Source of the DNA: Candidatus Obscuribacteraceae bacterium
GTDB taxonomy: Bacteria > Cyanobacteriota > Vampirovibrionia > Obscuribacterales > Obscuribacteraceae
Length of the DNA stretch: 64,000 bases
Direction of reading: 5' to 3'
NCBI GenBank assembly: GCA_044229845.1
Contig: JBGASG010000005.1
Location: forward strand, 32,001 to 96,000
The notes under the pieces were generated by a model. That model saw nothing but the letters and a program-made list of their open reading frames with translations, was not told the DNA's origin and searched no databases. The translations under genes were made by a program, and so were the position numbers. The first letter of the stretch is position 1. The number at the start of each line of letters is the position of its first letter. Shown piece by piece: positions 1 to 64,000 of this stretch.

Positions 1-773
1 CACAATTTGAAATTGAACGAGTGTCTGGGAGCGGCCCGGATGGCGACTACCAGGGCGCACACGCCCAGCACCACCATGACGAAAGTGGCAGCCGTCGTGT
101 ACAGGGAGTTATAACTGCGCATCTCCCTGTACTCAGCATTCCAAGGCCGTGGCGCAATAGCGGAATAGCGAAACGCCGTCACAACGTTGCCGCTGACGGT
201 GACATCCACTTCGCAATACCCGTTGTCCGGCTGTTTCCAGGAAAATTGGTGGTCTATGCGATTTACTTGTACCTTGTCTTCAGCTGAGATAACCTTCCAT
301 CCCTCGATTGAGACGGGCAGTTCCTTTGCCACAAACGATCGAGCCAGCGCTTCCGCCGCCGGTCGATCGAGTGAAGGCAATTTCTTGTCATTGCTAAGGG
401 TGACTTCCAGCTCCTGGAGTTGTCCCGAGGGCGAAAATCCAATTACGGCTGACTCGGGATCGCTTTCCTTTTTGAAGGAGCAGTGCCAGATCCAAATGGG
501 CAGTTTGGGTAAGTCGTCAGTTAAGTGGTGGAGTTCGAAGTATGCACTGGTGACAGCGTCTTCTTGCAGCTTCACCGAACTGAGCATGCCCTCGCGATAA
601 AAGCCGAACTGCTGCAACTTGGCTTTGGCCCTGGCGAGGATCTCGTGTTTGGGTACGGAGAAGTTGATCGATGCGGCGGGAAAAGCTTCCCTCTTCAGGC
701 GAAATCCGAAGATGCCACCCACGATGCCGAGGATGACAACGATAATGAAGGCGCGCGATGTGTTTATCTTCAC
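1..773 (-). CDS. Membrane protein, probably the N-terminal part of a large CPBP/CAAX-type intramembrane protease; runs off the left edge
   Basis: Not in the ORF track because it has no stop in the window. Manual translation from GTG at 773 gives MKINTSRAFIIVVILGIVGGIFGFRLKREAFPAASINFSVPK...NRIDHQFSW..., open to base 1, with an N-terminal TM helix and a second TM near the edge. The family call is from resemblance only; the catalytic part is not visible. Confidence 0.6.
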   Translation of the reverse strand, partial: MKINTSRAFIIVVILGIVGGIFGFRLKREAFPAASINFSVPKHEILARAKAKLQQFGFYREGMLSSVKLQEDAVTSAYFELHHLTDDLPKLPIWIWHCSFKKESDPESAVIGFSPSGQLQELEVTLSNDKKLPSLDRPAAEALARSFVAKELPVSIEGWKVISAEDKVQVNRIDHQFSWKQPDNGYCEVDVTVSGNVVTAFRYSAIAPRPWNAEYREMRSYNSLYTTAATFVMVVLGVCALVVAIRAAPRHSFNFKL

Positions 774-907
774 GTAGTTGGACTGGTTTCCACCCGGATT
801 CTACAACCAGTGTCGCGTCATCAGTACTTGATAATCTCAGTCTTTAGGTCAATCAGGTCAGCCCAGACGCGATTCGCGATTACAAGGAGTCCGGCGGGGC
901 TTGCGAA

Positions 908-1396
908 TCAATGGAACATTCCGTACCACGGATGATTTGCCTCTGGCAGATACGGCCAATCGCTCTTCCTATCCAGACTTTTCCTGGAAGCCTCTGCTTG
1001 ATCTGGCGTGAGAAAAATTCCGAACAGGTCATTGCCGCCGTTGATTGCATAGAATCGATAGTCCGAATTTATTTCAGCCAGCTGGCTGTTGATGATGGAA
1101 AAGAGCGCGCATGTCCCTCTTCCCCAGCTTTGCCCTTCAGAGTCTTCAAGTTCAGGACCATAAACAGGATACTCCTGCCCGTTGCAACGTACCGAATATG
1201 ATCCTTCGTCGTTATCGGCCACTTCCTCGATGGCGGCTGGTTGCAAACCGTACTCTTGCAGCGTTGGAGTGAGTAAGTTATAGGCCTCGCCAATTCCCTC
1301 CTCCGCCAGATTTTCGGCATCGAGAATAATCGCTTTATCGTAATCAAGTTCAAAATCAGCCAAGGATTCAGATCCTCCCGCTAGCAATAAAGGCAA
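908..1396 (-). CDS. Hypothetical acidic protein
   Basis: 162-aa ORF with globular-protein composition (FYAINGGNDLFGIFLT); start uncertain. Confidence 0.7.
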   Translation of the reverse strand: MPLLLAGGSESLADFELDYDKAIILDAENLAEEGIGEAYNLLTPTLQEYGLQPAAIEEVADNDEGSYSVRCNGQEYPVYGPELEDSEGQSWGRGTCALFSIINSQLAEINSDYRFYAINGGNDLFGIFLTPDQAEASRKSLDRKSDWPYLPEANHPWYGMFH

Positions 1397-1925
1397 CTTT
1401 CAAATGGCGTTATCTCTTCGGTTCTTCGTCGGACATGCAATCCTTCCGAGCAGCGAGCTGCGACTGGTGTGGGCGGATGTCTTTAGCTTGACGATCATTG
1501 GCTTTTTGATCAACGGTCAATAATAACAAGACGACCGTTCAAGTTCCAGTGTGGACAACGGACCGGAGGAGCACGTACCAGCGATTTGCGGCGGCCGCTT
1601 CTTTTAATTGATTGACGTAGTACCGGAACGACGGATCGTCCAACACCTCCACACCCATCTCGTCGTCTGCCATCTCAGCGAACAGGTCGACTATCCAGTG
1701 TTGGTCGATCGCATCACCGTCCGGATGTGGTATCGCAGGATCGACATCAAATTGCCATTGAGAAACGAACTTGGTGTTTGGAACAACAGCGCCATCGGGT
1801 TGCTTCTTGATCTTTTCGTGTTGATCAGCAGGTTGTCCTTGCTCGTGATTAACCAGATTGCAAGCACTTCTTGCCGAACGTTGCTATAAGAAAGCATCAA
1901 CACGTCTTGCAGGAATCAGCCACTA

Positions 1926-3614
1926 ATGTACGCGCCAGTTAAACCAAACCATTCTCTCTTTGAAAAACACAAACAGATGATCGAACAGGCAATAGATGCT
2001 GTTCACGAGCGCGCCTACTGGTCACCGTTTCCGGAGATGCCTTCGCCTGACGCATACGGCGCCACTGCCGAAGCCGATCAGAAGCAAAGATATGAGAGGC
2101 AGCTCGGACATAAATTCGAGCGACTGACGCAATCGCATGATGGTTGGCTGCAGAGCGACGAGCAAAGTCCTTACACTCAGCAAGACTTGGGCATCTCGTA
2201 TCCGGTTTTGAATAACGCCAAGGACTACATCAAAGCATCAGACGCAGCGCTTGTCGAGTGGCGCAAAACCGACGTAGAGACCCGCGCCGGTGTGCTGGCA
2301 GAAGCGCTCGACCGGATGAAAAACAGTTTTTATGAAATCGCCGTGAGCACCATGCACACCACGGGGCAGTCGTATCTCATGAGCTTTCAGGCGAGCGGAC
2401 CACATGCTGCGGACCGCGCGCTCGAAGCTCTAGCACTGGGCTGCCATGAAATCAAGCGGTTTCCCCGCAATGTCGTCTGGGAGAAACCTGCGGGAAAAGG
2501 CAATCTGAAACTTGAAAAGCACTACACCGTTGTGCCGCGAGGACTGAGCCTCGCTATCGGCTGCGCGACATTTCCTATTTGGAATACGTTGCCCGGCGTG
2601 TTTGCCAGCTTGATCACTGCAAACACGGTAATCGTAAAACCACACCCGAACGGAATTTATCCGATTGCTATTGTGGTGGCATTGATTCAACAGGTACTCG
2701 CGGAGAGCGGCTTTAGCCCTGACGTTTGCATGCTGGCCTCCGACAACGCCAATAAGCTGATTACAAAAGAACTCGCGGAAGACCCATCCGTGAAAATCAT
2801 TGATTTCACGGGCAGCAGCGCGTTCGGCAACTACATCGAGGGTCTTCCGGGAAAAATCACGTTCACTGAGAAGTCGGGCGTCAACAGTGTTGTGATCGAC
2901 AGCGTTGCCGACCTTGGTGCTGTGGCGCAAAATCTTGCGTTTAGCCTGAACCTATACAGTGGGCAAATGTGCACCGCGCCGCAAAACCTTTTCATTCCAA
3001 AGGACGGTATCAAAAGTGGTGGCAGCAACGTTAGCTTTGAAGAAGTCGAGAAAGCTATTGTGGATGCCGTCACGGGTCTGGCGAATCACCCCAAGGCAGG
3101 TCCGGCGGTGCTTGGCGCTATTCAGAGCAAAGCCACGGCACAACGGGTTACGGAAGCGACCAAGCTCGGCGGCAAGGTTTTGCTGGAAGGTAAACCGATT
3201 CCAAATGCTGAATTCCCCAATGCCCGCACGTCGAGTCCGATTATTATCGAAATTCCCTCGAGTGCGACCGGGATTTTTGAACGTGAAATGTTCGGGCCGA
3301 TTGCATTCATCATTCCGACAAGTTCTACTGAGGAAAGCCTTCAGCTTGCGGCTGAAAGTGCGAAAAAACATGGTGCCATCAGCTGCGGTGCCTACACTCA
3401 GGACGAGGCGACGATGCAACGAATTGCTGATGCCATGGCCGAGGTGGGCACGAGTGTTGCCTTCAACCTTACCGGTAACATCTATGTCAACCAGAATGCC
3501 AGCTTCTCAGACTTCCACGTTACCGGCGGCAACCCCGCCGGCAACGCAAGTTTGACCGATCCAGAATTCGTGCTCAAGCGCTTCGTACGCGTGCAAAGCA
3601 AGGTCGCCCGCTAG
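1926..3614 (+). CDS. paaN: Phenylacetate degradation protein PaaN-like aldehyde dehydrogenase
   Basis: ALDH motifs DFTGSS, EKSGVN, SGQMCTAPQN, EMFGP; PaaN-type FQASGPHAADRALEA and C-terminal SDFHVTGGNPAGNASLTD. Confidence 0.88.
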   Translation: MYAPVKPNHSLFEKHKQMIEQAIDAVHERAYWSPFPEMPSPDAYGATAEADQKQRYERQLGHKFERLTQSHDGWLQSDEQSPYTQQDLGISYPVLNNAKDYIKASDAALVEWRKTDVETRAGVLAEALDRMKNSFYEIAVSTMHTTGQSYLMSFQASGPHAADRALEALALGCHEIKRFPRNVVWEKPAGKGNLKLEKHYTVVPRGLSLAIGCATFPIWNTLPGVFASLITANTVIVKPHPNGIYPIAIVVALIQQVLAESGFSPDVCMLASDNANKLITKELAEDPSVKIIDFTGSSAFGNYIEGLPGKITFTEKSGVNSVVIDSVADLGAVAQNLAFSLNLYSGQMCTAPQNLFIPKDGIKSGGSNVSFEEVEKAIVDAVTGLANHPKAGPAVLGAIQSKATAQRVTEATKLGGKVLLEGKPIPNAEFPNARTSSPIIIEIPSSATGIFEREMFGPIAFIIPTSSTEESLQLAAESAKKHGAISCGAYTQDEATMQRIADAMAEVGTSVAFNLTGNIYVNQNASFSDFHVTGGNPAGNASLTDPEFVLKRFVRVQSKVAR

Positions 3615-3621
3615 AGTTTTG

Positions 3622-4518
3622 CTAGTATCGGTTGCCTTCCTTAGTGAGTCCGCCGCCTTTGAATTGAATCATGTGATCGTAGACGGAAGCTGTCCAGTCC
3701 TCTCCGGGCGTCATCTCGACCAGGCGAATGACATTCTGCCCGATGTCGTACCATTTTCCGCTAGTAACCTTACCGAAGTTATTCATTTGCCATGTGCCGT
3801 CGGCCATAACGTTGATCGTTTCCGCTGACTCCGGCTTGCCCCAGGTATAAGTCTGGTTGCCGTTGTAATCGGGACCTCCGGACTTGGTCCAGACGCCGCC
3901 AGTTTTAGTGTACCAGCGTCCTACGCAAGACTCGTCGCCAGGCTTCGAACCGACGAAGAATGGTTTCAACCCAGGTGGTGTAATCGCTTTGTCTCCAAGC
4001 ATCGGGTTGGGGTTCATCTTGCCATATCTGAAGTTGCCTGGTTGGGGTATGCGCCCCCAGTCATCTCGCCCGTGCGCAGCTCCAGCTGGCACCGGCGCTT
4101 TTGCTACGGGCGCTGCCCCACCACGGGCGCCGCCAGCGGGCACCACAGAGGGTGCTGCTTGTTCATGCGGCAGAGCCTGATCGGGCGCGCCTTGATCGGG
4201 CGCAGCGACCTTCGCTTGGTTCGCGCCGGGAGCACCCATTGTCCCTCCGTGCTCAGCATCGAACTCCCAGGCGTCGCAGTTTTTCGTTTCTTCGTGACCG
4301 TCTACCTTCACTTCCCAGCGGCTGGCATACTCGTAGTTAGAACCGCGGTCTTTGATGATGGTACCGGAGACGGTGCCACCGCCAAAGCGTCTCGTGCGGT
4401 CCACGAAGGTAACCCGCATTCCGACTTCAGGTTTTGCATTACCGTTGAAGGTGGCGGATACCGCTACATCGGACGAGAACAGGCAAAGCAAGGTAGCAAA
4501 CACGATTTCGCGCAGCAT
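3622..4518 (-). CDS. Hypothetical secreted protein with an Ala/Pro-rich linker between two beta-rich domains
   Basis: ORF 3622..4575; likely start ATG 4518 (GGAG upstream, signal peptide MLREIVFATLLCLFSSDVAVSA). Confidence 0.7.
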   Translation of the reverse strand: MLREIVFATLLCLFSSDVAVSATFNGNAKPEVGMRVTFVDRTRRFGGGTVSGTIIKDRGSNYEYASRWEVKVDGHEETKNCDAWEFDAEHGGTMGAPGANQAKVAAPDQGAPDQALPHEQAAPSVVPAGGARGGAAPVAKAPVPAGAAHGRDDWGRIPQPGNFRYGKMNPNPMLGDKAITPPGLKPFFVGSKPGDESCVGRWYTKTGGVWTKSGGPDYNGNQTYTWGKPESAETINVMADGTWQMNNFGKVTSGKWYDIGQNVIRLVEMTPGEDWTASVYDHMIQFKGGGLTKEGNRY

Positions 4519-4788
4519 AGCAGGACTCCATATAGTTAGCGCGAAGATCCTACCATTCCGGATTCGCGAGTCCAAGAAGACGAACGTCGTATCAGCCGAT
4601 ATCCGTGTGGATCAAATTTCAGAAGATGACGAAACCGTGCAATCCAGGTTGCGGCTATTCTTCCGCCGGTGTCCATAATTAATCTCGAATGAAGAAGGAT
4701 GGACTTGTTGTCATTGGACGGGCATAAAATCTGCTGAGGATCTTTTGGAGTAAAGAACTACGAAGCTCTCTTTGAGAAACTGAACCAA

Positions 4789-5115
4789 TTGCGACTGCGC
4801 GAACTGCGCGTGGAGAAACTGGAATCCACCGGCACCGCAGCCAGTGGCACCTACCTGCTCATGAGTGGCGCCAACGATTTCGACACTGATCGCCCTGTCA
4901 GAATTCGGTTTGACGGCGTCGGATACATGAATCTCCCGACGCGCTTCGGGTTCGATGAGATGAAACTCGCCCATCCATCGGATGCGCGCCCAATCGAGAC
5001 TTCTTTAAGTTACACCCTCAATCCACCAATTTGGGTGGTATGCATCGAACAGTCGCGCGACGGCGGCCCGCCCGCAAAGTATTTCGTTGCTAACGCTTCC
5101 ACTCGCGCGCTCTAA
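4789..5115 (+). CDS. Hypothetical protein, possibly truncated at its 3' end
   Basis: 108-aa ORF with protein-like composition; overlaps the 3' end of the convergent gene at 5090. Confidence 0.4.
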   Translation: MRLRELRVEKLESTGTAASGTYLLMSGANDFDTDRPVRIRFDGVGYMNLPTRFGFDEMKLAHPSDARPIETSLSYTLNPPIWVVCIEQSRDGGPPAKYFVANASTRAL

Positions 5116-5797
5116 GTTGCGACGAGCGCATTGCCGCCTCTAGTTCCTGGTCGACTGCCTGGAGGTCCGGGTCGGACTGCTGCGGTCTGATGTCCCCAGT
5201 CGCGGACTGGTTATGAGTGATGAGCGAATCCTGCGCTTGTGCTTGCAGTAACTGTTGTTGGAGCGCTTGTTGCTCTGGCTGCCCAGGCAGCAAACCGAAT
5301 CCAGACGGCAATACGACTGGTGTCGGCGGTGGTGGCGGTACCATGAAGCTTGTTTCTGATTTTACAGTTTTTGCTGCGGCGGCTTTTGGCGTTGCGGTCT
5401 GGTTAGAGCCCGGCTTCGTGATTTCGCGCTTTCCAGTTTCATCCTTGTCTGAAGCGACGGTTCGATGTGCACCACCTGTGGAGCCATGATCCTGGACGGC
5501 TGAACCGTCAGCGACCTTCAAGCTTGCTGGCTGTTTCGAGATTGTCGCAGTTTGAGCGACAAAGCTGGGCATCCACGTGGGATTGCAAAAGATGCACAGC
5601 GCTGTCACAGAAACTGCCGCGGCGGCCAGCAGCCAGTACTTAGTCTTATTGCTACGACGCTTGATGACACGTTTCGCCAGGGTTAGTTGCACGCAGTTCG
5701 ATTCGCCGGTATCGACGGCTGAATGCTCTTGCCCCGTTTCTGCAGTGCATGTGCAATGCATCGATAACTCATCTTTTCTCATAGCGTTCATCGCCAA
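5090..5797 (-). CDS. Hypothetical single-TM protein, last gene of the RND operon
   Basis: Start overlaps the OMF stop; hydrophobic segment YWLLAAAAVSVTALCIFC then a Pro/Gln-rich region. Confidence 0.65.
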   Translation of the reverse strand: MAMNAMRKDELSMHCTCTAETGQEHSAVDTGESNCVQLTLAKRVIKRRSNKTKYWLLAAAAVSVTALCIFCNPTWMPSFVAQTATISKQPASLKVADGSAVQDHGSTGGAHRTVASDKDETGKREITKPGSNQTATPKAAAAKTVKSETSFMVPPPPPTPVVLPSGFGLLPGQPEQQALQQQLLQAQAQDSLITHNQSATGDIRPQQSDPDLQAVDQELEAAMRSSQLRAREWKR

Positions 5798-7260
5798 CCG
5801 CCCCCTAGTGCTCGATAGAGATCAACTCTGGACCCGACCAAATTCATTTTCACTTCAACCAATTCTCTTTCCGCATTCAGTTTCTCTTCCTGAGTGAGGA
5901 GTACTTCCACGTAAGTCGCCTTGGCGTACTTAAACAGTTGGTTTGCCGTGACGATAGATTCGTCCAGCAATACGACTTCTCCTTTTTTCTTATCAAATGC
6001 CTGCTGCATATTTCTGATATTCGACACCTCATTAAGAACGTCCGTGTAGGCTTGCAATAAAGTCTGCTCGTAAGTCAAAACCGTTTGGGTTTGGTAGTTA
6101 TCGGCAGTTTTTATTCGTGCAATGATCGCTCGTCGGTTGATCAATGGCATCGTTATGTCACCAATTGCATCGTAGAACAACGACTGTGGTGTTTGAAACA
6201 GCAGTGCCGGGCTAAACCCAGAAAAGCCAGCACCCGCCTTGATCGTCACACTGGGGTAGAGCTGTGCCTTGACACTTTTTAGATCGAGCTTTGCTGCCTT
6301 AATCGCTGCTTCGGCCCGACGAATGTCGGCTCTGTTTTCCAAAAGCTGAGCAGGCACACCCGTCTGCAACTCATCCACAGTCATCGCCATAAACTGCTCA
6401 GAGTGTCTCAATATTGGCGCTGAATCATAGATACCGGTGAGGACCCTCAGACGATTCTCTTTTTCAACAATCCTTTGGCGGGTTTCAAATCGCTGGCTTT
6501 TAGTCTTTAACATCTGGGCTTCAAACCGGTTAACGGCTAACTGGTTTGCTTTGCCATAGCGCTTCAAGAGCTGCATTTTAAGGAAAGCCGCTTCCTGGAT
6601 GGTGATGTTTTCATCCAGTATCTTCAGAGACGTATCCAGAGCCATCAATTCATAGTAGTTGCGTGCTATCTCAGTAACGAGCCTGGAAATTAGATAATTT
6701 CGAACCTCGTATTGAGCTACCATACGCATTCTGGCTGCCTCTTTGGCATTTCTGAATCGTTTCCAGACATCCACTTCCCAGCTCAGGGAAGGGCCCAGAT
6801 TCAAGTTGAAATTTGGATATCTATAAAACTCCCTCTGGGTAATTTCGTCCAACACGCCTTCCTGGGTGTTTTCGGATGGCCTGATGTAGCTTCCGCCAGC
6901 CCCCAAGCCGACTTTAGGCAAGTACTCAGCCTGTTTCTCTTTCACTTCATTGGCAGCAATTTGAATTTCCTGCATCGCAATATTGAATTCCTGGTTATTT
7001 GCCAGGGCTGTTTCAATCAAGTGAACAAGATAAGGATCAGAAAAAAACTTCCGCCAGCTGATGGAAGCCGCACTATGAGCAGAGTCTACGTCCGATAGCT
7101 GCGGAGTGTTGTATTTCTTGGGCACGTTGAATGACTGCTTTTTTTGCAGCAGTTCAAGCGGATGAAACCACGATGTTTTTGCAAAAACAGGCGCGTGAAG
7201 GACTCCCATAAAAGCTATGAGTGTCAAAAGACTAGCGATTTGTTTTCGGTTTCCGCTCAT
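5788..7260 (-). CDS. Outer membrane efflux factor (TolC/NodT family)
   Basis: SWEVDVW, GVPAQLLENRADIRRAE, ATYVEVL and C-terminal LYRALGGGW motifs. Confidence 0.95.
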   Translation of the reverse strand: MSGNRKQIASLLTLIAFMGVLHAPVFAKTSWFHPLELLQKKQSFNVPKKYNTPQLSDVDSAHSAASISWRKFFSDPYLVHLIETALANNQEFNIAMQEIQIAANEVKEKQAEYLPKVGLGAGGSYIRPSENTQEGVLDEITQREFYRYPNFNLNLGPSLSWEVDVWKRFRNAKEAARMRMVAQYEVRNYLISRLVTEIARNYYELMALDTSLKILDENITIQEAAFLKMQLLKRYGKANQLAVNRFEAQMLKTKSQRFETRQRIVEKENRLRVLTGIYDSAPILRHSEQFMAMTVDELQTGVPAQLLENRADIRRAEAAIKAAKLDLKSVKAQLYPSVTIKAGAGFSGFSPALLFQTPQSLFYDAIGDITMPLINRRAIIARIKTADNYQTQTVLTYEQTLLQAYTDVLNEVSNIRNMQQAFDKKKGEVVLLDESIVTANQLFKYAKATYVEVLLTQEEKLNAERELVEVKMNLVGSRVDLYRALGGGWR

Positions 7261-7262
7261 GG

Positions 7263-10200
7263 CTAATCCTTAGGTTTCGCTTCGGCTGCGACCGCAGGTT
7301 TCGTGTCGGCTGCGACCGCAGGTTTCGCTTCGGCTGCGACCGCAGGTTTCGCTTCGGCTACAACCGGAGGTTTCGCTTCGGCTGCGACCGCAGGTTTCGC
7401 GTTGGCTACAACCGGAGGCTTCGCATCGGCTGCGACCGGAGGCTTCGCCTCAGTTACAACCGGAGGCTTCGCCTCAGTTACAACCGGAGGTTTCGCCTCA
7501 GTTACAACCGGAGGTTTCTGGTCGGCTGCAACCGGAGGCTTCGCATCGGCTGCAACTGGTTTCGCCTCAGTTACAACCGGAGGTTTCGGGTCGGCTGCAA
7601 CTGGTTTCGCCTCAGTTACGACTGGTGGCTTCGGGTTTTCTGCCACCGCCACTAGTGGCATCGCATCATCTACAACTGAAGGCTTTGCGTCGGCTGCACT
7701 TCGAGGCTTCAATTTTTTGATCAGTAAAGCAAGGCGCCTCTTTAGCGATTTGTGTTTTTTCGGATGACGGTGCTTGTCGTGACCCACAATCTTTTCAGTG
7801 AGAGTGCTTCGCTCTGTATCTTTCAGCAGGTCTTTGCCATCAACCAGGCTGGCGAAAACAAAGTAGAGCCCTGGAATAATCAACACACCGATGATGGTGC
7901 CCGTAAGCATCCCGCCGATGGCAGACGAACCAAGGGTTCTGTTCCCGACTGCCCCGGCGCCCGCCGATAACATAAGGGGAATAAGACCTGCGACAAAGGC
8001 GAAGGACGTCATCAGAATTGGCCTAAATCGCATCCTGGCGCCTTCCAGGGCAGCGTCCAGCAATGGTAAGCCTGCAGACCTTTTTTGAACCGCAAACTCT
8101 ACGATCAAGACAGCATTCTTACCCAACAGTCCAAGCAGGGTGACGATAGCGATTTGTGCATACACATCGTTGGCCAGTCCCATCATTTTGAGCATCCAGA
8201 AGGAGCCAAAAATGCCAACGGGCAAGGAGAAGAGTACTGCCAGGGGCAGTACAAAGCTTTCGTACTGGACCGCCAGCACTAAATAGACAAAGAGCACAAC
8301 AATCAAAGAGATGACGACAAACTCATTGCCTCGTTTCGCTTCGTCGAAGGACAGGTCTTCCCAGGCAATGTCGAAGTCGCGGGACAGGGTCTGTTTAGCC
8401 ACCTCGCGGATAGCCTGAATGGCTTCGCCCGAGGTATATCCTTTCGACGGAAATCCCCGAATGGCGGCAGAGTTGTACATGTTGTAGCGCGTAATTTCGT
8501 TGGGCCCTTTTGTTTTTTTCAGGGTCATAAACGACGTGTAGGGCACCATATCGCCATCTTCGTTTTTGACAAACAGGGTCTTCAAATCATCCAGATTTCT
8601 TCGGTACTCAGGGGATGCCTGGGTAAAGACTTTGAAAAACCGGCCAAATTTGACGAAGCCTTGCTCGTAAGAGCCGCTCATCAGAACATCCAGGTTGTTC
8701 ATAGCCGTTTTGATTGAAACGCCTTTCTGCATGGCCGCCTGGTTATCGATCTGGATTTCAGCTTGCGGGTAGGACGCGTTGTAGAAGGTAAACAGCCCCG
8801 AAATCTCTTTGCGTTTTTTCAGGGCTTCCATAAATTCCTGAGTAGCCGCTTCCAACTCCGGATAGCGGAGGTCGCCGGTTTTATCCAGTAATCGCAAAGA
8901 AAATCCGCCGGAAGAGCCAAAGCCAGGAATGGCCGGCGGCTCGAAAAATTCGACCTTGCCGCCCAATCCAGCAGTCTTATGCTCCAATTCCTCAATTACT
9001 TCATGGACGTTTTGTTTGCGTTCGTCCCAGGGATTGAGGTTGATAAGGCAGGTCCCCGCATTGGAGCCTCTGCCTTCCGTCATGATTTCGTAACCCGCCA
9101 TCGACGTCACCGAGTGGACCCCTTCAGTGGCTTTGGTTCTTTCTTTCAGCTGGCCAATCACTTTGTTTGTATATTCCAGCGAAGACCCCGGTGGTGTTTG
9201 AACAATAGCGTAGATGGTGCCCTGGTCTTCGTTCGGGACAAAGCCGGAGGGCACCTGTTGGCTCATGTAGAAAATGCCGTAGCAAGATAACAGGAAGAAC
9301 GCCATGCACAGTATTTTGTGGGTGACGAGACGCTTCAACAGCCACATGTAGGCACGGGTGAATGCTTCGAAAACGGTATTGAATAGACCAATAAACTTTT
9401 CGAGTATGTTGCGCTTGTGACCGTGACCGGCATGGCTTTTGAGGAATATGGCGCACAAGACAGGCGTCAGCGTTAGCGCCACCACCGCCGAAATAATGAT
9501 GGCGCTGATCATCGTGATGGAAAACTGCCGGTAAAACACACCCACCGGGCCATTGATGAAGGCGATTGGCACAAACACCGAAAACATCACCAGCGTGATA
9601 GCCAGGATCGCGCTTCCCAGTTCGTCCAGGGCTTTTTGCGTGGCCGCATAAGGCGTTAGCGAAGGGTCGTTCTCCATATTGCTGTGGACGGCTTCAATCA
9701 TCACGATGGCGTTATCCACCACAATGCCGACGGCCAGCACGAGAGCAAACAAGGTAATCAGGTTAATGGACATACCAAACATCGCGAGCACCACAAAGGG
9801 CCCGACTAATGAAATAGGTACGGCAATGACAGGAATGACGGTGGAACGCCAGTCCCCCAGAAATAAAAAGACGACCAGGGTGACCAAAATAAACGCATCG
9901 CGGATGGTGTCAATGACCTGCTCGATCGAAGCGTTCAAAAACTTGGAGACATCATAGCTGTACTGGACGTGTATGCCGTCTGGAAACGTCTTAGAGAGTT
10001 CGGCGATTTTTTCTTTGACCTTTTGGATGACTTCCCTGCCATTGCTAGTGGGCGTCTGTTTCAGCACGATAGACGCAGAAGACTTGCCATCGAGATTGGT
10101 GTAAATGTCATAAAACTCACTGCCCAGCTCCACGGTGGCGATGTCTCTAAGCTTGACCATTTCGCCAAATCCGGAGCTTTTGACAATGATATTTTCGTAC

Positions 10201-10937
10201 TGCTCAGGCTCTGAATAGCGGCCGACATAGTTGAGCACCGTTTCTGTAGACTGGGCTTTTTTCCCCGAGCTGATGCCGACCCGTCCGGGACGGGAAATAA
10301 GACTCTGGCTTTTAACGGCCTCGATTACGTCTTCTGTAGAGATATTGTAGGCTCGCATGCGATCAGGTTTGAGCCATAGCCTCATGGCATACGTTCTGCT
10401 ACCAAGTAAGGTTGCGTTCGCCACTCCTGGAATGCGTTGAATTTCCGGTATCAGCTTGGTGTAGGCGTAATTGAACAGGTACTTCTGATCGAAGGAGTCC
10501 GAGTCAGCGTATAGATTCACATACATCAGCATGGAGGGCTGTAGGGGCAAAATGATCACCCCCTCTCGCTGAACGAGTTCAGGTAAGGCGTTCATCATCT
10601 GATCCACGCGGGTTTTAACGCTCACCACCGCCTGGTTGGGGTCGGTACCTGGTTCAAATACCACGCGGATGGTGGCTTCACCGGCGCTGGTGGCATCAGA
10701 GGACATATAGCGCATGCCCGGCACCCCGTTAATGGCCGCTTCCAGTGGTACCAGCGTCGACTGGGTAAGCACATTGGCGCTGGCACCGGGGTAGGCAATA
10801 AAGAGATTGACGACGGTGGGCGCAATTTTTGGGAACTGTGAAATAGGAAGCTGCACCATGGCCAGGCAGCCGAGGAAAACGACAAAAACCGAGATAACAA
10901 TCCCGAGTACCGGCCGTTTAAGAATGTGACGAAACAT
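7263..10937 (-). CDS. RND efflux permease (AcrB/HAE1 family) with a long repetitive C-terminal tail
   Basis: RPVLGIVIS...LPISQFPKIAP, GIVVDNAIV, GKNAVLIVEFA, RFRPILMTS motifs; 1224 aa. Confidence 0.95.
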   Translation of the reverse strand: MFRHILKRPVLGIVISVFVVFLGCLAMVQLPISQFPKIAPTVVNLFIAYPGASANVLTQSTLVPLEAAINGVPGMRYMSSDATSAGEATIRVVFEPGTDPNQAVVSVKTRVDQMMNALPELVQREGVIILPLQPSMLMYVNLYADSDSFDQKYLFNYAYTKLIPEIQRIPGVANATLLGSRTYAMRLWLKPDRMRAYNISTEDVIEAVKSQSLISRPGRVGISSGKKAQSTETVLNYVGRYSEPEQYENIIVKSSGFGEMVKLRDIATVELGSEFYDIYTNLDGKSSASIVLKQTPTSNGREVIQKVKEKIAELSKTFPDGIHVQYSYDVSKFLNASIEQVIDTIRDAFILVTLVVFLFLGDWRSTVIPVIAVPISLVGPFVVLAMFGMSINLITLFALVLAVGIVVDNAIVMIEAVHSNMENDPSLTPYAATQKALDELGSAILAITLVMFSVFVPIAFINGPVGVFYRQFSITMISAIIISAVVALTLTPVLCAIFLKSHAGHGHKRNILEKFIGLFNTVFEAFTRAYMWLLKRLVTHKILCMAFFLLSCYGIFYMSQQVPSGFVPNEDQGTIYAIVQTPPGSSLEYTNKVIGQLKERTKATEGVHSVTSMAGYEIMTEGRGSNAGTCLINLNPWDERKQNVHEVIEELEHKTAGLGGKVEFFEPPAIPGFGSSGGFSLRLLDKTGDLRYPELEAATQEFMEALKKRKEISGLFTFYNASYPQAEIQIDNQAAMQKGVSIKTAMNNLDVLMSGSYEQGFVKFGRFFKVFTQASPEYRRNLDDLKTLFVKNEDGDMVPYTSFMTLKKTKGPNEITRYNMYNSAAIRGFPSKGYTSGEAIQAIREVAKQTLSRDFDIAWEDLSFDEAKRGNEFVVISLIVVLFVYLVLAVQYESFVLPLAVLFSLPVGIFGSFWMLKMMGLANDVYAQIAIVTLLGLLGKNAVLIVEFAVQKRSAGLPLLDAALEGARMRFRPILMTSFAFVAGLIPLMLSAGAGAVGNRTLGSSAIGGMLTGTIIGVLIIPGLYFVFASLVDGKDLLKDTERSTLTEKIVGHDKHRHPKKHKSLKRRLALLIKKLKPRSAADAKPSVVDDAMPLVAVAENPKPPVVTEAKPVAADPKPPVVTEAKPVAADAKPPVAADQKPPVVTEAKPPVVTEAKPPVVTEAKPPVAADAKPPVVANAKPAVAAEAKPPVVAEAKPAVAAEAKPAVAADTKPAVAAEAKPKD
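7272..7697. repeat. Degenerate ~24-bp tandem repeat encoding (A/T)(E/D)AKP(A/P)V(A/V) units in the RND tail
   Basis: Recurring ggtttcgcttcggctgcgaccgca / ggcttcgcctcagttacaaccgga units. Confidence 0.9.
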
Positions 10938-10954
10938 AGCTGGCCGAACCTAAG

Positions 10955-12121
10955 TTACTCTGCATACAGTTTTAAATTCTCAATAGCAAGTTGAGGAGCA
11001 ATCAGCTCGTATCGGATTTTGTCGCCTTTTTCTAGTTTGTTCTGCCGCTCGAGCAGGTACATCTCATCAGGTTTTATCCCGGAGGCGACAATGTAAACGT
11101 TGGGTTCCTCACGGGCCACTTTGATCTCACGTTCGTGAATCACCCCGGTTTTGTCGACTACATAGATGAAGCGCTTATCTAAAATTTCAAACGTGGATTT
11201 TTGCGGCACAATCACCGCCTGCTTGATCTTCTTGGGCCATAGTATTTTGCCTGTTTGCCCGTAACGCAGTAGGCCGTGTGGGTTACTAAAGCTCGCTCTA
11301 AAGGCAATATTGCCTGAGGTGCTATTAAAGTCTGACTGAATGGTTTCTATCGTTCCAGTTTGAGGATAGATTTCCTTGTTGGCGAGTTCCAGTTGGACGT
11401 TCTGAGAAACACCCTGTCGCCTGTGTTGCATGTAGTCCAGGTACTGACCTTCGGGGACATTGAAGTACACCCAAAGTCGATGGGTATCGCTTAAGGTCGT
11501 TAGCTCTTGATTCTCTTCCAGCAGGCTGCCCAGCCTAATATCATTAAAGCGCCCTATCAGCCCGTCAAACGGGGCTCGAATTTCAGTAAAGCCTAAATGC
11601 GTTTTGGCTAGCTGTAGTTCCGCTTGAACTTTAGCCAGCTTGGCGGCAGACATGGCGGCTTCAGTGGGGGAAATAATATCCTTCTCTGCAAGCGCCTGGT
11701 TATTCTCCAGCTCAATTTTGGAAAGCTCAACCTCTGCTTCTTGTTTTTGAACATCGGCTTGGTAGACAGTAGGCTTTATTTGAAAAAGCAATTGTCCCTG
11801 ATGAACAGTTTGTCCTTCGTCTATCAGTACGTCTTGCAGGTACCCCTTCTCCATTGAACGAATTTCAATATGCTGTATGGCTCTAATCTGGCAGACATAT
11901 TCATCATTCAGCGTCAGGTCTTTGATAAGGGGTTTGCTGACCTCGTAAGTCGTATGTGATGCTTCTCCATCATTCGCCGCCAGGTCTTTGCCGGCGGGAG
12001 GACCGACCTGGTGAGCCGAAGCCGATGCTTCTTTGCTGTCAAAGGATGAGTGACAACCTGATATAGACAATACGAGGAGTACTGCGCCGCAGCACAGTGC
12101 CAGTGTTTTAAACAGTTTCAT
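10955..12121 (-). CDS. RND periplasmic adaptor (membrane fusion protein), lipoprotein
   Basis: ORF extends to 12190; likely start 12121 (MKLFKTLALCCGAVLLVLSISGC, lipobox); DEGQTVHQGQLLF and IRAPFDG motifs. Confidence 0.93.
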   Translation of the reverse strand: MKLFKTLALCCGAVLLVLSISGCHSSFDSKEASASAHQVGPPAGKDLAANDGEASHTTYEVSKPLIKDLTLNDEYVCQIRAIQHIEIRSMEKGYLQDVLIDEGQTVHQGQLLFQIKPTVYQADVQKQEAEVELSKIELENNQALAEKDIISPTEAAMSAAKLAKVQAELQLAKTHLGFTEIRAPFDGLIGRFNDIRLGSLLEENQELTTLSDTHRLWVYFNVPEGQYLDYMQHRRQGVSQNVQLELANKEIYPQTGTIETIQSDFNSTSGNIAFRASFSNPHGLLRYGQTGKILWPKKIKQAVIVPQKSTFEILDKRFIYVVDKTGVIHEREIKVAREEPNVYIVASGIKPDEMYLLERQNKLEKGDKIRYELIAPQLAIENLKLYAE

Positions 12122-12305
12122 GAAGCCATTGTTTGTTGTAAACGTTTCGAAGAGCCAATGAGTTTTGATCGAAGATGTGTCTTCCGACACGGCCCTTCAA
12201 ACCTTGCTCTTAGAATCTATCAAAACAATGTGATCAAATTGTGGTTCTACTGGCAGTACCACGAGAATGGTTTCAAGACCTTCATAAAAGGCGTCCAACA
12301 CGATC

Positions 12306-13523
12306 TCATCGCCGGTGAGCGGACGCGACCTTGCCTTTAGGGCTGGCTTTGCCGCTTGCCAGCATGGCATTGCTCAGTGCGATTGTTGCCAGCGGCTCAC
12401 GGGAAAAGGGCTTGAAAACCACCAGCTTGTGGCGCATTTTGACGTTGTACACGCTGAAGGTGACGTTGCTATTGATGTGACTGCTGGGCTTGCTTTTGCT
12501 CATGCCCGTATCGCCAAGTAGAGACGGGAAGAACAGGTTGCCCAGCTCGTCCTCCAGTCCGATATCAAATGTGGTGAACGTATTTTCGGTTTGATTCAGA
12601 ATGTCCAGGTTCAGCGTAATTTCGGTCATCTCGCCGAACGGGTGGCGGTCAATGCGCATGCCCGCCACCTTCACCTTCAGACCCGGACTGCAGAAATCTT
12701 CCGCCGTCTCATCGGGCATGGTCATGGTGGGCAGTTTCAGCGGCTCGCTGAGTATGACTTGCATTTCAGCACCGGGCGGGAGCATGACGCTTTTACCCTT
12801 CGTCAGCATGGCGATTGTCAGCCCGGCAGCGCCACCAATGGCCGCTCCACCAGCCAGGGCGGTCCCGTGGCTGGCGGCCGCGGCCGCCAGACCGCCATAT
12901 TGCAGCACCAGCACTGTACCTACCACGCCACCAATGGCGGTGAAGCCCAAAGCGCGCCCGACAACTTTGGCTGCGGACTTGCCTTTGGAGTCCCGCGTGG
13001 TGCTGTTGCCCTCAATCGGGATTTCACGCCCGTCAGGCGTGATTAAGTAATCAAAGCGCGCATTGATGTAGCCATTGCGGCCCGCACGCTTCGGCCCTTC
13101 AAGAGTGCTCAGCACTCCGTGCAGCACTGTGCCCCTGGGTATCACCACCTGTCTATCCACCAGCACGTCCTTGATGATTTTGCCGTAGAACTCATCGCCT
13201 TTCGTGGTCTCGTCGGCATCAATCTCGTTCGAAAGAACCAGATCCAACGCCGTGCCGGGCGCCACCTCACGCACATCCCCCGTGTTGACGGTCGGGCTCG
13301 GCGGTTGCGGACTGTTGTACTCGGTCTGGGTAATGGTGCTGCGCAGCGCCGGGGACTCGCCGCCGTCGGTAGGAGTGTCGGCGGACAAAACGGACAGCGG
13401 GGCGCCGGCGCTCAGGCTCAGCACCAGACCCAAGGCGCACAGGGAACGGATGACTGACGGTCGCGTCCGGTTACGGGGCTCAAAGGTTTCTTCCATGGGT
13501 CTCCGGGGCACACAGCCTGACAT
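12306..13523 (-). CDS. Secreted protein with a TrbI/VirB10-like beta domain and glycine-zipper helices
   Basis: Signal-like segment; PGTALDLVLSNEID...GDEF...VVIPRGTVLHG...LPPGAEMQV pattern; GGAAIGGAAG zipper. Confidence 0.65.
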   Translation of the reverse strand: MSGCVPRRPMEETFEPRNRTRPSVIRSLCALGLVLSLSAGAPLSVLSADTPTDGGESPALRSTITQTEYNSPQPPSPTVNTGDVREVAPGTALDLVLSNEIDADETTKGDEFYGKIIKDVLVDRQVVIPRGTVLHGVLSTLEGPKRAGRNGYINARFDYLITPDGREIPIEGNSTTRDSKGKSAAKVVGRALGFTAIGGVVGTVLVLQYGGLAAAAASHGTALAGGAAIGGAAGLTIAMLTKGKSVMLPPGAEMQVILSEPLKLPTMTMPDETAEDFCSPGLKVKVAGMRIDRHPFGEMTEITLNLDILNQTENTFTTFDIGLEDELGNLFFPSLLGDTGMSKSKPSSHINSNVTFSVYNVKMRHKLVVFKPFSREPLATIALSNAMLASGKASPKGKVASAHRR

Positions 13524-13656
13524 CTAGCGCCCAGAGTATTAACGCATGAACTATGTCAGCTGCGCAAGCAGACGCAAGCTTCCCGTGTCACTGTTCGTCG
13601 GTTTCTGTGAACAGAGGCCGCGCTCGCTTCCGTGGTATCGTAGATGGTGCTTCGAG

Positions 13657-13884
13657 CTAGGGCGCGACAGCCATTTGCGTCGGGACGCGCTGGACGACCG
13701 TCGCTTTCTGCGTTGCCACGATCACCCTTGTCCTGTCCGCGACGGGTTGTTGTGCAGATGTTGCCACCACCTGCTGTCCATCCGCAGAGGAAACGCGAGA
13801 CTTCAAAACTATGAAAGCGGAACTTGATACTACGGAAATAAGCGAAATAAGCGCTACTCCGACAACAAACTCTAGATTGTTCAT
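13657..13884 (-). CDS. Small membrane-anchored protein (75 aa)
   Basis: GGGAGG Shine-Dalgarno 8 nt before the ATG; N-terminal TM helix FVVGVALISLISVVSSSAFIVL. Confidence 0.6.
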   Translation of the reverse strand: MNNLEFVVGVALISLISVVSSSAFIVLKSRVSSADGQQVVATSAQQPVADRTRVIVATQKATVVQRVPTQMAVAP

Positions 13885-14149
13885 GTATCAATCCTCCCGC
13901 GGAATGTAGGCACACCGAAGCGCCGCATTATGTGCGGTTTAGTGTGTATGCATACGGGCTACCTAGCGCCTATGCGGATCCGCTCGCAATCGAGATCGAT
14001 CGCGAGTTTTCGCCTGTGGTGCGCCTACCAAATCCTGATGCGTCTTTTGACGGGCGCAACGTTGGTATGGCCGGACAAGGCACGTATATGCTTCATTAAG
14101 AAGTATATGCGACCGGGCCCTTCACAACAAATTAAACCGTGTTCGAATA

Positions 14150-14386
14150 GTGATCGTCGCCGAGGGCAATCCTTATAAGAAGCGGTGCGTGTCCAATGTG
14201 AACTCGCTGCCCTCTTCCGAATCAAACCCGATAGGCGCGTGGTTGTATGTGGTGATGTCCCTGCGCGGCGAAGGGTGGTCCTACGAAGAAATCGCGAACA
14301 AGACTGGACTGGCAATCGGTACAGTCAGGTCTCGCATTCACTACGCTAGGAAGCGAGCAAAGGAATTAGCGCAGCAAAGCATTTAG
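14150..14386 (+). CDS. Stand-alone sigma-70 region 4 (ECF-type) helix-turn-helix protein or remnant
   Basis: EGWSYEEIANKTGLAIGTVRSRIHYARKR is a typical ECF sigma region 4; no region 2 seen upstream. Confidence 0.65.
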   Translation: MIVAEGNPYKKRCVSNVNSLPSSESNPIGAWLYVVMSLRGEGWSYEEIANKTGLAIGTVRSRIHYARKRAKELAQQSI

Positions 14387-14559
14387 GAATCCTCCATTCA
14401 ACTCAATGTGCGCGGCGCCTTTAATTGTGCCAATGGCGCAGCCGCAAAGTCAATCAACTTGCTGAATCAACGCCTCGACCGATTGACTTTGGGCTTCGCT
14501 CATTGATTTGCCGGTTTCGCTTAGCGCAAGAAGCGCATTCCTTCTGGAGGTTAGAGCGA

Positions 14560-14707
14560 ATGAGAAAGCAAACGGTTAGTCGTCGTCTTAAATACCCGGT
14601 ACCACAATTCAAAATGGCATTGCTACGCGAAAAGGAAGGCAAGACGTTTGAAATCTTCAGACCGAGTGATGTCGAAGAGTTCGTTGAACCATTGAAGCAT
14701 TGCAGCG
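14560..14707 (+). pseudogene. radC: N-terminal fragment of a RadC/JAB-domain protein, truncated by the RIT end
   Basis: GGAGG SD then MRKQTVSRRLKYPVPQFKMALLREKEGKTFEIFRPSDVEEFVEPLKHCS. This resembles the lead-in of short RadC/JAB proteins and stops just before the expected E-x-F JAB start, exactly at the TTATGTG motif. Confidence 0.6.
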
Positions 14708-14794
14708 ATTATGTGTCCCAGGAGAATATGTTCCGGCGCAGTCCAGAACCCCGATATCAGCCGGGGGGAGGTCGTGGGTCCGGGAACATAAATG

Positions 14795-15802
14795 TCATAG
14801 AGAATCGAGCCATCTCAGCAGCGCTGCATCATCGCGCCAGCGAACATCAGCGTGGGCCTCTTCGTTTGATGTCGGTGGCCGACATGTTTTCATCGCTTCT
14901 TCCTTCATTCTCATGTTGATTTCCGCGTAGCGATTAGTTGTGTCGAGACTGACATGACCTAGCCATCCGCGAATCACATTTACTTCGACACCGGATTCGA
15001 GCAAATGAATCGCCGTCGTATGGCGGATGACGTGCGGCGAAACAGGCTTTGCAGAGCCATTCGTGCGCTTCTTCTTGATCTCGGCGGTGTGCTTGCGAAC
15101 AAGCTTGTAAATGCCGAATCTAGTCAGTGGTCGGCCGACATTTGACAGAAAAACTGGTTCTTGCGGAACGAAATTCCGACCGACGAGCATGCTTCTCAAC
15201 GTCTCAACCGTTTCTTTCCAGAGTGGGCAAGTTCGCCACTTTCCGCCCTTGCCATGCAACTGAACTCGCATTGCGTCCAACTCAAGTTGCTGCAACGTCA
15301 GACCTGCTACCTCTTGCACCCGGGCACCAGTGTTGTACATAAATAGGAGAATCGCTTTGTCTCTGAGACTCAGAATTGGCTTGCTGTCCGTGGATGCGGA
15401 TTTGAGCATTTGACTGATCTCCTCTATCTCCAGAAAGAACGTTTCTGGCGGATGACATCGCTTTACCTGGATAGTGGCTATCCGTTGCGCTTCCATAACG
15501 TACTCCGGTATGCGTGAAGCCATGTATTCACAAAACGTGTGCATAATGGCCAACCGATGATTGCGCGTTCGGATGGAATTGTGCCGATCGGTTTCTAGCC
15601 AGCGAAGAAACGCCGTGATTGACTCAAGGTCGAAATGGCGCAACTCTAACTTGGTGATCTTGCACTTTGATTTCTTCGAGGCAAATTGCAAATACAGGCG
15701 CAATGCGTCTCGATAGCTCTTCACGCTGGATGGAAGCAATCCTCTTTGGATGGGCAGATAGTCCACCAAAAATGAGTGCAAGACGTCTCCAATCTTGTTC
15801 AT
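14795..15802 (-). CDS. ritC: Tyrosine recombinase RitC
   Basis: TGARVQEV, HGKGGK, HVIRH, LGHVSLDTTNRY catalytic motifs; ends LLRWLDSL. Confidence 0.92.
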   Translation of the reverse strand: MNKIGDVLHSFLVDYLPIQRGLLPSSVKSYRDALRLYLQFASKKSKCKITKLELRHFDLESITAFLRWLETDRHNSIRTRNHRLAIMHTFCEYMASRIPEYVMEAQRIATIQVKRCHPPETFFLEIEEISQMLKSASTDSKPILSLRDKAILLFMYNTGARVQEVAGLTLQQLELDAMRVQLHGKGGKWRTCPLWKETVETLRSMLVGRNFVPQEPVFLSNVGRPLTRFGIYKLVRKHTAEIKKKRTNGSAKPVSPHVIRHTTAIHLLESGVEVNVIRGWLGHVSLDTTNRYAEINMRMKEEAMKTCRPPTSNEEAHADVRWRDDAALLRWLDSL

Positions 15803-16776
15803 AGATGCACCTCCCGTAGTGCTTCCATTGCCAACTTCTGGAAGCGAGTATTTGCTTCATCCAGCAATCCGTCCGTGATAGTCAAATAGACCGCCGTGTG
15901 CTGCAGCTCGGAATGTCCAAGAAAAGTAGCGAGCGGAAGCAAGTGATGAGAGGGATCTTTTCCTTCCCGATAAAAACGCATAAGAGTGTTGACAGCGAAG
16001 GAGTGTCTTAAGTCGTGAAACCTCGGTTCTCGCTGTCCAGCAGCCGGACGCAAATCCAACGCGAGCGTTAACTGTCGAAAGGTTCGCCATGTATTGCATG
16101 AATGCATAGCGGTTCGATCCTCGTGCCACCGGAACACCCGCTCCGATTTGTTCTCAATTTCCGAGTCGTTCACATACAAGCTGAGCTGTTGCGCCAGCTT
16201 AGGCCCCATCGGCAGGTAGCGGCTCTTACCGAACTTTGAGTTGGCGATCAGCAACACATTGCGTTCAAAATCAATATCGCCCACTCTTAAATTGCAGATC
16301 TCACCGACCCGCATTCCGAGCCCATACCCGAGTAAGATCATCATCTGCCATGTTGCTGCACGACGGTGAGCGTTAGACGTATCGTGCAAATCACTTGCTG
16401 CTGACAAAAGCCGCCGAACGTCTGCAGGCGTGAAAATGAATGGTAGCAATTTTTCATTGACTTGCCGCCGTTTCGTTCTTATGGGTGATACGCAGATTTG
16501 TTCTTGATTAACCATCCAATCAAACAGACGGCGAATGATCCCTAACCTGTAGTTGTGGGTTGTTGCCTGCATCGATGCCGATGACCGGAAGAACTGATCT
16601 ACGATGGCACCATCGATCTTGTCGATCGTTTGCACGCCAGTCTGCACCAGATAGCGATCTAGTGCTCGAAATGCCGGTTCCTCTGACTTGTACTTCTTAC
16701 ATAAGGCTCGCTTGTGCTCCAGGAATTGTTCAATTGACTCGGCTAAGCAGCTTCGATATCCAGTCCACTTTTTCAT
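15799..16776 (-). CDS. ritB: Tyrosine recombinase RitB
   Basis: GMRVGEI, SKFGKSR, HDLRHSFAV, LATFLGH...TAVYLTIT. Confidence 0.92.
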   Translation of the reverse strand: MKKWTGYRSCLAESIEQFLEHKRALCKKYKSEEPAFRALDRYLVQTGVQTIDKIDGAIVDQFFRSSASMQATTHNYRLGIIRRLFDWMVNQEQICVSPIRTKRRQVNEKLLPFIFTPADVRRLLSAASDLHDTSNAHRRAATWQMMILLGYGLGMRVGEICNLRVGDIDFERNVLLIANSKFGKSRYLPMGPKLAQQLSLYVNDSEIENKSERVFRWHEDRTAMHSCNTWRTFRQLTLALDLRPAAGQREPRFHDLRHSFAVNTLMRFYREGKDPSHHLLPLATFLGHSELQHTAVYLTITDGLLDEANTRFQKLAMEALREVHL

Positions 16777-18038
16777 AGCAGATCCTCCGCGAGTCCCATC
16801 GCCAGTTCCCGCAGAGACTCAATGTCCACTTTGGAATAAATGCGGGTTGAGTCCGGCGATTTGTGACCGACATAATCACCGATCAATTTCAACGAGAATT
16901 GCGCATCGACGAGTCTTTGAACGCATGTGTGCCTGAGCGTATGAGAACCACGCCTCGGTATATCTACGCCGGAAAGACGTAAGTAATGTACGGCGCGTCC
17001 AGACACCGATTGCCACGACATCGGCGTGACTGGGGCCTGCATACAGAAAAACAAGGCGCGTTCTTTCGTCTTCGGACGATCTTTCTCCAGATATTCGAGA
17101 ATCGCCCTGCCCACAACGCTCGACAATGGATATCCCGTGGAATGACCTGCCTTGCGTTCCCGAATAAGAAGCCGCTCGCTTTTCCAATCGATGTCATCCA
17201 GTGTAATGGCAGCCACTTCGCGCGCACGTAATCCGTACGTTACCAACAAGAGCAGAATTGCGTAGTCGCGTCGACCAACTGAAGTGCGGAGGTCGACTGC
17301 CTCTAACATTGTGCGCACTTCATCCCACGAAATCGACCGAGGCAAGTTTGCCAGGTCGTAAGAGTGGGGAAGTTCAACGACAACACTTAGATCTCGCGTC
17401 AGCAGCCGTTCTCTATAGAGGTACTTCAACATGACTCTGATCGGGCTTAGCACGCGGCTCAAAGACGCCTTGCCTAAACGATCTTTGGTATCAATAACAA
17501 AGCTGCTTAGAATGGGCGGAGATAGCTCGCCTACATCCACCACACCAATTCGATCAAGATAAGATTGCAACAAACCAAGCGAGTAATCATAGACGCGCAA
17601 GGATGCCTTGCTCAGCCCTCTCTCTTCCCTGAGGAATGCAAGAAAATCGTCCATAAATGCAAATCGCGCAGCATACGTGCGTCGGCGGCGGGACCGTCCG
17701 TCATATCCGGGCAGAATAACTGATAGCATCTGGCGAATGCATCCATGAACTTCTCTTTTGAAAACTTCCTGCCGATTTTCAGATCTGCCGAAACGGCTCC
17801 GCTCCTCGAAGTAACGGGCGAAGTCAGAAACGTAATGTTCGAGATGGGAAACGTTTGTGGCTCCCTGCTCCTTGGCGTAATCGCCAAACTGAACTAGCAA
17901 TGGGATTTTTCGATGAATCGTTCGCACGGAATGCTGCTGTTCTTCCATCCACGCGAGATACTTTTCTATCTCAAATGCAATCCATGATTGCCGTATTCTG
18001 TCGATCGTTTTTGGTTTCGAATAATAGTCTTCCAACAT
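16773..18038 (-). CDS. ritA: Tyrosine recombinase RitA
   Basis: RDYAILLLLVTYGLRAREV, HTLRH, VGHKSPDSTRIYSKVD; AAGGAG SD. Confidence 0.92.
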   Translation of the reverse strand: MLEDYYSKPKTIDRIRQSWIAFEIEKYLAWMEEQQHSVRTIHRKIPLLVQFGDYAKEQGATNVSHLEHYVSDFARYFEERSRFGRSENRQEVFKREVHGCIRQMLSVILPGYDGRSRRRRTYAARFAFMDDFLAFLREERGLSKASLRVYDYSLGLLQSYLDRIGVVDVGELSPPILSSFVIDTKDRLGKASLSRVLSPIRVMLKYLYRERLLTRDLSVVVELPHSYDLANLPRSISWDEVRTMLEAVDLRTSVGRRDYAILLLLVTYGLRAREVAAITLDDIDWKSERLLIRERKAGHSTGYPLSSVVGRAILEYLEKDRPKTKERALFFCMQAPVTPMSWQSVSGRAVHYLRLSGVDIPRRGSHTLRHTCVQRLVDAQFSLKLIGDYVGHKSPDSTRIYSKVDIESLRELAMGLAEDLL

Positions 18039-18184
18039 TCGGAATCTCCTTTCGAAGTGAGTTCGAATGAAGATCTTCCTCGTGGACCAATAAACAATGT
18101 GGTCCCGTCGATATGCTTAATCGCCGTCCGCTCGCGCCGCAGTCCGGAAGCGAGTGACTGTCCAAATGTTGCGGCGGTTCGTCG

Positions 18185-19957
18185 TTAGGTCACTGCTGTT
18201 AACCGATTCTTGCCGCCAAGCATCTTCTCTAGCCCGGTCGTATCCGAAGGCGATTCCGGCAGCCACTGAACGACGGCAACTCGACTGGAGAGTTGCTTCA
18301 CTTCATCAATGTAGAGCTGCTCGACTTGCTGACGTGCCAGCAAAGTCGGATTCTTGGTTTGAACAGGGGACAGCGATTGATTGATGACCCAGGCAAACGG
18401 ATAGATATCCGCCCGCGCCAAATCTTCCTGAAGGCGCTTTGCCTCATGCACCGGAGTTGCTTCAGGCAAAGTAACGATCAATATGCGCGTGTAATTCTTG
18501 TCTCTCAGGCGCGGCAACAGGTTGATCACTGAGTCTGGCATGTTGCTCGATTGACGCAGCACCTCTTTGTGATATGCCTGGGCCGCATCCAACAACAAGA
18601 TAGTGTGCCCGGTTGGTGCTGTATCCAGAACGACAAAGCCGGACTGCCCAGCGGCTACCTTATTAGCAAAACTTCTAAAGACGGCTACTTCCTCGGTGCA
18701 AGGTGAACGCAGATCTTCATCAAGGAGTGCACGCCCCTGTTCATCGAGGTTGCCACCAGCAGTCTGCATAACTTCGTCTTGATAGGCTTTTGTTTCTTCC
18801 GTAGGATCGATTCGACTAATCGTCAAAAGAGGCACAGGATTCTCAACAACCCATGCAATGTGCGCAGCAGGGTCTGTTGTGGTCAAATGCACAGGGTGAC
18901 CGCGACGAGCCAACTCCACTGCTATCGCTGCTGCAATGCTCGTCTTGCCGACGCCGCCCTTGCCCATGGTCATGATCACGCCCTTGCCCGATTTCTCCAA
19001 GTCATTCACAAGCTCCATTAAAGGCGCCGGGAGTTCTTGATCAGCGGCCAATCCATCAAAAACATGAGCGGAGTGGTCTGCCTCAAACATAACGCGCAGC
19101 GCGTCCACACCAAGTAGGGGTCTTGCGCTGAGCAGCACCTCAAGGGTCGGAAGGACTGACAATTCTTTCGGCATAGAGCTCACCGCAGACTGTCCACGGA
19201 TCAAAAACGCAGATGCGATAGCATCGCCCGTGGTATCAGCCTTCAGCACGCCGTTGAGAACCAGGCATTGATTCTGCACGCCAATCTCCCGCAATTCAAC
19301 ACTCGTTTTCGCCGCCTCTTTCAATGCCGACTGTTCTGGCCGCGATACTAGTATCAGCGTAGTGCGAGCACCGTCCATCAGCGTGCGCACGGATGAAGCA
19401 TAAACTTCTTGCTGCTGTTGGAGTCCTGACAGGGGTCCGAGGCAAGACATGCCGGTTGTATTGTCTTCAATAAAAGTAGTCCAAGACTTAGGCAGCGACA
19501 AGAGCCGCATTGTATGCCCCGTCGGTGCGGTATCAAAAATTACGTGATCGTAGTCAGCGGTGTGACTGGCGTCGCCCAGAAGACGTGCGAATTCATCAAA
19601 TGCAGCTATCTCAGTGGTGCAGGAGCCGGATAGTTGCTCTTCCATACTCTTCAAGCTTGCCTCTGGCAGAAGTCCTCGGTACGGTCCCAACAGCCTCTCC
19701 CGGTACTCGCGTGCGGCCGCCTCGGGATCTATGTTGAGAGCGTCAAGCCCTTTCACACCAGGCACAGCTGTTGGCGTGGAGCTAAGCTCAACGCGCAAAA
19801 CTTCATCCAGGTTTGACGCTGGATCGGTGCTGACGAGAAGCACTCGCTTCCCGGCGTCGGCAAGAGCTATGGCAGTTGCGCATGACACCGAGGTTTTGCC
19901 CACACCACCTTTGCCAGTAAAGAACATGTACTTGGTGGCTTGTTCAACAAGATTCAT
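18185..19957 (-). CDS. arsA: Arsenical pump-driving ATPase ArsA
   Basis: Two GKGGVGKT P-loops, two DTAPTGH motifs, metalloid-binding Cys in SGSCTTEI, SCLGPL and RSPCTEE. Confidence 0.97.
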   Translation of the reverse strand: MNLVEQATKYMFFTGKGGVGKTSVSCATAIALADAGKRVLLVSTDPASNLDEVLRVELSSTPTAVPGVKGLDALNIDPEAAAREYRERLLGPYRGLLPEASLKSMEEQLSGSCTTEIAAFDEFARLLGDASHTADYDHVIFDTAPTGHTMRLLSLPKSWTTFIEDNTTGMSCLGPLSGLQQQQEVYASSVRTLMDGARTTLILVSRPEQSALKEAAKTSVELREIGVQNQCLVLNGVLKADTTGDAIASAFLIRGQSAVSSMPKELSVLPTLEVLLSARPLLGVDALRVMFEADHSAHVFDGLAADQELPAPLMELVNDLEKSGKGVIMTMGKGGVGKTSIAAAIAVELARRGHPVHLTTTDPAAHIAWVVENPVPLLTISRIDPTEETKAYQDEVMQTAGGNLDEQGRALLDEDLRSPCTEEVAVFRSFANKVAAGQSGFVVLDTAPTGHTILLLDAAQAYHKEVLRQSSNMPDSVINLLPRLRDKNYTRILIVTLPEATPVHEAKRLQEDLARADIYPFAWVINQSLSPVQTKNPTLLARQQVEQLYIDEVKQLSSRVAVVQWLPESPSDTTGLEKMLGGKNRLTAVT

Positions 19958-19996
19958 TTAGGCTCCTTTGAAAATTTTGCTCTGGCACTTCGATGA

Positions 19997-20437
19997 TTAG
20001 CAACAAGAGGATTTCTTGTTTGATTTCTTTTCGGCGGTTTCGTCGCAGCAGGCGTCTTCCGTTGCCGGGACACTGCAGCAACCGGAACCCGCTGAAGAAG
20101 TTGGCTCAACGGTGACCTTCAATCCAGGTTTTGGAGCTTCAAGACCGGCCAAGTGAGCGAGCTTTTCGCGCGTTGGATAAGCGCCCTGTACAACGATTTT
20201 GCCATCTATGAGAATCAAAGGTAAGCAATCATTGCCATGCTCCTTAAGCGCAGTGGTGACAGTTGAATTACTGACGAAGGACTGGGGTTGCTGAGAGAGG
20301 TTGTATCGTTCGACCTCAACGCCCTGGCGCTTCAACCAATCGAGATCCGCACTAAATGCCACAAGAGCGGGGTCTACGCCCGGACCGCAAATGCCCGTCG
20401 AACAGCACATCGGTGGATCGAATATTTGGAATTTCAT
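19997..20437 (-). CDS. arsD: Arsenite metallochaperone ArsD with a Cys-rich tail
   Basis: MKFQIFDPPMCCSTGICGPGVDP; AAGGAG SD before ATG 20437; tail has three CC pairs. Confidence 0.96.
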   Translation of the reverse strand: MKFQIFDPPMCCSTGICGPGVDPALVAFSADLDWLKRQGVEVERYNLSQQPQSFVSNSTVTTALKEHGNDCLPLILIDGKIVVQGAYPTREKLAHLAGLEAPKPGLKVTVEPTSSAGSGCCSVPATEDACCDETAEKKSNKKSSCC

Positions 20438-20474
20438 GTTCACTCTCCTTACTTGTTTTCGCACTTGTTGGTCA

Positions 20475-21563
20475 TTAACATTGCTTACTGGAAGTTCCTT
20501 TCTCATACCAGCCTTTGCTTGTATTGACGATTTTGACAACAGCGAGCATTACCGGTACTTCAATGAGCACACCAACCACTGTGGCAAGCGCGGCGCCGGA
20601 GTTGAAGCCGAATAGGCTGATCGCAGTAGCTACGGCCAGTTCAAAGAAATTGCTGGCTCCGATCAATGCCGATGGACATGCGACGCAGTGGGCGACGCCG
20701 AATTTTCTATTGAGCAAGTATGCAACCGATGAATTGAAGAACACCTGAATCAGAATAGGCACCGCGAGCATCGCAATGACGAGCGGTTGCTTGAGAATGG
20801 CTTCTCCTTGAAATGCAAAGAGCAAAACAAGAGTTGTGAGTAGAGCGGCCAGTGAAACCGGATGCAGAAAAGCTAATGTTTTATCGAATGCTTCTTGTCC
20901 ACGCTTCAGTAACGCGGACCTCCACACCTGTGCAATCAAGACCGGTATCACAATATACAGCCCAACAGAAATGAATAGTGTGTCCCAAGGAACCGTTATA
21001 GAGGACAAGCCCAACAGCAAACCGACAATCGGCGCGAATGCAAAGATCATGATTACATCGTTGACAGCGACTTGCGAAAGCGTGAAGTACGGATCGCCCT
21101 TAGTCAGCTGACTCCAGACAAATACCATGGCGGTGCATGGCGCAGCAGCAAGCAAAATTAACCCTGCGATATAGCTGTCAATCTGATCATTCGGAAGATA
21201 CGGAGCGAACAGAACACGAATAAATACATACGCGAGCAGGGCCATAGAAAACGGCTTGATCGCCCAGTTTATGAACAGCGTGACGCCTACGCCTTTCCAG
21301 TGTTTCTTCACTTGCCCCAGAGCGCTGAAGTCGATTTTCAAAAGCATCGGCACAATCATTAACCAAATCAGCAGTCCGACGGGAATGTTGACACGAGCTA
21401 CTTCGAGCGAGCCGATCAATTTGACCGGACCGGGCAAGAGTTGGCCAAGAATGATCCCGGCTGCAATACAGAGGAAAACCCAGACAGTTAGCCAGCGCTC
21501 GAAGAAACCAATCGTCGCCTCCCTTTGCTCCTTATCCACGATGTCAGTTGGCGAGACGCTCAT
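20475..21563 (-). CDS. acr3: Acr3-family arsenite efflux transporter
   Basis: FFERWLTVWV, AAAPCTAMVFVWS, GASNFFELAVA, GVLIEVPVML; GGAGG before ATG 21563. Confidence 0.96.
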   Translation of the reverse strand: MSVSPTDIVDKEQREATIGFFERWLTVWVFLCIAAGIILGQLLPGPVKLIGSLEVARVNIPVGLLIWLMIVPMLLKIDFSALGQVKKHWKGVGVTLFINWAIKPFSMALLAYVFIRVLFAPYLPNDQIDSYIAGLILLAAAPCTAMVFVWSQLTKGDPYFTLSQVAVNDVIMIFAFAPIVGLLLGLSSITVPWDTLFISVGLYIVIPVLIAQVWRSALLKRGQEAFDKTLAFLHPVSLAALLTTLVLLFAFQGEAILKQPLVIAMLAVPILIQVFFNSSVAYLLNRKFGVAHCVACPSALIGASNFFELAVATAISLFGFNSGAALATVVGVLIEVPVMLAVVKIVNTSKGWYEKGTSSKQC

Positions 21564-21570
21564 TTCTCGA

Positions 21571-22167
21571 TTACGCCTCCGCCACTTCATTTGCCGTCGA
21601 GGTCGCTGGTCCACATTGAGTGCCAGGTTCGCAACACGGGCCCGATGAAGCGGTATTGGAACACGACTGTTTTGATGCGGATCTGTTTAGCAACCAGAAT
21701 GATCCAGCAATGGATAAAGTGGTAATGCCGGCCACCAGCGGCTTTGCAAACGGCAAAAAGCCCGCTCCCAGTAAACTTATGTAGACACCCAACATCGGCG
21801 AGCCGCAACAACCGGTCATCCAGCATCCTGCGAATCCAAGAAGCGCGGAGAGGCTCAGACCACCTACGGCTGCTCCTTTGGCAGCGGCTTGTGCCCGATG
21901 TTCAAAGAATTGCCGGATGGCAAATGCAGCAAAAGCCAGAGGCAATGCAATCGAATAGCCGAGCAAGTAACTCTGCGTGCTGATGTATTGGCTGCCGACT
22001 GCGGGCGGGGCTGCACAGGCAGTCTCGCAACTTCCACAGCCGCTTTCGGCCCCGGAGGAAGATCCACCCGAGAGCGCGAACCAAATAAAGTGTCCTGCAA
22101 ATGCCATGACAAAGACAGACAGCGGAAGCAGCGCTCGAACAAGTTTATTGCTGGTATGTTTACTCAT
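21571..22167 (-). CDS. Uncharacterised Cys-rich membrane protein (~4 TM, 10 Cys) inside the ars operon
   Basis: 198-aa ORF fills the gap between arsC and acr3 on the same strand; CGSCETAC, GCWMTGCCGSP and PCCEPGTQC motifs. Confidence 0.8.
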   Translation of the reverse strand: MSKHTSNKLVRALLPLSVFVMAFAGHFIWFALSGGSSSGAESGCGSCETACAAPPAVGSQYISTQSYLLGYSIALPLAFAAFAIRQFFEHRAQAAAKGAAVGGLSLSALLGFAGCWMTGCCGSPMLGVYISLLGAGFLPFAKPLVAGITTLSIAGSFWLLNRSASKQSCSNTASSGPCCEPGTQCGPATSTANEVAEA

Positions 22168-22193
22168 GAGTTGTTACCACTGTGTTTCGTCTG

Positions 22194-22586
22194 TCATTTA
22201 GTCACTTTTGTTTTGGCGAGTTCTTCGACCTTGGCTTTGATCTCGTCACGCACACGCCGAAACACATCGAGTGGCTGACCTTTCGGATCTTCAATATTCC
22301 AATTCGCTTGCGTGCCAATGAAAGTCGATGGGCAGAAATCAGACGTTTTGACTGAACACATCGAGATTATCGCGTCATAGCTTGCAAGCTTCTCGTTGTC
22401 TATGGCCTTTGAGAACTGATTCGAAATATCTATACCTGCTTCCGCCATTACGTTGACCGCGTTAGGATTTACGCCAGACCCAGCTTTCACGCCAGCGCTT
22501 TCAGCTTCGAGTCCGACCTGGCGTGCAAAGCCCTCCGCAATCTGGCTGCGACAGCTGTTCTCCACGCATATAAATAAGACCTTCAA
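22194..22586 (-). CDS. arsC: Arsenate reductase ArsC (LMW-PTP fold, thioredoxin type)
   Basis: CVENSCRSQIAEG P-loop, distal Cys pair MCSVKTSDFCP, WNIEDP; TTG start overlaps the arsI stop (TTGA). Confidence 0.92.
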   Translation of the reverse strand: MKVLFICVENSCRSQIAEGFARQVGLEAESAGVKAGSGVNPNAVNVMAEAGIDISNQFSKAIDNEKLASYDAIISMCSVKTSDFCPSTFIGTQANWNIEDPKGQPLDVFRRVRDEIKAKVEELAKTKVTK

Positions 22587-23047
22587 TTGCAACACCCCTT
22601 CTTTGTGTTTTGTACTGATACTGTCTCTGGTGCGCAGCACGAAGCTTTGCTTTCGCGCAACAACTGCACATCTTCGCCGTACGTGGTCGCTTCTCCGATG
22701 GTCAAGAATGACTCCCAAGCGATTCCTTGCGGGTCATGCACCCAAGTCTTGTCAGATTGCGCGTAGCAACACGTGGTTTTCTCCTGTTCGAGAATTTGTT
22801 GCTTCGCATCTTTCAGACGAACAGTGATTTCTTGGAGTGACTGTTCATCTTCAACTTGAATTCCTAGATGATCAAGACCCGCCTGCGCACCGCGCTTCGA
22901 AATGGCGAAGTTAATGCGCGGATCGTCCAGCATCCACTTCGCGTAGTCTTCTTTTTCGACAGTGGGCTTGGCGTTGAAGAATGTCGAATAAAACTGAATG
23001 GATTGCTCCAAATCAGCTACGGCAACATGTACGTGAAACCTTTTCAT
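22583..23047 (-). CDS. arsI: ArsI/CadI-family VOC metalloenzyme (C-As lyase-like)
   Basis: MKRFHVHVAV, DYAKWMLDDPRINFAIS, TTCCYAQSDKTWVHDPQGIAWE; ATGA overlap with arsR. Confidence 0.9.
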   Translation of the reverse strand: MKRFHVHVAVADLEQSIQFYSTFFNAKPTVEKEDYAKWMLDDPRINFAISKRGAQAGLDHLGIQVEDEQSLQEITVRLKDAKQQILEQEKTTCCYAQSDKTWVHDPQGIAWESFLTIGEATTYGEDVQLLRESKASCCAPETVSVQNTKKGCCN

Positions 23048-23346
23048 TGGCATTTGCCTCCATTGTCAGCGCAGCAATTCTCAAGAAGAAAGTTGATCAG
23101 CTTCTGCATATGAGCGAAGTCTGCCGAATAGATGATCGAACGACTTTCCCGTCTGGACGTAATTAGTCCGGCGTTGGTCAATTCCTTTAGATGGAACGAC
23201 ATTGTGGCTGGCGGAAGTCCTAGCCGCTCACTCAACTCACCAGCAGCCAGCCCGCCCGGGCCGGTACGCACCAGCAACCTGAATACTTCCAAACGTGATT
23301 CTTGAGCCAGGGCAGAAAGTGCCCGGACCGCGTCTTTGCTTTTCAT
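23044..23346 (-). CDS. arsR: ArsR/SmtB repressor with a C-terminal CC...C As(III) site
   Basis: LSALAQESRLEVFRLLV, TMSFHLKEL, FLLENCCADNGGKC; likely start ATG 23346. Confidence 0.95.
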   Translation of the reverse strand: MKSKDAVRALSALAQESRLEVFRLLVRTGPGGLAAGELSERLGLPPATMSFHLKELTNAGLITSRRESRSIIYSADFAHMQKLINFLLENCCADNGGKCQ

Positions 23347-23353
23347 ATTTCCA

Positions 23354-23382
23354 ATATTATCGAACTGTCGAAATAATGTCAA
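23354..23382 (-). promoter_or_regulatory. Sigma-70 promoter of the ars operon with an overlapping imperfect inverted repeat (putative ArsR operator)
   Basis: Minus strand TTGACA-17 bp-TAATAT, ending 7 nt before the arsR ATG; overlapped by TATTTCGA-CAGT-TCGATAATA. Confidence 0.75.
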
Positions 23383-23984
23383 GGCGGCCTCCAAAGTTTG
23401 AGCATACCGGGGACGCCCTGACGCTTCATCGACCGAGCGGAGATCTGCCAATCATCCTTTTTGAGTATTAGGCGTAAATCGCTGGAGATTTATGTTCCGC
23501 GATGCAAGTGCTCAGTCAGCTGCAGCAGGCGTTGTCGGAAACGTGGGCACATATCCATATGCATTGGAACGGGCGAAGGGTTCGCGATCGAAACCACACT
23601 TAGGACCTTAATTGCTTTCAATCGCAAGCAGCAAAGAAAGCTGGTTTCTATAGAGAAATGATTTACATATGCGGTGGCGAGTTCGAGAATTGCTTGATGC
23701 GCGTTGTTGCACGTGGTTTGGCTGGAGGACATTCGGCGCCGGCCCAGCGCCTTCGGGAGATATGCCAAGCGAGCGTGAGAAATCTGCTGCGAGCAGTCCG
23801 AGAGATGGATGGCATTCGCGTGTACCACAACAGTCGTGCCGGGCCACCATAATTGGTACTGGAGGCGATCGGTGGCAAGATGATCCTACAATCAAGCAAT
23901 GCTACAAGCGTTGGTTCAAGCCGGTCCCGAAGAAACGGGAATCTTCGAACCCGGCAGCAGCGGAGTCCCCGGACTGCACAGTTT

Positions 23985-24246
23985 TTACTCCACCTGATTC
24001 CGGGCCCATTGGCCGATGCAATTCAAGAGACTCCAGACACTTTGTGTCGGATCTGACAATTCGTGCGGAATGCTGTATTTGCCTAACTCCAGTGCTCTCA
24101 TACCCTCTTCCAGTATTGCGTCTTTGCCTTTGTTATCGTCACTAAACCCCAAGGCATGAGTGATCATTCCTTCCAATTCACCGTGTGGAGCAATGAACAA
24201 TCCAAAGGTCGCTAATCCCCGAATGAGGTTTTCAGCTGATGTGCGA
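23985..24246 (-). pseudogene. C-terminal fragment of the IS3-interrupted ATPase/TOPRIM nuclease
   Basis: Removing the IS and one CGA copy restores the frame ...DNVLR/TSAENLIRGLATFGLFIAPHGELEGM...NQVE*. Confidence 0.85.
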
Positions 24247-24277
24247 TGAGGTGGGCCCCGACCTTCGGGCCATTTTC

Positions 24278-25206
24278 CTATATTGGCAAGCTAGTCTTTG
24301 CCGTGGTTGTGTCTTCCTTTACTGATACCACATACGATACTACACGGTCAAGTCCTATTTCCATGTTTTCTCTTTCTCTCGTTGTTTGGTAAACCTCCCA
24401 GGGTGTGCTGTAGCCGAGTGCCTGATGAGGACGCTCGAAGTTGTAGAAACGGAACCAGTCCGCGATGCTCGCTCGTGCTTCTTTGATGTCCTCGTACGCC
24501 TTTAGATAGACCTCTTCGTATTTGAGACTCCTCCAGAGGCGTTCAATGAAGATGTTGTCGAGGAATCGCCCTTTGCCGTCCATGCTAATGGCTATCCGCC
24601 TGTCTTCCAAGACGCCGGTGAAATCGTTGCTTGTAAATTGAGCGCCCTGATCCGTATTGAAGATCTCTGGCGCGCTGTAAGCCAGTGCGTCTTCAAGGCT
24701 TCCGTGCAGAAGCTTGTCTCCATCGAGTTTGATAGACGCCAGGACAGCACGAATCGGCTGTGCCAGTCGATGATCGCGACGAGATAGAGAAAGCCCTTCC
24801 TCATGGGTACGTAAGTGATGTCTGCGGCCCAGACCTGATCAGGGCGGTCGATAGTAACGCCGCGCAGCAGATACGGGTAAATCTTGTTTTCAGGTGCCGG
24901 CTTGCTGGTGCGCGGCTTGCGGTAGACCGCCTCTACACCCATTTTTCGCATGAGTCGCCGAACACGCTTTCGATTGACGGCATAGCCAGCCGTCTTCAGG
25001 GTCTCGGTCATGCGGCGACTCCCGAAGAATGGCGTCTTCATGTATTGCTTGTCGATAAACTGCATTAGCTCCAGATCCTGTGCGGTGGCTTCGGCCTTTT
25101 CGTAGTAAAGGCTCGACCGGTTTATTTCTAGCAGTTCGCACTGATGGCGAATAGATATGGATTTGTTGTCGTGCTCGATCAGCGAGATTCGCTGATCACG
25201 GCTCAG
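24278..25206 (-). pseudogene. IS3 transposase OrfB (DDE), frameshifted near 24697
   Basis: QVWAADITY...NTDQGAQF...DNIFIERLWRSLKYE motifs are split over two frames; one base is missing at GAA GCC (C)TT GAA. Confidence 0.85.
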
Positions 25207-25490
25207 TGACCGAGCTTTCGTGATAAAAAATCGTTCTCAACTTTCAGCTTGCCAATTTGTTCAAAGAGCTGCGACACGCTTTGGTCGGATAGCTGATCAC
25301 CCTTGGTTGCCGGCGCCTTCTCGAACACTGACGCTGCGTTTTCCAATAGTGCCTTCTTCCATGCGTGTATCTGGTGCGGATGCACCTCGTACTGACTGGC
25401 GAGCTCCGCTACGGTCTTTTCACCGCGCACCGCTTCCAGTGCCACTTTCGCCTTAAAGTCGGCGCTGTGCTTTTTCCTACTTCTCTTCAA
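25203..25490 (-). CDS. IS3 transposase OrfA
   Basis: [16 protein letters not shown]...[10 protein letters not shown]...[18 protein letters not shown] slippery site near its end. Confidence 0.92.
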
Positions 25491-25569
25491 TTCGGCCTCT
25501 TTCTAGCATTGCTAGTTTAGAAGCAAAGGTGTCACTTAGCCAGTGGCCTAAATTGTTGGGACCAGCTCA

Positions 25570-27011
25570 CGAAGCACGTTATCCAGCAAACGAAGACCTT
25601 GACGCTTCAATCGGACTTTGAATGCTTCGTCTGCAGTAAACAAGTTTTGCAACTCTAACTGCAACTCGCTGAGCAATTCCAGAATTTGCTTTTGGTCGTC
25701 GTGAGGAATTTGCAGACGATCAAGAGTCGCCTTTTCCCATTTAATACCTTCAGAGTAGAGTGCGTCGAAGTCAAGCAAGGCTGCCGTCGGGGTGCCTGTC
25801 TTACGCATCACTTGCGCTACTTTTAGTGCTTGGGCATAGCTTCCTGCTGAAACAAAATGTGAATCACGAATGCCACAACTCGGTCTCTGTTGCTGCAAAC
25901 ATCTGTTGAATTCAGTGTAGGCAATCTTATCGAACGCCCCTTCGACGACAACGGTTGCGTCATGAAAGATCCCGTCAAGTGCGTCCGTATTGCGAACTAC
26001 CCGGTCCATGACGAATGGCTCCAGTGCGGATTTCGATACCACACTTGCGGTGCCGTGATCTGATTTCTTTGAGTACGTCAAACGAGCCATTGCAATATCA
26101 TCTGTGCTACTCACGCATCCAGCGACGAAATCGGCGCTGTGCGTTGCGACAATTAGCTGGCCGCTACGTTTTGCGATTTCGCGAACCAAATGTTGAGCAA
26201 ATCGGTTTGCGAGCGGAGGATGCAGATGTAGTTCTGGCTCGTCCAGCAAGACTAGTTTATGTTCGAATGGAAAAATAGACAACACCAGACCGATGAAGGC
26301 ACGGAGTCCATCTCCGAATGAATCTATGCCGATGCCCCGGTCATAATAATCTTGCAGTGTTTTCGATATTATGACTCCAGGCATTTCAATAGGGGGTTGC
26401 TCAGGATTCAATTGCAAGTGCAATTGGCCGCTTTGTAGCTTTTGCACCGCTACGTAGTATCCAGATGCGGGATAAACAATCTCGTTTACTTTATCCAAGC
26501 GCGCTCTATCAGCCAATAAAAGATGATGCACCCAGCGATATCGGTCGCCAGGAATGATGGTGCTAGCGTCTGAATCGCCCGTTATAGCTGTGATACTGTT
26601 CAGCGATGCCATTCTCCGCAATCTGCCGAGATGATTACTGCGCCAGCTCTTCTGATTGAAAAAATTGGGCGTGCAGAACTCTCGCAGAAAAAGGTCAGTG
26701 GCGTTGGACTTTAGGTCTGGTTCGTTTTCCCATTTTGAGTACTCCGCTTCTGAGTATTCCACGAGCTTTAGCGGTTCTAGAAATTTGATTGCCTCATTCC
26801 TATCGAGAATCTTGAACGATGCGTCGCGGAACAATCGTGGCTCTATCGTCTCATGACTGCCGTCATACCATTCCTGAATAGACAACGTAGCTAGCGTCTT
26901 TCCCGACTCATTGGGACCAACAAACAATAAAACGGTTGGTAAGTGTACGGTTTCTCCAGGTTCGGCTCTTCGTGGGCCGTACTTGAATGTGAGTGTATGT
27001 ATTCGGGCCAT
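25570..27011 (-). pseudogene. ABC-type ATPase plus TOPRIM nuclease (OLD-like), N-terminal part, interrupted by IS3
   Basis: Walker A VGPNESGKT, signature GDGLR, Walker B LLDEPELHLHP, H-loop ATHS, TOPRIM VVVEGAFD and DFD; likely start ATG 27011. Confidence 0.85.
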
Positions 27012-27070
27012 TTGCAGTATGGTTTTCCCTAAGTGCCCCGGTGATGCCCCGCCAAAATTGGCCACCCCAC

Positions 27071-27099
27071 AAAAAAACCGCTTCGATCTGCGCAAGCGG
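27071..27099 (-). terminator. Intrinsic terminator downstream of the tRNA
   Basis: Minus strand CCGCTT...AAGCGG followed by T7. Confidence 0.7.
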
Positions 27100-27122
27100 C
27101 ATCCGCACCAGAGGGGAGAAAT

Positions 27123-27196
27123 TGCGCCGAGAGGGATTCGAACCCCCGACCGACTGGTTCGAAGCCAGTTACTCTATCCAGCTGAGCTATCGGCGC
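27123..27196 (-). tRNA. tRNA-Arg, anticodon UCG; CCA not encoded
   Basis: GCGCCGATAGCTCAGCTGGATAGAGTAACTGGCTTCGAACCAGTCGGTCGGGGGTTCGAATCCCTCTCGGCGCA folds as a cloverleaf; anticodon arm ACTGG-CT TCG AA-CCAGT; TATAAT just upstream. Confidence 0.95.
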
Positions 27197-27351
27197 GAGT
27201 GTCGACAATTATAACTTAGGCACGGAGTTATTTGCCTGTTGTCAGGGATCCGGCGGCCCGCCGTTTCTTGCCGGATGCAAAGCGAAACCCGGCACGATGC
27301 ACGCCGCCGGCGAAATTTCTGGACAAGCGCCCTCAACCGGGCCGCATACAT

Positions 27352-28050
27352 TTAGCTTCTGCGCAGACGAAACGGTTTCAGTGATTCCCAAAAATTCTTG
27401 TCGATCTTCAATGTTCTGCTGATCGTATCTAAGCGCTGCCGCACAAGCGACAGGGGATGCTGCGGATACATGTCATCGAATTGTCGATCGTCTGAGGGCA
27501 GCTCGTGCAGTTTGGACTCGCGCATGCGCTGGAACATTTCTTCCATGCTGGAGACTTGGACCGGCTCTGCATTCGGCTCGGCTTGCGGCCATGGGCATCG
27601 CTGCAGCACGGTGGGATCGGGAAACTTTTCCGGATCGAGTGCCATCACAGTGGCTTCGCGGATGCCGGTTGTCCCTCGCTCGAGCGCTTCGACGTTGAGC
27701 TGGTACGTCATGTTGGTGAACGGAACCCACAAAATTCCCACAAACATCATTGCCAGGCTCTGTGGTTCAGGGGAGCGATATTTGAAGATGCCCCGCAAAA
27801 CTTCTATCTTCTCGACTTCGAACACGTCCATTGAGAGCATGACACCACCGGCGGAGGCACATTGATCCCCGTAAAATCGGCGGGCGCCTTCGACGTCGGT
27901 GAGGTCGAAAGGCCACTCGACTGTATCGCTGAATCTCAAGAGGTGCGCCATGCCGTACTCGTCATTCATCCACAGCTTTCCTTCCGGTGCTGATTGGACG
28001 AGTTCGCCGCAGTTAGTCATGTCAAATCTTATTGAGTCGATGTTCGGCAT
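27352..28050 (-). CDS. Hypothetical protein
   Basis: ORF to 28149; likely start ATG 28050 (MPNIDSIRFD); TTGIREA and SDDRQFDDMYPQHPLS segments. Confidence 0.75.
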   Translation of the reverse strand: MPNIDSIRFDMTNCGELVQSAPEGKLWMNDEYGMAHLLRFSDTVEWPFDLTDVEGARRFYGDQCASAGGVMLSMDVFEVEKIEVLRGIFKYRSPEPQSLAMMFVGILWVPFTNMTYQLNVEALERGTTGIREATVMALDPEKFPDPTVLQRCPWPQAEPNAEPVQVSSMEEMFQRMRESKLHELPSDDRQFDDMYPQHPLSLVRQRLDTISRTLKIDKNFWESLKPFRLRRS

Positions 28051-28080
28051 GGGCTCATTATTCCCGCCCGAACAGCATTT

Positions 28081-28164
28081 CACGAATCCGCCACGAACGT
28101 GACACGAACAGTCCACGAACGTGCCACACTCAAGCCACGAACCTGACACAACTTATCCACGGTC
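28081..28164. repeat. Eight CAC(GAAC)-type units at exact 11-bp spacing between divergent genes
   Basis: CAC starts at 28081, 28092, 28103, 28114, 28125, 28136, 28147, 28158; five copies read CACGAA(C/T). Confidence 0.8.
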
Positions 28165-28397
28165 TTCGCCTATGATGCAAATACATCGAAGGCGATGAAC
28201 CATTTGGGCGGCGAGCCAATTGGCGTTGGCGGGGTCAGCTCTTGTTAGGCATTATATGCGGGAAGCGGGCAGATCACCCGGGTCCCGCATCGCCGATTGG
28301 TCCGCATAAATCCAGTCGCTTATCGGCGACAAACTGCCTAAAAAGAGCTATATAAGGGAAAAACAGAATTAGATACTGATCTCCTGGAAGCCAGCTG

Positions 28398-31391
28398 ATG
28401 GTTGAAGGTTCTGATACCAACAATCCGGTCGCCGACCAGCCTCTGGTCGTCGATCAAAAAGCCGTTGTTGCGGCGCTCTCGGTCTCAAGCGATCTGGCGG
28501 ACAGGTTTAACACAGAGCTGCTCAAAACGCTAAAACTCTCGTCTGCGCCGGAGCTGCCGGATGTGTTTTTCGTCGGCAACGGCACCGACAAAACCGGCAC
28601 CACCGCCGGTACGCAGCCGCCCGAAACGCACAAGGACGTTGCGGTTCCCGCAACGCGCGCGGGCAACGACAGCCCGGCGGACGTCAGCCCCGGAGTCAAA
28701 GTCGACGACAAGGGTCGCGTGCAAGCGGTCGATTATCCCAACGGCACGCGGCGCGAGTTTGGATACGACGAAAAGACTGGTGCGCTTAACCGCATCGTGC
28801 AGCCGGATGGTCAGGTCTACAAGCTCAACGCCGACGGCAAATGGGAAATCGAACAGAAAGCAGCTGGATTTGCGGCAGCCGGTGCCGGTGCCGGTGGTGG
28901 TGCTGGAACGCTCGACTTCGTCGGACCGCCGATGCCGGGTCAACCATATCCGAACTATGATCAGTTCCGCGGGGCACCGGCGCCACTCGATTTCACGAAT
29001 CCGAAAATTTCGCCCAACGGTGTATTTAGCTGGGAGAGCCTGGACGGCAAGGCGGAAACCTCGGTGTTACTCCTCGGTTCCACTGTTTTGCGCAAAGATG
29101 GTGCCACCGTTCTGTCGGACGACCGCGGCAGAGTTTCTCTCATCCAGTACGCAAGTGGAGATCAAATTGCCTTCAGCCACAACGTTGACGGACAGATAGA
29201 TTACTTCAGTCGGGGCGGCAAAGTTTACCGGGTGCGCGACAGCGAAATTTTCGGCACCGACGGACAGGCAACCGGTGACAAGTTTCCGTTTGCAAATCCG
29301 GATGGTACGTTCAGTGTCACCGATGCGCACGGCAACATGCGCGTCACCAAACTCGATGGCACCAGCAGTACCTCGATGTCGGACGGCGGCATGGTCGAGC
29401 GCGACGCCAAAGACCGCATCACGCAAGTGCTGTCTGCCGACGGCAAGGTGCGCAAGTTTGGATACGACGATCAAGGGCGTCTGAACAGCATCACCGACCA
29501 GGACGGCAAGGAGTACAAATTCGATGCCTTTATCGATTTGTTTGGTGCGCGCTTTGGCAGTTTTGAAGCAGCCGACGGCACCAAGCTGCAGGACCCGCGG
29601 CTGAAGCCGGACGGTACTTTCGTTTATGAAACGAAGGACGGCAAAATCCACACCGACTTCACCAGCGGCAGATCGACAGAAACGACAATGACCGTCGATC
29701 AACTGCGCTCGACTGCGGCGCAACTCGAGACATTTAATTGGGTTTTCACGAGCAATTCCGGAATTAAAGAACGCCTGGATAAGATGACCGTCGCCGATCG
29801 CGTGGCGCTGGATGAAACATACAAGAGCGTCTACGGTGTTTCGCTTACGGATAAACTGCAGGGGCAGCTCTGGAACCCTCTCAAACGCGAAGCCTCTACG
29901 GCGGCGCTCGACGACCTGGCTGAGGCGCACCTGCGAACAAAGTTTGCCCATGACTTTTCGGGCACGCAGCGTCTCACCGAAGCGAACCAGGCACTCACCG
30001 ATTTCAGAGACCGCGCGAAGAAACAAGGACTGACGCCTGAACAAGTAATCGCCGCGCAGCAAGAAGCTGTCAAGGAAATGGATCTTGGTGCCACCGAGGG
30101 GCAGAGGCAGCGCGGGCTTGAGAGAGCGCTCACCAATGCCGCTCCGACTTCCGACAGCTTGAATGAGCGCTACAAGGTCAAGTACGACGAAGAAACGCGA
30201 GCGGACGGCACCACGGTGCGCCATTACTATGTCGATGGCGAAAAGGGTGAGAAAGCCAAAATCCTTGATACCACCAGTGATGACCCCAAGGAAATCGAGC
30301 GCCAGTTAATAGAATGGCAGACCAACAAGATGAAGGAGCTGGAGAGCAAGTTCAACGTGCAGTTCAGCCATGATGGTGAACGTGAATCCGCGAGCGGCAA
30401 GACCGTCGACCTGCGCGCGCCCAACATTGCTGAACTGGTGGCACTGGAGGGCGGCTTGCAGCAATCGCAGCCCAGCACGCGTACATCTAACGGCAGACCG
30501 ATCATGGTGCAGTTTGCATTGCAACCTGTGACCACGGCCGACGCGTGGGTGATGCCGCGTCCGGACGGGCAGGATCGCATTTTGTTCGAGCCGGTCGACC
30601 GCATGGGCGCCTGGGGTCTGAAGCGCACCATCCTTCACGAGTGGGGACATAACGCGCAAAATCTCATGGAGAAAGCTGATCCCGCCGCGCTCGAAAAGCA
30701 CTATCAGGAAATCGGTTATCGCAAAGTCGATGGACACTGGTATCTGGAAGGCAAGGACGGCAACTTGTATATCCAGGGACCGGGGCGTGTACCGTCCGGC
30801 ATCTGGACACGCGTCAATGAAAAAGGCGAGCCGCTGCGACCGGACGGTTCACCGGCGCGCGGCTTCGACGATCCGCGGGCGGCCAGCTTCACCAATGAAG
30901 AGATGCGCGAACAGTCAAAGGTGAAGCCGATGACCAGCTACTTCCCGCAGCCCAACGAACGGTCTGCGGATGCCGTCTGGCACTTCCGCGGCGACAAAGA
31001 CTCGCGTTCGAGCCTCTATCTAAATGATCTCGTTCTGTACAACTCGACGAAAGCGTTCGATCAAAAGACCATCGACACCGATCCGCGTTACGGTACAAAT
31101 CCCGACGGCACATCCAGATATATAAGAATGCCGGATGGGGCGATCGAGCCCAACACTGAAGCTAATCGCAAAACAGTCGATGACTTTGAGAAGCAAATCG
31201 CCACTCAGCGCGCCATGATCGAAAAGCTCAAGCAGGCCGAGGTGGACGGCTCTCGCGACCGCGCGATGCTGGAGTTGAAGCGTGAACTGGAAAATCAGCT
31301 GCGTAACAGAGTGCCGGAGGCCGCCGGCACGACAGAGCCCAGCACGGGAACGGAAAGCCGTTCAGGAATAAAGCCCCGCAAGTCGAAGTAG
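28398..31391 (+). CDS. YD/RHS-repeat protein with an annexin-like segment and a C-terminal HExxH zinc-protease-like domain
   Basis: Repeats GRVQAVDYPNG..REFGYD and DRITQVLSADG..RKFGYDDQGRL; ILHEWGHN with a distal E (PNERSAD); no signal peptide. Confidence 0.75.
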   Translation: MVEGSDTNNPVADQPLVVDQKAVVAALSVSSDLADRFNTELLKTLKLSSAPELPDVFFVGNGTDKTGTTAGTQPPETHKDVAVPATRAGNDSPADVSPGVKVDDKGRVQAVDYPNGTRREFGYDEKTGALNRIVQPDGQVYKLNADGKWEIEQKAAGFAAAGAGAGGGAGTLDFVGPPMPGQPYPNYDQFRGAPAPLDFTNPKISPNGVFSWESLDGKAETSVLLLGSTVLRKDGATVLSDDRGRVSLIQYASGDQIAFSHNVDGQIDYFSRGGKVYRVRDSEIFGTDGQATGDKFPFANPDGTFSVTDAHGNMRVTKLDGTSSTSMSDGGMVERDAKDRITQVLSADGKVRKFGYDDQGRLNSITDQDGKEYKFDAFIDLFGARFGSFEAADGTKLQDPRLKPDGTFVYETKDGKIHTDFTSGRSTETTMTVDQLRSTAAQLETFNWVFTSNSGIKERLDKMTVADRVALDETYKSVYGVSLTDKLQGQLWNPLKREASTAALDDLAEAHLRTKFAHDFSGTQRLTEANQALTDFRDRAKKQGLTPEQVIAAQQEAVKEMDLGATEGQRQRGLERALTNAAPTSDSLNERYKVKYDEETRADGTTVRHYYVDGEKGEKAKILDTTSDDPKEIERQLIEWQTNKMKELESKFNVQFSHDGERESASGKTVDLRAPNIAELVALEGGLQQSQPSTRTSNGRPIMVQFALQPVTTADAWVMPRPDGQDRILFEPVDRMGAWGLKRTILHEWGHNAQNLMEKADPAALEKHYQEIGYRKVDGHWYLEGKDGNLYIQGPGRVPSGIWTRVNEKGEPLRPDGSPARGFDDPRAASFTNEEMREQSKVKPMTSYFPQPNERSADAVWHFRGDKDSRSSLYLNDLVLYNSTKAFDQKTIDTDPRYGTNPDGTSRYIRMPDGAIEPNTEANRKTVDDFEKQIATQRAMIEKLKQAEVDGSRDRAMLELKRELENQLRNRVPEAAGTTEPSTGTESRSGIKPRKSK

Positions 31392-31560
31392 GGCACCGCA
31401 TTGGCCGGCTGGCCCGCCGGTGCGGTATTGCGCACTGCAATCGGGGGATCGGACCATAGTCGTGTGGTGGGGTGTTTTGCTACGCTCTGCCTATCCCCTG
31501 TCTGTCTGAATACATAGATTTTGCGTTGCCCCGAATGCAGCTTCGCAGGAGGTACTGATC

Positions 31561-32220
31561 ATGGCTGATGTCTTGAAAGTCGATGGCGCGGAAGCCGGCC
31601 ACCAGCAGTGGCAAGGCATTGCCGCCGATTTATGGAGAAACGGCGACAGCCGGAGCGCGGAGAGAAATCCGCCACCGGCCGCCACTGGTGACACCAAGGT
31701 GGAGTATGACTCCAATGGAAAAATCTCCACTGTCGAAATGCAGAACGGTTGGAAATTTACGCGCGGTGCGGATGGAAATTATGAAGGAGTCGGACCCAAT
31801 GGTGAGCGCGTCTCTTGGATCAAAGAAATGCAGGTCGGCAAAGATGGAGCCGTCACTTACCAGAGCAGCAACGACTTCGGCGGAAGAGACCATGTGTTTC
31901 TGCGAACCGATGGGCAGGCTCTCACAGCCTCCTATGACGGAGCAGGCGAATTGATGTCTGTGCAATTGCCGGGTGAGCGGGAGATGCGCATCGCGCGTGA
32001 CTCTGCTGGCAACTACACACGTTCCTGGTTGGCGCCAGATGGCAAACGATACTTTGAGCCGGTGGTCGATGTGACTGTGTATGACAACGGCAGTGTGTCA
32101 TGGAGTACTATCGACAGGCACAGCGACCTACTCTGGCGGCGCACGGTCACCCTTGGTGGTAAGGACGACGGCGGGATACCGAGACCACTGCCTGCGTACC
32201 TGAAATACAAGCTGGATTAA
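31561..32220 (+). CDS. Hypothetical protein with YD-like beta repeats
   Basis: AGGAGG SD; VEYDSNGKISTVEM, ASYDGAGELMSVQL. Confidence 0.75.
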   Translation: MADVLKVDGAEAGHQQWQGIAADLWRNGDSRSAERNPPPAATGDTKVEYDSNGKISTVEMQNGWKFTRGADGNYEGVGPNGERVSWIKEMQVGKDGAVTYQSSNDFGGRDHVFLRTDGQALTASYDGAGELMSVQLPGEREMRIARDSAGNYTRSWLAPDGKRYFEPVVDVTVYDNGSVSWSTIDRHSDLLWRRTVTLGGKDDGGIPRPLPAYLKYKLD

Positions 32221-32338
32221 TGAGTCACTTCATGGCTTTGGCGGCTTCGGTTTTGCCTCGCGACGGAAGGTTGGTATTGCTGCGCCGTGCTAAGTAGCAG
32301 CAGAACGAGTATCGAAGTCAGTCGAGCCGGTCGCGACA

Positions 32339-33769
32339 TCACTGTGTGCCTCCTCGTCCTGAGTTCGCCAGCAGCTTGTCGAGATCGCTCAGCGTTTCCA
32401 GGCGCTTCGTGATGATCTGCTCGGGCAGCCTGCCATTCTCGCGCAGGTGCTTTTCAAAACGTTTCTCACTGATCAAAGACTGTGTCGTCAGTGCAAATGA
32501 CACTGCTGAACCTGCCGTGCTGGATATTGAGGCAGCGAAGTACGATGAGTTGCTGCCGCGCGGATGTTCTGCGGCCAGGTTGTAGGTGGCATTGGTGCTG
32601 ACGATGTCGCCGCCCAGGTAGCTCAATGAAATGAGCGGACCCTGTATGTTGTTTTGCAGCGCGACTTTGCTCAGGTGGCGCAGTCCCTCTTCGCCTTCTT
32701 TATAGTACTCGTCGTAGCGCTGGGACCAGACTGCCAGGAGTTCTGCACGTGAATGGGCACCGAAAGGACCCACCTGTTCGATGGAAGAGTTTTGCAGCAG
32801 CGATTGCAATTGTGCCAACTGAATCTTGGCTTCTGGTTCGGGGTCGTAGATTTTTTCGTGCAGGTCGGCGCCGATCTTCTTATAAGCGCGGTTGTATAAA
32901 ACCGTGTACGCCTTGGCGCTGACCGGCGCGCTGGCGATATAAAAACTGTCGGCGACCAGGCTGCTGATCACGGCTGGCTTTGCGGCTTGAATGCGGGTGA
33001 ATGATCGGATGGAACAGAGATACGCGGTGCCCACCAATGTGTTGGCGGTGACGTCCATCAAATAGTAAAGGCTGTTGCTCGCCTGATAGGCTTTGACGTC
33101 GGCGTAGACATCTGCAAACTCGTAAACGCACCAATCGCGAAACAACTTCAACACGCGGCCCTCGGCATGGCAAACCGCGAGGAGGTTATCGTCGGGGAGC
33201 TGGTGAATCAGCGTTTCGCGTTGGGCGGACAGTTGATCGATTTCTGCCAGGCGCCGCTTCACTTCATTTTTAACGGAGCCTGGATCTTTGTGTTGCACTT
33301 TGTTTTTGACTGCTGTGTAGCAGTTGGAACCGAATTCTATGGCCGAGCTGCCACCACCGAGGCAGGAACCGACGATGCCGACGCGGTACGACTTGATCAA
33401 GGGTCCGCGGCGCACGTTGGTGGGGTGTTTTAGATTACGTCCAGTCTCGACTATGGGGATAGTGGTGGCGGCGGCTCCGGCGGCGGTGCCGGCTTGTTGC
33501 AGCAGGAAGTATCGAGCGCGGCGCCAGCGCGGATCTTTGTGCCCCACCATCTTGTAGTTGAGGTAATAGCGCTCCAGATCGATCTCTTTGCGGACGATCT
33601 CGTTGGTGATTGTTGCGACTTTGTACTCGACATCGCTCAGTGCTTCTGCGCGTGTGCCCCCACACGAGATGAGGGCACACAGTGCAAATGCAATTGCAAC
33701 CAGTTTGAAATTAGGATTCCGGCGGGCACCGGGTATGGTGCGTCCGCGCTTGTAGCCTATGCGCACCAT
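32339..33769 (-). CDS. Hypothetical exported/membrane-associated helical protein
   Basis: 476 aa; signal-like N-terminus, coiled-coil stretches alternating with small-residue hydrophobic helices; starts 1 bp after the Rieske gene stop. Confidence 0.75.
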   Translation of the reverse strand: MVRIGYKRGRTIPGARRNPNFKLVAIAFALCALISCGGTRAEALSDVEYKVATITNEIVRKEIDLERYYLNYKMVGHKDPRWRRARYFLLQQAGTAAGAAATTIPIVETGRNLKHPTNVRRGPLIKSYRVGIVGSCLGGGSSAIEFGSNCYTAVKNKVQHKDPGSVKNEVKRRLAEIDQLSAQRETLIHQLPDDNLLAVCHAEGRVLKLFRDWCVYEFADVYADVKAYQASNSLYYLMDVTANTLVGTAYLCSIRSFTRIQAAKPAVISSLVADSFYIASAPVSAKAYTVLYNRAYKKIGADLHEKIYDPEPEAKIQLAQLQSLLQNSSIEQVGPFGAHSRAELLAVWSQRYDEYYKEGEEGLRHLSKVALQNNIQGPLISLSYLGGDIVSTNATYNLAAEHPRGSNSSYFAASISSTAGSAVSFALTTQSLISEKRFEKHLRENGRLPEQIITKRLETLSDLDKLLANSGRGGTQ

Positions 33770-33770
33770 G

Positions 33771-34883
33771 TCAGTCCGGCAGCATGTACTTCACGACGAG
33801 TTTCTGGAACGAGAGAACAAGATGTTCGCTCTTCGGCAGGAAACGACCGCGATCTACGTAGCCGGATTTCAATCCTTTCTGTACGGAGTTGGTGAGTTCG
33901 TCGTCTTCATCGCCGACTTCTTTGTTGAACTCGATCAGGTCTTTGCGCCATTGCTCCGGTGCTTCCGGAGCGAAGTATTGCTCAGAAAAACCGTGCGCGC
34001 CATCGGGACCGTTCGGCAGCCAGATGTCAATCGACATGTTCGGGTACCCGGGATTGATGTTGATGGTGAAGTTCGGGAAGAAGAGGTGATACTGCGAAAT
34101 TTTGATTTCGCCGCGCGGATCGTACCCGGCTTTCTTCATGCCGGCTTCCAGTCCTTTAGCGCGGGCCGGTGCCATCTGGCTGAAGTGATACGGATAGTCC
34201 TTCAAGGCATAGTTGTCGGGATCGACGTCGATGACGGCGCTGAAACCGGGGTGAGCCACCGGGCAGTGGTAGCACTCGAGATAATTTTCGAGCATCACTT
34301 TCCAGTTGGAATCGGATGACCAGTCGGAGCGGCCGGCGAATTGCAAAGCGTTGATGTCCAGACCGCCGTCGGAGATCAGCTTAGGCAGATCTCCGAGGTA
34401 GTGGGCGAGCGGCTCCGCGTTTTCATCGCAGTTGACGAAGACCCACGGACCCCAGACATCTACTTTGACGCTGTAGAGTGAGAAGTCTGAGTGCTTGAAG
34501 TTGCCTTCCTTCTCGGCACGTGGTGCGCCTTTCAGCGAACCGTCCAGACCATAGGTCCAGGCGTGGTAACCACACTGCAAAATCTTGGTGGTGCCGCAGC
34601 CTTTGGCGACTTCGTGCCGACGGTGGCGACAGACGTTGACGAATCCTGCCAGTCCGTCGGCATTTCGCACGACCACTACCGGAACTTCGCCGACGTAGCC
34701 GGAGACGAAGTCGCCGACTTTCTCGAGTTGTGCGGTGCGGCAGAAGTATTGCCACGTCTTGCGGAAGATGCGTTCCTTCTCAAGATCGGTAACTTCCTGC
34801 GTGGTGTACCAGGAGGCTGGCAGCGACCAGCCGGCGTCGATGTCCGCCAGGATTTGGTCCTTTTCACGGGTGAGAACTTGCAT
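33771..34883 (-). CDS. Rieske non-heme iron oxygenase alpha subunit (choline monooxygenase/CntA-like group)
   Basis: NVCRHR...CGYHAWTY Rieske ligands; NWKVMLENYLECYHCPVAHP iron site; EDDEL..SVQKGL. Confidence 0.92.
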   Translation of the reverse strand: MQVLTREKDQILADIDAGWSLPASWYTTQEVTDLEKERIFRKTWQYFCRTAQLEKVGDFVSGYVGEVPVVVVRNADGLAGFVNVCRHRRHEVAKGCGTTKILQCGYHAWTYGLDGSLKGAPRAEKEGNFKHSDFSLYSVKVDVWGPWVFVNCDENAEPLAHYLGDLPKLISDGGLDINALQFAGRSDWSSDSNWKVMLENYLECYHCPVAHPGFSAVIDVDPDNYALKDYPYHFSQMAPARAKGLEAGMKKAGYDPRGEIKISQYHLFFPNFTININPGYPNMSIDIWLPNGPDGAHGFSEQYFAPEAPEQWRKDLIEFNKEVGDEDDELTNSVQKGLKSGYVDRGRFLPKSEHLVLSFQKLVVKYMLPD

Positions 34884-34987
34884 GTCGTGTACCTCTCTTG
34901 CGTTTCTGACTTTGATCGGGTTCTGAGTGACTTATATTTTCAGTTTGGAACTGGGGTTTCCTGACGTTAGCTTTTGGCCGGATTTAA

Positions 34988-36313
34988 TTAATTCACATTG
35001 GTCTGATTAGAGGATGAGGTGGCTTCGGAGACTGGCTCTGGAACTGGGTCGGGGATGGTTCCGTTGGCCGAGTCGTTGGCGGAATCAGGCGCGTGCACGG
35101 GCGTTTCTTTTGGTCCGAAAAGAAACATCGGAACGCACACTACAAACAGACCGCTCATAATCAGCAACACGTAGTGGAGTTGGAGTTTGTGCGATGCGTC
35201 GGTGACGAACTCCACATACCAGTCGGCGCCGGCCATGCCCAGCGAGTAAGCAAGGTTGTAGACGGCGTATGCAATGGCGTACGAAGTCGAGCCGCGGCGG
35301 TCGACGGCGTTGCCCAGTTCGGCTGATGTGGGGTTGAGGGTAAACGCGTAGGCGATGCTGATCGAGCAGAGAACCACACTGGCGAGAATCATATTTGGTG
35401 TGAAGGCGAGCAGCGGCATGGCGATGGCGGTCAGCACCAGTCCGAGCACGGTGGTGTGGCGCACGCCGAGCCGGTCTGAGACCCATGCCACCACCGGTGC
35501 CATAAAGGCATAAATCAAGTTAGAAACGGTGAATAGCGCGCCGATGGCCGTCGGTGTCGCCTGAGAGACGTGCTTGACGTGCATGGGAAAAATCGGCTCC
35601 ATGAGAGCCCAGCTGGCGGCGGCAAGAGCCACTGCGAACGCAGCGGCGATCACACTTTTGTCGGTGACGATGCCGCCCAGTTCAGCGAAGACTTCCTTCC
35701 ACGGCTTTCCTGCTTCAGTAGGCCGATGGCTGGGAATCAAGAGGAAACTGGCAATTGCGTTGACTGCCACCAGTGCGATGGCGACGTAGAACGCGGCGGA
35801 GTACCCGCCCATGTCAAATAGCTTGCCGCCTACGAGTGGCCCTAAAACTGATCCGGTGGTCCCCCCGAGCATGGCGATGCCCATGGCGCCGACGCGGTTT
35901 TCGACGAAATACTCGGCAACCAGAGCCAGCCCGGCGGTCCATGTGCAGGCGGCGGCGGCTCCTTCTGCAAAGCGCGCCGCATACAGAACGGTTTGATTGC
36001 TCCCCATCCAGAATAAGCTGGTGGCGACGAGCAGAAGCGACACGCCGAGCAGCATCGGATTTCGTCTGCCGATGCGGTCTGTGATGATGCCGAGAATGGG
36101 GGTGGCGATGATCAGACCCAAGGCGTACCCGCCGTACAACATGCTGAGCACCGACTCGTCTTCGATGTGGGCGGGCGAAACCGGGATCAGCGGCGCCACC
36201 ATTCCGTAGACGTAGTAATCGACGAAGAGCGCGAACGAAACGATGACGAGCACCGTTCGTGGCGAATGCCGCAACTTGTCAAGCAAAGCGATTGACATAG
36301 CCTTGTCTATCAA
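34988..36313 (-). CDS. MFS transporter (DHA1/vesicular amine transporter-like)
   Basis: About 12 TM helices; motif A GIITDRIGRR; TM1 VIVSFALFVDYYVYGMVAPLIP. Confidence 0.9.
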   Translation of the reverse strand: MIDKAMSIALLDKLRHSPRTVLVIVSFALFVDYYVYGMVAPLIPVSPAHIEDESVLSMLYGGYALGLIIATPILGIITDRIGRRNPMLLGVSLLLVATSLFWMGSNQTVLYAARFAEGAAAACTWTAGLALVAEYFVENRVGAMGIAMLGGTTGSVLGPLVGGKLFDMGGYSAAFYVAIALVAVNAIASFLLIPSHRPTEAGKPWKEVFAELGGIVTDKSVIAAAFAVALAAASWALMEPIFPMHVKHVSQATPTAIGALFTVSNLIYAFMAPVVAWVSDRLGVRHTTVLGLVLTAIAMPLLAFTPNMILASVVLCSISIAYAFTLNPTSAELGNAVDRRGSTSYAIAYAVYNLAYSLGMAGADWYVEFVTDASHKLQLHYVLLIMSGLFVVCVPMFLFGPKETPVHAPDSANDSANGTIPDPVPEPVSEATSSSNQTNVN

Positions 36314-36520
36314 AAGACGCGTAAGCGAAAGCCGGAATTATATCGCCTTTATAGCAACATATGGTCTAAAGTCAGCACGAAACTGCCCTCGGACCCTATC
36401 CACAAAGTGCGGATGCTTGACATTGGTTTTGCCCGCGCTTCTTGTTCTCGTTTCTCGCGACGTAGCGCTTGTACCAGCGCATGGTGGCGGGAGTTTGATT
36501 CCAGTCTTCCGCCTTGCTGC

Positions 36521-36856
36521 CTAGCACCTTCGCGAGAGGCTTCCGCGGCGGATGAAGACTTTTACGTCTTCATCGACAATAGCGATCTGGCTGGGTCCGA
36601 TGTAATTTACGCGCCGCCCGACGTCAGGGGCAACGCACCAGAAGCTGGGAGCAATATCTGCGCGGGCGGGTGCAGCCGACAGCAAAGCTAAGGCAAGCGC
36701 CGCAAGCAGACTGACCACTGCCACCGCCAGTAATGCCAGCAGGAGATCGGCTAAATAGGTCATGACAGCACAACGATGCGACGTCAGCAAGACCGAGCGA
36801 TGCGACATCGATGTGGAGCGGGAAACGGCTGAGGTGACAACGCGACTGTACTTCAT
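36521..36856 (-). pseudogene. Truncated paralog of the neighbouring 427-aa secreted protein
   Basis: ARADIAPS...IGPSQIAIVDEDVKVFI matches AHADIAPP...IGPTQVDILSEDVRVFV; similar upstream sequence; early stop. Confidence 0.65.
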
Positions 36857-36902
36857 GCCTCTAAAGTATCATCGCGAGCACCGCAAGTAGCCTGGATTTA
36901 CC

Positions 36903-38186
36903 CTAGTGACTGCCGCGGGCACGCACTGGTGCCGTCGCAGGCTTGATACGCGTTGCCACGACCGGCACAGCGTACTTCTTAATCCACTTCTTGTACGCAT
37001 TCAGTTCATCTTGGGTGTAGTAAAAAGATTCCGGTGGCTTGATCAGCTTGTTGAACAGGGCGATCATTTGTTTGGCGTTCTTTTGGTTGCCGGTGGAATC
37101 GCAATAGGTCACCCACGCCTTGCGCATGGAGTCGACAGCATCGGTGGCTGTGGTCTTTGTATTTGGTTTGTGATTCAACAAGTACAGGCGATATAGCGCC
37201 AGCTGTTTGTCATATCGCCCCTGGTGCGCGTATACGTTGCCCATGTCGGCGATTATGGTGGCGTTGCTCGGATGTTTCGTTGCTAACTTCTGATAGATGC
37301 TGAGTAAGCGCGTATTGGTGCAGGAAGGCATGTATTTGATCCGGACGTCCATCCGGTCTCTGTGCCATTCGTTGTAATCCTGCCTGGGGTCGCAATTCCA
37401 AACCAGGGTGGTGTTATTCACCACATGTGGTGCTGGTTTTGTCTCAATAATGTTGTCAACCGTTAATCCACTCTGGAGAATCAGCGTCAGCTTTCTGGGA
37501 TGCGCATTCGAACGCCATAACTCTTCTCTGTAGAAAGAATAGTTAATTTCGTCGAGCGGCATCTCCACGGATTTCTTCTCTGCCTCGTCCTGCCATTCCT
37601 TTTGGGATTCGTATCCTGGTGGTATCGCAACCCAAGACTGAGCATAGTGGGTTGCGCGATGACCAACTTTAGTTGTGACTTCCAGCGTCAGCGTTTGACC
37701 AGGATTGAACTTGAGCGGCCATCCTTCCCACCGCGCGGTTTTGTAGCGGTCATACTCATTCATTTCCAGAGGTCTGTTGGGATCGAATGAATCCACCTTC
37801 TTGACCATACCGTTCATCTTCACGATGAAGTAATGGTCTTCTGGGTAGGATGTGTATTTGCCCTGGTCAGGAACCGACACCTGCGTCAACGCAGTCTTGC
37901 CGTAGTTGTGCAGAACATACTTGGTTTTAATAACGCAGTCGCTTGTTTTGTTGACGAATACCCGCACGTCCTCACTGAGAATATCAACCTGAGTCGGACC
38001 AATGTCCTTCCGATACAGGGACTGATTTTGAATGACCGTGGGCGGTGCAATATCTGCGTGTGCCGGCAGTGCGAACAGCAGCACTGCAGGTAATGCGGAC
38101 AGCAAAGCCGTCGCTATTGCGGAGTGCAATGCAACAGATAATAAAGACGCTAACGCAATCGAGGATGCGGCGAGCCAATTCTTCAT
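36903..38186 (-). CDS. Secreted protein (DUF4424-like N-terminal domain, TPR-like C-terminal helices)
   Basis: Signal peptide ending AHA-D; VDILSEDVRV...TKYVLHN pattern; family call tentative. Confidence 0.7.
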   Translation of the reverse strand: MKNWLAASSIALASLLSVALHSAIATALLSALPAVLLFALPAHADIAPPTVIQNQSLYRKDIGPTQVDILSEDVRVFVNKTSDCVIKTKYVLHNYGKTALTQVSVPDQGKYTSYPEDHYFIVKMNGMVKKVDSFDPNRPLEMNEYDRYKTARWEGWPLKFNPGQTLTLEVTTKVGHRATHYAQSWVAIPPGYESQKEWQDEAEKKSVEMPLDEINYSFYREELWRSNAHPRKLTLILQSGLTVDNIIETKPAPHVVNNTTLVWNCDPRQDYNEWHRDRMDVRIKYMPSCTNTRLLSIYQKLATKHPSNATIIADMGNVYAHQGRYDKQLALYRLYLLNHKPNTKTTATDAVDSMRKAWVTYCDSTGNQKNAKQMIALFNKLIKPPESFYYTQDELNAYKKWIKKYAVPVVATRIKPATAPVRARGSH

Positions 38187-38292
38187 GTATTTAAGGTATC
38201 ACCGTCCATCTCACGTGGCAGTTGGGTTTACCCTGACCTCTCGCTAGGCTTCGGCCGGACACGTCCAGGTCGGACGTGAAGGTCGGTATTTC

Positions 38293-38412
38293 GGGAGTGA
38301 GCAAATTTGCTACTTCTGAGAGGTTCAAATGAGCAATCCTGCTCGCGGACGCTCGATTTAATGTTTTTTCGAACTTGCGAGACCCCCTAAATGAGCAATT
38401 TTGCTCACGCCC
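38293..38412. repeat. Three TGAGCAAnnTTGCTCA-like palindromes inside a 19-bp inverted repeat
   Basis: Copies at 38298, 38330 and 38392; outer arms match 17/19. Confidence 0.7.
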
Positions 38413-38488
38413 AAATTTGGTGCGGTGTGGAGCCTGCTTGCGGGAGGCCGAGCGGAGTGTGGGATGGTCGTTCGAGACACGGATAGAA

Positions 38489-38522
38489 GAAGGGCGACCC
38501 GCCAACAGACGGATCGCCCTTC
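38489..38522 (-). terminator. Hairpin, probable terminator of the sigma factor gene
   Basis: GAAGGGCGA(C/T)CCG inverted repeat with an 8-nt loop ~60 bp after the stop; short U-tract. Confidence 0.55.
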
Positions 38523-38583
38523 CTTTATGTGCGCTGCGCTTGCGCGCATGCGCGTGGTGTATGTACATGAACTGCTGAATGCC

Positions 38584-39600
38584 TTATGCCAGGTATTCTT
38601 TCAGACCGAGAAGCGACTGGTTGTTACGCAGTTTCTTCATAGCCTTGAATTCGATCTGGCGGACTCTTTCACGCGAGTAACCCAGGATTTTCCCGGATTC
38701 TTCTAGAGTCAGCGGCCGTCCGTTCGCAAGCCCGAATCGCAGCTTGATCACTTCGCGTTCTTGCGGCGCGAGCGTTTGCAGGAGTCGGTTGATATCGCGA
38801 GTCAGAAGTTCGCTTGTGGCGTTTTCTTCCGGCTTGGCTGCGCTTTCATCCTCGAGCATTTCCCCGAGAGTGGCTTCGAAACCTTCGCGATAGACGTTGT
38901 CCAGCGACAGGAGGTTCTTGGAAGCTCCCATGATTTGCAGGAGCTTGTCCTTCTCCAGATTCGACGCTTCGGCGATTTCTTCAACCGTCGGAGCGCGTCC
39001 GAGTTTTTCTCGCAGTTGTCGCACGACTTTGTACATCTTGCTCAGTCGTTCGTTCATATGAACCGGCACGCGAATTGCGCGCGACTTGTCGGCAAGCGCT
39101 CGAGTGATTGCTTGTCGAATCCACCAGGTGGCATAGGTCGAGAACTTGAATCCCTTCTCCGGGTCGAACTTTTCAGTCGCCCGCATCAGTCCCATGCTTC
39201 CTTCTTGAATCAAATCGAGGAACGTGAGCCCACGATTTGTGTATCGGCGCGCGATCGACACAACCAATCGCAAGTTCGATTGGATGAGGCGTTGCCGCGC
39301 ACGCTCGTCACCAGTACGAGCGGCCCGAGCCAGTTCAATTTCTTCTTTTCCGGTGAGCAAGCGGTGACGTCCGATTTCTCTCAAATAAGTCTTGGTCGAA
39401 TCTTCCGACAGAGGATTCTTTTCCGCAGCTTCGAGTTCGGTTTCGTCAAACTCTTGCTCGTCCGAATCTGCCGCCGGGCCCTCGTGCGTGTCCCAGGCGT
39501 CAGCAAGTTCGTCAGGAAAAACGATCAACTCGTTGGAGTTTTCGTTATCCCATTCGTTCTTATTTTTAGTGGCAGTGTTGCCTTGCTTTCGTCTAGCCAT
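38584..39600 (-). CDS. RNA polymerase sigma-70 factor, RpoD/SigA family (likely group 2)
   Basis: [49 protein letters not shown]; short N-terminus. Confidence 0.95.
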
Positions 39601-39901
39601 GGTGACACCTATCTATGGTTACCTTTTTGTTCGTTTCTAATTTAGTTGTGTCTGACAGATTTCCAGGTCACTGTTAGTGGTCCAGATAACTGTCCCATTC
39701 GAGTGTTGTGCGCATTTCTTTGTCTGAGCAACAAGACGTAATTCACGCCTGGCTGTTTCTCAAAAAAGCAGATACGTTCCAAACGCCGTGCTGACGCCAA
39801 AAATCGGCGACAACACCCGAATGGACAGATGATTTCCCTTCGTCGTCTAGTTGGATCGACGGAGCTGGGACGCTCTAGTTCCCGGGGAACGCCGTCTTAA
39901 T

Positions 39902-41101
39902 CTAGTCTTTCGAATTGCCACCGGGCGCGGTGGCGGCTGTCTGCTGCTGTTCTATCGGTTGAGTCTTTTGAGATGAAATTTGCTGCCCGTTCGACTCGGC
40001 AGCAGAGGCATCATCATTTCCCAACCAGCCCCTCGATTTAAAGTATAGCAGAGCTGTCAAGGCCGACGCCACCATCAGGAAAAGCGCCATGGGATATCCA
40101 TACGTCCAGTTGAGCTCAGGCATGTTGAATGCTGAGACTGCGGGATTAAAATTCATCCCGTAGATCCCGGCAACTAATGTTGGTGCCATGATGGCAGCAG
40201 TGATGATCGTCAGCGTTTTCATCACTTCGTTCATGCGATTACTGACGTTGCTCAGGTGCAAATCCATCAAATCTTGTGAATATTCTCGTGACGTTTCTAC
40301 AAGATCCATTATTCGCAAAACATGGTCGTAGCAGTCGCGCAAATGGAATTGCGTTTCTTCCGTGATCATCGGCATTTTGTCGCGATACAGGCCGGCGACG
40401 GCATCTCGCAGGGGCCACACCGCTCGCCTGATTGAGATAATGTCGCGTTTTATCGCGTGTATCTGCTTCGCGTTGTTCTTCGAACTCTTCTCGAAAATTT
40501 TGTCTTCCAGCTCGTCCAATTTCTCCCCATATTTCTCCAACACGGGAAAATATGAATCGCAAACCGTATCAATAATCGCGTAGAGCAGATAATCCGGACC
40601 CATGGTGCGAATCATCCCCCACGACTTGCGCAGCCGGTCACGCAGCGGATCCAGCACGTCGCCGCCGGGCATTTCCTGAAAAGTAATGATGTAATTTTTG
40701 CCGAGAAACATACTCAGCTGTTCCGTGTCCGGCGCCATGCCGGGAATGGGCATGCGCATGACGGCGAAGATTTGTTCGGGATAAATATCCACTTTGGCGC
40801 GCTGCACCGGATGCAAGACATCTTCCAACGCCAGGTGGTGGAGATTAAATACGTCGCCAATCTCATCTATTGCCTTGGCGTCGCCGAGTCCGTCCACATT
40901 CAGCCAGAGCACGGGCTGTTTGCCGACCAACCCGACAATCTGTTTTGCATCGCTGATCGGCATCTCTTGGAAAACATCCGGACTATATGCGATCAGGGAC
41001 ATCTCCGGCTTGGGCGCACAAGGATCGGCGGTGAGAATCTCAGGTGGTGTTGCTGGTAACCCGGCAAAAGCGCGACGGCGGCGGCGTTTCTTTTTTGCCA
41101 T
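39902..41101 (-). CDS. corA: Magnesium/cobalt transporter CorA
   Basis: WLNVDGL, LHHLALEDV, QRAKVD, MNEVMKTLT, YGMNF, MPEL motifs. Confidence 0.96.
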   Translation of the reverse strand: MAKKKRRRRRAFAGLPATPPEILTADPCAPKPEMSLIAYSPDVFQEMPISDAKQIVGLVGKQPVLWLNVDGLGDAKAIDEIGDVFNLHHLALEDVLHPVQRAKVDIYPEQIFAVMRMPIPGMAPDTEQLSMFLGKNYIITFQEMPGGDVLDPLRDRLRKSWGMIRTMGPDYLLYAIIDTVCDSYFPVLEKYGEKLDELEDKIFEKSSKNNAKQIHAIKRDIISIRRAVWPLRDAVAGLYRDKMPMITEETQFHLRDCYDHVLRIMDLVETSREYSQDLMDLHLSNVSNRMNEVMKTLTIITAAIMAPTLVAGIYGMNFNPAVSAFNMPELNWTYGYPMALFLMVASALTALLYFKSRGWLGNDDASAAESNGQQISSQKTQPIEQQQTAATAPGGNSKD

Positions 41102-41235
41102 GCAATTGGCAACCTCTTGCGTGCAGTAGGTAAATCCTGCTCAATATGGGCGCCTAGCTTAACCCAGCGGCGAGTTGGATGTATGGAAGTAAGGTAATCT
41201 GTCATCAGGTGTTCAACACTGACTGGAGATTTGGA

Positions 41236-41658
41236 ATGAAGAACAAAGCATTACTTACAGCTCTTGCTGTTGCGGTTGGCTGCTCGCTGGTGGGCGCTGC
41301 CGCCAATGCTGAGAATCCTGTGAAGAAGGGTGCCGATGCCGTCGGATCCGGCGTCAAGAAGGGCGCCGACGCGGTGGGCTCAGGCGTTAAGAAAGGCGCC
41401 GACGTCACTGTGGGCGGAGCCAAAAAGGTCGGCGACGTGACCGTTTCCGGCGCTAAGGCGGTCGGACGTGGTGCGAAGAAAGTCGGAACCGCTACCGTGG
41501 ACGGCGTCAAGAAAGTCGGAACCGTAACGGTCGATGGAGCCAAGAAAGTCGGCGGAGCCATGGAAAACGGCGCCAAAGCCGTGGGACGCGGCGCCAAAGC
41601 CACCGGCTCAGGCGTGGCGAACGGCGTTAAAAAGGTCGTTCCCGGCGACAGCAAGTAG
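41236..41658 (+). CDS. Secreted Gly/Ala/Val/Lys-rich protein with 11-aa repeats (LEA-like)
   Basis: GGAG SD, signal peptide ending AANA, repeats G(V/A)KK(G/V)... Confidence 0.8.
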   Translation: MKNKALLTALAVAVGCSLVGAAANAENPVKKGADAVGSGVKKGADAVGSGVKKGADVTVGGAKKVGDVTVSGAKAVGRGAKKVGTATVDGVKKVGTVTVDGAKKVGGAMENGAKAVGRGAKATGSGVANGVKKVVPGDSK

Positions 41659-41727
41659 CGCTTCGGCATCGAAAAGAAGTAGGCAAGCAGTCGGATACGC
41701 AAGTATCTAGATAGATGCTTAGCCAGT

Positions 41728-41753
41728 AAAGAGCGGCGGAAAAGCCGCTCTTT
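41728..41753 (+). terminator. Intrinsic terminator-like hairpin
   Basis: AAAGAGCGGC-GGAAAA-GCCGCTCTTT perfect 10-bp stem. Confidence 0.65.
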
Positions 41754-41783
41754 CGCTATTATGGGCGGCTGCAGGGGGTGACT

Positions 41784-42770
41784 ATGAAAGCGGTAGTAAT
41801 TCGAGAGGCGGGCGGACCGGAAGTTCTGGCGGTCAAAGATGTGCCCGAGCCGGCGGCGCCGTGCAAGGGCGAGGTGCGCGTCCGCGTCAAAGCTACCGCC
41901 GTCAACCGCGCCGACCTGTTGCAGCGTGCGGGACTCTATCCGCCGCCTCCGGATGTATCGCAGGATGTGCCCGGTCTGGAATTCGCCGGCGTCGTCGAAG
42001 AACTCGGCGAAGGCGTCACCGAAGTCGCCCCCGGCGACCGCGTCTGCGGTCTCGCCGGCGGTGGCACCTACGCGCAGGCGCTCTGCGTTCCCGCCCGCAC
42101 GCTGGCGCGCATTCCCGACAATGTTTCGTTCACCGATGCGGCGGCAATTCCGGAAGCTTTCCTGACCGCCTACGACGCCATGATTTTGCAGGGACGCCTG
42201 GCGGCTGGGCAGTGGCTGCTCGTCAGTGCGGTCGGCAGCGGTGTCGGCACAGCCGCCGTACAGATCGCGCGGGCTATCGGCGCTCGTTCCATCGGCACCG
42301 CGCGCCAGCAAGACAAACTCGATCGCGCCGGCGAACTGGGCATGGATCGCGGACTTCTGGTTACGGACGGCAAGTTTGCAGAGCCTGTGAAGAAACTGAC
42401 GGGCGGCTTCGGCGTCGATGTTTGCCTGGAGTTAGTTGGTGGCGCCTATGTCGCTGAAGACATCGCCTGCACCCGTGTCAGCGGACATATCCTGGTTGTC
42501 GGTCTGGTTGCCGGGGCCAAGTGCGAAGTCAACCTGGGCATGGTGCTGCGCAATCGCCTCACTATCAAAGGAACGACGATGCGCATGCGGCCCCTGGAAG
42601 AGAAAATTCTCGCCGGTCAGTGTCTGGCAAGAAACATCATGCCGCTTGTGGAACAGGGACGGCTGCTTCCCGTGATCGACCAGGTGATGCCGCTTTCCGC
42701 CGCCGGTGACGCGCACAAGTGCTTGGAGAAAAACGAGAACTTCGGCAAGATAGTTCTGGAAGTAGATTGA
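41784..42770 (+). CDS. NAD(P)H:quinone oxidoreductase, PIG3 family (MDR)
   Basis: GGPEVL, VNRADLLQRAGLYPPP, PGLEFAG, AIPEAFLTA, GSGVGTAA, GKIVL. Confidence 0.93.
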   Translation: MKAVVIREAGGPEVLAVKDVPEPAAPCKGEVRVRVKATAVNRADLLQRAGLYPPPPDVSQDVPGLEFAGVVEELGEGVTEVAPGDRVCGLAGGGTYAQALCVPARTLARIPDNVSFTDAAAIPEAFLTAYDAMILQGRLAAGQWLLVSAVGSGVGTAAVQIARAIGARSIGTARQQDKLDRAGELGMDRGLLVTDGKFAEPVKKLTGGFGVDVCLELVGGAYVAEDIACTRVSGHILVVGLVAGAKCEVNLGMVLRNRLTIKGTTMRMRPLEEKILAGQCLARNIMPLVEQGRLLPVIDQVMPLSAAGDAHKCLEKNENFGKIVLEVD

Positions 42771-42779
42771 GTTGATTGC

Positions 42780-43403
42780 ATGCCGGACAAAACCGTCAAC
42801 ATATTGATAGTCGAAGATCACCAGGTCACTCTCGAAGGGCTGACGGCGGGATTGGCTCGGGAACCCAATTTCAGCGTCGTCGCTACCTCCGCCAACAGCG
42901 ACGAAGCGCTGACTCTGGTCGAGCAGACGAAACCACAGGTGGTGCTGCTCGATTTGCACGTTCCTGGAACGCGCGGACCGAAATCGATGATCGAAGAATT
43001 CTGCCGCATTCCCGGTTTGAAGATCGTCATTTTCAGCGCGGAGAACCGGCTGGCGTTTGTTCAGGCGGTGCTGGCTATGGGTGTTTCCGCGTATCTCTTG
43101 AAGTCGGAGCGGATCGCCAAAGTGGCGGACACAATCAGTGCGGTTGTATCGGGCAAGACCGGAATCGTCTCGGATGAATTGATGCATGGCTTCCGAAAAT
43201 TGACTCCCAGCGAAGCCGAAGTGCTGTCCATGCTGGGGCAAGGCATGAAGTACCAGGACATTGCCGATCAGCGTTACACGACTGTGGCGACCGTGCGCAA
43301 GCAGTGCGAAACCCTGCAACTCAAATTGGGGTTGGAGAGCCGCGAACAACTGATTGCCTGGGCTGTGAAAAATGGCTACGGCAGCGTCGAGAGCGGCGGT
43401 TAA
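42780..43403 (+). CDS. NarL/LuxR-family response regulator
   Basis: ILIVEDH, VVLLDL, YLLK receiver motifs; LTPSEAEVL...IAD HTH. Confidence 0.93.
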   Translation: MPDKTVNILIVEDHQVTLEGLTAGLAREPNFSVVATSANSDEALTLVEQTKPQVVLLDLHVPGTRGPKSMIEEFCRIPGLKIVIFSAENRLAFVQAVLAMGVSAYLLKSERIAKVADTISAVVSGKTGIVSDELMHGFRKLTPSEAEVLSMLGQGMKYQDIADQRYTTVATVRKQCETLQLKLGLESREQLIAWAVKNGYGSVESGG

Positions 43404-43406
43404 AAA

Positions 43407-44294
43407 ATGCCAGGCGCAGGCGAGGATGAAACACGGAAGGCGCCCAGCCTGGTGGTCACCGCCGACGGCTCAGTGACGCTCTTCAACGAGGATGCCGGTG
43501 AGCTTTATCACAACAGCGCCGGCGCCTACACCGAGGCTCTCAAGAATTACGTGGAGCCAGCCGGTGCAGTCGATACTCTACGGCGCACCGGGACGCTCCG
43601 CGTGCTCGATGTTTGCTTCGGGATGGGCTACAACAGTTTCGTCCTCCTGCAGCATCTGGCTGAAAAGCGCTTGTCCGGGCAGGTCTTCATACGAGGAATC
43701 GAAAACGATTCCGCCGTCCACGCGCTGGCTTTCTCTCACGTGCTGGAAGATCCGCGCCTGCAGGCGGCGCGCGCCTTGCTGCCGGCCACGCCGGTTTCGA
43801 CCGGCGCCGCACCGCAGGTTTCTTCCCGGACCGGTCTACAAGTGGTACTGGAGGTGGTGCTGGCCGACCTGCGTCACGAACTTCCGAAACTGCCGGACCG
43901 CGAAGAATATGACATCGTCTTCCACGATCCGTTCTCGCCTCGTAAAGTCCCCCAGCTGTGGACTGTGGATATCTTCCGCAAATACCACCAGCTCCTGGCT
44001 GCGCGTCGCGGTCGCTTGCTCACCTATTCAATTGCGGGCGCTGTGCGCGGGGGGCTTTTAGAGGCCGGATTTGCTGTCTGGCGCACCACCGCAGTTGGTG
44101 GCAAGTACGGGGGCTCGCTTGCGATGTTTCCCGGCGACCAACCGCCACCCGGATGTCAGCCAGGCGAAGCCGGCTTCGGCGAGCGAAAGGGCGGACGGCG
44201 CAGCCTGGTTCCGTTTCGGGACCCGGACTTCTCAGCGACGAAAGACGAACTATTATTGCGCCGCAGCTTAGAACAGGCGGACTACGAGATCTAG
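43407..44294 (+). CDS. mnmD: MnmD-like SAM-dependent methyltransferase (MnmC methyltransferase domain)
   Basis: TADGSVTLFN...YHN..GA..EA, LDVCFGMGYN, FHDPFSPRKVPQLWT, LTYS. Confidence 0.85.
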   Translation: MPGAGEDETRKAPSLVVTADGSVTLFNEDAGELYHNSAGAYTEALKNYVEPAGAVDTLRRTGTLRVLDVCFGMGYNSFVLLQHLAEKRLSGQVFIRGIENDSAVHALAFSHVLEDPRLQAARALLPATPVSTGAAPQVSSRTGLQVVLEVVLADLRHELPKLPDREEYDIVFHDPFSPRKVPQLWTVDIFRKYHQLLAARRGRLLTYSIAGAVRGGLLEAGFAVWRTTAVGGKYGGSLAMFPGDQPPPGCQPGEAGFGERKGGRRSLVPFRDPDFSATKDELLLRRSLEQADYEI

Positions 44295-44463
44295 AGCCGT
44301 TCGGTCAAGTTAAAGAACTGCCTATTTGATTATGTATACGGTTACTAGAAGATTAGAGCTTAGAAACGGCGGGTAGACACACTTAAGAGGGATTCGGGCC
44401 CTCTTTTATCGGTCATTGCGTACCCGATTTGGCGCTCGCTCGGGATATTTAAGGGTCAAAGGC

Positions 44464-47400
44464 ATGGAACAAACAGTTCCCATCATTGCTCAAATGGTCA
44501 CTGCCTTCGCCATGCTTGGCGGCATGTGGTGGATCAGCAAAGACGTCGTGGCAGCCATCCGCAAGCTATCAGAAGATCAGCGCGAGATTGCCGAGAGGCT
44601 GCGCGCCTTCTCCAGTCACGCCGAGCGCCTGATGGCGATGGAGAGCCATTTGCAGGCGATCGCTGACGCTCGCCGCAATCCGCAAATCCCGCCGCAACCG
44701 CAGACCAACATTGAAATTTCGGAACAGATATCCGACCATCTTGAGAAGCATTCGCGGATGCTGGAGCTTCAGGTAATCGCCCAGTTGATGCCACTGATTC
44801 GGGAGGAGCACAGCAAAGACGCGGCTCTGTCCGCCATTTCAGCCCTTACCAACCGCGAGATCGGTTCCCGCTTTCGGGACCTACTGAGTTCGGTTTCGTT
44901 CGATGACGTGCAGCATTTCACAGGCGAGATGTGGGCTCTCGAGCAAGACCAGGGCTTCATGGAAGAAACGCCTCCGGCGCCGCCGATGACCCCGGTGATC
45001 TCCGCGCGCCACAAGCGCGCCAATGAGTACATCCGCTCGCCAAAACAGCAGCAGGTGCCGGAAGAGCCGGTTGATTTCGTCGAACAGCTGGAGCGCCAGC
45101 GGACCGATGAAGATGAAGAGCAGCGGCTGCGTGATTTCGAAGCCATGCGGCGCAAAGGCGAGGAGGCGGCGCGCAACCGTCTGGAAGCCGAGAAGAAACG
45201 CATTGAAGAAGACCGCCTGATTGCAGAAGCCAACGAAGCCGCGCGGCTGGCGCGCATCGCTCGTCTGAAGGAAGAAGAAGAGCGGCGCATGGAGGAAGAC
45301 CTGCGTGAGGCTGAGGCGGAGCGGCTGCGGCTCGTAGAAGAAGCGCGCCAGGCTGCTGAAGAAGAAGCGCGTCTGGAGGAGGAAGCTCGGAATTCTGAGC
45401 AGGCACGGCAACAGGCAATTATCGACCGCGCCGAGGAAGAAGCCTTGCGGGCGGCAGCCGCGGAAGAGGCAGCACGCATAGAAGCTGCGGCGGCGCGTCA
45501 GGAAGAGGAAGCGCGTATCGCCGAGGAAGCGCGTATCGCGCGCGAGGAAGACGAGGCGCGCGAACTGGCGGAGCAACAGCGTTTCCGCGAAATGCAGGCG
45601 CAGCGTGAGCGTTCTGAGGAAGAGGCGCGGTTGCGTGCGGAGCAGGAAGCCGAAGAAGCGCGGCGCCTGGCTGAAGAAGAAGAGAACCGTCAGCGCGAAG
45701 AACAAGAGCGGCTCTGGCAACAAGAAGAGCAGGCAAGGATATGGGCCGAAGAAGAGCAGCGTCGCCAGGAAGAAGAGGAGATGCGGCTCTGGGCTGAGGA
45801 AGAAGAGCGGCTGCGTCTGGAAGCCGAGGAGCGTGCGCGCGCTGAAGAACAAGCGCGTCTGGCAGAGGAAGCGAGGCTTGCCGAAGAAGAGCGCCTGCGC
45901 CAGGAAGAAGAAGAGCGCAAGCGCCGCGAAGAGGAAGAATATGCGCGGCTGCTCGCTGAAGAAGCGGAGCGCAAACGCCTCGAGGAAGAAGAGTATGCGC
46001 GCCTGCTCGCCGAAGAGGAAGCGCGGATTAAGGCAGAACTGGAAGCGCAGCTGCGTGAAGAAGAAGAAGCGCGGCTTGCCGAAGAGCAGCGGCTACGTGA
46101 GGAAGAAGAAGCGCGGCTTGCCGAAGAGCAGCGGCTGCGTGAGGAAGAAGAAGCGCGGCTTGCCGAAGAGCAGCGGCTACGTGAGGAAGAAGAAGCGCGG
46201 CTTGCCGAAGAGCAGCGGCTACGTGAGGAAGAAGAAGCGCGGCTTGCCGAAGAGCAGCGGCTACGTGAGGAAGAAGAAGCGCGGCTTGCCGAAGAGCAGC
46301 GGCTGCGTGAGGAAGAAGAAGCGCGGCTTGCCGAAGAACAGCGGCTGCGTGAGGAAGAAGAAGCACGCCTTGCCGAAGAGCAGCGGCTGCGTGAGGAAGA
46401 AGAAGCACGCCTTGCCGAAGAGCAGCGGCTGCGTGAGGAAGAAGAAGCACGCCTTGCCGAAGAGGCTCGCAGAAGAGCCGAAGAGGAAGAACGCCAGCGC
46501 CGTGAACGCGAAGAAGCGTTGCGCCGCGCCCAGGAAGAGGCGGCTGCTATCCGCCAGGAGCGTGAGTTAGCGAAGAAACGTGCGGCTGCGGAAGAAGCCC
46601 GCAAGAAAGCCGAGGAAGAAGCGAAGCGTCGCGAGGAAGAGCGCGCGAAGAAACGCGCAGAGGAAGAAGCTGCCCAAATCAAACGCGAACGCGAGGAAGC
46701 GCGTCGCAAAGCTGAGGAAGAAGAAGCTCGCAAAAAGGCAGAACGTGCGGAAGCCTTGCGCAAAGCCGAGGAAGAAGCCAGGCTGCGTGAGGAAGAAGAA
46801 GCACGTCTTGCTGAAGAGCAGCGGCTTCGCGAGGAAGAAGAAGAGCGTCTGCGTCTCGAGGAAGAAGAACGCCTGCGCCTCGAAGAAGAGGCACGTCTTG
46901 CAGAAGAGCAGCGGCTTCGCGAGGAAGAAGAAGCGCGACTGCGTGCCGAGGAAGAAGAACGCCTGCGCCTCGAAGAAGAGGCACGTCTTGCAGAAGAGCA
47001 GCGGCTTCGCGAGGAAGAAGAAGCGCGACTGCGCGCCGAGGAAGAAGAACGCCTACGCCTCGAAGAAGAAGAACGCCTGCGCCTCGAAGAAGAGGCACGT
47101 CTTGCAGAAGAGCAGCGGCTTCGCGAGGAAGAAGAAGCGCGACTGCGCGCCGAGGAAGAAGAACGCCTGCGCCTCGAGGAAGAGGAGCGTCAGCGTGAGG
47201 AAGACGAAGCGCGTCGCCGCGCCGAAGAAGAAGCTCGCCGCCGCGCCGAAGAAGAAGCTCGCCGCCGCACCGAAGAAGATCGAAAGCGCGCCGAGGCCGA
47301 AGCAAAGAAACGAGCCGAAGAAGAAAAACGTCGTGCCGAGGCTGATGCTAAGAAGAAGGCTGAGGAAGATGCGCGCCGCAAGATCGAGGAAGAGGCGCGT

Positions 47401-49275
47401 CGCAAAGTAGAAGCGGAACAACGCAAGAAAGCCGAAGCCGAAGCCCGCAAAAAAGCCGACGAAGAGAAAAGGCGCGCCGACGAAGAATACAAACGCGCCG
47501 CTGAGGAAGCGCGAAAAGTTTCGGAAGCGCGAAAAGTTGCCGAGGCTCGCAAGAAAGCCGACGATGAAGCGCGGCGCAAAGCAGACGAGGAGGCGCGTGC
47601 CAAACTCGACCTCGAACGCCGCCGCAAAGAAGAGGAAGAGCGTCTGGCGCGCGAGGCGGAGACCTGGAAGCGTGCCGAGAAGGAAGCGATTCGTCGTGCC
47701 GACGAGGAATTGCGCAAGGCGGAAGCTGATCGCAAGCGCACCGAGGAAGCCGAGAAGAAACGTCTGGAAGACGAATCGAAGCGTGCAGAACGCGAGCGTT
47801 TCGAAGAAGAGCATCGCGAAAGCATCGATGCGCAGCGCATCACACAAGAGATTGAAAAGTCGACCGACATCGTCAATCCCAACGAAACGGTCACCTTGCC
47901 CGCTTACGAATCAGACACCACCCCCGACGAGTTGTTGACGGCACCGGCGAACGAGCCGGTTTCGTCCGCATTTACTGAAGCCGGCGACGGTCTGTTCGCG
48001 AAAGGCAATTACGCGGACGCCGAGAAGCACTACATGCGTGCCTTGCCGGCTCTCGAAGAAATGGTCGGCAGCGATCACCTGGCAGTCATCGACATACTGC
48101 GCAAGCTGGCGGTTGTCTGTTTGCGTCGCGGTAAGTTGAATGATGCGGAAGAAGGGTTCCGTCAGGTGCTGGCGCGTCGCATCATGAAGCTCGGTCCCAA
48201 TCATGAGGATTCGTTGCAATCGCGTCATGACTTGGGATCTTTTTATACGTTGCGCGGCAACTTCAAAGAAGCGCGCGTTATGTTGGAGCAGGCGCTTGCC
48301 TCGCGGCGCGAAGTGTTTGGCGATGAGAATGCGATGTCGGCGCAGTCGATGCACGCGCTGGCGCTGCTCGACATGGCGGAAGGCAAGTATCTAGACGCGC
48401 GCGCGCTCATGGAAACTGCGAAGCGCATTCGTTTATCGCTGCTCGGCGCCAATAACATCGACACGGTACAAAGTAATTGCGACCTGGGCTATTTGATGTT
48501 TCTGCAGGATGAATTGGCGGAAGCCGAACCTCTATTGATGGAGGCGCTGATTGCACGGCGCGGCTATTATCTCGGTGAAGAACATCCCGATGTCGCGCAG
48601 GTGATGCTTTATCTGGCGCGGCTGTACACGCGGCTGGGCAAGTACGGCGAGGCGAAGCGTCCGCTTGAACGCAGTCTGGAAATTCGCAACAAGTTGCTCG
48701 GCAACAAGCATCCCGACACGGCCGAGTCTTTTAACGCCATCGGCATCTACCAGCTCTATCAGAAGAAGTACACCGAAGCGCGCCAGAATTTCTCGCAGGC
48801 GCTCTACATCCGCAAAACCAATTTCGGTGAGAAACATCCGGCGACCCTCGAGAGCATGTTCTACCTCGGATACATCTGTGCGCGTCAGGGGCAATTCGAA
48901 GAAGCCGGTCCGATCATCGAGAAGACGCTGGATCTGCGCCGCGAATTGCTGGGCGCGTATCACCCGGATGTGGCGCAAAGTATCAATGGATCGGGCGTGC
49001 TCGCTACCTTGACGGGGCGCGTCGATCTTGCCGAGCCTGTGCTCGAGGAAGCGATTACGATGCGGCGCACCATCCTTGGTGACCACCACCTCGATGTTGC
49101 GGAGAGCCTGCACGACCTGGGTCTGTGTGCGGCGCGCCAGGGCAACTTCGAACGCGCCAAACCGCTCCTCGAAGAATCAATCGAAATTCGCAAGCGCATC
49201 ATCGGTCCCGACAGCCCGCTGCTTGCCGAAGCCATGAAAGACTACGACGCGATAGTCGGCGCCGCGCGCCGCTAA
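44464..49275 (+). CDS. Giant protein: N-terminal TM, ~900-aa E/R/K/A-rich helix, C-terminal kinesin-light-chain-type TPR array
   Basis: Likely start ATG 44464; ~42-aa TPR units with (L)G..HP.(V/T)A.S pattern from ~47970. Confidence 0.9.
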   Translation: MEQTVPIIAQMVTAFAMLGGMWWISKDVVAAIRKLSEDQREIAERLRAFSSHAERLMAMESHLQAIADARRNPQIPPQPQTNIEISEQISDHLEKHSRMLELQVIAQLMPLIREEHSKDAALSAISALTNREIGSRFRDLLSSVSFDDVQHFTGEMWALEQDQGFMEETPPAPPMTPVISARHKRANEYIRSPKQQQVPEEPVDFVEQLERQRTDEDEEQRLRDFEAMRRKGEEAARNRLEAEKKRIEEDRLIAEANEAARLARIARLKEEEERRMEEDLREAEAERLRLVEEARQAAEEEARLEEEARNSEQARQQAIIDRAEEEALRAAAAEEAARIEAAAARQEEEARIAEEARIAREEDEARELAEQQRFREMQAQRERSEEEARLRAEQEAEEARRLAEEEENRQREEQERLWQQEEQARIWAEEEQRRQEEEEMRLWAEEEERLRLEAEERARAEEQARLAEEARLAEEERLRQEEEERKRREEEEYARLLAEEAERKRLEEEEYARLLAEEEARIKAELEAQLREEEEARLAEEQRLREEEEARLAEEQRLREEEEARLAEEQRLREEEEARLAEEQRLREEEEARLAEEQRLREEEEARLAEEQRLREEEEARLAEEQRLREEEEARLAEEQRLREEEEARLAEEQRLREEEEARLAEEARRRAEEEERQRREREEALRRAQEEAAAIRQERELAKKRAAAEEARKKAEEEAKRREEERAKKRAEEEAAQIKREREEARRKAEEEEARKKAERAEALRKAEEEARLREEEEARLAEEQRLREEEEERLRLEEEERLRLEEEARLAEEQRLREEEEARLRAEEEERLRLEEEARLAEEQRLREEEEARLRAEEEERLRLEEEERLRLEEEARLAEEQRLREEEEARLRAEEEERLRLEEEERQREEDEARRRAEEEARRRAEEEARRRTEEDRKRAEAEAKKRAEEEKRRAEADAKKKAEEDARRKIEEEARRKVEAEQRKKAEAEARKKADEEKRRADEEYKRAAEEARKVSEARKVAEARKKADDEARRKADEEARAKLDLERRRKEEEERLAREAETWKRAEKEAIRRADEELRKAEADRKRTEEAEKKRLEDESKRAERERFEEEHRESIDAQRITQEIEKSTDIVNPNETVTLPAYESDTTPDELLTAPANEPVSSAFTEAGDGLFAKGNYADAEKHYMRALPALEEMVGSDHLAVIDILRKLAVVCLRRGKLNDAEEGFRQVLARRIMKLGPNHEDSLQSRHDLGSFYTLRGNFKEARVMLEQALASRREVFGDENAMSAQSMHALALLDMAEGKYLDARALMETAKRIRLSLLGANNIDTVQSNCDLGYLMFLQDELAEAEPLLMEALIARRGYYLGEEHPDVAQVMLYLARLYTRLGKYGEAKRPLERSLEIRNKLLGNKHPDTAESFNAIGIYQLYQKKYTEARQNFSQALYIRKTNFGEKHPATLESMFYLGYICARQGQFEEAGPIIEKTLDLRRELLGAYHPDVAQSINGSGVLATLTGRVDLAEPVLEEAITMRRTILGDHHLDVAESLHDLGLCAARQGNFERAKPLLEESIEIRKRIIGPDSPLLAEAMKDYDAIVGAARR
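46051..46462. repeat. 42-bp tandem repeat, ~10 copies, encoding REEEEARLAEEQRL
   Basis: Near-identical units; related units recur at ~46780-47180. Confidence 0.95.
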
Positions 49276-49407
49276 CTCCCGCCGCGGCGCGCCGCTAACT
49301 CTCGGCGCCGCGCGCCGCTAACTCCCGCCGCCGCGCGCCGTTAACTCTCGCCGCCGCGCGCCGTTAACTCTCGCCGCCGCGTGCCGTTAACTCTCGCCGC
49401 CGCGCGC
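49260..49407. repeat. 23-bp tandem repeat, 6 copies, starting at the 3' end of the TPR gene
   Basis: TAACTC at 49273, 49296, 49319, 49342, 49365, 49388. Confidence 0.92.
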
Positions 49408-49416
49408 TCCGCCTCT

Positions 49417-49535
49417 ATATACGCTAATGGTATGCCAAATCAGAAGTTGCATACCATTAGCGTATATTGAATTCACCCGCCTTTATATACGCTATTGGTA
49501 TGCCAAATCGAAAGTTGCATACCATTAGCGTATAT
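49417..49535. repeat. Two tandem copies (68-bp period) of a 51-bp palindrome with a 19-bp stem
   Basis: ATATACGCTAATGGTATGC-13 nt-GCATACCATTAGCGTATAT at 49417-49467 and 49485-49535 (one mismatch). Confidence 0.9.
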
Positions 49536-49540
49536 TGCAT

Positions 49541-50791
49541 TCATCCGCGGGCGGATGGCGGAAGGTCGACTCGTTTGAGCGTGCGATCGGTTGTGGCGAC
49601 GAGCAACGCTTTGCCGTCGGGGAAAAATTCTAACGCGGTGGGTGTGTCTTTCGCACTCGTGAATTGGTCGTCGGATCTTTCGCCGGATTTTTCGCCGGAT
49701 CTTTCGCCGGATCGCTCGTCGGATCGCTCGTCGGATCGCTCGTCAGCGGGTGGAGAGGCGTCGAGTCTGCCATCGTCGGGCACTGCTGTCTCTAACTCCT
49801 GGCCGCGTGCCAGGGACATTGGCGGTGAAAGCATAGACAGATCGTGAGTGGAGTGAATCGTCAGTTGCATGCTGGAATCGGCAAGGCACGCCAGCACTCG
49901 CTGATCGGGCGAGAGAGCGGTGACGGATGTATAGGACCCCTTCACGATGTGCCGAGCCATCAGCTCGCCATCCTCGGCATTGATTAGATAGATGCCCGAA
50001 TGTTCGCCGCCCGCGAGCATGATATTTGCGGCGAGCAAGTTCTCCGCCTCAACCAGGTGCAGGTCGGAGATGACGTCGGCTCGCAGATCCATATCCCAGA
50101 GCAGTGCACCGCTCGTCAGGTCGATGCAGCGGAGCGTTTCGCGTTCTGCGCCGTAATAGTGGTTGAACGAGTAGAACAGCCGCGTTCCCGCTTCGTCGAT
50201 CACCAGGGCGGAGATTGTGTGGTGCTCCGGCAAGTCTTGCCAGTAGATGTCACCACCTGTGGTTAGATCAATTACTCGTACCGATGAAACTTCGTGCACT
50301 GAGTATTCGATGTCGCCCACGACCAGCAGCTTGCCACCGTCGGCGAAGCGCACGTGCCCGCGGATTTTCTGTTCGTCGTCGGTGCCGCAGATGACGAGGC
50401 AGTCGCGTTTTTCGAGGTTCCACAGGATGACGCTGTAGTCGTGGCTTGCGGATGCAATCAAACCGGAATGCGGGTCGACCGCCAGATTGTAGATGCCGTG
50501 AGCATGTCCTTCGAGGATGAGGAGTTCGCGCTCCTCGATACTATCGAATACTCGAATTTTACTGTCGGCTCCCGCGAGGTATCCTCCGCCGGCAACGACT
50601 ACCGAAGTTTCGTCAGGAAGAAACTTGATTGCCAGGATCGCGGCGCCGTGCCGCATGCCGGGCGAGCCGCCGGCACCGAGCGAGCCGCCCGCACCATCTA
50701 TAATGCGCCAGTTCTCCGGCTGAAACGGAAACACACTCGCCAGGTGCTCCCACCATTCGGTTCGCTGTTCCTGAGTTAGCGAGGCAGTCAA
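49541..50791 (-). CDS. WD40-repeat protein
   Basis: LEGHAHGIYNLAV...IASASHDYSVILWN; ALSPDQR, LEFFPDGK. Confidence 0.88.
   Translation of the reverse strand: MTASLTQEQRTEWWEHLASVFPFQPENWRIIDGAGGSLGAGGSPGMRHGAAILAIKFLPDETSVVVAGGGYLAGADSKIRVFDSIEERELLILEGHAHGIYNLAVDPHSGLIASASHDYSVILWNLEKRDCLVICGTDDEQKIRGHVRFADGGKLLVVGDIEYSVHEVSSVRVIDLTTGGDIYWQDLPEHHTISALVIDEAGTRLFYSFNHYYGAERETLRCIDLTSGALLWDMDLRADVISDLHLVEAENLLAANIMLAGGEHSGIYLINAEDGELMARHIVKGSYTSVTALSPDQRVLACLADSSMQLTIHSTHDLSMLSPPMSLARGQELETAVPDDGRLDASPPADERSDERSDERSGERSGEKSGERSDDQFTSAKDTPTALEFFPDGKALLVATTDRTLKRVDLPPSARG
49668..49744. repeat. 12-bp tandem repeat (~6 copies) encoding S(D/G)E(R/K) in the WD40 protein
   Basis: TCG(C/T)CGGAT... units. 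Confidence 0.8.
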
Positions 50792-51910
50792 TTAGACGAT
50801 GCCGGCTTTGAGCAGGTCTTTCAGGTGCAGGACGCCAACCGGACGTTGCTTCGCATCGACAATCAGCAAATCGGAGATGGAGTGTTTCTCCATAGTCTTC
50901 AGTGCTTCGACTGCCAGCGATTGTGCGGCGACCGTCTTGGGATTGAGCGTCATGATCTGGCGCGCTTCTTTATCGAAGGCGTTGGTGGCATATTTGACTT
51001 GCGCGCGGCGGATGTCACCGTCGGTGATGATACCGGCGAGCACGCCGTCTGCATCGACGACGGTGGTGAAGCCCAGTTTCTTTGAGTCGACCTCTTGCAA
51101 AACCAGGGCATAGTCGGTGTCCAGCGCGACTTGCGGAATTTGCATTCCGCGGCGCATGACGTCTTGCACCATGAGCAGCTGGCGTCCGAGGTTGCCGCCG
51201 GGATGCGAGCGTGCGAAGTCTTCGGCTTTGAAGCCCTTGCGCTGCATGAGAACGATGGCGAGTGCGTCGCCCAGTGCAAGCGCCGCGGTAGTTGAAGATG
51301 TTGGTGCCAAATTGAGCGGGCAGGCTTCGCGTTCGACGCTGGTATCGAGGGCGACATCAGCGACTTTTCCGAGCGTCGAACTCAGATCGCCGGTCAGCGC
51401 GATGACTTTGATTCCGAGGCGTTTGATTGGGTCGATGGCGAGTTTGATTTCTTGGGTTTCGCCGGAGTATGAGAGCGCTATGGTCAGGTCGCGTTCCTCG
51501 AGCATGCCGAAGTCGCCATGGCGCAATTCGGCGGGGTGAACGAAGAATGCCGGTGTTCCCGTCGATGCCAGTGTGGCGGCAATTTTGGAGCCGATGTGCC
51601 CGGATTTGCCCACGCCTGTGACCACGACTTTGCCGGTGCAGCTCATTAAGAGGTGGATGGCTGAGTCGAAAGCCTCAGTCAGCTTGGCGCTGACCCCCAG
51701 TATGGCGTCGGCTTCCATTTGCAGAACCTGGCGCGCCTGTTCCACTAATATGGAACCGCCGGCGCCCGCCGCCGTGCCTGCATTCGTCGACGTCGCCGCC
51801 GCTGCTGCCGCCCCAATTCCGGCGCCCGGAGACGCGGAAAGAGCGCCGGTGGCGGCTTTATCGCCCTCCGTCGGTGGCTGGCAGGGTAGTATATCTCCTG
51901 GAATACTCAC
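50792..51910 (-). CDS. kdsD: Arabinose 5-phosphate isomerase (KpsF/GutQ family, SIS plus CBS pair)
   Basis: TGVGKSGHIG, STGTPAFFVHPAE..HGD, EACPLNLAPTSST, GDALA, HPGG, TDGDIRR. Confidence 0.95.
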   Translation of the reverse strand: MSIPGDILPCQPPTEGDKAATGALSASPGAGIGAAAAAATSTNAGTAAGAGGSILVEQARQVLQMEADAILGVSAKLTEAFDSAIHLLMSCTGKVVVTGVGKSGHIGSKIAATLASTGTPAFFVHPAELRHGDFGMLEERDLTIALSYSGETQEIKLAIDPIKRLGIKVIALTGDLSSTLGKVADVALDTSVEREACPLNLAPTSSTTAALALGDALAIVLMQRKGFKAEDFARSHPGGNLGRQLLMVQDVMRRGMQIPQVALDTDYALVLQEVDSKKLGFTTVVDADGVLAGIITDGDIRRAQVKYATNAFDKEARQIMTLNPKTVAAQSLAVEALKTMEKHSISDLLIVDAKQRPVGVLHLKDLLKAGIV

Positions 51911-51998
51911 TGTTTGGCTCGAAGTGCCTGTTTCAAGTAGCCGTCATTCTAGCTACTCAAAATTGGTTCTTGCTTGAGACAAGTTTAGGGAGCCGAGC

Positions 51999-52790
51999 TT
52001 AAGAAGGATTTAGAAACCGCACCAGCGACCCATCCAGCGCTACGGCGGTCTGAAAATCGCGTTCCGCCAGTCGGTTGTTGCCGCACGCTATGTGACACTG
52101 CCCGCGGCTAAAGTAAAGCAGCGCGGTCGCCGGCGACAACATAATCGCCCGGTCGAAGTCCTTGATCGCCCGAATCTGCCAGCCCAGCGCTGTCTGCGCC
52201 TGTCCGCGGTGGTGATAAGCCATCGGTTCGTTCGGGTCGAGGCGAATCGCCTCATCGCAGTCCTGCAGTGCCAATCGCGGCTGCCGGTCCACCAAATAAA
52301 TCAGCGCCCGCGCCGTAAAAAGCGCCGCGCAATCAGGATAATGCTGGATTCCCTGCGTGTATTCGTCCATCGCCGCAGCTGTATGTCCCAGCTGATGCCG
52401 CGCGCCGCCGCGCTTCAGATATAGCTCGGGGCTCGACATGCCTTTCTGCAGCGCCTGGTCCAGGTCTTTGAGCGCATCGCGCCAGTGTCCACGGTCACAC
52501 AGCGCCGTCGCGCGTTGCATATAGAGCCGCCCGTCCTCCGGCGACAACATCAGCGCCTTCGAAAACTCACGAATCGCGATGTCCAGGTCTCCGCTCCGTT
52601 GCAGCGCCATTCCGTATCCCATGTGCACCTCAGCAATTCCGTCGCCCAGGTAGGTAGCCGAGCTGAATTCCTTCATCGCCTCATCCAACTGATCGGATTC
52701 GAGCAGCTCAAATCCGCGGCGGCAATGCTTGATTGCCAGCGAATTCATGTTCATTACAGGGAGATGGGGGTCGGTGTTGATACAACTCAT
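51999..52790 (-). CDS. Tetratricopeptide repeat protein
   Basis: Several TPRs (AYHHRG...AIKDFDRAI..P). Confidence 0.88.
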   Translation of the reverse strand: MSCINTDPHLPVMNMNSLAIKHCRRGFELLESDQLDEAMKEFSSATYLGDGIAEVHMGYGMALQRSGDLDIAIREFSKALMLSPEDGRLYMQRATALCDRGHWRDALKDLDQALQKGMSSPELYLKRGGARHQLGHTAAAMDEYTQGIQHYPDCAALFTARALIYLVDRQPRLALQDCDEAIRLDPNEPMAYHHRGQAQTALGWQIRAIKDFDRAIMLSPATALLYFSRGQCHIACGNNRLAERDFQTAVALDGSLVRFLNPS

Positions 52791-53046
52791 AGCTATCGCC
52801 CGCTGAGTGCCATACTCAGGAGTCTATTTTTTCTGCGGGGGTCTACCAAGGCCTTTAATGTACGCCCGAGTTGACCTTTGGGGAATGGGCAAACTACGTA
52901 GTAGACGATAAATTTTGCGCTGCGGCTGGGCTTTTCAGCTGACCGCGCCAACGGGTGTCACTGCATGCTGGATGTCGCCGCCGTCGGTCGCGCACCACAT
53001 CTGGTGGCAGGCGAATTTGAATGTCAAGTGCTCTGTGCGAAGGAAA

Positions 53047-54180
53047 CTATCTCGCCAGTGCCACCACCAACCTATCTATAAGGATGGCGATGAAACAGCC
53101 GATGCTGACGAAACCGTTGGTTGTGAAAAACGCCGCGTTCACCTTCGAGAGATCGTCGGGTGCCACCAGCGTGTGCTCGTAAAGGAGCATCGAACCGACG
53201 ACGGCCACGCCGACCCAGTAAGCAACACCGAGAGAAAGGATGACGCCCAGTGCGGTCAGTGCGGCCAGCGTGACGATGTGCAATGCGGTTGAAACGCACA
53301 GCCCGCCCAAAATACCGAAGCGCGCCGGCAAGCTGTGCAGCGCCGCGCCGCGGTCGAAGTCTACATCCTGGCACGCATAAATCAGGTCGAAACCGGCTAC
53401 CCATGTGCCAACCGCCAGTGCCAAGATCCAGGGCGCCGGTTCGGCGAGCGAGCCGCCCGCAGCAATCCAGCCGCCAAGCGCAGCGCCGGCAATCGCGATG
53501 CCCAGTGCGAAGTGGCACATCCAGGTAAAACGTTTCGTGAACGAATAAAAGCTCAACCAGAGAATCGCGACCGGTGAGAGCCAGACGCAGATGAGCGGCA
53601 GATGCACAGCTGCGAAGATCATGAGTGCGAAGGAAAGAAACGCGAACACAGCCGCCGGCAAGCGACCGATGCGTCCTGCCGGGATGGCGCGGGTGCTGGT
53701 GCGCGGGTTTAATGCGTCGTAGTTGGCGTCGATCAGGCGGTTGAGCGTCATGGCTGCGGCGCGAGCGCCGGCGAATGCCAGGATTGTCCAGCCCACTGTC
53801 GCCCACGTCGGAAGTTTGTCTACCGCCAGAAGCAGTCCAGAGAGTGCAAACGGCAGTGCGAAGACCGTATGCTCTAGTTTGATCATCTCCGACCATTCGC
53901 GTGCCTGGCTAAGCGGTCCAGCGGGCGGGGCGGGTGCTGGGGTTGCGGCAGGTGCTGCGGTTGCGGCGGATTCGGCGGGCGCGGGGGGTGCGGAAGATGC
54001 AGCAGTGGCTGAGGCTGCCGACTCAGGCGTTTCGATGACTGCAACAGACGTCACGGCGGGTGCGGCAGCCGGTGCTGGCGCAGTTTCTGGCAGGCAACTG
54101 GTCGGCTGCGCTTGGTCCGCACCTGCGAGATTCGCGTCCAGGCGTTCTACTGGCGATAGTTTTGGAATCTGTTGGTTCAT
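53047..54180 (-). CDS. mqnP: UbiA-family polyprenyltransferase, MqnP type (futalosine menaquinone pathway), with an Ala/Pro-rich N-terminal extension
   Basis: EMIKLEHTVFALPFA, ARAAAMTLNRLID..YDALNPRT..R.IP, YSFTKRFT, WVAGFDLIYACQD, NAAFFTTNG. Confidence 0.85.
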   Translation of the reverse strand: MNQQIPKLSPVERLDANLAGADQAQPTSCLPETAPAPAAAPAVTSVAVIETPESAASATAASSAPPAPAESAATAAPAATPAPAPPAGPLSQAREWSEMIKLEHTVFALPFALSGLLLAVDKLPTWATVGWTILAFAGARAAAMTLNRLIDANYDALNPRTSTRAIPAGRIGRLPAAVFAFLSFALMIFAAVHLPLICVWLSPVAILWLSFYSFTKRFTWMCHFALGIAIAGAALGGWIAAGGSLAEPAPWILALAVGTWVAGFDLIYACQDVDFDRGAALHSLPARFGILGGLCVSTALHIVTLAALTALGVILSLGVAYWVGVAVVGSMLLYEHTLVAPDDLSKVNAAFFTTNGFVSIGCFIAILIDRLVVALAR

Positions 54181-54482
54181 CTCTGTACCGATATCTATTT
54201 GGTCCAGTTCGATATCTGGTGATTCATTTAGTTCAGTTTATGATGCGCGCGTTGCCTCCTGTCATTCTAGAAAAACGCGACCGCTTGCGCCTTTGCAACA
54301 ACTCACAAATGGCTTGAGATGCTGGCGCAGCTTGAAGTTTCCATCGTAAACTGGCATCATAAGCCATGCTTCTGGCGTAGCAGAAGCCCATCCAAGGAGT
54401 GGCAGTCCGGCGGTCTTGACTACTTGCGGCGTGACGACGTCTGCAGCAGCCGACCAGCGACCTGCCAGAGGAACGACAAATA

Positions 54483-55028
54483 ATGATGCAAAACCCCAAC
54501 GCACAAAAACCGTTCAGCCAAGCCGCCGGCACCACAATCAATTTGCAGGGCGTCGCCGCATTCGTAGGACTGGTCGAATTGATCGCCCAGGAACTCGGCA
54601 CGCAAGCCGGCAAAATTCAGGGTCTGCTCCCGTCTGGACAAGCCTTCGAAGAGCTGGTCGGCGAGATTCAATGCGCGAGCCAGGGCTTCGTGCGCACCGT
54701 GACGTTGTTCGGCAAACCGCATCATCCGCTGAAGATGCACTTCCAGGTCGCGTGGCGCGATCCGTACGCCGATGAGAAGGGCGTTGTCGGCGGCGTCGAA
54801 GCGACGTTCTATTTCAACGTCACCGTCGAGCAAATCGGACCGCAAGGTCGCGCGCTTGCCAGACACGTGGAAGACACGTTCTCGCTGCTCGATCGCATGG
54901 TTACTCTCGGTCAGTCCGGACGGCTGTCAGCCATGTCCGTGAGCGAAGCCGATTTGCAGCAATTCGAACAGCAAGAAGCCGGCAACCTCGTGCGCACTCA
55001 TACGCCGAAGAACCCCGGCGAAGAGTAG
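54483..55028 (+). CDS. Hypothetical protein
   Basis: 181-aa ORF with host-like codon usage and GAGG upstream. Confidence 0.7.
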   Translation: MMQNPNAQKPFSQAAGTTINLQGVAAFVGLVELIAQELGTQAGKIQGLLPSGQAFEELVGEIQCASQGFVRTVTLFGKPHHPLKMHFQVAWRDPYADEKGVVGGVEATFYFNVTVEQIGPQGRALARHVEDTFSLLDRMVTLGQSGRLSAMSVSEADLQQFEQQEAGNLVRTHTPKNPGEE

Positions 55029-55122
55029 CGAATACGAAATTCGCTGTTCAGGTTTATGGCACAAGGGTTTCGGTGTGTCGTTCGTCTCGCGTGCTGTCAG
55101 GACTCGCTAATAAGTCCTGTCA

Positions 55123-55167
55123 GTGTGGATCGGATGATCGTGTGGATCGGTTGATGGTGTGGATCGG
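55123..55167. repeat. Three GTGTGGATCGG copies at 17-bp period between convergent genes
   Basis: Starts 55123, 55140, 55157. Confidence 0.7.
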
Positions 55168-55186
55168 TGCTCTCGAAGTCCGCAGC

Positions 55187-55810
55187 TCAAACGGCGCGAC
55201 GAGATTTGTTGGTCATCGAACTGAGCATTCTTCCGAAAGCTGAAAACATGTTGGCGTTTTCGCTGACTTTTTCGCGCAGCGAAGCCATGTCGACTGCCGG
55301 CCAGTCACTGCCGGTAGTGGCGGAGGACATGCGATCGAGAGTGCGCTGCGCACGTGTCGCAACATACGGATTATCATCGCGAATCAGTACTTCCAGAACA
55401 TCAATATCGATGTTGTGGTTCTCAGCCAGGCTGTAGCGTACATCCGCGTCGCAGTCCTGCGCGAGCAGGAAGAGAGCCGCTTTCGGCGTGCGTTGATGCT
55501 CGCCAGCCGAGGCGCGCACGTCAGCTTCCGGATGAGTCGCCAACTTCAGCAAGGTGGTCGCCGAAGTGCGTGGGTTGTTAGCAATGTGAATCAAGATGTG
55601 TTTTGGTGCCGATGCGACAAGTTGGTCAAGTAAGTGTGGATTAGAGTTTGGATTAGTAGCAATATGAAGCATATCGATGGGTCGCTCCTCGTAGAGGTAG
55701 TCGGATTCCCCTGCGAATGTCCGAGTAGGTTCCTGATTTATAGTCGTGCAAAGTTGAGCAGAATCCATTTCGGATCTCCCGTGGTGGAGTAAGGGAAAAG
55801 CAGGTAGCAC
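55187..55810 (-). CDS. Leucine-rich-variant/HEAT-like repeat protein
   Basis: IANNPRTS...LLKLA.HP.ADVR, DVRYSLAENHN...L..DDNPYVA; start uncertain. Confidence 0.8.
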   Translation of the reverse strand: MLPAFPLLHHGRSEMDSAQLCTTINQEPTRTFAGESDYLYEERPIDMLHIATNPNSNPHLLDQLVASAPKHILIHIANNPRTSATTLLKLATHPEADVRASAGEHQRTPKAALFLLAQDCDADVRYSLAENHNIDIDVLEVLIRDDNPYVATRAQRTLDRMSSATTGSDWPAVDMASLREKVSENANMFSAFGRMLSSMTNKSRRAV

Positions 55811-56260
55811 AATTCATTTATAGCCAGACGCCGTGCACTAATCTATACGGGTTCACGCATTTCTTAGACAGCACAAATCACATTTTCTGCATATTTTTCC
55901 AGACATAGGCTGTTGAATCCCACCTTGCGCCCCGTCCGGTGCCTCGCCAAGCCGCTTACGAAGCGGGTTCCGGTGCCACAAATTATGCACGCCAGATTCA
56001 GGCGGAAATGCCCCTATTTGCTCTGAGGGGCCTGTCTAAATAGAAAACTCAAATCGGCAGGACCATGTTGATCTATACGATAACTTCGGTTTGACCGCCC
56101 TGTCGCGCATCCGTCCTCGAAGAGCCGCTATTGATGCGGCTTTTGAAGCATCCAGTCGTTTTCTTTCGCCTTCAACCCTATTATCGTATAGATCAACAAT
56201 TTACTAAGACGACATCCGCACCCCCCGTCCATGACCCAACGGGTGCAAAAACGACCTTAT

Positions 56261-57616
56261 TTATATCGAATTCTCCGGAGCCGCCACCGCTTGCACAGGC
56301 TCGTCGTTGCGCAGGTCGTCGGAAGGGCTGATTACCACATGCTCGCCGCCGTTCAGCCCGGTTTTGATCTCCACTTCTTCCCCGAAGTCGCGCCCGATGC
56401 CAACCTGCTGGTAGTGCGCCTTGCCATCACGCACCACCACTACATACATGCCATCAGTCCGCGTCACGATCGTCGTGCCCGGAACCCGAATCCAGGGCTG
56501 CTCACGCACCGTCGTCACCTTCACCTCCGCATACATCCCGGGCAAAAGAGCATGGTCCGGATTGTCTATCTTGATCTCAGTTTGCCTCGTGCGCGTGTTC
56601 GGGTCCAGCGCACCGCTAACGTTCGTCACCGTCCCCACAAACTTGCGCTCCGGATACTCCGGCACCAGCACGTCAGCCATCATGCCCGGCTTCATGTACC
56701 GCGCAATGCGCTGAGGCACACTTATATAGATGCGCAGCGCGTCGATCTTGGCCATCTGATAGAGTTCCAGATTGCTGCTGCTCGAGCCTTTCGTGATCAG
56801 GGCGCCCGGATCGACCTTGCGCAGGGTAATCACGCCATCGAAAGGTGCAATCACCTTCTGGAACCCCTGCTCCGCTTCCAGTCGCTTCACCGCCGCGGTC
56901 TTCGCCAGCACCGCCGATGCCGCCTGCTTTACCTCGGCTTTTCCCACTTCTACCTGAGCCTGCGCCGCCTTCAAATTAGCCTGTTGGGCACTGAGGTCCG
57001 CGTTCTCCGCATCGAGCGAACGGATTTTTTCATCGCGACTTTGCTGGCTTACTGAGCCGCGCATGCACATGTCCTGCCAGCGCTTGGCGGTAATGGTGGC
57101 GTACTGCACGTTAGCCTTCGCCTTCTCCACATCGGCTTGCGCCGTCGCCACTTTGGCATTGTCTTCCTTCACCTGTGCAATCGCATTGTCGTAGCCCGCC
57201 TTGGCCTCAAGCAAATCCGCGCGCGCCTGATCGAGTTCTTCATCGACTGTAGGCGTGTCGATCTCCGCAATCAGCTGCCCCTTCTTTACGGAATCACCGA
57301 TGTCGACGAGGCGGGTCTTCAAATATCCGTCGACGCGCGCATAGATCGTGGTGTACTGAATCGCGCCGATGTTGCCGGGCAAGTTGATCGACTCGGTGTG
57401 GTCAGCCGACTTTGCCGTGATGGTGCGCACGATTGGAACAGCACCCACCGTTTCCTCATGCATCTTCTTCAGTTCGCCCTGACGCATGATGCGCGGCACC
57501 ACTCCGACCATCAGCAGGATGCCCAGCACCACCGCCGCCGCAATCGCGACGTTGATCCACATCGCGTGACTGCGCTTCTTAGGTTCCTGCGGCTCGTAGC
57601 TGTATTGCTCTGTCAT
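56261..57616 (-). CDS. RND periplasmic adaptor (membrane fusion protein)
   Basis: N-terminal TM; IYARVDGYL..RLVDIGDSVKKGQL, IAPFDGVIT, LDPNTRT, LLPGMYA. Confidence 0.95.
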   Translation of the reverse strand: MTEQYSYEPQEPKKRSHAMWINVAIAAAVVLGILLMVGVVPRIMRQGELKKMHEETVGAVPIVRTITAKSADHTESINLPGNIGAIQYTTIYARVDGYLKTRLVDIGDSVKKGQLIAEIDTPTVDEELDQARADLLEAKAGYDNAIAQVKEDNAKVATAQADVEKAKANVQYATITAKRWQDMCMRGSVSQQSRDEKIRSLDAENADLSAQQANLKAAQAQVEVGKAEVKQAASAVLAKTAAVKRLEAEQGFQKVIAPFDGVITLRKVDPGALITKGSSSSNLELYQMAKIDALRIYISVPQRIARYMKPGMMADVLVPEYPERKFVGTVTNVSGALDPNTRTRQTEIKIDNPDHALLPGMYAEVKVTTVREQPWIRVPGTTIVTRTDGMYVVVVRDGKAHYQQVGIGRDFGEEVEIKTGLNGGEHVVISPSDDLRNDEPVQAVAAPENSI

Positions 57617-60600
57617 TTCTCGTCCTGCTGGTGGGGTTCGGTCGCCGGCTTGCCGGTTTCTTCTTTGCGACGCTTGTTCTTATCCTGGCGGCCGCGCATG
57701 ATGCTGAATATTAAAGGGACAAAGAGCAATGTCGAGAACGTCGCCACCGTCAACCCGCCGATCACGGCGCGCCCGATTGGCGCGTTCTGCGAACCGCCCT
57801 GTCCGGCACCGATCGCCATCGGAATCATGCCGATGATCATTGCGGTGGCCGTCATCATCACTGGACGAAACCGCTGGTAGCCCGCATTCAATGCCGACGT
57901 GTGGGCATCGAATCCGTCCTGCCGCTGTTCATTGGCGAAGGTGACCATCAATATACTGTTGGCGCAAGCCACACCTACCGTCATGATGGTGCCCATCAAT
58001 GCCGGAATACTGAAGGTCGTCTGAGTCACGAACAGGCTCCACAAGATGCCTGTGAACGCCCCGGGAATCGCCATCAATATAATGAGCGGATCCGACCACG
58101 ACTGGTAATTAACCACCAGCAGAAGATAAACCAGCACCATCGCAAACACCAGCCCGAAGAGCAGCGCCTTGAAGGCGCTCACCATGCTCTCGACCTGCCC
58201 GGCAATCACCATAAAGCTGCCGCGCGGCAACTTGGGTCGGTACTCCTCGACGATTTTCTTGATGTCCGTCGCCACGCCGCCCAGGTCGCGATCTTGACAG
58301 GCGGCATAAACATCGAAGGTCGGCTGCACGTTGTAGTGATTCACCACCGCCGGTGTCGGCTCACGCCGCGGCGTCGCCACGTTGTAGAGCATCTCAGGCT
58401 GGCGCGGCAATTTGACGCCGGTGGTGTTCTGATTTTCTGCCTGCTGCGCGGCTTGCACCGAAGGATCGCTGGGCGTCAGCGCCGTGATGCCCATGTCATT
58501 CAACGAGTGAATCCGATACTGCGGCGTTTGCGAAGACAGGTAATAGTTGACGCCGTTCTTGTTGTTCAACCAGAAGTTCGGCGCTACTTGAAAGCTCGAC
58601 GACAGCGAAATCAACACGGAGTTGGAGATGTCCTTTTGCGTCAGTCCCATCTGATTGGCGCGCGTGCGGTCGACATCGAAGATAAACTGCGGCGCCGTCA
58701 CCACCTGGTGCACACAAACATCCACAGCCCCGGGCACCTTCTCCACGGCGCGTTTGATGTCGCGCGCAATTTCATAATTCTTGTCCGGGTCCAGCCCGGT
58801 GATGCGTATATCAATCGGAGCCGGCAACCCGGCATTCAAAATCTGCGAAACGATATCCGCCGGCTGGAAGTAATACGTCACTTCGGGGAAGTCGTGGGTG
58901 ACCATCTTGCGGACTTCTTTCTGGTACCAGCCCGTCGGGTGCGCGCGGTGCTCCGACAAGGTGACGAGTATCTCACCGTCGGCTTCGCTGATAGTCTGGC
59001 TGTCGGAGAAGGCATAGTTAACACCGCTGATCGGCATGCCGATGTTGTCGGTGATCACCACAATCTCGTCTGGCGGAATGATCTGGCGAATGCGATCTTC
59101 GATGCTGTGGAAGATGCGCTCGGTCTGTTCGACGCGGGTGCCGGGGCGGGCATTGACGTGCAGGCGCAACTGTCCTGCGTCGATCGCCGGGAAGAAGTCT
59201 TCGCCGATGCGCGGCAAGAGCACTATGAATGAAACTGCGTAGAAGAGCAGGAAGATGCCGACGCCCATCAGGGGGCGATCGAGAAGAAACTCCAGAACGC
59301 TCTTGTAATGCTCGCGCGCGTCCTCAAACCGGTCATCGATGAACTTGTGGATTTTACCGAAGAACGAAATCTGCTTCGGCTTGCCTGATTTTTCTTGTTC
59401 CAGTTGCTGATGGTGCTCGTATCCGATCAGCGCTTTAGACATGAGAGGAACGATCGTCCGCGACAGTCCATAGGACGCCAGCATGGCAAAAACTACAGCC
59501 ATTCCCAGGGGTACGAAGAGCGAACGCGAGGGTTCCGTCAAGAAAATCAACGGCACGAAGACTATACAAATAGATAGCGTCGAAACCAGCGCCGGCGTCG
59601 CCACCTGCTGCGCGCCATCGAGAATGGCTCGCGTGATCTCTTTGCCCAGTCCGAGATTTCGGTGCAGGTTCTCGATCTCCACGGTGGCATCGTCGACCAG
59701 CATGCCGACCGCCAGGGCGAGCCCTCCCAGGGTCATGCTATTGATCGTTTCTCCACAGACATGCAGTCCGACAAGCGAACAGAGCATCGCCAGAGGAATG
59801 GAGGTTGCCACGATCAAGGTGCTGCGCCAACTGCCCAGCAATGCCAGCATCATCAAAGCCGTTAGCCCGGCCGCGGTGACGGCCTCGCGCACCACTTCGC
59901 CGACGCACTCTCTGACGAAGATAGACTGGTCTGTGAGCAGTGAGACCTTGCATTCCGGCGGCACAATCGACTGGATGCGCGGCAAGATGTCTTTGATGCG
60001 ATTGACCACGGACAGCGTGGATGCATCGCCGTTTTTCAAGATGTTGAACATAATGGCGCGCCGCCCGTTGTTGTTGACGATGTTGAGCTGCGGCTGATAA
60101 CCGTCATGTACGAAGGCGACGTCTTTGAGAAACACCACCGCGCCGTTTTGCGACTTGACCGGAATGTCATTGAGACGATCGATGACGGTCGGAATGTTGT
60201 TGAGCGTCATGATGTATTCGTAGGTGCCGATCTTGGCGGTTCCCGAAGGGGCAATGATTGCCTGGTCGTTGAGGACCTGCACGACTTCGTCGGCGGAGAC
60301 GCCGTTGGCGATGATGGCTTGAGGATTGAGGTCAACGATTACCTGGCGATACTTGCCGCCATACGGGAAGGGAATCGTCGCACCCTGGATGGTGGCGAGC
60401 TGGTTGCGCACGAAGTTGTTGGCTATGTCGAACAGAGCGGCCTCAGATAAGGTCTTGCTGGACAACTGCAACTGCAATACCGGAACATCAGTCGCGCTCG
60501 ATACCGTCACGAACGGCGGTGTGATGCCCGGCGGCAGGTAGTTGATGACGGCATTGCCGATAGAGGTAACCATTGCCACCGACTGTCCGATGTCGGTGCC

Positions 60601-60894
60601 CTTATACAGATAAACCTTGATGATGCTCAGCCCGCTTATCGAAGTGGATTCGACGTGCTCGATGCCGTTTACCGTCGAGGTCAACCATTGCTCTGTCGAT
60701 GTGGTGACTAGTTTCTCGATGTAATAGGGCGACATGCCCGTATAAGTCCAGACGCAACTGACAATCGGAATATCTATGGAGGGGAAGATGTCCACTGCCA
60801 TCTGTTTGATCGAGATCACCCCGAAGATCAAAATGGCGATGGCCATGACTATGAAGGTATGGGCGCGCTTGAGTGCTAGCTCAACGATCCACAT
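57613..60894 (-). CDS. RND efflux permease (paralog 2)
   Basis: Start MWIVELALKR at 60894; AVGMLVDDATVEIEN, ANSILMV, RFRPVMMTA. Confidence 0.95.
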   Translation of the reverse strand: MWIVELALKRAHTFIVMAIAILIFGVISIKQMAVDIFPSIDIPIVSCVWTYTGMSPYYIEKLVTTSTEQWLTSTVNGIEHVESTSISGLSIIKVYLYKGTDIGQSVAMVTSIGNAVINYLPPGITPPFVTVSSATDVPVLQLQLSSKTLSEAALFDIANNFVRNQLATIQGATIPFPYGGKYRQVIVDLNPQAIIANGVSADEVVQVLNDQAIIAPSGTAKIGTYEYIMTLNNIPTVIDRLNDIPVKSQNGAVVFLKDVAFVHDGYQPQLNIVNNNGRRAIMFNILKNGDASTLSVVNRIKDILPRIQSIVPPECKVSLLTDQSIFVRECVGEVVREAVTAAGLTALMMLALLGSWRSTLIVATSIPLAMLCSLVGLHVCGETINSMTLGGLALAVGMLVDDATVEIENLHRNLGLGKEITRAILDGAQQVATPALVSTLSICIVFVPLIFLTEPSRSLFVPLGMAVVFAMLASYGLSRTIVPLMSKALIGYEHHQQLEQEKSGKPKQISFFGKIHKFIDDRFEDAREHYKSVLEFLLDRPLMGVGIFLLFYAVSFIVLLPRIGEDFFPAIDAGQLRLHVNARPGTRVEQTERIFHSIEDRIRQIIPPDEIVVITDNIGMPISGVNYAFSDSQTISEADGEILVTLSEHRAHPTGWYQKEVRKMVTHDFPEVTYYFQPADIVSQILNAGLPAPIDIRITGLDPDKNYEIARDIKRAVEKVPGAVDVCVHQVVTAPQFIFDVDRTRANQMGLTQKDISNSVLISLSSSFQVAPNFWLNNKNGVNYYLSSQTPQYRIHSLNDMGITALTPSDPSVQAAQQAENQNTTGVKLPRQPEMLYNVATPRREPTPAVVNHYNVQPTFDVYAACQDRDLGGVATDIKKIVEEYRPKLPRGSFMVIAGQVESMVSAFKALLFGLVFAMVLVYLLLVVNYQSWSDPLIILMAIPGAFTGILWSLFVTQTTFSIPALMGTIMTVGVACANSILMVTFANEQRQDGFDAHTSALNAGYQRFRPVMMTATAMIIGMIPMAIGAGQGGSQNAPIGRAVIGGLTVATFSTLLFVPLIFSIMRGRQDKNKRRKEETGKPATEPHQQDEK

Positions 60895-63800
60895 GGTCAC
60901 CTCCTGCCGGCGAGGCACCTGGGCGTTTCTTTCTACTGATGCTGAAGATCAGGGGCACGAAAAACAGGGTCGACATGGTCGCCACTAGCAGCCCACCGAT
61001 CACGGCCCGTCCAATGGGCGCATTTTGTGAGCCACCGTCACCAGTGCCCAGCGACATCGGAATCATCCCGATAATCATGGCGGTAGCGGTCATGATTACC
61101 GGCCTGAACCGTTCGTATCCCGCGTTATAAGCCGACGTCAAGCTGTCAAAGCCTTCGGCGAGTTGTTCTCGCGCAAAGGTCACCATCAAGATGCTGTTCG
61201 CCGATGCCACGCCAATCGTCATGATGGCACCCATCAATGCCGGGATGGTGAACGTGGTCTGGGTGACGAACAAACTCCAGATAATCCCGGAGAGAGCGCC
61301 GGGTACCGCCATCAAAATTATCAGGGGATCGCTCCACGACTGGAAGTTGACCACCAGGAGCAGGTAAACCAGCAAAATGGCGAATGCCAACCCCGCCAGC
61401 AGAGTCATGAACGCCAGTTCCATACTCATCACCTGACCGGCGCTGAACATAAAGGTGCCGTCCGGCAGTTTCTTCTTAAATGGCTCAAGGACTTTTTTCA
61501 GGTCTTCCGCTACGCCGCCCAGATCGCGCGACTGGCACGAAACAAACACGTCATAAACCGGCATCACCGAAACATGATTCACCACAGCCGGTGTCACCGA
61601 CCGCTTGAATTGCGCCACGTTTGTGAGCACGGGCGGGTTTTCCACGACCTGCCCCCGGCGACTGGTCGGAGTAATTGCCATAAAGCGCAAGTCGTCGAGG
61701 CTGGCAATCAAATGCTGCGGAGTCTGCACAGCCAGGTTGTAATTAATGCGATTGCCGTTGTTCAACCAGAAATTCGGAAACATCTGGAAGCTCGAACTCA
61801 AATTGACCAGGAAGGAATTGGAGACGTCCTTCTGTGTGACACCCATCTGGATTGACTTGGTGCGGTCCACCTCCCATTGAAAGTGCGGAGCATTGGGAAC
61901 CTGGTGCACCGTCACATCCACGGCGCCCCGAATGCGGGACACAGCGCGTTTGATCTCGACTGCCAGCTCGTAGTTTTTCTGACGGTTCATCCCGATTACT
62001 TTGATATCGACAGGCGCGGGCAGACCGGCGTTCAAAATCTGCGACACCATATCGGCAGGCTGGAAGTAGCAGTTCAGGTCGGGAAACTTCTTCTTCAGCA
62101 TCTCCCGAATACGGTCCTGGTAATACATGGTGGAGTGTGAGCGATTTTTCGAAAGCGAGAGCAGGATCTCGCCGTCCGCTTCGCTGATGGTCTGGCTGTC
62201 GGACAACGCGTAATTGATACCGCTTACCGGCAGACCGATATTGTCGATGACACCGGTCACCTCCCCTGGTGGCAGCAACTCTTTCACGGCATCCTCCACC
62301 TTGTGGAAGACTTGTTCAGTTGTTTCGACGCGCGTTCCCGGCGTGCAACAGACATGCAGCCGGATCTGCCCGCCATCGATGGCTGGGAAATAGTCCTGCC
62401 CGATAAAAGGCAACAAACAAAACGAGAGCGCGTAGAAGCACAGAAACAGACTCACCCCGATCGTCGGTCGATCGAGCAACCAGCGCAGCACACCTTGATA
62501 GGTATGGCGGGCGTTTTCGAATTGCGTGTCTACGAAGTGATGGATGTTTCCGAAGAAGCCGCGCGGCTTGTCCGCGTTTCTTTCCTTGAGCTCGTGCTCG
62601 TGGGCGAGCAGGTGCTTGGACATGAGCGGCACCATCGTGCGCGACAACGCGTACGACGCCATCATCGCGAAGGCGACTGCCATGCCCAGGGGCACGAAGA
62701 GCGAACGCGATGGTTCCGTGAGCAGAAACACCGGCACGAAAACAATGCAGATCGACATCGTCGAGACCAGCGCCGGCAGCGCCACCTGCTGCGCGCCATC
62801 AAGAATGGCTGTGACGATGTCTTTGCCCATATCTAGATTGCGGTGCACGTTTTCGATTTCGACCGTAGCATCGTCAACCAGCATGCCGACCGCCAGTGCC
62901 AGCCCGCCCAGTGTCATCGAATTTATCGATTGCCCGGTCACTGCCAGCGCAATAAATGCCGTCAGCATCGCCAGCGGAATGGATGTAGCGACGATCAAGG
63001 TGCTGCGCCAACTGCCCAGCAAAGCCAGGATCATCAGCGCCGTCAATGCCGCCGCGATCACCGCCTCCCGCACCACCTCGGCAACGCATTCGCGCACGAA
63101 CTCCGACTGATCGGTGAGGACGGTAATTTTGCACTCCGGCGGTATCAGTGCTTCGAGGCGCGGCAACTGTTTCTTGACGTTCTCCACAACAGTAAGGGTG
63201 GACGCGTCGGCGTTCTTCAAAATATTGAAGAGCACCGCACGCTTGCCGTTGATGTTGACGACATTGAGCTGTGGCTGGTTTCCATCATGCGCCTGCCCCA
63301 CGTCGCGCAGAAAAACAACGGCGCCCTTGTAGTTTTTCACAGGCAGGTTATTCAGCTCTTCGATAGTGGCGGGTATGTTGTTGAGCTGAATCATATACTC
63401 GCTGCCGCCGATTTTTGCGGTGCCCGTGGGCGCGAGGACGTTCTGCGCTTTGATTGTGTTGACGATGGCATCAGCGGAGAGTCCGTAGGCGTAGAGCGCT
63501 TTCGGGTCCAGGTCGATCATCACCTGGCGATACTTGCCGCCGTATGGAAACGGAATCTTCGTCCCTTGCACCGTTGCCAGCTGGCTGCGCAGCAGGTTGT
63601 TGGCAATATCGAATATTCTCGCTTCTGATATGGTGTCACTCTGGATGCCCAGTTGCAGCACCGGAACATCCGTGGCGCTCGATGCGGTCACGAAAGGCGG
63701 GTTGATGCCACGCGGCATCTGTCGGAGCAGCGCGGCACCCACGGACGTCGCCATCGCTACGTCTTCGCCGACGTTGATGCCTTCGTTGAGATAGAGCTTG

Positions 63801-64000
63801 ATGACGGCGATGCCACTCACGGAAATCGATTCCATGCGTTTGATGCCGTTGACCGTCGAGGTGAGCGCGCGCTCTGTGACGGAGGTGATGATGCTTTCCA
63901 TGCCGTAAGGCGACATGCCCGTGTAGGTCCACGCCACGCTGACGATGGGAATGTTGATTACCGGGAAGATGTCGACGGACATCTTGTGCAACGAGATGAT
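60881..64000 (-). CDS. RND efflux permease (paralog 1); N-terminus lies beyond the window edge
   Basis: Same motifs as the downstream paralog; alignment shows the first ~30 residues are missing. Confidence 0.95.
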   Translation of the reverse strand: MISLHKMSVDIFPVINIPIVSVAWTYTGMSPYGMESIITSVTERALTSTVNGIKRMESISVSGIAVIKLYLNEGINVGEDVAMATSVGAALLRQMPRGINPPFVTASSATDVPVLQLGIQSDTISEARIFDIANNLLRSQLATVQGTKIPFPYGGKYRQVMIDLDPKALYAYGLSADAIVNTIKAQNVLAPTGTAKIGGSEYMIQLNNIPATIEELNNLPVKNYKGAVVFLRDVGQAHDGNQPQLNVVNINGKRAVLFNILKNADASTLTVVENVKKQLPRLEALIPPECKITVLTDQSEFVRECVAEVVREAVIAAALTALMILALLGSWRSTLIVATSIPLAMLTAFIALAVTGQSINSMTLGGLALAVGMLVDDATVEIENVHRNLDMGKDIVTAILDGAQQVALPALVSTMSICIVFVPVFLLTEPSRSLFVPLGMAVAFAMMASYALSRTMVPLMSKHLLAHEHELKERNADKPRGFFGNIHHFVDTQFENARHTYQGVLRWLLDRPTIGVSLFLCFYALSFCLLPFIGQDYFPAIDGGQIRLHVCCTPGTRVETTEQVFHKVEDAVKELLPPGEVTGVIDNIGLPVSGINYALSDSQTISEADGEILLSLSKNRSHSTMYYQDRIREMLKKKFPDLNCYFQPADMVSQILNAGLPAPVDIKVIGMNRQKNYELAVEIKRAVSRIRGAVDVTVHQVPNAPHFQWEVDRTKSIQMGVTQKDVSNSFLVNLSSSFQMFPNFWLNNGNRINYNLAVQTPQHLIASLDDLRFMAITPTSRRGQVVENPPVLTNVAQFKRSVTPAVVNHVSVMPVYDVFVSCQSRDLGGVAEDLKKVLEPFKKKLPDGTFMFSAGQVMSMELAFMTLLAGLAFAILLVYLLLVVNFQSWSDPLIILMAVPGALSGIIWSLFVTQTTFTIPALMGAIMTIGVASANSILMVTFAREQLAEGFDSLTSAYNAGYERFRPVIMTATAMIIGMIPMSLGTGDGGSQNAPIGRAVIGGLLVATMSTLFFVPLIFSISRKKRPGASPAGGDHVDR

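Follow-up and report, generated by a model that had tools for sequence, protein, structure and literature searches.

A truncated RIT element that probably once carried an arsenic-resistance operon in a tRNA-Arg island of a Candidatus Obscuribacteraceae bacterium

RIT elements are described, in the accessible parts of two papers, as units of about 3,500 bp that hold three genes only, such as ritA2B2C2 of Cupriavidus metallidurans CH34 and the trio of Bordetella petrii GI3 (PMC2864759; PMC3414803), and their RitA comprises two sequential core-binding domains (PMC8138268). A 2023 paper, in the part available, knew of no laboratory reproduction of RIT transposition (PMC10214605). The literature searched, which did not extend to Ricker 2013, yielded no RIT with cargo. 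Here we analyse a 64,000-nucleotide stretch (the window) of contig JBGASG010000005.1 from a Candidatus Obscuribacteraceae bacterium, and find that positions 14709-23554 are best read, with reasonable though not strong confidence, as an 8.85-kb cargo RIT enclosing six named ars genes and one hypothetical gene.

Like the RITs in the accessible text on them, this locus has three consecutive tyrosine recombinase genes with ATGA overlaps, inverted ends and an insertion into radC; unlike them, it has its distal end 5.45 kb from ritA, contains seven genes in between and is truncated (PMC2864759; PMC3414803). Its 8,846 bp, with three rit and seven further genes, depart from the described norm of about 3.5 kb and three genes, and in place of complete inverted ends on both sides there is a complete left end, a right end without its outermost site (site 3) and no end beside ritA (near end). 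GInts and the strand-biased circularizing elements (SEs) share with it several tyrosine recombinases, variable cargo and site-specific integration, but, in the available parts of their descriptions, have four genes (ginABCD; intA, tfp, intB, srap) where three are present here (PMC5385486; PMC10214605). GInts moreover have their cargo after the operon and are bounded by direct repeats, as far as that source was available, whereas here the cargo stands in front of ritA and the ends are of the inverted three-site type (PMC5385486).

All rit genes lie on the minus strand, in the order A (longest), B, C that homologous trios share: ritA (16773..18038, 421 aa), ritB (15799..16776, 325 aa) and ritC (14795..15802, 335 aa). 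PF00589 and the catalytic R..H-x-x-R..H..Y motif were located in each protein, and ritB overlaps both neighbours by ATGA (16773-16776 and 15799-15802), within the short overlaps of 4-8 bp expected of RITs. RitA here shows one SAM-like domain at residues 130-210 and no Pfam match in residues 1-129. No further ORF of at least 80 aa follows ritC on the same strand, and the RIT end begins immediately past it. This left, ritC-side end (14709..14791) is complete, with site 3 at 14709-14717, site 2 at 14726-14734 and an inverted site 1 at 14783-14791, and has no palindrome outside. The original prediction had described there a 68-bp inverted pair, ATATGTTCC at 14726 and GGAACATAAAT (14783-14793), sharing an exact 11-bp inner site with the right end; motifs, span and match all hold, the 11-mer occurring three times in the 5.16-Mb assembly, twice in the window. 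Directly outside lies the 5' part of a radC/JAB-family gene (14560..14708, plus strand, 49 codons), interrupted by the element and ending in a putative 6-bp crossover spacer (14703-14708). The fragment corresponds to the N-terminal part of RadC homologs, 155 aa long, that 49 of 106 further genomes from the order encode, and the same codon is interrupted in two relatives, L001 and L095. The 3' remainder was not found in the assembly, which is 88% complete.

Inverted two-site pairs spanning 63-67 bp were scored with a matrix built from 27 sites of nine related RITs (two of them near-identical, the window left out), on which the left end reaches 29.1 bits. The right end (23490..23554) consists of site 1 at 23490-23498 and an inverted site 2 at 23546-23554, matching the predicted 67-bp pair of ATTTATGTTCC at 23488 and GGCACATAT (23546-23554). 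At 26.3 bits, this inverted pair upstream of ritA shares with the left end the top two places in the genome at canonical spacing, the next match scoring 17.6 bits. Widening the spans to 54-90 bp gave one further locus of at least 24 bits (C1:662188, 25.6 bits, span 55), possibly a second two-site relic. The right pair is a genuine RIT end, and it is the only distal-end candidate on the contig, correctly oriented. Between their sites the left and right ends are dissimilar, the right one being of ritC-side type by sequence. Its site 3 and palindrome are missing; that the outermost site could not be recognised had been foreseen, and the position scores -18.8 bits. A probable decayed remnant of the last ritC codons adjoins it (23469..23489, plus strand; 3.2 bits with one gap), a score reached at 2 of 2740 background positions and in none of 55 ritA-side ends (best -4.4).

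Outside the element, on the plus strand, lies a headless and frameshifted fragment of an AAA_33/zeta-like ATPase gene (23559..23879; homology from 23577, envelope 23559), whose start marks a breakpoint just beyond right site 2; the 5' part of this gene was not found in the assembly. A search for the displaced palindrome or third site gave matches at C22:72694 and C19:47278, which fall within long ORFs and are regarded as fortuitous, and an intergenic one at C1:213825. Use of site 2 as a crossover half-site is not supported, as the bases past its 6-bp spacer mismatch the target half-site pattern on inspection. An IS3 element was rejected as the cause of the deletion: in run X12 a contig connects 24243 directly with 25570, which gives a clean empty site for the IS at a distance of 700 bp (the contig has only 27 letters on its short side).

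The DNA between ritA and the right end holds an ars operon on the minus strand: arsR (23044..23382, start 23346, with a sigma-70-type promoter at 23382-23353), an arsI/cadI-family VOC metalloenzyme gene (22583..23053, over the NF041414 cut-off), an arsC-like arsenate reductase gene of the LMWP family (22194..22586, below NCBIfam cut-offs), a gene for a cysteine-rich hypothetical protein of 198 aa, hydrophobic by inspection (21571..22167), the acr3 arsenite efflux transporter gene (20475..21563, over the TIGR00832 cut-off), the arsD metallochaperone gene (19997..20437) and arsA, encoding the arsenical pump-driving ATPase (18185..19957; TIGR04291, 782 bits against a cut-off of 650). Seven genes are there, as predicted, but only six (arsR, arsI, arsC, acr3, arsD, arsA) can be named as ars genes; the 198-aa protein has no Pfam or NCBIfam match, falls with unnamed Atlas clusters and has a homolog in 1 of 17 related ars loci (67%). 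The promoter/operator before arsR is kept in 16 of 16 related loci compared. An integron-cassette origin of the cargo was discarded: neither border shows an attC-like fold, borders in relatives are ragged, and the genome has no integron-integrase match over the TIGR02249 cut-off. TnAtcArs is an arsenic-resistance transposon in which an ars cluster lies between inverted ends. TnMARS1, in the accessible part of its description, shows this arrangement too, its ars block being placed inside a mercury-resistance transposon, whereas recombinases and ends here are of the RIT kind and no DDE transposase lies inside (PMC6920998).

The relatives show that RITs with cargo exist. The trio of the window forms one clade with L037, L001 and L002 (SH-aLRT 100 in a quick tree), and no member has a near end. 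Two of these four carry cargo inside complete ends, with three-site distal ends 836 (L001) and 1266 bp (L002) upstream, and one of them splits radC (into aa 1-50 and 49-154 in L001); the predicted layout, with cargo between distal end and ritA, thus recurs in the two closest relatives in which both ends are readable. From the start of ritA onward, L001 and L002 share 93.7% identity, yet they carry different cargo. Cargo elements account for 11 of 81 loci with a ritA start, in two lineages, and their flanks rejoin into an open frame in 5 of 5 tested. The largest cargo among relatives is 4.25 kb, less than the 5.45 kb here, though most of their contigs are short. Strong ends have site 3 in 93 of 94 cases. 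The palindrome is present at exactly one end in 22 of 29 two-ended elements, at both in 3 and at neither in 4; in the window it stands at neither. In a sister group (L161, L162, L170, L184) both ends have the same ritC-type sequence, ritC-type ends without ritC occur in the genomes of the two closest relatives (L242, L243), and L242 also has an end-palindrome-end joint. The nearest homologs of RitC (P0002-P0013) have 66-85% identity to it. Beyond these, a 401-genome sample of the phylum added one trio, viral contigs gave only two partial matches (52%), and a scan of metagenome contigs with RitC as the single query gave none; nine plasmid records matched at less than 50% identity, and the four retrieved (L217-L220) all have a near end, adding no cargo case.

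From the end anatomy, we suggest that RitA, RitB and RitC bind TTATG-type sites, three per end, that strand exchange would take place across the 6-bp spacer immediately outside site 3, and that the 20-bp palindrome would lie between joined ends and stay on one side once integrated. This lineage may have given up the ritA-adjacent end and use the distal end instead, in which case the DNA between distal end and ritA would travel as cargo. In the window, a related RIT probably supplied the distal end from its ritC side, the cargo slot would have been occupied by the ars operon, and the element would have entered radC at Ser-Glu codons. A later deletion, starting just outside right site 2, would then have taken the palindrome together with site 3, and also what remained of radC and the beginning of the neighbouring ATPase gene; with site 3 and palindrome gone, the element is most likely unable to excise. 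We thus regard it, its far end being broken off, as probably a cargo-type RIT that was once able to carry the ars genes and is now stranded, the two ends being paired, and the operon moving with the RIT, on this account. Of the original prediction of an RIT of about 8.8 kb with ars genes inside, the distal motif stands as a real RIT end in the right orientation; an intact transposon does not, since site 3 and palindrome are lost, the radC remainder was not found and there is a single copy.

The element is single-copy in the assembly. Contigs of other runs bridge the assembly at the locus. Depth is flat across 14-24 kb, and contigs from 4 of 24 runs (2 of them marked as runs from which this DNA may come) show no joint at 14708 or 23554; as contigs drop rare forms, the lack of a joint does not argue against excision. 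The element sits in a tRNA-Arg island, in which rit (GC 0.502), ars (0.517) and the right part of the island (0.505) are not separated by composition, with 0.572 beyond the tRNA. A same-genus genome (G072) gave no empty island site: its contig stops about 5.6 kb beyond the tRNA and holds other genes, so that it does not place the left border of the island.

A tentative alternative, less probable than the cargo RIT yet to be taken seriously, is that the locus holds two relics: the right motif would mark the ritC side of a second RIT, inverted, that has lost its genes by deletion; the distal end of the resident trio itself would be gone; and shuffling in the island would have brought the ars genes in between, without their ever being RIT cargo. 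The right end looks ritC-side by descent: its inter-site sequence is ritC-type, with a log-odds of +8.0 that 15 of 33 ritC-side and 0 of 35 ritA-side ends attain, its five best pairwise matches are all ritC-side, and the ritC-tail remnant beside it has no counterpart in 13 distal ends. When that tail is included, however, the profile comparison becomes borderline (23.0 against 16.4 bits, a difference matched by 2 of 35 ritA-side ends), and a like margin toward the ritC type is seen in L189-L191, which are verified cargo ends. The flanks come from different genes, radC on the left and the ATPase gene on the right; orphan ends occur in L095 and L243; and L187 has just such a layout with the neighbouring RIT intact, so that one of the 13 distal calls is the ritC end of a neighbour and no cargo end. 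Two relatives (L114, L115) have ars clusters 3.5 and 8 kb from radC with no RIT detected, and co-location in islands can thus arise without one. Against this, the resident lineage needs a distal end, for which the right motif is the sole candidate on the contig and properly oriented, and the same history could also be how a cargo RIT originates. Given these ritC-side features, the proviso made at the outset, that the right motif might belong to a different element, keeps a lesser chance of being true.

An ordinary 3.4-kb RIT ending near 18.1 kb, with the ars operon outside, is improbable. Most loci with a ritA start have a near end (60 of 81, the spacing being the usual one in 42 and longer in 18), and ATGTGGTCCC is present at 18097, where the prediction had cautioned that the true end might lie. 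It belongs, however, to a decayed inner site (18095..18106) located where canonical elements have theirs, 58 bp ahead of the start of ritA. This site scores 5.4 bits; its counterparts at -48 to -61 in 41 of 42 canonical elements score 3.9-18.5, with a median of about 14. Near 18.1 kb neither site 2 nor site 3 was found, nor a palindrome or the rest of radC, the window has no 17-bp site pair besides the left end, and the absence of a near end extends to the three closest relatives, so the decayed site is no end and the missing sites largely refute the reading. It is very improbable that the right motif arose by chance or belongs to the ars promoter: single sites of at least 12.4 bits occur 233 times in the genome and one other pair comes close in score when the span range is widened, but the right pair stands 8.7 bits above the next match at canonical spacing, has no counterpart around any of 18 related ars loci, where the best pair in 275,653 bases scores 19.3 bits, and has inter-site and tail sequence that likewise match RIT ends.

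Returning to the cargo RIT, we consider it an even call that some RIT lineages are cargo vectors that lost the ritA-side end, rely on a distal end that in some cases came from the ritC side of a different RIT, and exchange passengers rapidly, which would account for near-identical trios carrying unrelated genes, and that this one brought a complete ars operon into radC of a sludge-Melainabacterium island before its right end was cut off. Being broken, the copy in the window is a weak example, and the intact relatives L001, L002, L164, L176 and L189 are better test cases; the end anatomy, with three sites, a 6-bp spacer, a one-sided palindrome and the end-palindrome-end joint, offers defined substrates for mechanism tests. 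If RIT lineages do carry operons, island annotation that stops at ritA would miss the true ends, and these elements would represent an overlooked route by which metal resistance spreads in wastewater bacteria.

Our analysis leads us to think it fairly probable that a cargo-bearing recombinase-in-trio (RIT) element once held the ars operon of this window and was truncated later. On the minus strand, arsR, arsI, arsC, a hypothetical gene, acr3, arsD and arsA stand in this order (23346 to 18185) and are followed by ritA, ritB and ritC (18038 to 14795), which are joined by ATGA overlaps and retain their catalytic motifs. All five motifs claimed in the original prediction are present where it placed them; the trio is a RIT, and both the ritC-side left motif (14709-14791) and the right motif beyond arsR (23490-23554) are RIT ends.

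In this RIT family an end is built of three sites, an inner one, an inverted one about 65 bp outward and a third 17 bp beyond, together with a 6-bp spacer across which strand exchange would occur. Of the 29 elements readable at both ends, 22 have a 20-bp palindrome outside a single end, three have it at both ends and four at neither. At a comparison locus, L242 (G048:C145, 5842-6038), two three-site ends stand back to back in an end-spacer-palindrome-spacer-end joint, with ritC-tail remnants at both joined ends and non-rit genes inside; the arrangement resembles the joint of an integrated circle or a tandem insertion. Nielsen et al. were unable to resolve circles and proposed hairpins (PMC5737581), and section 11 of Van Houdt et al. 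(PMC3414803) mentions an inverted repeat together with a palindrome.

Among 95 RIT-related loci examined, 81 had a ritA start. A three-site end lies 113-154 bp upstream of ritA in 42 of these and 352-4250 bp upstream in 13; the other 26 have no ritA-side end by the first spacing rule, although 17 have a near end at longer spacing and nine have none, three of them with less than 150 bp of contig. Two of the 13 distal calls were dropped. L187 possesses a near end of its own, and its distal match belongs to the ritC end of a neighbour; L175 lies at the edge of a contig and has no ORF. A quick maximum-likelihood tree (76 rows, SH-aLRT only, RitA below 380 aa excluded except L037) divides the remaining 11 cargo elements between two lineages; because kin are not independent, they represent two events rather than eleven. 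The flanks of all five cargo elements tested rejoin to an open frame, and L001 cleanly splits radC. Unrelated cargo occurs in near-identical trios (L189, L190 and L191; L164, L168, L176 and L195; L001 and L002), with RitA identity of up to 99% and identity breaking off roughly 150 bp inward of the distal end. The window trio clusters with L037, L001 and L002 (support 100), and its layout fits that of a cargo lineage.

The left end breaks radC, a known RIT target (PMC2864759), after codon 49, the codon also broken in L001 and L095. At the right end the third site, present in 93 of 94 strong ends, scores -18.8 bits, and the palindrome is missing. Where this site is expected, 5-23 bp outside the second one, an AAA_33-type ATPase gene starts that is headless and frameshifted. 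The radC remainder expected past this end was not found in the 88%-complete assembly by DNA or protein profiles. What holds of the ~8.8-kb cargo RIT originally predicted is the RIT trio, two RIT-type ends and a cargo-lineage layout, but not an intact right side, for which deletion after insertion would be the simplest history. The nearby IS3-family element was rejected as its cause, a contig from one run being IS3-free. In its present state the element is probably immobile. Three-site ends also occur as orphans, lacking any rit gene within the 19-20 kb fetched, at L095 (G044:C226:44527-44609), in radC, and L243 (G018:C18:63739-63820), whose flank is radC-like by inspection; these are possibly non-autonomous or broken RITs.

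A serious but doubtful possibility is that the two ends are separate relics with the ars operon merely lying between them. The inter-site sequence of the right end is of ritC-side type (log-odds +8.0, a value reached by 0 of 35 ritA-side and 15 of 33 ritC-side ends, leave-one-out), and a gapped remnant of the final ritC codons precedes it, with a score reached at 2 of 2740 background positions and by none of the 55 ritA-side ends; these tests, designed after the likeness was noticed, are supportive rather than independent. A profile test including the tail was borderline (23.0 vs 16.4 bits, a difference attained by 2 of 35 ritA-side ends). This likeness cuts both ways. Elsewhere, ritC-type sequence serves the ritA side, but a ritC tail is absent from all verified cargo ends, and L187 demonstrates how the end of a neighbouring RIT can pass for a cargo end. 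L161, L162, L170 and L184, a group placed beside the larger of the cargo lineages in the tree, have one and the same 83-bp ritC-type sequence at both ends, although this identity may reflect assembly collapse; L189-L191 probably also use ritC-type sequence as the ritA-side end.

That the RIT instead ends at 18.1 kb, an alternative raised in the original prediction, is very unlikely: the 18097 site occupies the usual inner-site position (-58), yet it scores 5.4 bits and has no partner sites, and is therefore a decayed inner site; L037, L001 and L002 also lack a near end. A chance right motif is highly improbable, since with a matrix of 27 sites taken from nine related trios at their ritC ends, window excluded, inverted pairs spanning 63-67 bp score 29.1 bits at the left end and 26.3 at the right against 17.6 for the genome's next pair. 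Nor is the right motif a component of the ars promoter, as the pair is absent around all 18 related ars loci. Spans of 54-90 bp add one locus remote from every rit gene (G000:C1:662188-662243, 25.6 bits, span 55), which may be another RIT-end relic.

The rit-ars block, single-copy in the 5.16-Mb assembly (window G000:C22:32001-96000) and bridged by contigs from other runs, lies left of a tRNA-Arg gene inside a low-GC stretch. Runs containing the window DNA are mostly sludge or bioreactor metagenomes, and the trio's closest RIT relatives come from Candidatus Obscuribacterales. The tRNA-Arg(TCG) gene (27123-27196) borders the low-GC stretch; a same-genus genome holds other genes there, which suggests an island hot spot, and no att repeat was found at this island. 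The hypothetical protein within the operon (21571-22167) is cysteine-rich and without family assignment; the Atlas clusters it matches are unnamed and score 0.90-0.95. The IS3-family element (24247-25569), absent from one contig and present at several times the host's depth, sits close to the 3' end of a gene for an OLD-like ATPase/TOPRIM protein (25548-27095). Each of the four runs has one additional base at position 24693, so the assembly's frameshift may be erroneous. At 13916-13937, 620 bp before radC, a site resembling those of RITs or dif (11.4 bits) accompanies a short imperfect palindrome.

Genes inside RIT ends are not described in the available main text of PMC5737581, PMC3414803, PMC8138268, PMC10214605, PMC5385486, PMC10322971 and PMC2864759; such genes may be described in Ricker et al. 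2013 or Van Houdt et al. 2009, and Table S4 of PMC3414803 might also be relevant. The locus contributes ars cargo, a second cargo lineage and a hint that distal ends may be borrowed ritC ends.
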